Of a stretch of DNA of 64,000 bases, positions 1-64,000 are shown in pieces (position 1 is the first letter of the stretch; the number at the start of each line of letters is the position of its first letter). The position numbers and the translations under genes are program-made. The stretch is from assembly GCA_028534125.1 (NCBI GenBank), contig CM052833.1, positions 5,208,001 to 5,272,000 on the forward strand, read 5' to 3'. This stretch comes from Lama glama (taxonomy: Eukaryota). Under the pieces are notes generated by a model. It did no database searches, was not told the DNA's origin, and saw nothing but the letters and a program-made list of their open reading frames with translations.

Positions 1-1169
1 AAAAATCCCCCAGTCTTCTTTGTAAAGGAATGATAACTTCTGAATAAGCAAACCAAAAACAGAAAAGCAGAATTAGGACAACCCCAAAAGCCATTCAAAG
101 CAACATGGTAACTGCAGCATCTTCTCTTTTTCTATGAACACATGTTTAATTACCACAGGCATGCCTGTAGTCTACAGTAGCACCCTCTCTCCCTGAGGAA
201 GTGGGGATGTTTAGCCAAGCAGTCCAAACAGGCATATCAAATATCCATCCATAAAAGCTGCAGACTGGAATACGCACATTTCTATCCCATCTACACAAGC
301 AACATGGCGCTTTGATTGATTGTAAGCGTTCCAAACAGCTCTGTCTTATCAATTGTTGACAACTCATGAACACAAAGTAGCAGAAGCCTGGAAATACTCA
401 GAATCCAAAAAGCAAGTGCAGTAATAGATGGACCAGAATAAAATTATATTGAGAAAAATCTTCTGTTACTACGTAGAAGGGAATTAAAACTTACCAAACA
501 TATTTTCATTTTAAAAAATTCTAGGAAATCATGCATGATCATATGGTTAATTTTTTTTCCAACAAAAACCATATGTCCTTCTGATAATTTATTATATCCA
601 TACACCTGTTTTTAAACCACATAGAGAGTACTTCTTTCAGTCTGGCTTTTTCAAATAGAGTTTAATCATATACTATACATTTCATCAATAACTTGAAGAA
701 GACACACAGAACATGATAAAAAAAAGTTATTCTCTTTATATCCTGTCTACATGAAAATTATGCAATTTAAAGTGTCACCTGAAAAGAGGAAAGGTACCAT
801 AAAATGTCAAGAATTTCACTGCAGTCAAATAGATTGCCAATATCACATATCAACATTCAAATACTCATATCAGCTTTGCCAAAATTATTGGCTTTTTTTT
901 TTATTGTAAGATACAAGTTTAAACCAGAGGAACCTACAGTGTTTAAAAACAGGCAACAGCACCATAACCTTATTTGTTCACAGCTAATTTGCCAGAGACT
1001 ATTGGCATGCATATATTTAATGGAATTCCCACAAAACTGGTAGATTCCTTCTGATTAAAACAAATAGTTAAATAGGATGAAAAATACAACTTGAAATGTT
1101 AAAAAGAAGCTTCTAACTCTGAATGCAAACCAAAGTCATCACTAAGGACCAGCAAATTAACATCTTGAG

Positions 1170-1320
1170 GAAGATTATTTACTTAACAAATATTTACTGA
1201 GTACCTTCTGAGTGGCAGGTGCCCTGCCCTTAAAGAGCTCACAGACCAGCAGGAAGACAAACAAGGACAAATTTACAGTATGGTGAGGTCAGTGCTACAG
1301 GAGACCCACCTGGCACACAG
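1170..1320 (-). mobile_element. L2 3' end fragment
   Basis: ttaacaaatatttactgagtacc ... ccctgcccttaaagagctcacag. Confidence 0.6.
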
Positions 1321-3339
1321 AATGAAGGACCATCTCCCCACCCTGGACTTGATACAAATGGCATTACTTTAAAACAATGGCATTGGAGTGATGACGAGAA
1401 AGACCCAATCTTCTCTTTTCTGGAAATGCTAGGTACAGTGGTGGATTGTCTGTGGGAGGACCACTAACACGACCTCTCTTTCACAAAGACCACTAGAAGG
1501 TTATGGCCACATTAGTAACTTTCACGGTCATGTCCTTGCATTTATGCATATCACAAGCCTGCCATTCTTAAAAAACCATCATTAATAAATACCTAGAAAT
1601 GAAATAGCTATATTTGACCTTACGATGATGGAATTTCTAAATGTCAGTTTACTTAAGAAAAATAGAGTTTTACTTCATTTACTCAGCTACCATAAATACT
1701 TGGAAACTATTTAAGAATTTGGAAGGGAGCAAAATAGTACATTCAGTAGGAAAAATAAATGTCAGAATCTGCTCCCTAAAGCAATATACACAGCATGTAG
1801 GAAAGCTGAAACTCACTCAAGATCTACACACAACTTCTATTTTAGAGATGACACTAATAAGCAAACAAGACAACAAGGGGAGAGTGGTCACAGATATACC
1901 AGCCTTAAGTAGCTGCCACAACTGACAGGGGGGAGGATTCAAATAAACAGAAATGAGAAGATGAAACACGGAGTCTGATGCCCTTGGAACAGAGCAGACT
2001 TCACAGAATAGCACTTAAAACAGAACTACGATCTCTTTCTTTGCTTGTTCTCTTTCCTATTTAGCTTGTGAATTCCTTGCAGGTACTTTCAATAGAACTA
2101 CACAGGTCCATCAGCACTTGTAACAAGAAACATTTTTTTTTAAATTATTCACAAGAGGACATAATAAGGGGGGAGGGAAGTGAAGAGAGGGTTGTATTTA
2201 GAGGAATAGGTTATGTTTTCCATTTCAGTGGTCTTACCCTTTTAAAGAAGCTGTTTTCTGTTTTGTTTGTTAACATGTACTTAAAGCCCTTTAAACACAC
2301 CACTCTGGGAAGACGAGCATCTTGAAAAACTTTGAAAAAAATGCTGTTACAATAACAAGTGTAATTAAAATGCTGTTCAAGGCCATGGTACAGGAATTTT
2401 ATATCTCGAGGTACTTAACAACTGATAGTAGCCTACTCACTCCTGGGGAGAAGAATATCTAATGAACAAATTTCAAATGTCAGCTTACAGGAGATGCTTT
2501 TTATGTCTGCACTGGCAGATTCCTGTGGCTCAGAGCCCACAGTCGAAAGGAGTTGATATCCTTAGATTCTTACCCTCCTCTTTTCTTTTGGTTGTAGCAC
2601 AAACATCTTCAGTGCTTTCAAAATGGCATAAATATTTTCAGGGTTTCTGACAGGCAGTGAGGAGAAAATTAATTTCCAGTTGTCCCCGTGAGATGCCTCA
2701 CACTGACATCTGGTATAGAAGAACAGGCTCCGCCCCAGTAGAGCCGTTAGGTTCTGTCAGTGACTTCCCTCCCCACTGTTTGCGGGGGAACAATTATTGC
2801 AAACACTGTAGTTACAGCAGTCTGGGCTCTTTCTTCCGAACAGGCAGAGAAGGCCTCCAAGATAGAGATGAAAAATTGCGCCTAGGTGTCCTAGGTGTCC
2901 CCACTAAATCGTGATGTTCGTGGATCAAACGTGCAAAAGGTGCATGTTAAACAATTAGAAGCTGACGTGACTCACACGGAACAGCACCAGGAGTTACAGG
3001 TTACACCAATGTTTTAGGGACAGTTGGCCTTGGAAGGACATTCATTTCTCACAGCAGGTTCTATCCTAGTATCGGATGGGAAGGTAGCTCAGCAGATTTA
3101 GTTTCCATCAAGCTGAGACCACTGTCTTCTCAACAGCTTTTAGGTAGACAACTTCATACAATTAAAAAAATTCACCCTATGGGACATGGATGATTAGATA
3201 CTCGGCTCTATGGTTATTTTATCCTGTAACAAACTGCTTTTTCTTTTTCTCTCCTTGAGTAATAACATTTATATGGCCCTAAGTGTCTGGATAAAGCCCA
3301 AACTGCAGAATTCATAACTAAATAAAATAAAAAGGACCA

Positions 3340-3755
3340 TCACAGATAAACAAAATGTAGTCTATCCATACAACGGAGTATTATCTGGNNNNNNNNNNNN
3401 NNNNNNNNNNNNNNNNNNNNNNNNNNNNNNNNNNNNNNNNNNNNNNNNNNNNNNNNNNNNNNNNNNNNNNNNNNNNNNNNNNNNNNNNNNNNNNNNNNNN
3501 NNNNNNNNNNNNNNNNNNNNNNNNNNNNNNNNNNNNNNNNNNNNNNNNTAGTGGTTGACAGGGGGCTGCCAGGAATAGGGAATAGGGGGTGACTNNNNNN
3601 NNNNNNNNNNNNNNNNNNNNNNNNNNNNNNNNNNNNNNNNNNNNNNNNNNNNNNNNNNNNNNNNNNNNNNNNNNNNNNNNNNNNNNNNNNNNNNNNNNNN
3701 NNNNNNNNNNNNNNNNNNNNNNNNNNNATTTCAATGAAATCGTTATTTTTTTAAG
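3340..3755 (+). mobile_element. L1MB-like 3' end, partly in N gaps
   Basis: gataaacaaaatgtagtctatccatacaacggagtattat ... tagtggttgacaggggctg. Confidence 0.65.
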
Positions 3756-4192
3756 GCTCAAGAGTTGATGAACGATGCTCCAAGCAGAATAATTCTAAAT
3801 ATAAGAGGACTAAATTTTCAACCACGTTTGTTGGAACTTTGAATTTTATCAGAGTGAGCTCATCTTTCCAACCTGGGATTTAAATACTAAGCTTATAAAA
3901 ATGTTTCTCTTTCACTACTCACCTTCAGAGACAAAATCTCCTCTTGATTTTGAAGAAGAAGAGTAACTCCAATTAGGGGCTAATTCATTCAACGCTGATC
4001 TTTACTAATGAAGTAGATTCTATACCAATCTGTCTAATGCAATTTATTAAGCAAACAGGTAGTTCCAAGGAGATCTTGGGTCACCCAAATATTTGGCATT
4101 CAAAAAAGAATTTGTATTTAGTTACTTAATTCACAGTCAACTACATCAAAATCTAGATGTACCTATTGCTTTGCAATTAGCTGCAATTATTA

Positions 4193-4315
<123 letters not shown>

Positions 4316-7129
4316 CTAAAAAATAAAAATAAACATAAGATTTCGAGATTACTGCATGGAAGCATACAAAACAAAAATGTGTGTGAATCATGCAATGTCT
4401 TCTTAAAATTTTAAAAGGGAAGGGGTCGTTATGTCAAAATTAGGTCCCATCACACAGATCATGTGTCCAAAGTGAGAATGTACTATTTTCTGGACATTTA
4501 TGGCAAATTCGGCAACATATAGGGGTCATTCTGCAAAAAGATGTCACAAAGGCATACACACCAAAAAAAGAAATGTGAAATCTAGAAACACCAAGTTAAC
4601 AAGTGCACATAATTTCCTTTATCAAGAATTGCTAATATTTTATTTTTAAAGTCATGTTTTCAGGCTGTTAAAATGTTTGCTAAATTTCCAGGGCCTTGGA
4701 AACATGAGCCTGAATACTATCAGTAACAGAGAACAAAGTGCTGGTCAGAAATAACCTCCCTGGATTCATATTTTGATCAACTTCCTTTGTATTTAAAAAA
4801 AAAAAATCCTTAGTGGCCAAAATGGGAAAAAAGCATACAGAAACCCAAGTATCTCTCTACAGTGTGTTTTCCAGTTCAGCTCAGTTTCCTTTGTTTTGCC
4901 TTTTCCAATTCATTTCAAGTAAACCCCTTCCTCTTCCCACGCAGCCCATCTCAGTTTTATCAACTGAGTCCTATTTTCTTTCTATCCCCTTCTGTCCTAC
5001 TTATTTGTGAGTGGAAGGGAGTTTTTTTTAAAACAAAGCATGGGGGATACATGGGACCTAGTTAATTATTTCCACAGGCTTTTTAGACAGTCAGCCCTGG
5101 AAATCAAGCTCCTTTATTCATCCAGGGACTTTAGAACGTCATGAAAGCAGTGAACAACAGTGCCCACACTGCTCACCAACAAGGTCAGTAGGGACCCCCT
5201 CACCTTGGGTACAAGAAACAAGTCTACACGCATCTTCACAATGACCTTCTCCAAGAGTAGCTGGCACCTATGGACATTTTCTGTATGGGATTTTTTGCAT
5301 GAGTCACGGCCCCAGGTAACAATGATTCTAGAGCTCTATTTTATGATTATTCACCAGAATGATGATAATTATTAAGAATTAACAGGGTCACCCTAAAACT
5401 TAAAAATTGAAAAGGTTTCCAAATATATTCAAAAATAGCTCTGTGATCTCTTCTCCTACCAATGGCTAAATTTCAGCTGGGTCACTAGCAAGGCTTCTGC
5501 TCATCCCAGTTGCCCAGTGAGTTACATGCAGCCTGCCCACCTCACCACCAGGACCCCTTCCCTGTTCTTCCCTTTCTAATTCCCAGGACATGTTCTCGTC
5601 CTTCCCAGTCTGGACCAGTCCCTTAGTTGCAGTTGGTCAATTCTTTAAAGAACAGAAATATGAGCTACACTGGAAAGAGGGCATAGCAACGAGTCTGTCA
5701 ACGGGAAAGAAGGAAAACTGTCCTCACTGGGGAGGCTACTGGAGAGCTGAACTGAAAACTGTGGGGGGTGCTGGGGGAAGAAACATAGGCATAGCTGTAC
5801 AGGGAAGAGGACTAAAGCATAGAAATGCTGGTTTCAAAAAAGGCAAGGAGGAAACTGCAAAATAGAGCTGGAAAAGGGGAAAGATCACATCACAAGGAAA
5901 GGTGGGAAAGATACAGACATGAAAACAAAAAAGCTGACAATTTTTAGAATAAGAAGAACTGTAAGTAGAACCGTGCATACTTATGAATTACTGAAAGGAG
6001 ATGCCGTGCTCATGTGGACTAGATACGGGGGGGGCATCACCCCAAATGACAGGCAATGCTGGGGACACTAATGTCTCTCACAGAAGACAAGGGCAGAAGG
6101 TCAGCAGACACAGACACACACAAGTAAGTGAGCAAGGAAGAGGGAGACTGGTGGGGAGAGGCACGGGATGGCACAAAGAGGGGGACAGCGGAGAAAGGAG
6201 AAGGAGGAAAATTGAGCTGAACTGGGAAGGTCCAAAAGGCCAACTGATTCAGTCTAGAAAGGGCTGAAGAGGAAACTCCAGTGTACTAGGTGACGTTTTA
6301 ATGGAAAGTTGGGTGCACTTGAAAGCGGGGTTACNNNNNNNNNNNNNNNNNNNNNNNNNNNNNNNNNNNNNNNNNNNNNNNNNNNNNNNNNNNNNNNNNN
6401 NNNNNNNNNNNNNNNNNNNNNNNNNNNNNNNNNNNNNNNNNNNNNNNNNNNNNNNNNNNNNNNNNNNNNNNNNNNNNNNNNNNNNNNNNNNNNNNNNNNN
6501 NNNNNNAGAGGCAGGAAGGAAACGATGAAGCCACACAAAATACCAGAAGCCACCCTCAGTTCTTGCAAGACAGAGAAAGGAGACAGAGAAGGAGAGCTTC
6601 CTGGATGTGAACGAGCTTTACTGAACTGGCTGTATGGACATTTAGAGAACAAAGGAAAGAGAGAAATTACTTTCATGGAACAAAACAGTGATGGCATCAA
6701 AATAACGTGACACATGGCAGAGACATGAATCAGACCCGCAGGCAGCCACACTCAAACGTGACAGCGGGAAGAAGCCACAGTCCAGGTGGAACCGCAGCCC
6801 CAGATATTAGACTAAGTAACTGCCCGCTGCCCCGACATCCAGATGTCCCCCATACGTCCTGCAAAATTATACTTCTTGGATTATCGTTCATGACATTTTC
6901 AAATATGCCTGACGTTTGAATATGTCTTCATGGTTACATCACACTTATTTTGAATTTAACATGTTCCTCCAATTGTTTTCCACTTTGTACCTACCTCTTT
7001 ACAAATAGGGGTCAATGATGCAATAGAGCAGGGAAGGGAGTGGGACTATTCACAATTTTTAAGATTACAGATCATAATAAGATTTTTCTAGAAAGAGGGA
7101 CAATAAATATTTCAGATAATCAAAACAGG

Positions 7130-8050
7130 TTCAAATGGGCTTGGGCCATAATGATCCAATTGTGACAAAACAGGAAATCCAATTTTAAAGTTTGCCTTGG
7201 ATAATTATTATTTAAGATAACCTTGTTTTCTGATAGTGAAAACTGAAAAAAAACACACACTCATGCTTATATCATAACAAAATGCACCCATAAGCTTACA
7301 ACCAAGAATATTAACCGGTGCTAGTATCTGTGTTTTCCTTCTAGTTTTTTCTAGTCATACATACTTTTTAAATATAACTATAATTATGTAAAGTACATGT
7401 GCACCTTGTTAGCTATCTTACTTTTTCTTCATGTAAATTTTTCAAACTGGGCACCATAATTAACACTTAAATGAGGATAGGTATTTACATGGTTTTAAAA
7501 ATTCAATTAATAAAAGCTAATTTCCAAAGAATATACTGAATGTAACATTCGTAAGAGTATTACTGAGTCAAAGGATGTCAGCTTTATCATGTCTCTTGAT
7601 ACACTGCCAACTATTTCCAGAAATATTTTAAAAATTTATACTCTCATCAAGCAGAACTGAATCTGCCTCTCTCTCTCCATAATTTCGTTGGTATTAAACA
7701 TTATCTTTTTAGTAATATTTACCAACTTAATAGGTCAAATAAGTGGTAATTCACTGTTACTTTAATTATACTTCTGTAAATACTAATGAGAACAAAGAAA
7801 AATTTTTTTCAAGTGAATATCTTACGGGGTATGACATGGGATATTTCTGCTTTTCTTATTAAAGAAAAAAGCTATTTATATAGTAAGAATAATATTCATT
7901 CTTTTGCATATTAATAATAAGATATTTATTCCTTTTGTTGCTTTTTTTTTAGATATTTAGGGAGATACGCAAAGTTTTCTATTTTCACATAAACAACTCC
8001 ATCAGACTTTTCCATTGGGAAAAGCCTACAAATATTTCTTGCAAGTCTTT
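7130..8050 (-). mobile_element. Ancient L1ME-like fragment
   Basis: Degenerate antisense L1 3'/ORF2 motifs (gtattactgagtcaaagg, aatttatactctcatcaagca). Confidence 0.5.
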
Positions 8051-11000
8051 TATGTTTGCATTTTTTTAGTTCATCTTGCACCAAGGTGAAGCACTAACTG
8101 AAGCCCTCACTGCCTATTAACAGAAGTCAAGATTCCCCAACATAATCTGTCTCATAAGCCAGCTGAGGCTAGTGAGGCATTCTCAACCCTATACTAACAT
8201 TAGGGCAATGAAAATTCTTTTCGATATGAAACCAACATATAAATGTGGAAAATCAATATCTAAAATGCACAAAAGCAGAGCTGTCATTCAAGGTGGAGAT
8301 GAGAGTGCTCAGAACCCCCATACCTACTCCCCCCAGTGGCCAAGGGCACTTCTGGGAAGTTTCAGGGTCTCTGAAATAAACTGCAAACTGCTGTCCTTGG
8401 GGCTCATCCAGGAGTCCTGCCATGTCCCCCTGATCTTTCAATCAATTCCTGGGCCAGCATTACCCTGTTTAAACTGCTGTAATATCACAACACTCTTCAC
8501 TGTCTAGGTAGGACATCACTCTCATTATTCTTTCTTAAATTTTTCATTATTCACCTTTTTATATTTCCAGATGAAATTTAGACTGGAATTAAATGAGACA
8601 TCTAATTACATTTTTAAGAAATGTACACACGTTGTTCCGTATGTTTAAGCTTTATTTTATAAACTGTAATAAGCTTTTTACTAAGTGGTTTATATTTTTG
8701 GTTGCAACTGTGAATACACTTTTTCATGTAATATTCTCACACTTTACTTCTAATACATACAAAAGCCACTGAACTGTGATAATTATTATCTATATGAACA
8801 GCTAATTGAATTCTTAATAGTTCTAATAATACAGAAGCACAGAACCATGTTTCTATAAAGACTATGAATTGTGTCTCCGTCCAATATCTTTGTTTTCTTT
8901 TTTCTACACTATTTGCTTTGGATAAAAAGTGATCTTTTCTAGTCCCTTTCAAAGATTTTTTTGCTGAAAACTGAGCTGCTTTATAATTTATTTCCTCAAA
9001 AACAGGCCCTTAAAACTGCTATTTTCCTAAGAATATCCGTAGCTAGAATTATTAGAGCTTGCACTGCCAAGAGAAGGCTGTAATTAGAAACCACTGGCCA
9101 GATATTACTGTCCCTTCTATACAAATCAGAGTCGGTCACAGTGTTCAATCTTTACATAAAATGTCCTTTCTTTCTTTGTAAAACAAACTGTTCTCCTGCG
9201 TGAGAGCTGTACTTGTGATTCCACTTGATTCTCCCTCTCTGAGAGCTGGGTCTTATACACTCTCATGCTTCTGCCTCATGCAATAAGTCCTTTCAATTCT
9301 CAACTACCTTCTTCAGCATGGCTACACCCAACAGGTTTCCAATTCAGCACTGCTCTCCAAAAAGGGGGACTTCCATGGCTAAGGACACAAAGCATACACA
9401 TAATCAGCAGCCTTCCCAGCAATGGATTCCTTTGTATTTTTTCCGAGGATGTGAACACATGTGCAGAATTGGCAAAGACACTGCTGGATGTCACCTTCTT
9501 TACTGATGAAACTAACTATATCAACGTCCATCTCAAAGACACTTAGATTCATGCAACTCTGAGGCAAGACAGACTCTCGTCCCAGAAACCTCCTCCCCCA
9601 GACTTCCACATGCCCCAGTGGGAGGAGAAAAAACCTGCAAAAAAGGAGAGCAATAAAGGTAAGAGAAGGAAAGATATGTTTGCCAAATCACTGAGGACAC
9701 AGGCCCCATTAAGAATGTATTTCTCTGTTTCAGGCTTGCTCTTTCAGCACTTTTCTGGTTCAGGAATGCCATGTCTCAAACATTATAAAGCTCACGCAAG
9801 ATTTCTTTGGTGCCGGTCAAACAAAAAAGTCATTTCAAGTATCCCTAAGACAAACACATTAGACCAGTGTTCATCTAATGGTTAAAGTTTTGGTCCTTCA
9901 GGCCCTAAAGAAAATTTTCTGAGCTTACTTATTTAATTGCAAAATAAAATGACTTCCACAATTCAAAATCACGTCAATGATACATGTTTAGATTTGTGGA
10001 ATCCTAAATGAATAACAAACACTAGGCCCTAAAACAAATGAGAAACAAACACCAGACATTACAGTGTCTTCCCTTAATCCAAACTGGCAGCTCGCTATAA
10101 TGTTTAGCTATTTAAGATCTCACGTATTAAGTAAATGACTTGAGGCTTATAAAATTTATAAACCATTATTCAGCTCTCTATAATTAGAGTGTTTACATAC
10201 AACATATAGTATTTCATTTGCTTACAACATATACACATATATATATGTCTTTTTAATTTGACTCTTACAACAGCTCAGTGAGGTGCACAGAAGAGGCAGG
10301 ATTAACTTCCTCTGAAATGCATGAAGTTGAAGTAATTGGTCCAAGGTCATAAAGCCACTAAGTAGAAAGACAGGACTTGTATACATGATGATATTGATGG
10401 TGACAATATTTAAATACAATGAGAGCTGCTGATATTTACTGGACAACTCTACCATGCTAAGTCTCCGGAGGTTTTACTTGTATTACAACAGACACCTGGA
10501 CTCATATATTTAATATTCCCTATTTCCATCGTTCTTGAGAAACCTCAAAGATCCTTGTCATTTTGATGAAATCTGAATTTGAACTGCTGCAAGGATTCAG
10601 ATGAGGAAATAAATCACATAAAAGGTGACAGCGCCTTGCCCATTGCCCAACATCTGCACCTCAGTTAGGTTGTTCTCTGCTCCTCACATATGTGGTTACT
10701 AATTAAGGGTTCAAAGATGATACTTAGAATTGTTCTATTCTACTCTCATGCATGCATTTTATAGGGAAATTATATGCTGTAGTGGTATTTGTGAATGTGT
10801 GACTTAAAAGATGCGGAGATTTTGTTACAATAGCCTTGAGCATCAGGCCTACTTCACCCAGAAGGAAGGCGCCTTCAAGAAGATAAAATGTCCCCAAGGC
10901 CTGGCAGTCAGGAAGTGATGGGCCTGGCCAACACTGCAGCTTGCTCCTTCTACTAAATTACATTGCCTCTCATCATGAGCACAGGGGTTTTACAGAAGAC

Positions 11001-11334
11001 ACTGAGGGCCTACAGTCAAGGTACCACATGCAGTATCTACCTCACAATCCCCACTTCAGCCATCTCAAATCTAACAACAATCAGATATTTCCTTGAACTC
11101 TCGGATAACAGTTCAGACTGTACTTTCGCTTGGTAGCACCTGTCAAACAGTCATTAATTAGCATTCTCTGTTTAATGATCCTCTGCCTGGTACAGTGCAA
11201 GCCTCATGAGATCGAGGACCTCGGTCCTCATTCACGTTTATATCGCCAGGTTATAGCACCACTTGGTAGGCTTCGATAAAGATGAAGCCCAAGTTAATGT
11301 TGAGTTGCCGTATATTAGGAATTTTTATAGAATA

Positions 11335-11550
11335 ATAAAGAAGGTTATGAGCTTTGGAGTCAGATGACCCAGGAAGCCCTACTCATTAGCTGTCTGATCT
11401 TAGATAACATATTTCACCTCCCGGATTCTCAGTTTCTTCATTTCCTCATTTATAAAAATGTTGTGAGGACTCACTGAGACAGTGAGAGTAAAGCACTTAT
11501 AATTTCAGCATGCCGAATGACTGCGCATAGCAGCACGTGCCAATAAACAC
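11335..11550 (+). mobile_element. MIR SINE
   Basis: gctttggagtcaga ... ctcagtttcttcat ... gttgtgaggact. Confidence 0.75.
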
Positions 11551-12366
11551 TGGCTAATACTACTGGCTGGGTAGGAGTGCTCCCTTTGAGTACAGCCTGG
11601 AAACATAATCTTTTCAACACAAAGAAGAGAGCTATAAAAAAGTGATGGACATTACATGTGGTCCCTCTCTGAGAATTCCTGTGTAAACTGCATGAGGGTT
11701 TCTACAAATTAGGTTAGACACATATAGCCACCCCTCGTCGCCTGATCATGGCCAAATTTATTCCACTGTGGCTTCAGACATAAACCTGCACCGTGCGGTG
11801 CCTGGTTTCATTACCCCCCGAGTCTCTCTCTCTGTGTTTAGCAAGAGGGATTATGTGACACGGCACTCTTAGACATTGCGCTGTTACCCAGGAAGAAAAG
11901 CACCCTGCGGGGACAAATTATCCTGTTATGGTTGTGTTACAAATCAAGTAAAAATAGAGAAGATCAGCAGAAACAACTTACTTCCAACAATGTCTGCTTA
12001 AAGACAAACTTTTGAGCAACTGTGACATATGGCATCATAGAATATCCATCAGAAGGAAATTCTGTCTTACAGTCAAGTTATTTTGGTTGTCCAGCTTCAT
12101 AAAAACTGAGCACAGCTGAGAGTCGAGAAATGGCTTTTTGAGGCCCAGAACAGCTCAGAGTGATCACTATCTGAATGTGCAGATACAATTCTGTGCAACT
12201 GAGAGGTGACTTCTGATTTCCTGTGGGATTTTGGTGACCTTGTTCTACCTCAGTAAGTTTCTAACCTTTACAAATGGTTGACATTCCTTTTATACACAGA
12301 AAGAAAACAAAGTGAGAGACAACTAGAATTTCTATGTTCTAAAAAAGGTAAAAGAGAAATATTAAT

Positions 12367-12604
12367 TGGGTGGGAAGGGATAGACTGGGATTTCAAAATT
12401 GTAGAATAGATAAACAAGATTATACTGTATAGCACAGGGAAATATACACAAAATGTTATGATAAGTCACAGAGAAAAAAAATGTGACAATGAGTGTGTAT
12501 ATGTCCATGAATGACTGAAAAATTGTGCTGAACACTGGAATTTGACACAACATTGTAAAATGATTATAAATCAATAAAAAATGTTAAAAAAAAGAAAAAA
12601 GAAA
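12367..12604 (+). mobile_element. Young 5'-truncated camelid-type L1 3' end with A-rich tail and TSD, antisense to ASXL3
   Basis: L1 3' UTR (tactgtatagcacaggg...tgacacaacattgtaaaatgattataaatcaataaaaa), A-rich tail, and 16-bp flanking repeats aaagagaaatattaat (12351-12366) and aaagaaaaaaattaat (12605-12620). Confidence 0.88.
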
Positions 12605-14089
12605 AAAGAAAAAAATTAATAATTATTTAAATGATGATGTATGTGAAACCTGTTTTTAAAAGTCCAACATCTCTTTAATGAAAAAGAAATGTTACAGAAA
12701 TTCACAGATAGTCTATTCAGAACCTACTAATTATTAAAACGTTTCTTTTGTGCATCAAATAAAAAAAATCTGCTTTCCTATTACTTCTAATACTACAGAG
12801 ACCTAGTTTTTGCCTTTGAACGTGACAAACATTTAATATTAATGTACAAGCACTTTCCTACCATGAAAGCTTAAAGTAAGGTAATTGTGTTATAAAGTGG
12901 GGTCCAAAAATTTATTCCCGAGATATACTGCCACCTGTTTGAAAACACCGTTAGGGGCCCAGCCTCCCTTTCAACCCAGGCTAATGGATCCTCAGTTTCT
13001 TCCATCAATCCTAACAGAAAATATCTTACAGACACTGCCTCCCAATCACCCTTCTTTGAATATTCTAGGGTTTGCCAATGTCACTTGTAAAACACAACAT
13101 CTTTAAGAACTATATCAATTGAAATAAATCACCTAAATACCTTTGATAAATATTCTAAATGTAGTCTGACTGAAACGTAACATGTATAATAAAACTACTA
13201 TTTCGCTTTTTCTAACTCGTGTAATACATTACTGTGACCTAATACAGTGCTGGCTCTTTTTCAGCAGTCCTCACACTGTCAATCAACTAAAACTTCCAGA
13301 TCTTTCAGCATTTGCTTCTGACACCACATGCATAATTCTGTGGTGTATTTTCCAAACTTGGCTGGACATAAATGTATCTTGAGCATGCTAGTGTTTGTTT
13401 CAATCCATTTTTGCAGGCTCTGAAATCCTATTATTCCCTGATATTTGATTGTTGAAGGTAACAGCTAAACTCTGTGCTATCCACAAGTTTTAGAAATATC
13501 TTTCTTGGTTAAATTTCATCTTTTTAGGTGTGGGTTGTTTGTCCAAGCTTATAAAGTTCTTTTGGAGTCATTATTCTCTTGTCCAACTGTTCAGTTTCCT
13601 TTTTTATTTCGTGGTAGCCACGCATTTGACAAGCATGATTTGATGGATTCCTCCAGGTTATTCATGACAGCTGAACAAGGCAATGGAAAACAAAGCAACA
13701 AACTGTGTGGCTGCCACTGGGATTTCCTTTCAGAATGATACTGATTAGCCAATCAATATACTTTGTCTATAGAAGTTCAATCTGCTAAAAATTCATTTAA
13801 TTATACTATCGCCCAGTTCATATCTGTCCATCACTTTTAAAAGAGTTCCACAAGAGACTATGCCAAATGACTAGCTGAAATGTAGCTCCAACAAGCACAT
13901 CCTCCTGCTGTATGTCTAATAATCCTATCAAAATAAAGTAATTTAGTTTGACATGAATTAACTTAGAGAATCCATAATGCCTTCTGGGGATCACTACTTC
14001 CATTTCTGTTTAATAACACACTCCAGAATTTTACTGAGAGTTGAGATAAAGCTCAACAGTCTGTGATTTCAAAAAATGTATTTCCCTCT

Positions 14090-14340
14090 TTTTACAATAA
14101 TAACAATTAGCAAATACACAGCAGTTACTTTGCATCAAGCATCATTCTAACGTGCATATGTAAACTTAATCCGCCTAACAACTACCTCATCATATAGAGG
14201 AACTATTATCATCCTCATTTTACAGATGACACATGAGGTAACTAAGACGCAGAGGTGTTAATCTGACTCTCCCAAAGTTACACAGCTACAAAATGGTAGA
14301 ACCCAGATTTGAACCCAGATGGTTCAATTCTGGGACAATG
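14090..14340 (-). mobile_element. MIR SINE
   Basis: ctattatcatcctcattttacagatga ... gatttgaacccag. Confidence 0.75.
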
Positions 14341-15269
14341 ACTCCCTTGCTCTCTGTGATTTTCCCCATGATTATCAGCAGCACTCCTGATCACATCTGC
14401 AGATTCTTTCAGTGTCTTGTCACTGAGCTCATATTTCATCATTTCTCACCTAAAACACAGTGGATATAATTTCTACATTACTTTTCTTATCATACCTTCC
14501 TTTAAAAATATGCATACATTTAAAGAAGAAAAATACAATGGAATATTTCAAAACTGAGAAATTATGCCAGATGACAGAGTTGCTGTGGCCCTGACCTAGT
14601 ACATGGTACTAATTTCAAGGCAGCGACAATTTAGACGTAAATAGTCAACTAACTCCTGGTAGCTTAATGAAAGGAACACTAGTTTGTCAGAGCAGGTAAA
14701 GCTTTTATTTCTAAACTAAGACAACTGCTTCATGTGGAAATTCACAAGGAGGCACTGGCCAGTAACAGACAAGATCTTCAATGAGAGATTCATAGAAGCA
14801 AACACAGAACACACAGATTTTGCTGCAGAACCTCTCAGAAAAATCTAAACACAACATAAAAATATAATTGCGACTAAGTAGGTGAAATAACCCAGGTAGA
14901 TAATATTCCCAAGGTCCAATGTGATTAAATTAAGATCATATACCCTAAGGACAACTTGGAAATTTTTTATATTTTACTACCAAAGAAAGATACGATAACT
15001 CTGAAAAGCAGACTTGCAGGTGGCAGAATTGATAAAATATTATGAAAATTAAGAAGCTTATTGTGTATTTTTGTCCACATAGGGACATCAAACACCTGTC
15101 CACATGGAAATCTATGGTCAAAGCCAGTATTCTCCTCAGGATAACATTTTGAAGCATGAATCAGTTGACACCCCAAATTTCCTTATCTTGGGAATCCTTA
15201 CAAGGTGTTCATGTTAATAATAGACAGGTAGCACTTACAGAGGGCTAGAAAGCATTTTGTAACAAAAGT

Positions 15270-15485
15270 AGATTAGGCATTTTTATAAGAACTTGACTTA
15301 TGTTTTAACATATGTAGTTCTCACAATCACCCATCAAAGTAGGTATTATTCTTTTGTAAATGAGAAAATTGAGATGCAGACATATTAATTCAGTTATATC
15401 AGGCTAGTACAAAGTAAGAAGCAGAGCTGGGATTCAAACTCAAGCCCTTAGACTCCAAGGGTTTCACCATCACACTATGCTACCT
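15270..15485 (-). mobile_element. MIR SINE
   Basis: aatgagaaaattgagatgcaga ... gcagagctgggattcaaactc. Confidence 0.75.
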
Positions 15486-15489
15486 CATA

Positions 15490-16000
15490 GCAAATACTGC
15501 AAACTCACTTGGAGGGTAATTTAGCAGCATTATTAAAATGTAAAAGGTAGGTGGTCCCATTTGTTGAACCTAGTCCATCTTTAGATATTTTTCGTACAGA
15601 AACTCTCAGCTCATTCCTGCATGTTTAATAAAGCATCATTTGAAGCTTTTTTTTCAAAAGACAACCTAACAGGGAGAAAATTCAGTAAGTGAAGGCACAC
15701 ACATATCACAAAATAATACACAGCCATGAGAAAGAAAATATGTACTGATATGAAGGCTCTCCGTGAGAAAGTGATGAGTGAAAATATGCAAGCTGAAGGG
15801 CAGTATGTATAGAGGAGGCATATACTCAAGGGCATGTGGTGTACATACACATACACCCACAAACCCCACACACACATTCACACCAGATAGAAATATTCAA
15901 ATGGTTAACAATTGCTACCCTGGAGAATGGTAGAAAAACAAAAGCTGAAGGGGGAAATTTCATACTTTTAAAATAGTTTTGTATTTAGAAGCACAAATTA
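15490..16000 (+). mobile_element. Ancient L1ME-like 3' end
   Basis: ttggagggtaatttagcag ... ggttaacaattgctaccctggagaatgg. Confidence 0.55.
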
Positions 16001-16999
16001 CTTCCCTCATCTTTAAACTGTACATTAATATAATCTCTATGTTATATAACTTATATAATATATATTATATAAATTACGCACTATTTCACAACTATTTTAA
16101 AGATCACTTAACAAAACAAAATAATAATGAATACTCAAACAACAACAGAAATAGTTATATACCTTATACTGCACAGCACAGTGCAGAAAATAAAAAACAG
16201 GTATATTGAATTTTTTCCAAAGCAAGCATTACTCATCATTCAATCTGAGTCAGGAAAATTCTTCAGTGTTATTCTCACAGACTAGCCTGAAATGACACAA
16301 CATCCAGATGTAGCTGCCAGAAGGAATTAGTTGCAAAATACATCTTGAGATAATTGTAGAAAATGACTTTGTTATATGGGATTATTTGATTCTGACCACT
16401 TAAATGTTGAAGAATGACAAAAACAATGATGCTTGCTTTGTCACAGTTAATAGCTACCCTTGTCTCCTGACTAGAGACAACAACATCACCTCCTCAATAA
16501 TTCATTGATTTAACAAATATTTACCAAGCACACACACCCCAAAATGAAATACAATAAAACACGTTATCACCATCTCTGGAGACACTTACCCTCGGGTTTA
16601 CTACAGTTGAGAAGGGGAGGGTGGGAAACATCTAATTTACTTGGAAATGACTTAAAACAGAAGGAAGGAAAACTAAGCCCGGTCTTCTTTCATATGCATT
16701 CAAAATGCTAATTTTGGTCACACAGAAAGGACCCTTTCTTACCCTATTCCAGTGTTGGTATTGTAATTCAGATTCTATAGAAGCAATGATAATCATCATG
16801 ATATTCTCTTTTTCTTTTTGGTCATTGCTTTATTTCAGATTACCTGGCACAGGGTAGGCACTTCATAAAAACCTGCCTGATGAATGGAAACAAGATAAAC
16901 AATGGCAAGGAAGGACTGATGTTCTGAATTTCCTATTCTGTGGGTATAACTTCTTATTCTCTTCTTCTGAAAAAATACCCTTTCCAACTTGGATGTCAA

Positions 17000-17420
17000 T
17001 GGGAACTGTCCTACTCCTGCAGATACTGGAGTCACCACTAACGATGGGGGGTGGGGGGAGTGGCAGGGGTAGGGGACACAGGGAGGGTCAATCATGGATC
17101 TTCCCCAGGATATATTAGCCTAAAACTCGAGAAAACAAATGCCAGTTGCTTTCTGGTAATAATATCACGTGATGAGGCCCTGCAATTTGCTGGAAGCCCC
17201 CCTGTCACGTGGAAGAAGCCAGGCTCAGAAACTGAGGGTGCTGCACAGAGAGCAGAGATTAGAGAGGCCTTCACTCCTTCCTTCCCGGTGTTACTGAGGA
17301 ACTTTATTCTCCTTTACTGGCTTATGTTTATGCAAGTCTTCTAATGAGTTCTCCTTTTAACTAAATTGGTTAGAGTTGGATTTCAGTCACTGTTCATGAC
17401 CAAGGTGTTTGTTATACTAA
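17000..17420. mobile_element. MaLR (MLT1-like) LTR
   Basis: ttagagttggatttcagtcactg ... caaggtgttt terminus. Confidence 0.5.
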
Positions 17421-20400
17421 TTATTAAGCCCTTTGTTGGTTCTTTTCACAGGATATTAAAAACCGTGCAAAACAGATTCTGTTTCTAAACCCGTTAATTT
17501 TCGATTCCTTTAGAAGATGAATAAAAGAGTAGCTGTTACTGAAACTAATTTCCTCATCATTGGCAACCCAAATTCTTAACGAAATAAAACTTGGAAATGT
17601 AGAGTGTTAGGTTAGCCCTTTGTCAAACACGCACTTTGATCATCCAGAGACAAAAAATTAAACTGTACAAAATTTAAATTGTGAAAGTCACAAACTCACC
17701 GGGCAGAGTGATAAATAATTCTAGCAGTAAGAGCTCTTTACCTAGAACTCAACTCTGATGAATAACAGCTAAAAGAATTTCTGAATCCCTGGCTTCAGAA
17801 AGAGGGTCAACCTTTAAAAAATATGAAGCAGAGAGCCTAATATTTTAGTGATAGGACTTCCAAGCCTTCTGTAGATGAAAAAGTTTACGCAATGCGTGCT
17901 TTCTTGTTTCTAATTGGGATCATGTGTAAAAATCTACCATAATTATTTATACTAAAAACCAAGTAGAAGATCTCCCACCAGATTTGCCGTACTCTAGTAA
18001 TTAAGATATAATGGAAGCATCCACATCACAATTTATATTAAGCACATTTTGGGGGCGCTTACTTTTAGATTCTCCTTGATGTGCTACCTACCTCGATACT
18101 AGCCAAATTTTCCAACTTTCCATCCAAGCTCCCCTTTCTGGTCCCTGTTCTAAAACTATGTGCTAGAGGAACGAAGGCTGCATTTATCAGGGCACAAAGC
18201 AAACAGAACTGGTTTCAATCAGCCCACATTTGTTGATATGAAGTATGGGCTGAGTCTCTTTCAGGAGGCAATGGAACATTAAGACTAACCTTTGCCAACA
18301 AAAGATTCTTTATGAAATCAGATAGTCCCAATTGCTCTCTAGCTTTCCTGAGTCCTGATTTTACCCGCTGAGTTTTGCATACAACCAGGCTGGGAGCTCA
18401 TTATAGCATAATGCCACGTTGAGGTACGAGGATAAAGAAATCTAATGTGATCAAAACAGCTATCCCTTTGAAAGAAACACAAACAAGAGCTTACGTATGA
18501 ACCAACTCTAAATTAGCGCTTGCATGCAGTCTTACTTACATCTTTCCCAGGGGTTGCCATTCAGTGTTTCTGAATCATGCCTGGAGATAAATTAGGGCAG
18601 ATGTTTTCCTCTTGAGGTCACTCAACTACAGGCAGTGGGCACCAGGGCCATGAGGAATCAACCCCTCCCTATGGAAGAGCTCTCAGAGTTCTGTTACCCA
18701 CCTTGACGCTCATGGTTTAAGAAAGAACTCCGCCTGCCATGAGGTCTGGAGAACCTAAGGAGAAGAGACATCAGCATATCCTGTAGGGGACCTGGGGCCA
18801 AGGGAGACAAACAACATGGATCAGCTCCATATTAGCAGGAATTAAAATGAGAAAATGAAAGTCTGCTTTGTGACCCGAGCGATGCAGCGGTGGCTTGCCT
18901 ATAACAGTTATAATGAAGTAGCTGCACCCCCACATAAAGGCCAAAAATCTCTGAAGGAATTCCTTGTGAAAAATCAGTGCCGCCTACCAGGAAATTATGC
19001 TGTAATGAAAAAGGCAGTTTAACAGGTAAGGGATTATGCATTAACAACTCCACCCCTATTTGAGCAAAAGTCTGGTAGAAAAGTCTAGGAAATCTGGTCT
19101 TGAGGGTTTGCTTTGGAGCGTGGAATAGATGTGGCGGCACACTGGTGAGCTGAAGGGTTGGTGAGTTGCTTGTCTGGTTTAAGATGCATATGGTCACCAC
19201 ATTCCTTGTGGTACAGAAGTCTGCAGGCTTTCAAGACAAGTTTTCTTCATTTCTCCCCCCCTCACTTTTCCTACATGAAAAGGTAGGGCTCAGTGGGGCG
19301 TCTGTCAGCTGTCGGGAGTCTGTGTGTGCCACATCCACAGATGAGTGGAGACTGGTGGGAAACAGCCCGAGGTGATGGAGCCCTGAATGGAAGGGAAATG
19401 GAGACAGGCCTCTCTGAGGCTGATGGGAAACAGAATCCCTAAGTGGGGGTGTCGTTGCTCCCACACTCCTCTGGGCCAAAAAGAGAGAAAGAGAGAGGGA
19501 GAGAAAGAAAGAAAGAGGTGTTATTACAGTGTCTGATTTCCTCTTCTCAGTGGTGTGGAAATCTGGCTATACCTTTCAATGTGAAACACAATTTGTCTGG
19601 ACTTGGGAACCTAAACTCACTGAAAATGTCCAGGTGCCCTTTTTCTATCTCTTCAACGATCTTGGAACTCAATTCCCGATTAACCATAATTGTTCTACAG
19701 TTTCTGGCTAGAAACCCTTCCTCCTCAGTAGGCAGACAGAAGGAAAAGCAATGATTTTATCAGAATTATCTTAAGAGGGAATATAAAAGAATTCTCCTTG
19801 TAGTGAAAATCCTCTATTGTGTTCTGACTTAAAAATATCAAAGATTTTTACTGGAGAGGATGCTTTTACACAGCAATTTAATGTAATGAAGAAGAAAAAA
19901 GGGACTTAACCTTGTTTGCCTTACTCACCTCTTAAGCATGTAATTAAACATTTAGTGTCTCATAAACAAAGGGAAAAGGTGGCCTGGAAGGAAAACATCC
20001 GTTTTTCTATCACGATTGTATCTGGCAGGACAGGCAGGGATATGAAGCAGTAAAAACCAACCTCCAAATCTTTGCTGATTTCTCACTCACATCTATATGT
20101 CCAGTCAAGAACCAGTGGGACTAAAATTCCATCTCGTCACCCGCTTCTGGGATCGACACAGCCAGGAAAGAAAAAGGGGAGTCAAATGCTGGCGAGGGGG
20201 AACTACACCACCCACAAGGTAACACCTGACTTCAAGGGGAAAAGAAGTGCCACCCATCACATGTCCCTAAGGGGATAAATCAAAGAGCAGCAGGCCAACC
20301 TATTGCTGATAATGAAATATCCAGTCATCCATTCATTAAAGACAGAGGAAGAGATTTTTAAAAAATAACTTAGTAGAAAACAATCTTTTTCTCTCTGTAG

Positions 20401-20425
20401 AGTCTATCTAACATGATTGAAGCTA

Positions 20426-20645
20426 CAACTGACCCTTGAGCAACAGACTTGAATCTTGCATGTCCACTTATAGGTGGGTTTGTTTCAACGGTAAATACTA
20501 CATGATCCAGTTGGTTGAATTCATTGATTCATAACCAAAGATACACAGGAATTTCGGGTAGGGAGGGCCGACTATAACTTTCACAGATTTCTGAATGCAT
20601 GAACAGTCTAGGCCCCTAATCTCTGCAGCATTCAAGGGTCAACTA
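20426..20645. mobile_element. MER8-like (TcMar-Tigger) non-autonomous DNA transposon
   Basis: TIRs caactgacccttgagcaac / gcattcaagggtcaacta, a TA target on the left, and internal gagggccgact. Confidence 0.85.
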
Positions 20646-22119
20646 TTTATGTAGAAATATATATATATATATAGCAAACCCACTAATTTTATTAAAGTCC
20701 TACTGTGTGTTTCTTCATCATTCATTTTCCTAGAGGACACCTGTAATGTGCTTCAAGTCCCTTCTTTCCATAAAGCTGCCAATGACTATCACCTCGCACC
20801 AAGAGAATAAGAGACAACACTTCATGAAAAGATGGAGTGAGAAGACTGGTTTAGTTTTAAAAGGGCCTCATTTTCCAGAGAAGCTTTTAACAAATGGAAA
20901 AAAAAAACCTGTTTAACTTTCATGAATCTTGCATTTCCTACCACGAAGCTGAGCTCACTCAATAGTGAATTCTGAAAACAGGAGAAAAAAAAAAGCAATC
21001 AGAAGATTAAAAGGTAATGCAATATCTGTATTTGCCCATTGATTTTTTTTTTTCCCCTGCTGACAGTCTCTCTGTTCCTACTTAGTTACTGGAACTTGGT
21101 TTGTGAGGACAGCATTAGCTAAAAGTGATAAGACAAACATATAAAAATTAGAGAAAGGATGAGAACAGGACATATTTTTGTTTATATTTAACAGTGTCTC
21201 TATTTTTCTCATTTTCTCATTAAAGATCCTGGTGGGTTAAATGTGTTTTTCTCTTTATACACAGTAACATCTCTGCCTAGAGCAGACCATGAATAAGCAT
21301 CAATGCTTAGTAACATCCACCTTCATCCAAAATGGAAAGGTATGGTTAAATTTCCATGTGGCTAAGATAAAGAAAAAAAAAAAAAAAGAGGGAGAAGGAG
21401 AAGAAATTTTCTAAAGTACAACCTTTGTTTCATTTAAGCTCCAGGAGAAGAGAAATGCCATTAAATGAATAAATAAGAAATGAAAGCAGTAAGACGGCCA
21501 AAGAATTCTACATGAAATAAGAAGTCATTATCTTATGCTGATTTTATCTCAATATTCAGAGAAATGAGTGAGGATTTACACTATGGAGAACATTTCGCTC
21601 TCTTTTGCCAAACCAACATCCTCTAAGGGTCATGATCAACCCTCTGAAGAAAACTCGGCATTTAGACAGTGAATAAAAATATTCACTTGCATCCAGAAAG
21701 TACTTGGAAGTTTTAGGCAGAATTATACATTTTGTGAATTCTGATCCTGAATTGTGCTAAACTATGTTATAAATATTATGTAAAGACCATTCATATATAA
21801 CTCTATTTAAAGAAACTGATCTGTGAAGGAAAACAGAACAGAAACCATCCATTGTAACTTCTAGCCTCTAAATCAGGAAAGTAAGTTTCAGAGGAAGCAC
21901 TCCAAAGAAATCTTTAGAATCTTTGCCATGGCTGCTTTGGCTGGAACATTTTGAAAATGTAAAACAAATATCATAAAAAGTAATACCAGAAAGACTGAAT
22001 AATAAAGAATCTAACTTTAATATGCTTAAGCTCTAGAGCTCTGAGGTTGGGCAGACGTGGACTTTAACCACTGCTCCGCCACTTACTAGCTCAGCAAGTT
22101 AATTCACCCTCTCCGAAAG

Positions 22120-22640
22120 TAAAGGCGGTGGCACTTACAATTTGTTTTCCCAGCATGCTTTCTATCTGTCTTCTATTGGTGCTTTTGTCTCATTTTCTTT
22201 TGCTCTATGTGATCCTTGTGTGGCAATCCATCACACTACCTGATTCCGGCCCTGTTGCTGTGGGTAAGGGATGGGCATATCGGCCAAGTAGGACAAAGTA
22301 AAGACTTCCCTAGGAGGGCATTAAAAAAAAAAAAAAAAAAACAATGATAATAATAGTAATAAGGAGGGGCAGGAGGGAGATTCTTTTTATGCTGCTGTGC
22401 TAATAAGCTTAGAGGATACAGGTCTGGGGTGCCAGTGACCATCTTATCTTGCCCAAGACTTCATCAGATCCTGTCTGCAGTATTAAGACAAGAAAAAACA
22501 AAGATGGAAAATGGAGAAAAAGCAAATACTTTGATGACATTTTCTGTATCTCTTCACCTACTTACAGGTCCCCTCTTGGATTTCTCAGTTATGGGACCCT
22601 TTTTGCTGAAACTACTTTGCACTAAATTTATTACACTTGC
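22120..22640. mobile_element. MaLR (MLT1-like) LTR inserted into a MIR (MIR halves ~22020-22115 and ~22645-22820)
   Basis: ttctcagttatg ... cacttgcaactgagaga MLT1 terminus, with MIR sequence resuming on both sides. Confidence 0.55.
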
Positions 22641-24029
22641 AACTGAGAGAAACTCAACTAACAGATACTCTAAATATCAATTTCTTCATTTAAAAAAGGT
22701 GGATAATGTTATAATGTGTCTTCCAAGTTTGCTCTGAGGATTAAACAAATACAAGGCATGTAGCAAGTTAGTGCAGTATCAGGCAGGTAAGTACCCCAAA
22801 AGTATCAGCCCTTATTAGCCTTTAATAACAATTACTTTAGTAATATTTATTTTAAGTATTACATTAGTCATAGCATATTTTATAACTGATGTACAAAGAC
22901 TATTCCACCATTATATCAGGTTTCTATACTCTCAAAAGGAGGCTATGATACCAAGCTTATAAATATTTTACTTACTTGTATAAAGATTATTTACTTAGCA
23001 AGCATTTCCAATCTGTGTTGTAATCAATGTACTAGATAATTCTTCTCTTGGTTTGTAAGTCATAGAAAACGTTTATAGACTGTCATTGTACCTTATTAAA
23101 ATCAGATGTAGAAGAAAATTACTTTCAGGTTACTGAATTTCTACTACAACATGCAACTTTAAATTTACAAAAAGGTATCCCTTGGGCCCTAAGGGGGTTT
23201 TTACGTTAATTTCCCAAAGGTCAAGATCCATATCTTATTTCATTCATGTGGCACCTAATGTGTTAATGGTAGGAACTGAGTATTTTTCATTGCTATTAAT
23301 TTCATCAAATTATTATCCCTAAGTAATTAAAGGAGCTAGTGGGCTGACAGGGGACACAGACTTTCAAAATCTATCAGTTGTCCAACTGATTCTCAGGAAA
23401 TGCAATCCCTCCTCCAGATCATACCATGACAGTTCAGCAACGACACTGAATGAAAGAAATCAGGACATAAGTTTTATAATTCTCAGGGTCTTCTGAAAAC
23501 TTTTAGAGACTTAGCTCCAAGAGCTTCTCAGGAAAGTCTTCTTTGACTCATTCATTTTATTCAACTATAATCAGCACCATCTTAATATGAGGTAGTGCAT
23601 TAGGCACTGAGGAAACAGTTATAAACAAGACAGCAAACAACTGATTATAATATATGGTCCCAACTGTGAAGCGCTTTGGGAACATGTAAAAACTTCTCAA
23701 AGGAAGCTGAAATCTGAAGAAAGTGTAGAAGTGGACCAGATAAAAAGAAACAGAAGGAGAGAGAGGGAGGATTTTACAAAGAGAAGGAACAACAGATACA
23801 AAGTCAAGACACAACATGGGACAGTTGATTGGTTCAAAGATCTCCCAGTACTTTTATATGACTGGAGTTTCGAATGCCAATGGTAAGAGAATCAAGCAAT
23901 GCAACTGGAGATGTATGTAAAAGACAAACCTAAGGATCTTAAAATAAGTGGGACGGTACTCTTCGAGTAATGGGAAGCAAATAAAAGGTTTTGGGAAAGA
24001 GGAACATTGTATACTCCCATTAGCAACTC

Positions 24030-24452
24030 CACCCAGCTCTGTGATCCAGCAGCCCGACATCTATGAATTTCCTCAGTGGAGGTCCCCTCTCCTCTGACTT
24101 ATGGATGGGTTCAGCCAATAGGAGGCACCAGCTGGGGATCAGTGGACAGAGAGAGAACAGAGTCAGTGTCGATGTCCGTGTTTGCCCCCCTTGCCGGAGT
24201 GAGGGCTGGCAGTGGCTACGTTCCACTACCTGTGGTCACGGCGTCGGTCAGGTACCCTTCTCCGATGATCTTAGCCCACATCACTGCAGTAGCCACTCTC
24301 TGCTCTTGGCCCTTCAAGTCTAAGGAGAGTAAGATCTTCCTGCTGGCTTGCCTCGCTATCCCTTGTTCTCTTCCTTTACTGTGCCCTAACTTTCTATAAT
24401 CACCAACTTTAAAATAGCGCCATCTGTTCCTACAGGAACTAAGTAAGACTCA
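24030..24452. mobile_element. ERVL solo LTR (LTR16/LTR33-like)
   Basis: gggttcagccaataggaggcaccagctggggatcag ... cccttcaagtctaagg ... gccatctgttcctacagga. Confidence 0.7.
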
Positions 24453-24619
24453 AGGGGATCAATGAACCAGTTCTACCTTTAAAGAAGTGGCTACAGAGGC
24501 AATAAGGAGAACGACTCTGAGTGGAGGGAAGTCTAGAGTCAGTGAAACCACTTACAAGATTGTCGCATCAACTTGGCGAGAAGATGGAAACGACCAGATA
24601 CTAACATAAACTGGCACCT

Positions 24620-24860
24620 TCTAATGTCAGACAATGTATTAAGTACGTTCTGCACATCATCTTATTTAAATATTCCAACCACTCTGTAATGTCATTATTC
24701 CCTTTAATAGACAATTGCACTAAAATTGAGAGATGTTAAATAATTTGCCCAAGGTCAAACACATAGTAAGTGGAAGAACTGAGACTCAAACATAAATCTG
24801 CCTGACTTTTAAAGCTGTCATTAATCTATGTTCTTTCTCGAACTCATATACTGCCTGAAT
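24620..24860 (-). mobile_element. MIR SINE
   Basis: gttaaataatttgcccaaggtca ... gtaagtggaagaactgagactcaaac. Confidence 0.7.
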
Positions 24861-25829
24861 CAGGGTAAATTACAGTGGAAATGGATATAAGTCTAACATG
24901 TGGATTTGAAGATTTGAAGAAAGAAGATAAAACTGGCAGAATCAGTGATTACCAGATAAAGGGGGGGGGACCACAAAAAGGCATTAATGATGACAAGAAG
25001 GCTTCTGGTTTGAAAAGCTGTGAAGATGGTGGTGGCTTTGGCTAAGAGAAGAAAGAAAGGGGGAGCAGACTTGTTGGGAGCAGGAGGTGGGGAAGAGGTG
25101 GGGTACCCAGGTTCAACCTCACTGACTTGATTGCTGCTACAAAAATGCAACTGGAGATGTTTCCACTACAGTATTGAAGAGGCCGTATCCTCCACCCTCT
25201 CATCAGTTCCCAGCAGCTAAAGTATAGACACAGGAACCAGAGTCTGACAATTAGAGGCCTCTGCCTGTGAATTTGAATCTTGAGCCCAGGATGCAAAGAC
25301 AGAGCAGATTATGATACATTCATATGATACACTGGAAGCAATAGCAGTGTCCTATGTCAGCACTAAGTCACAGTGGCAACTAAGCAGGGTGGTAGCGCCC
25401 GTGGCCACACTCCCACTAGACTATACTTGTAGCACGACTGTGTGTGTTTTTGCTGCCCATCCTCTCTTGATCCCTGCCTATTTTTCCAGTCTGTTTTTTC
25501 GGATCCTTCCTGATGATTATATAAACTGCTTTATGGCCTCCACAAAAACAAAACAGAACAACAAACCAAAAAACAAAAACAAACTTCATTTTCTACTTTA
25601 AGTTGGCAAGAACTGTTTTTTGTTGCTTACAATCCACAGTTCTGACTGATAGAGCCAGCACATTGATGGCTGTATTTCATTCTGTAGTTCTGTATTAGGG
25701 GGCTCCTTTCCATTTTATTTTTAAATAATTTCTAATTCATAAGCTAAACTATTGGATGTTGAGGGAACTCTAAGAAGATGTCAAAGAATTCATGGCCTGA
25801 TGGGGACATAATACAATAGGTAAGTTCTT

Positions 25830-26760
25830 TACCATAACATGATTAAATTTTTAAAGCATAAAAGGCAACAGTTAAGCATGCTCTTTAAAAAAGTATACTC
25901 TAGGTACCAAATATAAAGACAAATATTTAAGACAATATTAAAACTTCAGAACTTCAAGGATAAAGAGAACATGTAACAACTCTCAGATACAAAAAGCACA
26001 ATACCTCTTAAAAATAACAATGAACCTCATCGTAGACAAGGTATTAAAACACTGATGCAGGAACTTAATGAAGAGACATTTCCAAAGTACTAAGGGTAAA
26101 AAAATTGTCAACTAGTTAAATTATCACTCAAAGGTGAGGGCAACGTGGCATCTCTTAGTTTTTTTCTACCAAGTTTCTCCCCTTTCTTTTTTTAAATGAA
26201 AGATGAGCTGAGCTTTGTGAAAAGGTCTTCTTGAATTAATCCACATATCTGAGGGCTAATGTTTCCTAAAGGTTGCTGTTGACTACTTCTGTACACCCAA
26301 TTTTGACTGTATTCAGATTAAAATGATAAGAGGAGGAAGTATTTGGGGAGAGGGTGTGGGTGACACGGAGATTTGGCCATGTGCCCACTCTCTTTTTTTT
26401 TTTTTAAACTATTTTAGTGTTGTGTAAGTCTATAACTAACTAAAAATGCAAATGCTTAATAAAGATTATTAAGCAGTAGGCAAAACAAAAACATTTTAGA
26501 AATACAAAGACTGTTTATGAACCCAGAGACCCTCATGGTAAAAAAAAAAAAAAAAAGCTGTTAAAAGAAGCAATTTAGAAAGAAGAGAGAGTATAATACA
26601 AGAAATAAAGTTAAGCACAGAAGTTGATAAAATATGTTGATAAATTTAACTATCTCATGTTAAAAATAACTACTTAGTTGCATTTTAAAAGAACTTAAAA
26701 TAAATTTAAGGCTGTAGAAACTGCTACAGGATGGGAAAGGTATAATGGTTTGAGGTATAA
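25830..26760 (+). mobile_element. Ancient L1/HAL1 ORF1-like remnant, interrupted at ~26144-26470
   Basis: aaaacttcagaacttcaaggataaagag, ttaaattatcactcaaaggtgagggcaa ... aaaaacattttagaaatacaaagac. Confidence 0.45.
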
Positions 26761-29479
26761 TGGACAGAACATTCTGAATTCTGTATATTCTGAGGGCAAA
26801 CAATCATACACCACTTAAAAAAAAGATTGCTGATATTGAAATGGGCTTCCCATGACCCGTTGGACTGTAACTTATGGGGAATCATACAAGTTTAAGCAGA
26901 CGAATGATTCAGTGAGATCAGATCTGTTCCAGACAGATAGATACAGCTTCAGTAAGTAAGATTTGGAAAAGAAATTAGAGACAAAATTAGTTGAAAGGTC
27001 AGAATTCTATAAAATATACTGAATGAAAAGTGGAAGAGCTAAATGTGAGCTATGTTTAGAAGACAGAATTTACTAACCTCCCCAGATAGGACGTGTTTAG
27101 GTTCATATAGATAAGTCCCCTCCAGACAGGAACGCTGTCCTCTCCTCTTTGTGTACCCAACGCATGGCACATTTGTGGGAGGTATCCAATAAATATTTAA
27201 CTGAGCTGGATACATTTCAGTCGAAATATCCATAGTACAGAGAGATAAACAATAGAAATAGATAAGATAAATCTGGAATTCAGGGCAAGGACCAAGGCTG
27301 GAGTCCTCATCCTGGGAGAACTGCCACTGAGGCGGGTGAGACTGAGGCTGCCAGAGGAGAGAAGAAAAGCGAGAATAAAAAAAGGAGTGGGGAGGCAGAA
27401 TTCTGAGATATCCCACCACTCAGAGGGAAACAGAGAAGGAGACTCTCCAGCCAGCAACAAAGAGCAACACTGATGGAGAGAGAATGAGGGGGATATCAAA
27501 GTTTAATTCCAAACATTTAAACTGAATTTCTAGGATATGACTTAGAAGAGACAAGACATTAGACTAAACAAAGAATTCAGGAGTGACAATGTCTGATTGT
27601 GAGGCTTTGAAGATACTACAACATGTATTTTAAAAGAAGGAGATTTTCTTATAAACACTTTAAAAATGAGAGTATCTGCTACGTGCGCCTGGTAGTGATG
27701 GGGAGAGAAGAAGGAGGGTCATCCAGAGGCCTGATGGTCCAGACAGTGACTCGGTTCTGCAGTCACGTCAACAAGGCTTCCATACACGCACAAATTACAT
27801 GTGTAGTCATTTCTTTATGACATAAAAAATATCATGTCTTCTCTACGAGTAAGCTGGAAAACAAGCCCAAAGATCCAATCTCCATTTCTAATTCCTTGAA
27901 ATTATTAAAATAGGTTTCAATACATGATAGTTAACAAAATCTTGGCAATGCCATTAGTCTTCTGAATAGGATAAAGAGTCCATCTCAATTCCTCCCTTGT
28001 TTTAAATCATAAATAATATATTCAGAAATCAACCATTGGGGGAAAAAGAAAATAAATCAACCATAGGATAAGTGAAGAATGGAACACTTGCCAAAAAAAT
28101 ATCAACTGAGAAATTATTTAAAAAATCATTATCCAGTTTTTCATGAACTAATGTATGCTAAAGATAAAAGCAAAATAAACCCATGGTAAATAAGTGCTTC
28201 ACAAAGTATATTATACATCTATATACTTAGACAAATATCTTATGCGTTCTAAGCTCGTCCATTAAGTATAAATTGCACTGCCTTGGAGAATTCCTCAGGT
28301 TCCAAAAGTTCCACCAAAGCTAAGGTCTTGGATGTCATTTAAGTTATATATTTCAGCTATTAAAGTCAATGTTCTGACAAGCCCTTTGGCTCTAACCCCA
28401 GGGCATGAATTTGCCTTAAAACTACAGAAGAATGTGTCAGAGGGCTATGTGTCAATCAACCAGGAGAAGTGCCTATTCCCAATTTAGTGTTGTCAGTTAC
28501 CGACATTAAAACCAGCAACAGTTAATTGTTACCACTTCAAGTGGGAATATTGAGGGAAGAGGAGAGGTAGGTGTCTAAGTTCAGGCAGATAAAGCTGTTA
28601 ATGGCTATCCTTTCATGTAGACTTGTTTAATAATGAAAACAATGTGACTAATCATATAATGTTTCTATTTGTTCCCCAAGGGCTCTTCAGGGAAAGTTTC
28701 AGTCAGGGCTAGATTTCCACAGCTACCAACTGTGCGGGGACAAAAGCGGAACAATCCAGGCACTCAGTGCTGGCAAACAGCTGAAAGCAGTTCTGTATAG
28801 ACGCTCCTCCTCCTCGCCCCATCAGGAAGGAGCCAGGATCTGCTAGTGATGACCTTGGTGGGAGGGGGGAGGGATTTTAAATTATGAAGGAACAACAACA
28901 ACAACCACCACGCGAACTTTTGTCGCTTAAAAAAAGAGTGAGAGAAAGAGAGACGTGAAAGGCAGGCAGTCTGAAAGGCAGGGAGTAAGTCTGAGGTAGA
29001 CTATCCTCCCCATGCCTCCAAGCAACCAACAGTTTAATTCACATCGGTTCAAATGCCTGTATTATTTTTAAAAAATCAGAAACACCACAGAATTACAGAC
29101 CGGGTGAAGATATGGGCACATCATTAAATCACACGGTAGGAGAATGAGTTACTGAGATAACCCTAGCTACCTACTGCTCTCAAGGGAGTATTTTTAGCAA
29201 ATGAGTGCTCTGCATACATTTTCTACAAATGTCATGTATAGTAGTTACTGATGTTTACTTTGCCTCATTTTGGCAAAGGCTATGGGACAGAACCAAGTTG
29301 TGTTATTTAAAATAAAATTTCTAACATCAATTTTGGTTTCAGACTCTGTTACCAAGTAATGGAAGCATTTAGAGACACCCCCAGACCACCAGTGTCCCCT
29401 CTTTATAAGGAATATTCATTTTGGGGGTGTGCATATGTTTCCACTACGCCCTACTCCACCAGCCCCATGGTACAATTCA

Positions 29480-29960
29480 CAAGGTCCAGCTGTCTTAAAA
29501 TGACTTTCAGCTCCCTCCTCAATCTGGTCACAATTTAATTTTCAACTTTACTGCAGTGTCAACTGACATGGCCATGTCTACCCGCAAGTCTTCTGATATT
29601 TCTAGAATGATCTGTCCGTTGTCACTGGAACCCATCCTCTCGCCTGACACTAAACCTTTGCGCGTTCACCTCTCTCTTAGAATGTTCTCCTCTCCTCACG
29701 TGTTTAACATTACCCATGTTTCAAGGACAAACTAAGTTTCCCCTAAACCATTAAGTCTTCTACAGTCACTGCACACCACATAGCTTCTCCTGTCTGTAAA
29801 TCTGTAAACTAGCATCTCTTGATCATTCATGTGATGCCCACAGATGGTGTCTGCTCACTCACCCTCCAGTTTCTCTTGTCTCTACTGAAACCTTGAGAAT
29901 ATACCTTTGTACTGTCCCCAGGATTTGAACCATATACAAGGTAGAAACCCTCAAAATATT
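29480..29960 (+). mobile_element. L2 fragment
   Basis: cctttgcgcgttcacctctctcttagaatgttctc ... ctcaaaatatt. Confidence 0.55.
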
Positions 29961-32900
29961 CATACTTTATATTTCCAATACATTTCAGTGAAGTGTTGAG
30001 ACATTAGTACACTTTAAATTTAATTACTTTATCAGCCAGCTTTTCTGTGGTGAAATTTTTTTATAGGTATAACTCTACAAGTCTAAAAGCTCATCTGCCA
30101 CCAAATAATTTTTTTAAAAAGAGAAAAACTTAGAATAGTTTTCTTAAAATTCTCTTTCATGTCAGCAGGAAATAAAAACTTAACAACCAATACACTAGGA
30201 TGAAGTTCACATTCCTCATTATTTTGAACACATTTTTGACTTAAAGCAGATTCTTTTTTCAAAAGAGGCATAGAGTTTGCTAAACTCTCTTCCATCTTTC
30301 AAACTGCAAAATGAAAATTTAGGTTTCATAACTGAAAGAAAGATGATGAGATATAGACAGAAAAAAGATGATGCTATGTGTGGCTCACAGAAAACAGCTG
30401 AATCAAACCAACCCGGGATGTAAGCTATTGGAAATAAAACAGCATTTACCAAATACATTAGCCAGACTCAGAAGCCAGTACGCACTGTGACAGTTACGCT
30501 CAGGTGCACTTTTGGGGCTTACCCCAAATCACAAGTCAAAATATTCTCAACTGTTATTAGGGCCTGGTCATAACCTAAAATCTGAGCAGCACTAGTGCTG
30601 TGAGAAAATGCCAAAAGCAGGACCAGTGCTCCTCCCCCTCCACCCCCATGTTCACCACTCCTGACAATTTTTACTTATTTCTAAAACACAAAGAAAAAAC
30701 GCAAGACAACTAGTAAATCAACAATTACGAACGGTTTTCTATTTTAACAGCTATCATTACCACTCAGCTTTATTTGACAGAAACTCTAACAGTTTATCTA
30801 GAATGTAATGCATTATGCAACAGAATCTTCACTGTGCAAGTCACACAGATTGCCTTTAATTAATAAACCCCCTACTTCATTTTTAATACAGTATGATTTA
30901 CAAAATTTCAATTTACTCAAAACCTTCAGTAACTTTGCTATGCCATAAATGGGTAAGTGCCTGTTTTCTCCCAACAATGAGGCAAATTTGCCATTAGATT
31001 TTTTTTCCAAAGGTCACCTTGAACTACCAAAAAAAAAAAAAATCCACTGATATTCATTATCTGTGAGAATGTATCTAAACTACAAGCAAATAAATCAGCC
31101 ATGTTACCAAGCACAAAGCTACTGAAGATTGTTAAGATTTATTTTCAGGTGCCAGTGAGACTAAACAAAGATTGTAAAGAATGAAACAAATAGAAGGAAA
31201 CTCAGAGAACAAATTAATACGCTGAATCATTATCTTAACAGCAGCACTCCCTATAGAACAAAGTGATGAAACTATCAAAAAGCACTTCTCAAAGCAAAAT
31301 TTGTGCATGCCAAAAAAAAAAAAAAAGAGAGAGAGAGAATTAACCTAGAATAAATATATAAATATCAGTATGTTCTGTGTTAAGTCAGTAACAAAGAAAC
31401 CCCTCAGTGCACTAAAACAAAGTCCTGTCAAATCCCCATTTTTTACAAAGAAGCATGAAGATCCTTTCACAATGGTTTAAACTGTATTTATAGTAACAGA
31501 GTGAAGACTTNNNNNNNNNNNNNNNNNNNNNNNNNNNNNNNNNNNNNNNNNNNNNNNNNNNNNNNNNNNNNNNNNNNNNNNNNNNNNNNNNNNNNNNNNN
31601 NNNNNNNNNNNNNNNNNNNNNNNNNNNNNNNNNNNNNNNNNNNNNNNNNNNNNNNNNNGAGCCGATAAAACAGATGAAAATGCATCTGGTTTGGGAGCAG
31701 ACTCCATATTAAATGGCACTGCGCTAAGTAACCACAACTGCAGAAGGCCGAGGGGGAGGGAGGGAGGCTGAAGGCTGAAATTTCTGCTATTGATGCAGGG
31801 CAGAAAGAAAAAAAGGGGTGGGGGGGGATGCCATTTTTCTATTTTTAAATGGCAGCCTGTTAATAATCACTGCATTCCTGAAAATACAGGGGAATTATGC
31901 CACCACTCCTCCTTTCCTTAGATAAACAAGCCCACCACATACAAACATGACACACTTCTATGAGAAAATTGGTAGAGCTGGATGGCTGCATCTCTCTCTA
32001 AAACAAAATCCCTGGAGTTGTCACTCAGAGTTTACAGATTTGGAGAGTGTGTACTTTTCTCACAAAGAAGGAAAGCAAAAATTCTGTTGTTGAATCGAAG
32101 TTCTTAGTTATTCTAGAGAGAATTGTTCTTCCATATACATTGTCTTAAAAATGAACACAAAGCTACATTTAAACATAAGCTTTTGGTCCCAGTTCAAAAA
32201 ATCTATTTTGCATTTCCTCTGTCCTAATATCCTCCCATTCAAGATAATCACATGCAAACAGACACAGTAGGAGATGTATATCCATATATATGGATATAGC
32301 GATATAAAAGTAGTATAAACTGTTTGAATTGGAAGGTTATTCTTAATCTGGACACTCTCTCTTTAGTTCATATACTGCAAGAACCACATACTGAGATGCA
32401 TATTTTCCATCCATCCTTAGTCTTTACTTTTAAAATCAGACAGCTGGTTTAACATTTGATGGAGTTTTTTTGTTAAAAATCCTTAACAACCACAGCAAAA
32501 TCAGCAGTGGTAGTGTAAAATACACAATAGTATTTATGTTACAGAAATGCTTTAAAAAAGAAAAGGCACTCCGTTTTCACTGAGTGTAAATTAATGCTAT
32601 CAATTATAAGAGTAAAAATGTTTTTCATGTAAGTTTAGAACCAGTATATAAGCATTCATGCAATCATAAAGAAAACATGAAAAATGGTCACTGCTACCCA
32701 AACAGAACTATTTCTCTTTTTTCACAAAAATAAGTTAAGAGTGATAAGTCACTACTACAAATGGCAAATTTCTGAAAAAGATATTTCCAGTAACAATTAC
32801 TTGCTATTTTATTCAGTATTTTATGTCAACTGTCACATTTTGAATACATACACATTTGTACAACTACCAGGGGAAAAATAACTTGAACCAAATTGAAAAA

Positions 32901-34830
32901 TTACCATAACTACTAGTTCAATATGTCTGGTTAAAATAGAGACATCTGGTCTACCATTAATTCCTTTGTGTTGATGACTCCTAGTTTGTCTTTTCCCACC
33001 GATGAACTTTGCAAGAGGAAAATGCAACTTTTAACACAAAACTAACTCAGATACCTATTTTAAGATTCAGCAATACACTCAGTGTTATAATCAGATCAAA
33101 TAAAGCACAGTGATTTCAAGGATAGCAACATACACTGATTGAATACAAGTGGTTAGCTTTAAATTCCATCAGACTGTTATTTATTAAATAATTCTCTGCA
33201 GGCAGATAGAGCTTATTCATGAACCATTATTTTAAAATATTTATAAATCAACTCACTGTTCACTTGTTTAAAATACATACACTGAAGCTCTCCAATAATA
33301 CTTGATTGCCACTCCAAGGAACCTGAATAATGCATTTCCAGAAACCTTGCACACCCCCACACAATTCTGAATTAATAGCTGAGCAAACAATAAGTAATGT
33401 ACTCTGCTCCAGCAAAGATTCAGTGATAACATCAATCTGGCATCTACTTAACACTTACTGCTTAGTTTTCACATATTCCTCACAAATAAGTTTCCTCTCC
33501 CAGACACAGTTCATTAGAGAATGACTATCACCTGACCATTCATCCACAGGAGCGTGAGTGATTTAGTGATTAACACAATCACAGATAAGAGGAGAAATCA
33601 TAACATACACTACTACAAATTAAAAGATGAAACAACGGGGCCTGGCCACTCCAGCTACCAATAACTAGATTGCAATTAAAAAGGACTTCTGTCACTTCTT
33701 TCCAGGGCAATAGGGCCAATTATCTAAAACCCTTTGCCAGAATCCAGAGACATACCAGCAAGGCCCTTCAACCAAACTCAGATAATTACTTTTGACAAAT
33801 GTTCTCCTTGAACATGATGTAGTTACTTAAAAGCTTAAAAAAAAATCATAGTTACAGTAAAACAATTTTCACAAAGTCAACCCAATAACATATCCTGAGG
33901 TCTTTTTCCCCCCCTGCTGCATGCAGTCTGCTTTCTTTTGGCCAATTTATAACAGACAGTAAGTTGGTGAATAAATATTTAATTTATGCAGCCGAAACCC
34001 TGAAAGGCTGAGCTTCAAATGTAATGCCTTGCATTCCCGTGAGACACACTGTACAGAAATATCCTTTAAAAAAACAACGTTTACAGCTGTCTTTTAAAAG
34101 AAGATGCTGAAGAAAAAAGAGAAAAATCCACACATACACATGCATCAAACCAAAGACGCCGACGCCCCTCTGCCAACCAGCATTTCTATAGAGACATTCT
34201 TTCGCTGATTAAAACGTAAGCTCCGAAAGGTTAAAGAAAAGGAAAAGCAGCCAAGTAACACCGCCCAGGAAGCCAGCAGTGAAACACACCTAGCTGTACA
34301 CTCTTATCCTCCCGCTACAAATGACACTGACCCAACTTCACCGAACACACACACTCCGACTCACACACTCACAAATTGCACACACGTGCACGGAATGTAC
34401 ACACAAACATCGAGCAGAGCACAATACCTACAAACTGCAACGAACTTGATCCACACAAAACACTGAACGTATCAGTGTGCATACATAATGCACACGACAC
34501 GGCACACAGACACGCAACGACCTAGCCCACATGCACACGCCCCACAAGTCCGGGTCGGACACACACCGTGCATGCACGTGGAAAATGTATGAACTCACAA
34601 ACGCCGAACATACACACAGACCGTGCACAGAGAGTTATTGATGAAATTCCGGGGGGTGGAGGGGCCGGGAGGGAGTGGTAATTGCCACACAAAGGTCTCC
34701 GGAGCAGCAGAGAGGAAAGTCGAGCGGGGCCGAGCGCTCGGAAATTCACCCGTAGAGGAGGCACAGCCAAGCCCCGAGAGCGAAGTACCGGGAGAAGTGT
34801 CCCGGGCGGTCCCGGGCGCGGCGGGCGCCG

Positions 34831-35627
34831 NNNNNNNNNNNNNNNNNNNNNNNNNNNNNNNNNNNNNNNNNNNNNNNNNNNNNNNNNNNNNNNNNNNNNN
34901 NNNNNNNNNNNNNNNNNNNNNNNNNNNNNNNNNNNNNNNNNNNNNNNNNNNNNNNNNNNNNNNNNNNNNNNNNNNNNNNNNNNNNNNNNNNNNNNNNNNN
35001 NNNNNNNNNNNNNNNNNNNNNNCGGGCCGGCGCGGAGCGAGCGGCNNNNNNNNNNNNNNNNNNNNNNNNNNNNNNNNNNNNNNNNNNNNNNNNNNNNNNN
35101 NNNNNNNNNNNNNNNNNNNNNNNNNNNNNNNNNNNNNNNNNNNNNNNNNNNNNNNNNNNNNNNNNNNNNNNNNNNNNNNNNNNNNNNNNNNNNNNNNNNN
35201 NNNNNNNNNNNNNNNNNNNNNNNNNNNNNNNNNNNNNNNNNNNNNNNNNNNNNNNNNNNNNNNNNNNNNNNNNNNNNNNNNNNNNNNNNNNNNNNNNNNN
35301 NNNNNNNNNNNNNNNNNNNNNNNNNNNNNNNNNNNNNNNNNNNNNNNNNNNNNNNNNNNNNNNNNNNNNNNNNNNNNNNNNNNNNNNNNNNNNNNNNNNN
35401 NNNNNNNNNNNNNNNNNNNNNNNNNNNNNNNNNNNNNNNNNNNNNNNNNNNNNNNNNNNCCGCNNNNNNNNNNNNNNNNNNNNNNNNNNNNNNNNNNNNN
35501 NNNNNNNNNNNNNNNNNNNNNNNNNNNNNNNNNNNNNNNNNNNNNNNNNNNNNNNNNNNNNNNNNNNNNNNNNNNNNNNNNNNNNNNNNNNNNNNNNNNN
35601 NNNNNNNNNNNNNNNNNNNNNNNNNNN
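34831..35627. other. Sequence gaps: N runs 34831-35022, 35046-35459, 35464-35627 (other gaps in the window: 3389-3548, 3595-3727, 6335-6506, 31511-31658)
   Basis: Directly visible. Confidence 0.99.
35046..35627 (-). other. ASXL3: Inferred position of ASXL3 exon 1 (5' UTR + MKDKRKKKDRTWAEAARL), hidden in N gaps
   Basis: Not readable. Inferred because the first 18 codons are not found in readable sequence and these gaps lie in the core of the CpG island. Confidence 0.65.
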
Positions 35628-35825
35628 GTCGCGCGCCCCCCACTCCAGCCACGCCCTGAAACCCTCGCGAGACCCCTCTCACTCCAACCCAGCCCCCAGA
35701 TCGGCGGGGTGCTGCCCGCTCTGTGCAGGCCGTGCCCTTCTGGCCCCCCGAGGGCCGACTACCGAGGATATGGTGGCCTTTGGAACTTGTGTACGAGTCC
35801 GCTCCGCAACTCGATGCTTCTGTCC

Positions 35826-35848
35826 TGTGCGCTCGCGCGCGCGCTCAC

Positions 35849-35879
<31 letters not shown>

Positions 35880-35880
35880 G
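35826..35880. repeat. (CG)n-(CA)n alternating purine-pyrimidine microsatellite
   Basis: gcgctcgcgcgcgcgctcacacacacacacacacacacaaacacacacac. Confidence 0.9.
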
Positions 35881-35953
35881 TCACACTCAGCCTCACTCAC
35901 TCACTCCGCACTACTCCCCTCTGCTGGACTCCTTTAACCCTTTTCTGCTGGGC

Positions 35954-35993
35954 TGGGAATCTCCCAAAGCCTTGGGAATCTCCCAAAGCCTTG
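35954..35993. repeat. Perfect 19-bp tandem duplication (tgggaatctcccaaagcct x2), each copy with a kB-consensus site
   Basis: Copies at 35954-35972 and 35973-35991. GGGAATCTCC fits GGGRNNYYCC. Confidence 0.9.
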
Positions 35994-36459
35994 TTGAAAG
36001 GGTGCAAAAAACCCAGCCTCTTCTGATACAGAACTAATACTGAAGGTGCAATTTGTCACAACGTTGAGCCATCTACATCATCTTAAACAATGCAAGACCA
36101 AAGCGCCGTGGCCGTGGATCATGCCATGACGTGCCTTAGCGCTAATTTTTTAAAATAAAGTCTTCATTCTATAGCATAAAACACGATGCATATGTAAACA
36201 ACTGCACAGCTAATACATGTGTCTTTTTAATAGTATTTGGAATTGCCAGGTTGGGATGCATGAAGAGTTGGATGTGTTAAGCCTTGAAAGTTTATTGTAA
36301 CCTTTACAACTTCTTAGATTGTTGGTGAATTGTTTAGGTCAATAAAGTTATTGTTAAGCAAAGAAAGAAATGGCTCTATGACCCACACATTTAATTATGT
36401 GTTTATTTATCTTGAGTATCTGAAAAACAACAGCAGCGCTCATACTGGATAATTTATGT

Positions 36460-36690
36460 AAGGTTACTTCCTGACTAATAGTTATGTAAACAGTACTGTG
36501 TTTTTTCATATACATTAGCTCATTTGATCCTCAAAACAATGCAAACATTTATTTTTCCCTCTATTGCACAAAAGAGGAAATGAAGCTTAAAAACATTACA
36601 TTGCATACAAGGTAACATGCTAAATCAGTTTTAGGAATCAAACACAAGTCTTTTGACCCTAATCCCATATTGTTTCCATTATTCTAAACT
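36460..36690 (-). mobile_element. MIR SINE
   Basis: ctcatttgatcctcaaaacaa ... gaggaaatgaagct. Confidence 0.6.
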
Positions 36691-37183
36691 GTAATGCTTG
36701 AAAATAAATACTCCTAACTCGAAATGAACATTTACATCTAATGAAAAGACATACGTCTAAAGATGAAAACGATTATAGTAAGGTGATTCCTTTGAGAACA
36801 GTGTCAGTTGACTGAAGTAATAAAAATGTTTGAAATTCAGCAGAGACAGTGCATAATCATAAAGAGCTGATTATGCTAATTCTTTAAAAATATTTACTTT
36901 ATTAATTCATTAGAATAAGAAAAAGCTATGCATCAGTTTTTTTTAAACATCAAAAGATTATCTCCACTTTTTCTTTCTTTCTTTTTTAAAATGGATTTAG
37001 TGAACACACTGAAGTTATCCCCAGGCAAAAAATTTGCCCATGCCATTTGCATAACTCTATCCAGGTGTATTGTAGTTTTACTGTACATTTCAAATACATT
37101 AAATTTGGATTACGTTCACATATGTATTCTCATTCCAATGTTTTCTCTTCTATTCAGAAACACCTAACTTTAGGTAATCAGAT

Positions 37184-37242
37184 ATACATATATATATATA
37201 TATATATACACACATACACATACATACATACATACATACATA
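37184..37242. repeat. (TA)n(CATA)n compound microsatellite
   Basis: Directly visible. Confidence 0.9.
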
Positions 37243-40200
37243 CGTAAACATATAATTTGTTATTTTCTGTGAAACAGTGCTTCAGAAATTTCAGAGCCAG
37301 CTAAAGGAAAACATACATATTCAGTTGCTTTGCAGTAAGTTATTATTCTTTAATAACCAATTCTGATTATTAAAGAAGAGAAGATGTATCATCCCATTTA
37401 AAGCAAGACGTAAATTGATTGTATATTGAAAAAAACTAAAACAAAAAAACAATTATTTATACAACTATCCTTTGACAGTGAGCCAAGTTTTATGGGCCGA
37501 CTCTTAAGATTCTACTTCTCCTTTTGGATATTTGAGTATAAACAGTCCATAGTAAGCAAGTCTGGTTAAAGATCTGGTCACTATTCTATGCCAAAATAAC
37601 ATACATTTCCTACAGCACCAGAACAGAGGTGGGCCACAATTTCACAGACACTATTGCTATTGTTATAGTCTTTTCTATAGTCTTTTCTACATCTCTACAT
37701 TCAACCATTCTTTTCCTTATGACTACTTCAATCTCTCAATAAATGTGGTGAGAAGAGAGAATATGTGAATCAATTATAGATCTTTTACAAATTTGCTAAA
37801 TTCCATGAATATCATTTTTAACAGAGGTAGAAAGTGATGAATGTCACAAGAAATGTACAAGTAAAATTTTGTGAAAATAAGAGAAGTAACTCTCCCGGGG
37901 AGATTAAAGATAGCTTTAAGAAAGAGATGTCCTTTGAAATGAGATTTGAAGGATGGGTAGGATTTGAACATTCAAATTTGTAGGAACGAAGAGAAGTTTT
38001 TCCAAATATAAGTGCAGTAAAAGGACAATTTAGAACTAGGAAAATATTCAAACAGATAGATGATATCTACCAAGCACTGCTAGCGTTCATTTAAATTTCA
38101 TATGAGAGCACATGTATTTTAAGAACCCTTCCTTTAAATGAGGGGTGTAGAATGATTCAAGGAACACAGGTTCCAGTTAGAACTGCCCTCTAAATTCTTC
38201 CTTTTCTGAAATCCCTATCCCAAATATATAGCAACAGGGAGAGCTCAACAATTCATTTGGCATATAACAGTACATTCTCTGCAGTCCCCTGTGTCCTTCA
38301 TTTCCATTCCTATTTTTAGGTTTAGAATTCAACAATTCAGCCTCCTGGTGGGCATGTCTCCATCAATTCCAGATCTTTTTATCTCCTGCAATGTTATTTT
38401 ATTTTATATTACAAGATATTTAACCATCAATAAGCATTCCATACAGATAAAACCCAAAAAGTCATAAATATCAGTTTGTGTAAAACAAAACAGAGGCGAC
38501 GCCGCACTGGAAAAGGGTTCACCTTCATATGAGACACCAATACTAAGAGAAGAGATACTTCAGAATCTGGGGACGAAGCTGTTGTGTCTTGATTGTTCTC
38601 TTAGGAAATACAACGTTTCACCATGGATACTAATCAAAATGTTGACTATGTATGGGAAAGTTTAGGTGTTTCAGGCAGGAATAAGGGACTGGAATTGCTT
38701 CCATTGGCATCCCACCGGCTCATTGCCTGTGGAAGTCTGGAATGAATGGAAATCTCTTCCACCCCTCCCCCACACATGCCCACCAGCAGGCACAACACTG
38801 AGCAGAAGGTGGGGTGGGGAAGGAGTAATAAAAGTTGAAGGGAGAGAATAGAGCAAGGCTTGCAGGGGAGATGGGAAAGGTCTTAGGCGGTCTTGAGGAC
38901 CATGCAACATTTACTTCTGACATATATGTTTTATGCATAAGCTGAGAATTTCTGCGTTCCACAAACGAGAACATTTAATAATCTTATTTTTCCTAAACAT
39001 CTTCTGTTAATGATCAACTAGTATCTAACTAATCTGTAAACTCCGTGAAGGTGGTTACCTCATCTTCTTTGTCCTCTGCCCAATTCGCTGAAATTTCCAG
39101 GACTAAGCAAATACTTGTCATAGTCAAAGCCACAATAAATATTTACTGAGTAAAGAATAAATTATTTGAAATTTAGTAAATTAATCCCTTTCATTGCAAA
39201 TACAACAGAAGTCCCGCCAATCAAGAGATATCTCCTTTTTTTCCTCAATAGCAAAATGCCACCCCACCACTACCCAGCATTTCACTGAGCAGTTCAGGAG
39301 TAAAACAAAGCAAAGTGAAATAAACCCAAATATCAGCATTATTAATTATGTATATAGTCAAAATGCTGATAAACATTAGCTGTACTCCAGGAACATACAG
39401 CAGTGCTTTAACAGTATTATCCAAGACCAATTTTATCTAAATTATAAACAGTCCTTCCACTATGAAATAAGTAGATTAACTGTGATTATTTTGTTTTCGA
39501 AATCTATAGCAGTCTAATATTTTAAGATTTTAATGTACTTCAGTTATAGAAATATATGTAGCTAAAAAGAAAAAAGCTTGAACATTTTCTTCAAAACTTT
39601 TCTGTAACTGATTTTTTTTGCATTGTCAATGCATATAGTTTTCCTCTTTTTAGTTAATTAGACTCATTTAAAATTCCCTGGTCAATCTGTAGCATTATTA
39701 CATTTCAGTGCACTAATTAAACAATAAAATTTTTCATCTTACATCTGGACTCTTTAGCAGCTAAAATGTTCTTAAATCTGAGAGGCAGAATAAAATGGCT
39801 AAAGCATTTTCATACTTTTCCTCTCTTTCATTCTCTTAAAATGCTCCCTTTTCTGCTTTATCTATCTACTTCCTTTGTGAAATAACAAACTCTCCTTCTG
39901 AGTAGAGCCCTTCATTCAAGAATTTACCTTTTCCCCCTTTAAACCCTTAATTAGGCATAGAGAACACAGTCTGATTTATGGCCTAGTGTTTAACAGGACT
40001 CACACTTAATCCATTACACAAAGAGGGATACACATATTCCCTAACAGCACTGCTCATTAGTTTATACAAAATGGAAAAAAAAAAAAAGAAACCACTTAGG
40101 AAATGTAAATAAAGTTTTGCTTGATACTATCTTCTTATGCATATGTAATGTGATCAGAATATCAACATTGCAGTCTAACAGTTTTTGCTTATTTTCAAAA

Positions 40201-41529
40201 CTACAAATTAGATTTCTCTAGGTAAACTCTAATTCAATCCCACACTTAGTGGATAAGAAGGAAAATTACATGCTGCTAAATTCATCTTTGTGTGAAAAGA
40301 ATGTTCTTGGTTCACAAGGGAGAAGACTAGAATTCTGATTACAACTCCTATCTCTGACACTAATTCAAAGGAATCTTGACCATGTTACTGATATAGTGTT
40401 TGCCTCAGTTTCCATGTTTACCAAAAGGGTAATTTTTGCAGTTAAGACCCACACTTCAGAGGAATCACTAACAAGTAATTTATTCCAGTAATTTTTTTCA
40501 CCTAACTGCTATTTTAAGCTATACAGTAAGGTATATAAAGTATGCACTGTGGGTATTAATCTAGTAGCAGAACTTCCTCTCCATTCCATTCATGGCACCA
40601 AAAGCTTCCAAAAGGAAGATATAAGGACATTCTGAAACTTTTACAAGGATGGATTGAAGTGATGGAGAGATGGGGCTCCTTTTGTCGCTGAAGAATTCTT
40701 ATTGCTTTCCTGTTGAGTTTTATTGCAGGGGACATGGCCGATCAACTTAGCCAACACACTTCCAGTAACCACTGGGTGACATGATTGATTAGCTACATAG
40801 CAGGGATAACTGGAAGATCTCTTAGGAGCCCATTGTAGCTAGGGAAAGGCCATTTAATTGTCTACTGGTTTATGTGATGACAGAAAAGTGTGTGCTTGTG
40901 GAGGGGTGTGCGTTTGTGTGTGTGCAGGAGTTGCCACCTCCATTCAGAGACCCACCTAGCAGTGAGGAAAAGCAGCAGAGCTGCATTTCAGAAAAGAGAA
41001 CAATGACCTGGAGTGTCTGAAATCTGTCCAGGATTTTCACAGCCCCCGTGAGGCTTGGGGTGGGGGTGGAGCTAAGCATATTTACCTTTTGTGTGAGAAT
41101 AGCGAGATGCAGGGAAAGAGATTCTTGTTCACCCACTCCTCCTGATTTTCTACCACTCTATCACATTTAGGAAAGATATCCCCAAGGAAAAGGATCAAAG
41201 ATAGTTATGACATTTAGATGTCAAAATAATGAATCATGCATTTTTAACAATACCTGGATTGAGTTGCTGGTAAGAATTTTGATCAATGCACATTTTTTAG
41301 TAGAAAATTATTTTCTCTGGAGACTCCCCCTTAATCACCTCGAGGTGATTAACTCTGTAGTAGATCCAAAATGTCTAGATCACAACTCTTCTCCCTAACC
41401 CATGATCATTTATTTAATTTCCATTTCATCAACCTAATTCCGTCTCCCTTTCTATATGTGGATTTATTACTGATTTCTCTCCCCAGGCAAGGAGTGTTTG
41501 CTTTGTAAAATTTTTTTAAAAAATTTAAA

Positions 41530-44500
41530 TTCTTTTTTTTTCACTTGAGGTATAATTATCATAAAATAAAATAGGTCTCAAGCGTCCTGTCTGATGAGTT
41601 TTGATAATTGTATATTTCTTGGTAAGTATCATTCACAATAAGGGGCAGAACATTTCCATCACCCTCAGAATGCTTCCTAATGCCATTTCTGGTCATTCCT
41701 CACGTCTCACTGAAATAACCACTTTCAGATGTCAATCACCATAGATGAGTTTGGCCTATTAATGGATTGTTAATATTTTTCCTTCGCTGAAGCTTGTCTA
41801 TTCATTTTTGTACTGGTCTTTTTAATGAAATAGATTTTATGATGCTTTTCTTTAATGATGAGGGCTTTTGAGTATTGTCTAAGAAATCCTTGCCTATCCT
41901 AACTTCAAGAAGACATTCTCCTATCTTCTATTCCAAAGTTTTTATATTTTCTGTGTTTATGGAAATAGTATTTTATTTTTGGATTATTTGCTGATGATAT
42001 ATAGAAGTAAAATTGGCTTTTGAATATTGATCTTGTATACTGTCACCTTGCTAATTCACTTATTGGTGTTACAGATTCAAGCAGAGTTTCTGTGTCTGTA
42101 ATTATGTTGCTTACAAATAATAGAAGTTCTACTTTTATTCTGATTTAATACATTTCTTTTTCTTGCTTTATTACACTGGCTAGGACATCTGGAACAATTC
42201 AGAATATAAGTGGTGAGAGTAAACCCACATACTTTGTTCCCAAACTTTGTAGTAAAGAAGTCCGTGTTTTACTTAAGTATCATGTGTGATTTTTGTAGAT
42301 GCCCTTTGCCTGATTGCCTGATGCAAGTTGTTTTCTTTTCCTAGAAGGCTAAGAGTTCATCCCTCCCCCACTATGGGTGAGTTTTAAATTTTATCAAAAT
42401 CTTTTCTGAATCTATTGAGATGGTTATAAGATGTTTTTCTATTATTCTGTTAATATTGTGTGTTACATTGATTTTCTAATGTTAAAACAAACTTGCATTT
42501 CTACAATAAATCCCACTTGGTCTTTTTTAAATTATATTTTTATACATAGCTGGATTCATTTTTCTAGTATTTTGTTAATTATTTTTGTCTCTATGCTTAT
42601 GAGGGATATTGGCCTTTAGTTTTATTTTCTTGAGCTTTTTTGAGATATCTTACTATTCTGGTATTGACAAACTCATAAAATGAATTGGAAAGTTTCTTCC
42701 TCCTTTGTATGTCAAAATACTGAGATAATTTTTTAAAATATTAGTGTTATTTCTTCCTTAAATGTCTGGCAGAATTCATTGCTGAAATCACCTGGAACTG
42801 GAGTTATAATTGTGTGTATAAATGTTTCTAAGAACAAATTCAATTTCTGTAATATATGAAAGCTATTTACTAATTCACTCCACTGTTTCTCTGAATTCTA
42901 TATAATTAAAGTTTTATCAGTTTTATTGAGGTATAATTTACAGACCATAAATCCACCCAATGTAACTGTACAGTTTGGTGTTTTTATTTTTGAAAGTTTA
43001 TACAGTTGTGCAACTATTACCTAATCAAATTTTAGAAACTACTGATCACTGCCTAAAATTAACCCCATGCCCAGATAAAGTCAAAACCCACTCCTACCTC
43101 CAGGACATGAAATTACACAATGTGTACTCTTTTGTACCTGGCTTCTTTCACTTAGCATAATCTACTTTACACTTGTCCGTTTTGTTGCATTTGTGAGTAG
43201 TTTGTTTCTTTTTATTTCTATGTAGTATTCCACATTGTATGGATAAACAACATTTTATTTATCCATTAACCAGTTAAAGGGCATCTGGAATGTTTCAAGC
43301 TTTTGACTATTATAAATAATATTGTTATGACTATGTGTATATAAATCTTTGGGTAGACTTACATTTTCATTGTGCTTTATAAACACCTATAAGTGGAACT
43401 GCTGTATCTTATCATAAGTGTATGTTTGAGTTTTCAAATTGCTGTATCTTATTTTAAGTATATGTTTACATTTTTAAGGAACCACCAAAGTGGTTCCCAA
43501 AGTGGCACTATATTCTCTGATGAAACGTGTATTCAAATATTTAACCCATTTAAAAAATTGTATCCCTTATGTTCTTATTAGTGAATTGTAAGGGTTCTTC
43601 ATATAACCTTCATGTAAGCCCTTTATCAGATATATGACTTATAGATATTTTCTCTGAGTCTATGACTTATCTTCTTATTTTCTTAATGGTATATTTTGAA
43701 GCATAAAAGATTTCAATTTTGATAAAATCCAATTTATCTATTTTTCTTAATGTAGTATCTTAAATGGTGTCATAGCTAAGAAGTCTTTCCCTTACCTCAA
43801 ATCACAAATATTTCCCTGTGTTTTCTTCAAGAAGTTCTCTAGTTGCAGCTTGTAAATGTTTGTATGTGATCAATTTTGAGTTTTAATGTGGATTTGGGGT
43901 ATAGTATAAGGTAAAGATATCAGTTCATTATTTTTGGCATATAGATATCCAATTTTTCCAGTACCATTTGTTGAAAAAAAAATCCCTTCCCGCATTGAAC
44001 TGTCTTGGCACATTTGTTGAACATCAATTGACATAATTAATTATGTAGGTATTCTTCTGGGTTATTAGATTGTATATCTAGATATTTCTCCTTATAATAA
44101 TGTCACACTGTTTTAACTATTGTAGCATTATTATAAAAATTTAAATCGAGTAGTGTTAGGTCTTCAGTTTTGATTCCCTTTGTCAGAGCTATTTCATCTA
44201 TTCAAGATTCCTGAGATTTCATATAAATGTTAGAATCAGTTTGTCAATTTCTGCCAAGAAAGGAATGGGAGGAGGCTACTGGTATGCAATCATCATCAGT
44301 TCCCTCCATTGTGTTGTGAAGACATCATTACATTACTTTCGATGAGAAATCTGCAGTAGCCCTCATCTTTGTTCCTCTGCTCATAAGGAGTCTTTTTTTC
44401 CTTTGACTGTTCTAAATTTAAAAAAAAAATTACCAGTAGGTTTTGAGCAACTTTATTATAAGTTCTTTTGGGTGTAATTTCCCTCATGTTTCTTGTATGT

Positions 44501-45567
44501 GGTGTTCATTGAACTTCTTGCATCTGAATTTACAGTTTTCACCAAAGTTGGAAATAGTGCAGCCATTATATCACTCCACTCATCTCTAACATGAGTTAAC
44601 AATGTTTTCCACCAGCTTCAATTACATCCTTCCATGCATTTGTAAAAAAGTTAGACTCATTTGTCAAATTCATGCATTCTGCTTTGTCATGCTATAGTGT
44701 CATGTATACATCCTTACAGTATCATATCAAATATTTTTCACTGTCTTAAAAAAATAGCCTGTGCCTCATATATTCAAACTCTCTTCCCCAGCCTCACGGA
44801 ACCACTAGCAAACACTGATCAGTTTATAGTCTCTATAGTTTTGCCTTTTCTAGAATGTCATGTAATGGGACTCATACAGTATATACCCTATTTAGACTGG
44901 CTTTTTTTACTTAGCAATATGCATATCAGTTTCATCTATCACTTTTATTGGTTTGATAACTCATTCCTTTCTACTGCTGAATAAATATTCCATTATATGG
45001 ATGTACCATAGTTTGTTTATCCAGTCATCAATCAAAGGGCATCTTGGTTGCTTCTGTTTTTTAGTAATTATGAATGCTGCCATAAACACTTAGTATTTGT
45101 GTGGACATAGGTTCTCAACACATTTGGGTAAATACCTAGGAATGCGACTGATAGATCATACAGTAAAACAACTATTTCACTTTGTAAGAAACTGCCAAAC
45201 TGTCTTCCAAAGTGGCTGTAAGATTTTTTATTCCCTCCAGCAATGAATGAGAGTTATTTGTTGCTCTAAATCCTCACCAGCTGTGAGTTTTTTTCTGGAT
45301 TTTAGACATTCGAATAAGTATACCTTCTTACATATCAGAAATAGAGTGTTATCTCATTGTTGTTTAAATTTGCATTCCTCTAATTACAAATGAATGAGCA
45401 TCTTTTCTTATGCTTATTTGCTCTCTGCATACTTTGGTAAATTGTGCATATCTTTTGCCCAATTTTTGTGGATTATTGTTGAGTTTTCAGGGTTCTTTGT
45501 ATATTTGGGATACAAGTCCTTTACCAGATATGATTTGCAGATATCTTCTCCTGGTCTGTGGTGTGTC
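41530..45567 (-). mobile_element. Mosaic of old antisense L1M fragments (3' ends and ORF2/ORF1 pieces)
   Basis: Typical reverse L1M 3'-end text (ttgaggtataatt, ttccaaagtggctgta, caccatttgttgaa-like motifs) in several nested segments. Confidence 0.85.
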
Positions 45568-45684
45568 CTTTTTTTTTTTCCAATTCATTCAGCAAATATT
45601 TATTACATGCTTATTATATACCAAACATTCTGCCAGTACATTTTTGTTTCATTTAGTTTTCCTGTCTCTAGTTTGTCCCCTGCC

Positions 45685-46655
45685 AATTAATTCAAAAGTG
45701 CTATCAGAGCAAAGGAAACCACAAACAAAACAAAAAAACCAACCTACGTACTGGGAGAAAATATTTGCAAACGATGTGACTGACAAGGGCTTAAGTTCCA
45801 GAATATACAAACAGCTCATACAACTCAATAACAAAAAAAGAAACCACCCGATTGAAAAGTGGGCAGAAGACCTAAAGAGACATTTCTACAATGAAGACAT
45901 TCAGATGGCCAAAAGGCAGATGAAAAGATTCTCAATATTGCTAGTTATCGGAGAAGTGCAAAACAAAACTTCAACGAGGTATCATCTCACACTGATCAGA
46001 ATGACCATCATTAAAAAGTCCACAAGCAATAAATGTTGGAAAGGGTGTGGAGAAAAGAGAACCCTCCTACACTGTTGCTGGGAATGTAATATGGTGCAGC
46101 CACTATAGAAAACAGTATAAAGTTTTCTTAAAAAAAACAAAAATACAATTACCATATGATCCAGCAATCTCATGCCTAGGTATATATCTGGAGAAAACTC
46201 CAATTTGAAAAGATACATGCACCCCAATGTTTATAGCAGCACTATTTACAATAGCCACGATGTGGAAGCAACCTAAACATCCATTGAGAGATGAATGGAT
46301 AAAGATATGGTATGTATATACAATGGAATAATACTAAGCAACAAAAAGTGAAATAATACCATTTGCAGCAACATGGATAGACTTAGAGATTATCACACTA
46401 AGTGAAATCAGTCAGACAGAGAAAGACAAATATTATATAATATCACTTACATGTGGAATCTAAAAAAATGGTACAAATGAACTTATTTACAAAACAGAAA
46501 CAGACTCACAGACATAGAAAACAAACTTATAGTCACCATAGGTGGAAGTGGGGAAGGAGGGATAAATTGGGAGTTTGGAATTGGCAGATACTCTGTACAG
46601 AATAAATAAACAACAAGGTCCTACTGGGAACTATACTCAATGGCTTGTGGTAACG
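45685..46655 (+). mobile_element. Younger (cetartiodactyl/camelid-type) L1 fragment: ORF2 C-terminus + 3' UTR, 3'-truncated
   Basis: Translates [18 protein letters not shown]...[25 protein letters not shown] (L1 ORF2p C-terminal region), followed by a typical 3' UTR. It stops before its own poly(A) signal and tail. Confidence 0.92.
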
Positions 46656-46976
46656 TTTTCCTGGAATGTCTTGCACTCACTTTCCCATGTTTAATTCTAG
46701 ACCAACCTTTTAAATGCTAGCTCAAATTTCAAGAAGAATTTTCCTTTTTCTGAAAAGTCTATGAACTTGGTTTCACAAATCTTTTTGGCACTTACTATAA
46801 TGCTTGCTTGATTTTGTTATTTGTAATTCATGCCTTATATACCCTTATATGATCTTGAGGAGTTTTAGACTCCTTGAAGGCAAAAGTGATGCTCTAAATA
46901 GCTTTTTCTTTTCCATAGTAGCTAACATAGTATCATATCTATAGAAAACAAACGATAGGCATTTGTTGAATGAACA
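46655..46976 (+). mobile_element. L2 3' fragment inside the composite insertion
   Basis: cctggaatgtc ... gactccttgaaggcaaa ... catttgttgaatgaa. Confidence 0.65.
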
Positions 46977-47128
46977 ACTCTGTTTTCCTACGACCTTGCC
47001 CTGAAGGGTCCTATTCAATAGGATCCATGAAGGTATACTAGGTAAGTAATAATCTTTCTCCACTTTGTATTTAGTTCATTTTGTTTGCACCTTAGTTTTG
47101 ATGATTTCACACAGGAGTCACTAACTCA

Positions 47129-47495
47129 TGTGGTGTGTCTTCTTATTCTCATAATAAAGTATTTCTCAGGGCAAAATTTTAAATTTTTAATTAAATTCAA
47201 ACCAATTTTTCTTTCATGGATTGTAGGGTGTGTGTGTGGGGGGGTGTTAGCTAAAAATGCACTGCCAAATTCAAGGTCACATAGATTATCTCTTATTTTT
47301 TTCCTGAAGTTTTACAGTATTGCATTTTACATTTCAATCCATGATCCATTTTGAGTTAACTTTTGTGAAAGGTGTAAGATCTATGTGTAGGTTCATTTTT
47401 TTTCATGTGGATGCCCAATTGTTCCAGCATCATTTGTTGAAAAGACTATTCCTTGTCCATTGAAATATCTTTGAAACTTTGTCAAAGATCATCCG
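47129..47495 (-). mobile_element. Continuation of the L1MC-like element interrupted at 45567
   Basis: Antisense ORF2 sequence (gatccattttgagttaac, ccagcatcatttgttgaaaagact) picks up where 45567 stops. Confidence 0.8.
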
Positions 47496-49575
47496 AGACA
47501 CAAGTATTGAATATGTGTATGTAGTTAAGTCATTTGTTTAAATGATGGTGGTACTGAGGTCAATATTGAAGTTAAATCTTAGACAGGCAAATTGGATTCA
47601 AATAAACTAAATGCGTGGACACGTGTGCTTCTGTATGCTGAGAGTTCTCCAGTCTTCCACTCTAACTCTGCCTGCTGATTTACAGATGCACATACTTGCT
47701 TATAAAGTGATAAAATATTCTAGATAGCTACTCAGCTAAAACCCAACACCGCAAAGCATATATTGTGAAAATGGTGGGTTTCCCTGTTAATGTAAAACAA
47801 GACAAACCAAAGCAAAACAGAATACCCAGGAGACAGGTAAATATGCGCTGGATTAGTAACCAAGGAAATATTAAATATGCTGGAAAAGTCAGTTGTTCTT
47901 GCCCAGTATGCAGTAGAATTGCAGGTTACTTTTGATACTTTTGCTTGTCATCCTCCTAGAGCTAGGGGAAGGGGGTCACGAAGAATTGAAATATATGCAT
48001 ATGTGTGTGTGTGTGTGTATATACATATATTCTGCTGCTGAGGTGTCTTACTATCCCAGCACTGAGCACTTTTCGGCTCCCAGAAGTTAGGGGTAATCCT
48101 CTTGCCCTAAACTTTGTGGTCTAGCAATTCACACTATCACTGGACGAAAGTGTTTCCGATCATCATCAGCTGTATTTTTCTTCCTAATAAAAAGCACTAT
48201 GCCTTGCAATTCTTGCAGCAATAAAAAAATTTCAACCACAAATGCCTAATAGTAAAACAATAATAACCTATCCACATTCATTTGGCAGGATAAGTCGCTT
48301 CTATTTAAAAGCAGATAAAAATAGCACTGGCCCAAGCACTGTCCTGCCCCATAGCTTTGAAATACTTTGAATAATGAAAGAGCTTACCATGATGTCTGTC
48401 TCTGAAAGCGCTGCATCTCTTTACTGAATACACAATTAACACACAGATAACAGTAGAAACGTTTCATAACTGTGAGTTCATAAAACCTACTTCGTAGTCC
48501 AAATCAATGTCAACAAATTTCTCTCTTGTGAGATGTGCTCCTTTAGAATTTTGTTGGCTTGTCAGCTGTTTCATTAATATTTTAGAACAGAAAGTAAATG
48601 TCTTGAGATTCCAAAAGCATCACAAACTGCCCCAGCTTCACTCTATTGGTTATTATAATGTCATCAAAATCCTTTGATATATGTATAGAAGCCTCCTTAC
48701 AGGGAATAATGTCTATTCTCAGTTTATACATATGCAGAAGGAAGAAGACCTATAAAATTCAACTTTAATGCCATTGAAGGTTTGGAAGGCTGTTTTGGAA
48801 ATCTGTGTACATTTTTGTCTTCTGGATGGTTCCCATGGTGAAGAGTACTCAGCACCTTTTTTCAGGCAACATCAACCCTCTTGAATTTTTCATCTTTTTT
48901 ATCTGGCCTCCTGTTTACAAATTGATAAAGAAAATATTAAAATGGAATGAATATAAATAGCAGCTGTAGAATGTATTCTGCCAAGAATAAATCCTGTGTT
49001 AGAATTGCTAATGTATTAGAACTGTTTCATAGGGAAAAAATGCTTTTTATGACATTTCTTACTCAGTAAAGATTCTGCTCCAGATGTAGTTGAAACTAAG
49101 AAATACATATACATATTTATGTATATATATGCAGATTAAAGTGGGAAATTAAGGAAAATAGAAATTTTTCTTTTCAAATATATGTTTTTGTATCACAGGA
49201 CCCCAATAATTACTTGTTAACTAGAAGTGATAGTTAGGAAACAAATTAATATTGAAAAATAAATTTTTCATAAAGATGTATGCATAAAGAGCTTTATTCT
49301 TCAAACTTTTTACGTTAAAATATTTAAACAAAGCTAAAAGTTGAAAGAATGAACACATATATTGTTCACTTAGATTCAATAATTATTGCTACTATATTGT
49401 TATTTTTGCCCTTGCTCTGTGTGTATGTTTGTCTGTTTAACTGTAAATAGCTTTAGCTATAAACTTCTGAGTTTGTGACAAGGAGGGTTTTTTTGTCTCC
49501 TATTCACACTGGTGTGGCATTCTAGGGCACAGTTAGCCTCGGGGAAGACCTAGTGAGCACCTACAGGGTCAAATG

Positions 49576-51225
49576 CAGTGATCTTGCAATGTATTTTCCC
49601 AAGTACCCACCCTAAAGAATTTTAAAAATATATCAAAATTCACTACATGTGCTACTACCCTATTGTCTAATATACTCGTACAGCAGCAAATTTATATTTT
49701 AAACATACATAAATCACAAAACAAAAAAAAAGTTCTAAACATTAAACGAGCTATTTGTCCCTATTTGTTTAATTTATTAATGTACTAAACACTTTTGTTC
49801 TCACTAAAATATCAAATAATCAGTATTAGTTTTTAGTGACAGCATGTAATTAAAAATACTTTATTATTTTTAAAAGATGGTGATAATAAGTGAATTCTAA
49901 ATTCACTTATTAATTAACAAATTAAATTAGAAATAAAAGCTAGTTACATTCTAAATTAGGTTTACCTTAAGTTCTGTTTCTAATGGCTATAGAACTGAAA
50001 AAGGTACGTCACAAATATACATAAAAGTAATGGAAAGTTTCATTGACTGCACTTAATAAGTGATAGTACACATTTTTCAACCACATTCGCCAGTAATGAA
50101 TATAAAGGTTTGTGTTGAAGTTCAGCTAATGTATTTCCATATAATGCCAATGATTTGCTTTAGCAAACTAACTGGAAGATGTTGGATTTTAATTATTTTA
50201 GTGAATTGGTTAAAAATAAATTCCTGAAATTCTTCATTTAGAAGATTAACAGGTTGAAATGTTCTGTTTCCTAGTTTTTTAAAAATTTGACCAAATATGA
50301 AAATCCTTTATTTAGAACTGAAATATTTAACATCATGTCACCAACAAAATTCACTTAATGACAGTAACATTTTCAAACCTCTATTTTCAACATTCTCTTT
50401 TATTCTATGAGATTCTTTTGAAAAAGCAGCTATTTTCTCCATTATTGTTAAAATAGTACCTCTCCCTTAAAGCAATAACTAAATAACTAAATATATATAT
50501 AAATACAAATACATAAAAATGTGTATCTGTAGATAGCATACTGTTGACAGCCATGTGTATCATATAAAATATCTGCAAAATTGAAACGAATGTATTTTTG
50601 TCAAAAAAAGAAGTATGTAACTCATCTTTAAGCTCAATGGGTGTTTTAAGTACTTCACTTTTGGATACCCTTCAAACTTCTGTGTGGAACAAGAGGTTTT
50701 CATGGTCACTCCTGATATGTTTACAAGGTGTTCTAAAGAGTTTAAAATCATGTACAGTCAGCCCTCCATTCTGCGGCTTCCACATACATGTTGATACGGG
50801 TAAGCTATGATACCATGCCATTTTTTATATAAGGTACTTCGAGCATCTGCAGAATTTGGTGTCTACGGATGTCTTGGAACCAAGCCCCCACAGATGCCAA
50901 GGGATGACTATTCCATCAGTCCATTACTTCACAGTACACTGAATGACTTGAAATGGAATCAGTGATTTTGAAGGCCACTATCAGGCCCTTCGTGTCATGT
51001 AATTTCTTTTATTTTCTTCCTTCAGGATACCTGACATTCTCTTCATGACACATATACCAGCATCACTCTAAGTATTAGAAAAAGGAACATGTTTATTTTT
51101 TCTTTTTCTTTCTTTTATCAGAAAAAGTTATACATTCGGACAACCTAATTTTTGTTTTCAGATCCTCAATACATGATCTTACATGTTACCTGGGATATGT
51201 GCACCTTTTTTTTGAAAACCATCAG
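49576..51225. mobile_element. hAT-Charlie-like DNA transposon remnant
   Basis: Degenerate TIRs cagtgatcttgcaa / ttgaaaaccatcag around an AT-rich internal region. Confidence 0.45.
50755..50910. mobile_element. MER2-like (TcMar-Tigger) element with internal deletion
   Basis: ta|cagtcagccctcc ... ccattttttatataaggtacttcgagcatctgcag ... ccaagggatgacta. Confidence 0.8.
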
Positions 51226-51989
51226 TATAAAGGATATTTCAAACTTGGGTGTAATTCAGGCAGTCTTTAGTAGCCGTATGTACCATATGCCTTAAAGAAA
51301 ATTTATTTCAGGATGGGGTCAGGGCTCAGGAAGGCATCTTTCCAGGAGATCCACCAGGATTAACCCAGCAGATCCAGTCCTTTGGAAACAGGGTTGGGCC
51401 AGAAAGAGCAAGGACAATCATTTATAGTCATTCAAAGAAATTGTTATTCATGCTACAACAGACTATTCTACCACAAAACTCAAGGATTGGAAATCACGAT
51501 GAGAGCAATCACATAGAGCATGCTGAAACCAGGAGCCACGTGTGTATGTGGGACTTGCCCTGGCATACCCGATCAGGGTTTAGTTCACAATGGAGAAGTC
51601 TGATGGGAGAGGAGTGAGAGGCAATGAAGGAACACAGCAGCCATAACAGGCTATTATATTCCTGATAGGAGTGTGGCTATTCCAAGACCACTGGATGTTG
51701 AGATAGCGGTTGTGTTGTGTACTGCTCTCCCCAGTCTGGAAAGGCAGGTTCCAAATTTGAAGGAGATTATTATGCCTGCAGCATGTGAGAGAAAGAGCCA
51801 AGAAGAGGCTGGTTAAAATACGGACAATAAATGCACTAACATTTTGTAAGATATTATAAATGTGAGCCATTGGAAAGTAGTATGGTGAAAGCTACCAATT
51901 CAGCCAAGCTTCATATTCAGTGTAACTGTCAAGTTATTTCACATGCTTGTCTTTATCTACTAGATTATGATACCTAAAGGCAGTTACAG

Positions 51990-52215
51990 GGGCTACTGAA
52001 TAAAAAGGACTTCAGATTCTGACCTGAGTTTGGAACCAAATTGCATCAATTACAACCTATGTAAATTGAGAAAGCTGTATAACCATTTTGAGTATCAGTT
52101 TCCTTAATCTCTACCTCATAAATTTGCTCTGAGATTAAACAGATTCTTTTTAAAGTTCTTAACACAATGTTTGACATACCATAAGTATTTAATAACTGGT
52201 AGCTATTATTATTAC
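51990..52215 (+). mobile_element. MIR SINE
   Basis: gacctgagtttg ... tcagtttcctt ... tacctcata ... gagattaaa ... tagctattattatt. Confidence 0.7.
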
Positions 52216-52329
52216 TTTAAAAATCACAAAACTTGATAAATGAAAGAACAAGTATATCTAATTTCAAACGTTTATATTTTTAAAATAAACTATCTAGGCT
52301 TATGCTGAAACTATTTATAAAATAAAGAG

Positions 52330-55300
52330 AATGTTTCTGGGGACAGCAGATTTGGGGAAGATAGAGTACATTGTACACATTTTTCCCCTATTCCTCCTGC
52401 TAAGTACAGCTTAAAAACCCTGGACACTATATATAAACAAACATAAGAAGACTCTGAAAGGTGGAGAGGAGGAGGAAGATTGGTTAGAAACCTTGGGACC
52501 CAAGTCCCACAAGTGATGAATTCCTCTTTTTTCCCCCTCACATATTCCAGACAGGGTACTGGAGAAGTAGACTACCCAGAAATGCCAAAGAGTGCAGGAA
52601 AAATAACCTGCCAAGGCTTGCTTTCTCTTACGAAAGGGACAGGGAAGGGGTGATCCAGTGAGACAGAATACTTTTAGACAATCTTTATGCTATTTTAGCC
52701 AAATGCCACCAGGAAAACACTGTAACTGCATCCCCACCCATGCCATCAAAGGCCAGGTGTGGAACCTACACTCCCACTCTAGCCTGATTTGAATGAGATG
52801 CCTCAAACCCCCTTGTCCCTTATCTCCCCTGTCCGAAGACAGGGTTGTGTCAGAAAAGACTGAGTGCAGATCTGGAGCTTTCACCCATGCCAGATGTTAA
52901 AAATTTTCTACTACTTCAGCAATGTTAATGGAGACCATGTGGGGAGCCTGAACCTTCAGCCGTAAGGTAACCATTCCTTCCCTGTTGGGATGGTATCAGA
53001 GGAGGCCTAAGAAAGAGTCAGGGCTTTCAGTAGGGCTCAGGGGTAATACCCACATACTCATGATGGAAGCTACATGGATAGAAAGCCTGAACACCTATCC
53101 TGTCCAGCAGTAAAAAAGAACCCCTCCTTCCACTAGGTGTTAAAGGAGGCTGAGTGGAGAATCTAGACCTTCCACTACCATTTGGCAGTAAGAAGGCTGA
53201 CCCTTCCTTCCCTCCAAGAGAGCAATGTCAGAGGAGACATGCTAAAACACAAGATTTAAATAAGATCCAGAATCTCCTAACAAAATACCCAAAATGTTTA
53301 GGTATGCATAAAAAAATCACTCACACCAAGACTCAGGACATCTCAACTTGAATAAGAAAATGCAATCAATAGCCACTAACACTGAGATAACACATATGTC
53401 AGGATTATCTGGAAAAGACTTTAAAGCAATCATCATAAAAATGTTTCAGATAGTAATTATAAACACACTTGAAACAAATGAAAAAGTAGGACATCTCAGC
53501 AAGAAATGCAATATATAAATTAGAACCAAACGGAAATGTTAGATGTAAAATATGTAATAATTAAAATTAAAAATTCAGTAAATGGGCTCAACAGCAGAAT
53601 TCGAGGGTAGAAGAACAGAAGTTATACAATCTAAATAACAGAAAGAAAACAGACTAAAATGAGACAAACAGAGACTCAGCGTTTGTAAGAGTTAAAAGCT
53701 CTAACACTTAGTACTGGAGTTCCGGAAGAAGAGAAGAAATATGGTGGAGCTGATCAGTATTCAATGAAATAATGGCTGAAAAATTCCTAAACTTGGCAAA
53801 AGAAAAATAAAATTATAAATTCAAAAAGCTGTGTAAACCCCAGACTGAAAGAAGTTCATGCTGAAGTACACCATAGTCAAACTTCTGAAAACTGTAGACA
53901 AAAAAAAAAAAAAAAAAATCTTAAAAGCAGCCAGAGAACTGATGCATTACTTATAAGGGAACACCAATTTGAATGAACGTCAAAGTTCTCATCAAAAACC
54001 ATGGAGGTGGAGAGAGAAATAACACACATTTTTAAAGTGCTGAAAAGAAAATATAGTTGATGCAGAATCCTATACCAGGTAAATATCCATGAGAAGATGT
54101 TTTCAGATAAAGGAAAACTAAGAGAATTTGTTGTCAACAGATCTACCCAAAATGAATGCTTAAAAAAGAATCTCTAAGACAAAAGAAAATAATAAGAGAT
54201 GGAGTCTTTGAATATCAGGGAAGAAGAACATAATAAGCAAAAATATAAAGACAACAGACTTTCCTTCTCTTGAGTTTTCTAAATTATGTTTACAGCTCAA
54301 GCAAAAATTATAGTATTTTCTAATGCGATTCTCATGGCATGCAGATATATTATAGAGACAATTTATTATAAATGAGGGAAGGTGAGTGTACATAACTTCA
54401 CTTGAACTGGTAAAATTTCAACACTTATACACTTGACAAGTTATGTATATATAATGTAATAGTTAGAGCAACCACAAACAAAGCTATACAGAGATAGTAA
54501 AAAATACTATAAATAAATCAAAATGGAATGCTAAATAATGTTCAAATATTCACAGGAAGGCATGAAAAAGATAAGACTTTTTGGTAGACATGCACAGGAT
54601 TTTTCTAAAATTTACTTGGGAAGGCAAAAGACCTGGAATCACTAACATGATAATTTTTGAAAAAGAAGAATAAAATTTGAAGAATCAGTCTATGCTATTT
54701 CACAAATTACACAGCTATACTACTCAAGATTGGGCAGTATTGATAGGAGGATAGAAACACAGATCACTGGAACAGAATAGAGAACCAGGAAATAACCCAC
54801 ACAAGTACAGCTAACTCATTTTTGACAAAGATTCAAAAGTAATTAGATGGAGGAAGAATAGTCTTTTCAACAAATGGTTTTGGAACAATTATATATACAT
54901 AGGCAAAAATAAGTAAGTAAACCTCAACTTAAACCTCATACTTTTAGCAAAACTGTCTAATACTTGACTGGGAAAACTTGAGAAAAACACTAGCGGTGAG
55001 CATTTAATGTAGTTAGCTGTCAGTCTAAGATGAAAACAAAGACGGGTACAAGAGTGGAACGATAAAACAGAGTTTGCAAATCTGATATGAGACAAAATTG
55101 AACTCAACTGAAAAAGCATTAAACCTTGACAATGAAGAACACATTTTAATTCTGTTTAAACCTGTTTTTATAATACAGATATTACATGAATATTTTTGCC
55201 AAAATAATACAGCAGTCACATTTAAAGAGGCAGAAGATGTAAAAAGAAATAGATATAAATACTAATAGGAAATTTTAAACACATCACTCTTAATACAAGA

Positions 55301-55395
55301 ACAAAAGGTGAGTCAGGATACAGTAAAACTAAGTAACAGTGAATTAGAATATGCTATGGATCTATACCAAACTTCACCCTGTGACAATAGAGACT
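52330..55395 (+). mobile_element. Old L1 (L1MC/MD-like) 5' end, ORF1 remnant and ORF2 pieces
   Basis: L1M 5'-end motif (ttccctattcctcctgctaagtacagc...aaccctggacac), A-rich ORF1-like region ~53400-54200, and ORF2 fragments at ~54570-54950 and ~55100-55395. Confidence 0.8.
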
Positions 55396-55638
55396 AAACC
55401 ACATGCTAGTCCCTGCACTGCAAGGGAGGAAGAATGCTTTTATAGAGAGGAAAAGGAAGTTGGGGGGTGGGAGGTATTGTAAACAAAGAGTCCATGGCTC
55501 TCCACTGGCTAAGTCCTTGACAGGAAGGACTTTTCATCTTCCTGTTGGGCTCTGTTATCTTCACAGGGCACGAGAATTCCCTCTTCTGGTCTCCCAACAC
55601 TATTTAATTGAAGTTTCTGGGTTTTTTTTTTTTTTACA
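55396..55638 (-). repeat. ERV 3' LTR, truncated at its R/U5 end, preceded by a polypurine tract
   Basis: Aligns to 61431-61672 at roughly 70-75% identity by eye. PPT-like GGGGAAAA (55639-55646) sits immediately before the TG. The terminal ~100 bp seen in the 5' LTR is missing. Confidence 0.88.
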
Positions 55639-55999
55639 TTTTCCCCATTGATCAAGATCTTTTTTCTGAAAGCATCACTGATCAAGAGTTATGTTTTCTA
55701 TTTTCAGTGGCTTTCTGTACCTCAATACCAGGAAAGATCTTTTCTAGGTGTTGTGTCTCACACTGGAGGGAAAGTGCACAGATTAGAAAATTACTGGGGT
55801 CACATTCAAGTAACAAGGAAGGGTAGGAGGGAGAACACTCAGGCACTTTCTATCTAAACTCCACATGTCATCAAGATCATAGACCTTGATGATCCTCTGA
55901 AGTGTTATGTCATTATCAAAGGTTTGGCAACAAACTTTCAACACGCCTGGTCCAATTATCTTGAGAAAGCTGTCTCATCAGATGTCCTCTGCTTCAGTT

Positions 56000-58900
56000 C
56001 CAGGAAATCTTTGTTTCCAGGTCACCAGATGATGTGCAGGTCCAGAAAGAGTTCACCACTTTCTTTAAGTGTGTCACATGAATCCAAAAGTCTATTCTTT
56101 GGAGTTTGGCAACACAAGGGTTTGTTAGGAGTACCTAACAAGGGCCTTTCCAGTGATGATGACTACTGTTCTTCTGGAAGTAGCTTTTCCAACAGATGAA
56201 ATCTCTAGGTTGCAAAATGTGATGCTTGCTTACAGTTTTTATCTTCTGAGAGCACACTATGAAAAAACTGCTCTACAAAAACATGGTTATTTTTAATAGA
56301 AACAATTAAGCCTTTGCAATACTGGAGTATCTCTCCTTTTACCAATTGTGTTTCAAAAGAGGAAGGAGCCAAGTACATTGGACATCCTGTGACTATCTCA
56401 AAGGGTGAGAGATTATGAGTTCCTAAAGGGGTAGATCTGAGATTTAGAAGAACCAATGACAATGCCTTTGGCTAAGGTATTTGGAGGGCCTCTAAAATTT
56501 TGGCAACTGAATCTTAAAAATGCTGTTAGTGCATTCGACTAAACCAAAGAATTGAGGGTGGTAAACACGATGAAAGTGTTATAAAACTGGCCAAACGCTG
56601 CAGATCTGTCAAAGTCTTGACCAGTAGAATGGGTTCTTCAATCACTATGAAGTTTGAGAAGAGTTCTCCACGTAAGGGTAATCTTTTCCAGAAGGACTTT
56701 AGCCACAGAAGAGGCAGGAGCCTATGTCCAAGGGAAAGCTTCAATCCAGTGTGAAAACATACAGACCATGACTAAAACATTTATATCCATTAGAAGGAGG
56801 AAGTTGTATAAAATCTATTTGCCACACCTTGAATGGTCCATTAGGCAGTTTAAAATGTCTGGGAGTGTACAACCAGGCTTCCCTGGGTTGTACTTTGAAC
56901 AAGTGGGAGAAGTGGAGTACACACTTTTCGTGGCCTTGTTAATGTTTCTCCACCAATATTGATTCATGAATGTTATCATTTTGTCAGTAGACCAATGGTT
57001 TAATGCATGTACAGTGGTGAGGAGTGGGAAATTTAGAGTCTCTGGTAGGATTGGGTGGTTATTAGAGCTTTCTCTTCTAATCGAGCCAAGAATTGTTGAA
57101 TTTCAACCTTGTTTTTCCTTTTTCTGAGGTCAATTTTTGGGCTTCTCAAGCCAGGTTTTCTAAATCATCATTTGGGGAACTATTCCTTTGGATCATGACA
57201 GGGGTTTGGCTGCTGTTGGTTCCTCTAAGGACAGCATTCCTTGTGTGGATGTCAGCAAGGTGATTTCCCCAGCTTTCAGAGAGTCAAGTTTAGAATGCCC
57301 CAGAATCTTAATAATAGCTAAAGCAGCAGGTAAAAGCTATTGCATCCAATAACTTCTGAACATAAAGGCCTTTTAAAATTTTATATCTGCTGCAAGTAAG
57401 GAAACCATGTTGCTCCTACAACATTCCAAAATCATGAGCTACTTTGAAGGCATATCTAATATCAGAATAAATATTGGTACTTTTGCTCTTGGCTAATGTT
57501 CAAGCCCATATAAGACTGCATAATTCAGCCAGTTGGGCCAAAGTAACCATAGGCGAAGATGCTGTCTCAACAGTACCAAAAGGAGCAGCGATAGCACACC
57601 TAGCACAAATTTGCCATGTCACCTTTTAAACAAGAACCATCAGTGATCTATGAGAAGTCAGCATTACCCAAAGGAATTTCCCGCAGATCATCATGAGGAA
57701 TCAGGTGATCCCTCAGCTTTAAGCAGCCATGAGGAACTTCATCAGTGAGGGGAGAAGAGTACCTGGGTGAAGGTTACTACAATGTAAAAGAGTTGTGTGA
57801 GGAGCAATTAACAAAAAGACTTCTCAGGAGGTAAGGTGACTGAGTTGAGAAATGTTGAGTGTGATGAGACTTCAAGAGAACTTCTGCTGCATGAGGTACA
57901 AAAATGGCTAAAGGGGGTCAAAAAGGCAAGTGGTAGCAATGGCTCTAAGGCAAAGGGGGCACTCCTGGGCCAGTGTCCAGTTTCTGGCTTTAATACCCTA
58001 TGGGTCAATCATGGTCCCCTTGTTTTTGGCTGAGTACCCCAAGGGGGCTTTTCATATACAAAAAGGAAAAAGGGAATCCAATAATTGGGATGCCCAAGGG
58101 CAGGTAGGTTCATCAAATTCTTCTTTTAGGCCTTGAAGGCTAAGTCATTTGGTTCTTCCCATAAAACTGGGTCAAGGGTGTTACTGTTCAATAAAACATA
58201 CAGAAGTTTGGCCATAAGAGAGAAATTTGAAATCCAATTAGCAATAACCAACTAATCTGAGAAAATCTCACACTTGGTGCTTAGCTTTGAGTTTTTGGAA
58301 ACTTAGGACCCCATGAAGTCCATCTGGATCTAGTTGTAGCCCTTGTTCTGATAACAGATGCCCTGAACATCAAATCTGGGTTTGGTCAAACTGCAAATTT
58401 TCTTTGTCGACCTCATGTCCCTTTGAGGCTAACAGCTTTAGCAAGTGGATGCTGTCTTCCGGGGGCTGGGGGGGGGGGCTTGAGAAGGAGAGCAAAGAAG
58501 CAAATCATCCACATAACGCAACAAAGTAGAGCCACTAGGGAACTTTATATCATCCATATCAGCCTTTAGGATTTGCAAGAAATAAAAAGGACTCTTGGTA
58601 AAACCCTGAAGCATTACTGTTCAGATGAACTGTTTGTCTTCCCAAGTGAAGGCAAAAATGTGGGTACTGGCTAGCTTCATCAACTGGAATACTAAACAAT
58701 GCACTGAAATCAAATACAGTAAAAAATTTACTTCTGATTAATTCCCATGGATGTTAGTAATGTATGAAAATTAGGAACAACAGGGTGTTGAGGGATAACA
58801 ATGTTACTGCTCATATGTCCTGGACAACCTCCACCCTCAGCCCTTAGGTTTTCTCATCGGTAAAACAGGATCATTACAGGGACTAGTACAAGGGAAAATG

Positions 58901-59551
58901 AGGACTTGAGCCTTGTGATTTCTATTATGGTTTCTATGCGTTGAAGGGCTTCTCTACTTGTAGGGTGTTGATTAATTTGAGGAAGAGGCTTTGAGGGATC
59001 TAGCTGAATCTTGATGGGAGGTGCTCTGTGAATTTTGCCACTATCAGTTAGAGATTTTGCCCGTGAGAAAAATGGTCGCTAATTCAATAGGGGAAAATGA
59101 TGAGTGTTTCCAGAATCTGCTCCAGTATCCTCAGAGACAGAATAAAAGATGTCAAAAGTTCACTTAATTCACCTGGTTGATGACTTTGATGACGGTTGTC
59201 AATTTCTAGAATTGCCCCTTTTGGGGAGAAAGAAATTTCAGTATGATTCTCTAAGAATTCTTGGCCTATAAATGAATAGGGGTGGAGGAATTAAGGAGAG
59301 AAGAAGTGTTTCTCTCAAAGGGCCTAGGCAAATGGGAATAGATTCAGAGACAGGAACCTCTTGAGGTTCATTTGAACTGTTTTAGTACTCTGAAGTAGGG
59401 GCTGCTTTATAGTGGTGGGGCTGAGCACCGAGAGTGGGGCTCCGATGTCAATTAGGACTGGAAAAGATTCATCCCTAATCTGGAGAGATGTTTCTCCAAA
59501 CTGATTAAGAGTGAAGATTGGGAAAAGCCCCTACAGTTTTTCAGAGCCATA
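56000..59551 (-). pseudogene. pol: ERV pro-pol pseudogene (protease, RT, RNase H, integrase)
   Basis: PR VLIDIGAPLSVL (DIG at 59441-59449); RT TVMLQGFTKSP and LLRYVDDLLLC (YVDD at 58504-58515); RNase H ITDGS and NIYSDIRYAF; IN LVMVCMFSHWIEAFP, LNLRSTPLGTHNLSPFEIVTG and WKGPC*VLLT...WIHVTHLK. Confidence 0.93.
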
Positions 59552-60770
59552 TCACTGAGAATTGGGAGGACTTTGGAAAGGCTGTTTAGAGGGCTAAAGG
59601 TGCCTAAAGTGCTTAAATTTTTAACAGTCTCTTTTCCAATGTCCTGGTTTTTTGCAATAATAGCAGAAACAAGGAGGGTTTTGGTTTTACTTAGGAGCCT
59701 TCGTTTGCTGGAGTTGATGATTAAAAATTTTGGTGGTCTTCCTTTGAGATTAGCTAAATCTGCAGAGGACATAGTTTCCCACTCCATCCTGGTCATTTTT
59801 ACTAGAAGAGAAAGATCGTGGGTTCAGTTCATTAAAAAACATAAGAATTAAAAGCTACCCAAGCAGAATCAACATCTGCAGAAAGATCAGAATTTTCTTT
59901 AAAAACAATCTGAAGTGCATCATAATTTTCAGGAGAAGGCACATCAGATTTTTGCATGCAAGCCTGAATTTTCTTCCACTCAACAGGCTTTGGAAAAGCC
60001 CTGGGAATTGCTCAGTGAAGTTGCCTAGGGATTACTGAGACTGATCATATAATAAATTAGTGGGCTGGTCTCCCAGTTGTGATTTTAGAGACCTTGAAGG
60101 ATTTTCCCAGTTAGCAGTTGTCATCCAATGTTGGGCCTGCCTTCAAGCACACACACACACACGTATATATATATATAAACTAGCTGATATAAGTCAGAGA
60201 AACCAGAGTGATGGAAGTTTGATGGGAGAATTAGTATGTGAGAACTGAGGGTATAGAGAAGGTACAGACACAGTAGAAGGGAAGGAGAAAGATGGTGCCA
60301 GAGGTGACTCTGACCATGTGGAACCAAGAGAAAGAGACAAAATGGCATGGGAGACAGAGCCTGAATCAAAGGCGCCAAGGAAAAAGAGCCTGTGGTTTCA
60401 GGATCCATTTTATCTTTCTTTAATCATTTGTTTGCTTCAGTTAATCTTAAAATCTTATCTTGCAGAGAGGCAATTTTAGACTCCTGATAACATTGGGAGG
60501 CCTGAAAATACCAACTGAAATAAGCACTCCACTCAGTTCTGGAAATGTCTGAGCTATGGGAGTCCGATTCGGTTTTAAGGCAATTAAGTTTGGGTATTTC
60601 AAAAGTTTCCCATAATGGCCACTGATATTCTAAATTGCCTTTGGTCTCCTCCGTCCATTTTGTTAGAAGTGTGCATCAGGAAGGACTGTGGTTTTTAAAA
60701 ATAAAATCAGCCAAGTCCCTGGGGTAGAGGGGGTGCTCTTAAAATATTTAGAGAACTGGAATCTCTCTTC
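59552..60770 (-). pseudogene. gag: ERV gag pseudogene (MA-CA-NC)
   Basis: MA-like KWTEETKGNLEYQWPLWETFEIPKL (~60590-60665) and a CX2CX4HX4C zinc knuckle CYYCKKPGHWKRDC at 59624-59665. Disrupted, with a (CA)n(TA)n tract at ~60148-60178. Confidence 0.9.
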
Positions 60771-61310
60771 TCACAGATTTTTCTCTAGAGTATGGAACAA
60801 TTTTCAAATGGCTCAAACAGTTTACAACTCAAACAGCTCAACTCAAACAAGCTAATTCCAACCAGTTCTAAAAGAGACAGCTTGGTCCTGGAGGAGCCAG
60901 GCTAAAGGCTTTTTCAGCCAGTTTCCAGAGAATAGCCCCTACCAAAGGAATAAGTCAAAGGCTGAAAAACCAGCACAGTTTCAGAAAAGTAGCCTCTGCT
61001 TTGGAAGAAAGGAGCTAAAGGCATTTTCAGCCAGCATCGGCTGAAACAATCTGGTCTCAAAATCAGACCAAAGTGCCAAATGAATACCTGCATACAGCAC
61101 AAGGCCTTAACTAGAAAGATAAAACCTTAAAAGAGATCCCAGATAACACTTGGAGAGCTCCAGGAGCAAAGAGGGTAGAGCCTGGATCCAAAAGAGGTAC
61201 CTTCAAACTTGAGGGTTGGTGGGAAAAGCAATGAGCATCACTGGGCTCAACCATGGGTATGGTGGCACCTGTTTGCTCACTGGTTTGAAGCTGTTGGAGG
61301 TTTTCTGCAG

Positions 61311-61328
61311 TCCTTACAGAGGCCACCA
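61311..61328 (-). promoter_or_regulatory. ERV primer-binding site, degenerate, tRNA-Ile-like
   Basis: TGGTGGCCTCTGTAAGGA lies 3 nt after the 5' LTR. The first 8 nt match the tRNA-Ile(AAU) PBS TGGTGGCCCGTACGGGGA; the rest has diverged. Confidence 0.6.
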
Positions 61329-61331
61329 AAA

Positions 61332-61672
61332 TGTTGGCCCAAAACAAATAGCTTGTCAGATATTTCTCTAGCAAAGATAAGTTTATTTGGGATAAACAGA
61401 GAATTACAGTTTGGGATCTGCATCCCTGACAAGCCACATGTGAGTTGCCACAGAGCAAGGGAAGAAGAACACTTTTACAGAGAGAAAAGGAAGGTGGGAG
61501 GACTACAATAAACAAAGAGCCCGAGGGTTTTCATTGACTGAGTCCTGGCCAAGGAAGAAGAGGAGACTTTCTTTTTCCTGTCGGGCTTTGTTATCATCTC
61601 AGGGTGTGACAGCTCCCCTTTCTGATCTCCCAACTCTTTTAAATTAAGGTTTCTGCTTATTAATTTTTTACA
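61332..61672 (-). repeat. ERV 5' LTR (341 bp, TG...CA)
   Basis: The minus strand starts TGTAAAAAATT and ends GGCCAACA, with AATAAA at 61382-61387. It aligns to 55396-55638 and is followed by the PBS. Confidence 0.9.
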
Positions 61673-61895
61673 ACTTAAACATTTGCTAAGAGGTATATCT
61701 TAAGTGCTTTTATCGCAAAAATAGTAACAACAATAAAAAACAGGTCAAGAGGAAACTTTAAGGTGATGGATGTATTTATGACATAGAGTGTGGTGGCTTA
61801 ATGGTATATATATGTATCACTAAATCAAGTTGTATATAATAAATATGCATAGCCTTTTGTATGTCAATCATACCTTAATAAAATTTTTTAAGAAA
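61673..61895 (+). mobile_element. L1MA/MB-type 3' end flanking the ERV 5' LTR
   Basis: gaggaaacttt..aggtgatggatgtattt..tgtatgtcaatcataccttaataaa. Confidence 0.75.
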
Positions 61896-61899
61896 AGAA

Positions 61900-63775
61900 A
61901 TTAATAAATAAAAAAAATAATGAGGTAAGTTACAAAAAGTGATAGCTTTAACTAACAAAATATATTGGTTCTTTGAAAACCAACAAAATACTTACCTAAT
62001 TTAACGAACTTCTACCTAATGGTGCTAGACTTCTACCTAATTAATAAAGAAAATGGAGAAAACACAGACATAGAAAGTAAGAAATGTCACAAAGGTAATA
62101 AAATTGAAACAAAAGAAATATTTAAAAAAATGTTGGAAGAGGCTACTTCAAAAACATCTCTGCAAATAAATTTGAAAACCTGGTTTAAGTTAATAAATAT
62201 AGGAAAATAGCTTTTACCAAAATTGATCCTTTAGATACAAAAAGCTTAAAACATTAATTTCTGTAGAAGAAATTTTAAAAGTTACTAAGAAACTATTCTA
62301 CAATAAAGCACCAGGCTCAGTTAGTTTCCCAAAAGAAATCTACAAACCTCTAAGGAACAGATAATCACAATGCAAAATAAAATGTTTTGAGCGGAGTAAG
62401 TGAAGAAAAATGCCCCAATTTTTTTTGAAGCTAGTTAAAAATCAATAATTAAATCAAATAAAGATTGCACAAAAACAAAGTTACAAATTAGTAAATAAAA
62501 TATTCATCAAGGTAAACGCACTATGTAATGAAAAGTAAGTGGTATTTATTTCAGGAATTCAAGATTGGTTATTTACATAGATATAGATACAGACATAGAT
62601 ATATACTAGGAAAAGGGAAAAAAAAGAGTCCCACTCTCCCCACTATTGCCTCCCTATTATTTAGTTATTTAGCATTGTACCTGAGATATCACCAAGGCAA
62701 TTCTAAAGAAATCAATTAGAGACATCTGAATTAGAAAAGAAGTAAAAATTCTGTATTTGCAAAAGATAAAATAGTATACCTAGAAAACCTGAGAGAATCA
62801 GAATATTGTCAAACAAACAAATGAATAAAGTCGCAGGATATACAAATGATATTCAAAATAAATATTTTCATACCTATAAATAGCCAGTCAGAAAATAAAA
62901 TGTTAGCAAAATCCGATTTTCAATGAAGAAAATTAGAATACTTAGAAATAAATTTAACAGAAAATGAGCAAAACTAACATCAAGAAAGCCTGAAATATTC
63001 CTGAAAGACACAAATGTAGACGTGTGCAAAGGAAACACATCCCTAGTCTTCAAGAAAAGTCAACATCATAAAGATGTCAGTCCTTCCAAAAGTAATTTGT
63101 AAATTTTATACAATTCAATAAAGTACCAATAAAGTTAGTTTCGTGCAGCTAGGAAACTTGATATTAAGTTTCATGTGGAAAAATAATCATGAAGAATAAC
63201 TAGGAAAAAAATGGAGAAAGAGAAACTGTAATAGACTAGCCTCACAAGATATTAAAACATGAAATAGACTCTATAATGAAAGCAGTATAGTATTGGCCCA
63301 TAAATAGATATAAACCAGTGGATAACAGGAATTTCAGAAACAGACCAAGGTACATATGGAAAGTATATAATAAAGACAGCATCACAAGTCATTGGGCAAA
63401 GATAGGTTTTTTTCTTAAATGGTGCTGAGATAATTGGCTAGCCATTTCAAAAAGGATCAAAGATGTCCATGTTGGACACCATATGTGAGAAAAAACTCCC
63501 AATGGATCAGGGACTTAAATACTGAAAATTCATACAAATAGAAAAAGACAGTATGTGTAAGTTCCTCAAAAACCTCGGTTTAGAAGAAGGCTTTTTACGT
63601 ATGACTCAGAATCCACATGTAATATCGAAAAGTTGCTAAATTTTACCAGATTAGAAAAAGCAAAACTTCTGTATGACAAAAACACAGTAAAGTAAAAACA
63701 AATGACAAACTGGAGGAAAATTTTAAATTTACAGCACAGCTAAAGGCTAGATCTCTAATATACAAAGAACCATGG
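61900..63775 (+). mobile_element. Old L1M ORF2 remnant
   Basis: Degenerate ORF2 motifs (aaagcaccaggctcag, ggaattcaagattggtt, aaatggtgctgagataattggctagccatt). Confidence 0.8.
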
Positions 63776-64000
63776 ATAGCTTCATTGTAACAGTCTTGAA
63801 CTAGAAGTATCAGAGCAATTATTCACTTTATTTCTGAAATTTCCTTGTCATAATCATGTCTTTCCCATAGAATCATCCATGTGGTAGTTTAAAAGAAAAC
63901 ATACACTTCCACTATTTGAATTACATTTGAGTGAAGCCGTAAAACTCAGAGCCTTAGGCAAAACTGTCTTTTGGCAAATTGTACTCAGAATCATTTGATT

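Follow-up and report, generated by a model that had tools for sequence, protein, structure and literature searches.

Background

How does a mixture of L1 and L2-like fragments, lying on both strands, come to be inserted as a single block in the middle of an older L1? This is the question raised by a 1.55 kb insert on contig C18 of Lama glama, within a stretch of 64,000 nucleotides that we refer to as the window. The initial annotation of the window interpreted the insert as a 3' transduction by the L1 inside it, with the 5' part inverted by twin priming at a junction near 45685. Is the mixed orientation the result of such an inversion? Or, was the same mixture already present in an RNA that was copied as it stood?

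L1-mediated processed pseudogenes, or retrocopies, are defined by Hancks and Kazazian 2016 (PMC4859970), and elsewhere retrocopies are defined from mRNA (PMC5470649). A comparison of the insert with its donor locus leads us to conclude, with a probability of roughly 0.88, that it is an L1-made, 5'-truncated processed retrocopy of a spliced, probably non-coding RNA.

Results

Anatomy of the insert

The anatomy that had been described can be read directly in the window. The insert is flanked by target-site duplication copies with a spacing of 1572, TGTGGTGTGTCCTTTT at 45557-45572 and TGTGGTGTGTCTTCTT at 47129-47144, which match at 14/16 positions and share an 11-nt perfect core; only 3 of 1,500 random window pairs of equal spacing reach a 16-mer match of at least 14. 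The T11 run at 45569-45579 shares the last 4 nt of the left repeat. It lies 19 nt from TTTATT at 45599-45604, which is AATAAA on the minus strand and is also present at the donor. The tail is untemplated, the longest T run near the donor cleavage site being 3, and the empty site, TTCTT/A, is of the endonuclease type that resembles TTTT/AA. With target-site duplication, tail and nick motif all present, the claim of an L1-mediated insertion is upheld. Polyadenylation at a signal in an L2 end had been claimed as well; the signal and its distance from the tail agree with this, and the L2 identity was judged only by the look of the sequence. We take both this end and the region of exon 3 to be L2 on that basis.

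The older antisense L1 is indeed split by the insert, since three other L1 copies align in one piece over the joined flanks. In a separate-flank test of this host L1, 33 nt were found against 39 expected, for one paralogue only. The features are listed below in window coordinates, with the exons and junctions as predicted from the donor comparison.

44990-47480, minus strand: older host L1, interrupted by the insert; approximate extent, with further pieces to the left
45557-45572, no strand: left copy of the target-site duplication, overlapping the tail by its last 4 nt
45569-45579, minus strand: poly(A) tail remnant (T11 on the plus strand), untemplated
45580-46654, minus strand: predicted terminal exon; donor C23:53547034-53548296 minus a later 152-nt SINE
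45599-45604, minus strand: AATAAA in what we take to be an L2-like 3' end
45693-45707, no strand: 5' target-site copy of the inner L1; its partner follows the L1 tail at the donor and falls within intron A
45708-46654, plus strand: inner L1, sister of the donor L1 and carried as antisense cargo; covers the ORF2 end and most of the 3' UTR
46654-46655, minus strand: predicted splice junction A; 537 donor bases missing, acceptor in antisense L1 3' UTR
46655-47010, minus strand: predicted exon 3, presumably L2-like; donor C23:53548834-53549187, 90% identical
47010-47011, minus strand: predicted splice junction B; 138 donor bases missing
47011-47110, minus strand: predicted exon 2; donor C23:53549326-53549415, 10 extra bases in the copy
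47111-47128, minus strand: probable end of an upstream exon and point of 5' truncation; 16/18 to C23:53584153-53584136, then GT
47129-47144, no strand: right target-site duplication copy; nick site TTCTT/A

A single collinear donor

A genome search found one donor for the insert, C23:53547034-53549415, and the proposal that the sequence was carried in from a traceable locus is borne out for both of its unique segments. The 479-nt right unique part has two genome candidates, the window itself and contig C23. The 111-nt left unique part matches the C23 locus over its whole length, together with five short matches to the repeat end. Both match C23 on the plus strand and in the order of the window, with an L1 between them. 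The alignment of insert and donor spans 45583 to 47110 with 1,319/1,494 columns identical, inner L1 included, and runs straight through the supposed junction at 45685. A search of 230 kb around the donor for the unique parts in inverted orientation gave no match, nor is there any match between the flanks of the insert outside its repeats and the flanks of the donor.

Twin priming and duplication at the DNA level are therefore out, as the donor is collinear, an inverted match is lacking and the flanks are not shared. The single locus does not show the order that the transduction model had predicted, an L1 followed by an inverted segment. The model drew on repeats lying on two strands within the insert and on an L1 without a poly(A) signal, but one donor strand accounts for the whole arrangement, and a second, inverted donor is opposed by the two genome candidates of the 479-nt part, window and C23. 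A plain retrocopy entered later by an L1 had been named as the alternative; it was right about a collinear, uninverted donor, but the L1 already lies between the two segments there.

The inner L1 as cargo

The donor holds the L1 as a complete, 5'-truncated insertion. It ends in a tail of its own and lies between 15-nt target-site duplication copies, one of which can still be seen in the window (45693-45707). The inner L1, at about 45708-46654, lacks its own 3' end, as had been claimed, and the missing end falls within intron A of the donor. It has no poly(A) signal because this part sits in the removed GT-AG segment. Since the inner L1 is oriented against the poly(A) tail, it is cargo. It cannot be the source promoter, because it is resident at the donor, 5'-truncated, provided with a tail and duplication of its own, and read antisense. 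These features, together with the collinear donor, leave the transduction by the inner L1 with a probability close to nil.

The kinship of the two L1 copies was examined in a tree of 31 family copies, in which the bootstrap is rough and not fully settled. The window and donor copies form one clade (99/98), with a shared branch of 0.024 and own branches of 0.089 and 0.097. They have 23 derived sites in common, against 10 or fewer with any of the 29 other copies. The shared 5' end and the tree rule out a separate insertion or a converted copy.

The L1 part of the insert differs from the donor at 124/915 positions, as against 50/566 in the unique parts. CpG decay was considered as the cause of this higher divergence and rejected: 10 CpG-type columns were flagged, and the remaining columns differ at 127/878. 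A (GT)n microsatellite (L011:4908-4960) grew in the donor L1 after copying and is absent from the window copy.

A SINE found at the donor only

The donor has a 152-nt segment that the window lacks. This segment carries repeats of 16 nt, its head is tRNA-like, and it is matched 10 more times within 230 kb. It was tried as a further intron, and 0/33 registers read GT-AG. With its own repeats, its tRNA head and no GT-AG register, it is read as a later SINE insertion into the donor. We take it to resemble the camelid SINE vic-1. The latter is an existing SINE family (PMC3531059).

This SINE, at L011:4150-4317 (C23:53547150-53547317), went into the target-site copy on the 5' side of the donor L1. 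The order of events is therefore L1, then retrocopy, then SINE. The bases there are TTGG in the donor and TCAG in the window, which fits one ancestral CpG decaying both ways.

Missing segments and splice joints

Two donor segments within the alignment are absent from the copy, and both can be read as introns on the minus strand. Segment A, of 537 nt (C23:53548297-53548833), reads aag|GTAATG ... ttcactacAG, and segment B, of 138 nt (C23:53549188-53549325), reads tag|GTAAGA ... tttgacAG. Both have a GTAA donor, and pyrimidines make up 13 of 17 positions in A and 14 of 17 in B. In random deletions of the same lengths, with five registers allowed (200,000 draws each), GT..AG appeared in 1.7% and the full pattern in 0.03-0.04%. 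A donor copy that is collinear apart from GT-AG-bounded segments, together with a poly(A) tail and a target-site duplication, is what leads to the retrocopy reading.

Could the two segments have been lost by chance deletions after a duplication of the DNA? At junction A five registers, that of GT-AG among them, share the best fit. At junction B the GT-AG register has 2 mismatches in 16 and the neighboring one, a base away, has 1; this slightly favors deletion, as do the other small indels present. However, two deletions would be needed, each with a 0.03-0.04% chance of showing the pattern, and neither the untemplated tail, the target-site duplication, the nick motif nor the dissimilar flanks are expected of a DNA duplication, which makes this route barely credible. 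Ten bases at window 47019-47028, 8 nt from junction B, are present in the copy and missing at the donor.

The acceptor of segment A lies in the donor L1. An AG behind a pyrimidine run is found at the same place in 23 of the 27 covered copies of the L1 family (29 examined). The predicted acceptor is a trait of the family, built into the antisense 3' UTR.

The third joint, C, is the weakest of the three. The donor match ends at 47110, and exon 2 starts exactly behind ctcccAG. The last 18 nt of the insert have a single match with no more than 3 mismatches in 213,585 upstream bases; it lies 34.7 kb upstream and is followed by GT, which implies a length of 34,720 nt for intron C. Among shuffled 18-mers, 4/600 reach 2 mismatches and 0/600 do so with GT; among real 18-mers the counts are 31/600 and 3/600. 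Three registers tie at this junction. The donor site, ttt|GTTATA, is weak, and a better one, taa|GTGAGC, lies 7 nt further on; its use would need a later loss of 7 nt in the copy. We regard the removal of parental introns as firm at A and B and as probable at C, judging from these sequence comparisons. The parent RNA thus probably had at least three exons, and probably four.

The parent RNA

The parent RNA would have been transcribed from the minus strand, away from ATRNL1. The only CpG island in 213 kb upstream, at 53610-53612.5 kb on C23, lies 27 kb beyond the upstream exon and carries ATRNL1 exon 1 on the plus strand. Because the only upstream CpG island holds ATRNL1 exon 1 on the opposite strand, a divergent ATRNL1 transcript is the simplest source, and the RNA likely started at this island. 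We presume from human synteny that LINC02626 is a possible link to the parent RNA. ATRNL1, TRUB1 and LINC02626 all occur in PMC10556398.

Some other features of the region were noted. The repeat interval C23:53551111-53551492, 1.7 kb upstream of exon 2, is a possible alternative RNA start; we assume it to be an MLT1-type LTR on the minus strand. A weaker CpG-rich island, to which no gene is assigned, follows the donor poly(A) site at a distance of 9 kb downstream (C23:53537001-53538500; L013:4000-5500). Within intron C, a stretch of about 1 kb (C23:53549900-53550900; L011:6900-7900) looks unique and has, by eye, the appearance of a conserved element or a 3' UTR; its two longest minus-strand frames, near L011 7530-7930, have no Pfam match.

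Did this RNA encode a protein? Exon 3 contains no frame over 29 codons, and the longest ATG frame has 78 codons in the copy and 141 in donor exon 4, where it is mostly antisense L1. The copied exons, as far as the sequence tells, hold no convincing frame. A Pfam scan of the 150 longest of 360 minus-strand frames (at least 40 aa) from the donor to ATRNL1 gave 0/150 matches; short coding exons are liable to escape such a scan. A run search turned up 12 RNA or RNA-guessed runs, each with a small share (0.05-0.17) of the donor stretch; as run-level shares these are evidence neither way. The insert could instead derive from a protein-coding mRNA isoform, of which it would hold the 3' end, or from a three-exon RNA with a degraded or untemplated 5' end, in which case intron C is unreal. 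The weak donor site at C is in line with this, as is a 10/18 match of the last 18 nt to the collinear donor, and upstream coding exons are only partly excluded. Against it are the 16/18 match with GT at one site in 213 kb, the break exactly at an acceptor, the opposite direction of the nearest identified gene and the lack of Pfam matches among the 150 frames. We consider it improbable, and the spliced, probably non-coding parent remains preferred.

Nearly all L1 matches within ATRNL1 (C23:53615000-53760000) are antisense to the gene; an antisense excess of intronic L1 is the usual bias. Such minus-strand copies, present in ATRNL1 intron sequence from 53618 kb on, bear on another possible origin, an orphan 3' transduction. 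A full-length minus-strand L1 upstream would have been read through and the RNA spliced, with 5' truncation then removing all L1 sequence of the source, which may since have been lost or never fixed. Orphan transductions are known (PMC4859970). However, the 62 kb from the donor to the ATRNL1 promoter contain no sizeable minus-strand L1, only a 160-190 nt fragment and an old A-rich stretch, and a source inside ATRNL1 would need more than 70 kb of read-through across the CpG-island promoter. This origin is unlikely in comparison with the copying of a host transcript. A search for other copies with the upstream exon gave one genome candidate, the donor itself.

Age

The K2P distance between copy and donor is 0.130 over 1,481 columns, 0.07-0.10 outside the L1 and 0.15 inside it. 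A mammalian rate near 2.2e-9 gives an age of about 22-30 My. At 5e-9 per year (2.5e-8 per generation, five years; PMC8605555) the age is about 10-13 My. The retrocopy is thus estimated to be roughly 10-30 My old. The shared L1 branch sets a maximum for the time that passed from the arrival of the L1 to its copying, about one fifth of the path.

Discussion

The insert has the hallmarks of a processed retrocopy: a target-site duplication, an untemplated tail behind a poly(A) signal, an endonuclease-type site, loss of GT-AG introns and a collinear parent with unshared flanks. There is no sense L1 in the copied RNA, nor a sizeable one upstream at the donor in the 62 kb to the ATRNL1 promoter, and it is such an L1 that marks a 3' transduction. 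The 5' part is not inverted relative to the donor, as it would be after twin priming.

The following course of events would account for it. An L1 first came to lie at the donor, as can be read there; it sits between two L2-like relics at 27-64 kb upstream of ATRNL1. A minus-strand RNA polymerase II transcript, likely begun at the ATRNL1 CpG island as a putative divergent transcript, then would have crossed the region and, from the missing segments, been spliced at three points. One acceptor would have been supplied by the antisense 3' UTR of the donor L1, with splicing removing the L1 tail. Cleavage and polyadenylation presumably followed about 19 nt behind the AATAAA in the L2-like end. From the hallmarks, L1 ORF2p acting in trans would have nicked TTCTT/A in the older L1 on C18 and, once primed on the tail, would have copied as far as 18 nt into the upstream exon. 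The tRNA-derived SINE entered the donor later, and the donor only, as its presence there, its absence from the copy and its own repeats show. The copy itself carries no promoter and is likely inert.

The mechanism is known; it is the parent, seemingly non-coding and built from transposons, that seems unusual. Like processed pseudogenes (PMC4859970), the insert has lost introns and has a target-site duplication, a poly(A) tail, an endonuclease-type site and a 5' truncation. Unlike the usual ones, its parent appears non-coding and probably consists largely of L1 and L2-like transposon debris. Like L1 3' and orphan transductions (PMC4859970), it consists of unique DNA that L1 brought from a donor that can be traced, yet in contrast to these and to twin-priming 5' inversions it has a single tail, is spliced at its joints and shows no inversion and no sense-strand L1 in the RNA. 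SpIREs (spliced integrated retrotransposed elements, PMC5860796) likewise used a splice site within L1 before retrotransposition, but they derive from sense L1 RNA, whereas here the L1 is antisense cargo of a host transcript.

That retrocopies are records of past transcript isoforms is an established idea (PMC4772013, citing Shemesh et al. 2006). This copy similarly keeps the exon joints and poly(A) site of an old RNA, though the record is of an unannotated intergenic RNA and not of coding-gene isoforms. One polymorphic event has been annotated as a lncRNA (10.1101/2020.06.07.139212), and lncRNAs overlapping pseudogenes, a separate matter, are treated in PMC4805607. A literature search, with most subscription journals outside its scope, turned up neither a paper about this locus nor a catalogue of spliced-lncRNA retrocopies.

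Conclusions

Mixed repeat orientations within an insert need not mean inversion, and a plausible misreading is hereby corrected. L1 is seen to move fragments of other transposons as spliced cargo, and it is because L1 carried it in this way that an ancient L2 piece lies inside a younger L1. The copy would preserve four exon ends of an old RNA along with its poly(A) site; no coding gene was detected in the region that it came from. Since the parent is seemingly non-coding and L1/L2-built, protein-based retrocopy screens would miss such a copy and repeat masking would mostly hide it. If the RNA is confirmed, the copy would date the use of a transposon-supplied splice site and suggest a DNA-only screen for old non-coding transcripts.

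A further reading is tentative, and we lean somewhat against it: the insert may be a dated fossil of a germline lncRNA in the making, a divergent ATRNL1 transcript that, before more than about a fifth of the residence of the inner L1 had passed (shared branch 0.024, as against 0.09 since), adopted an L1-family antisense acceptor together with a poly(A) signal of L2 type. If this is true, copies of non-coding RNAs hidden by repeat masking may amount to a neglected genome-wide archive of lncRNA age, exon structure and turnover, extinct lncRNAs included.
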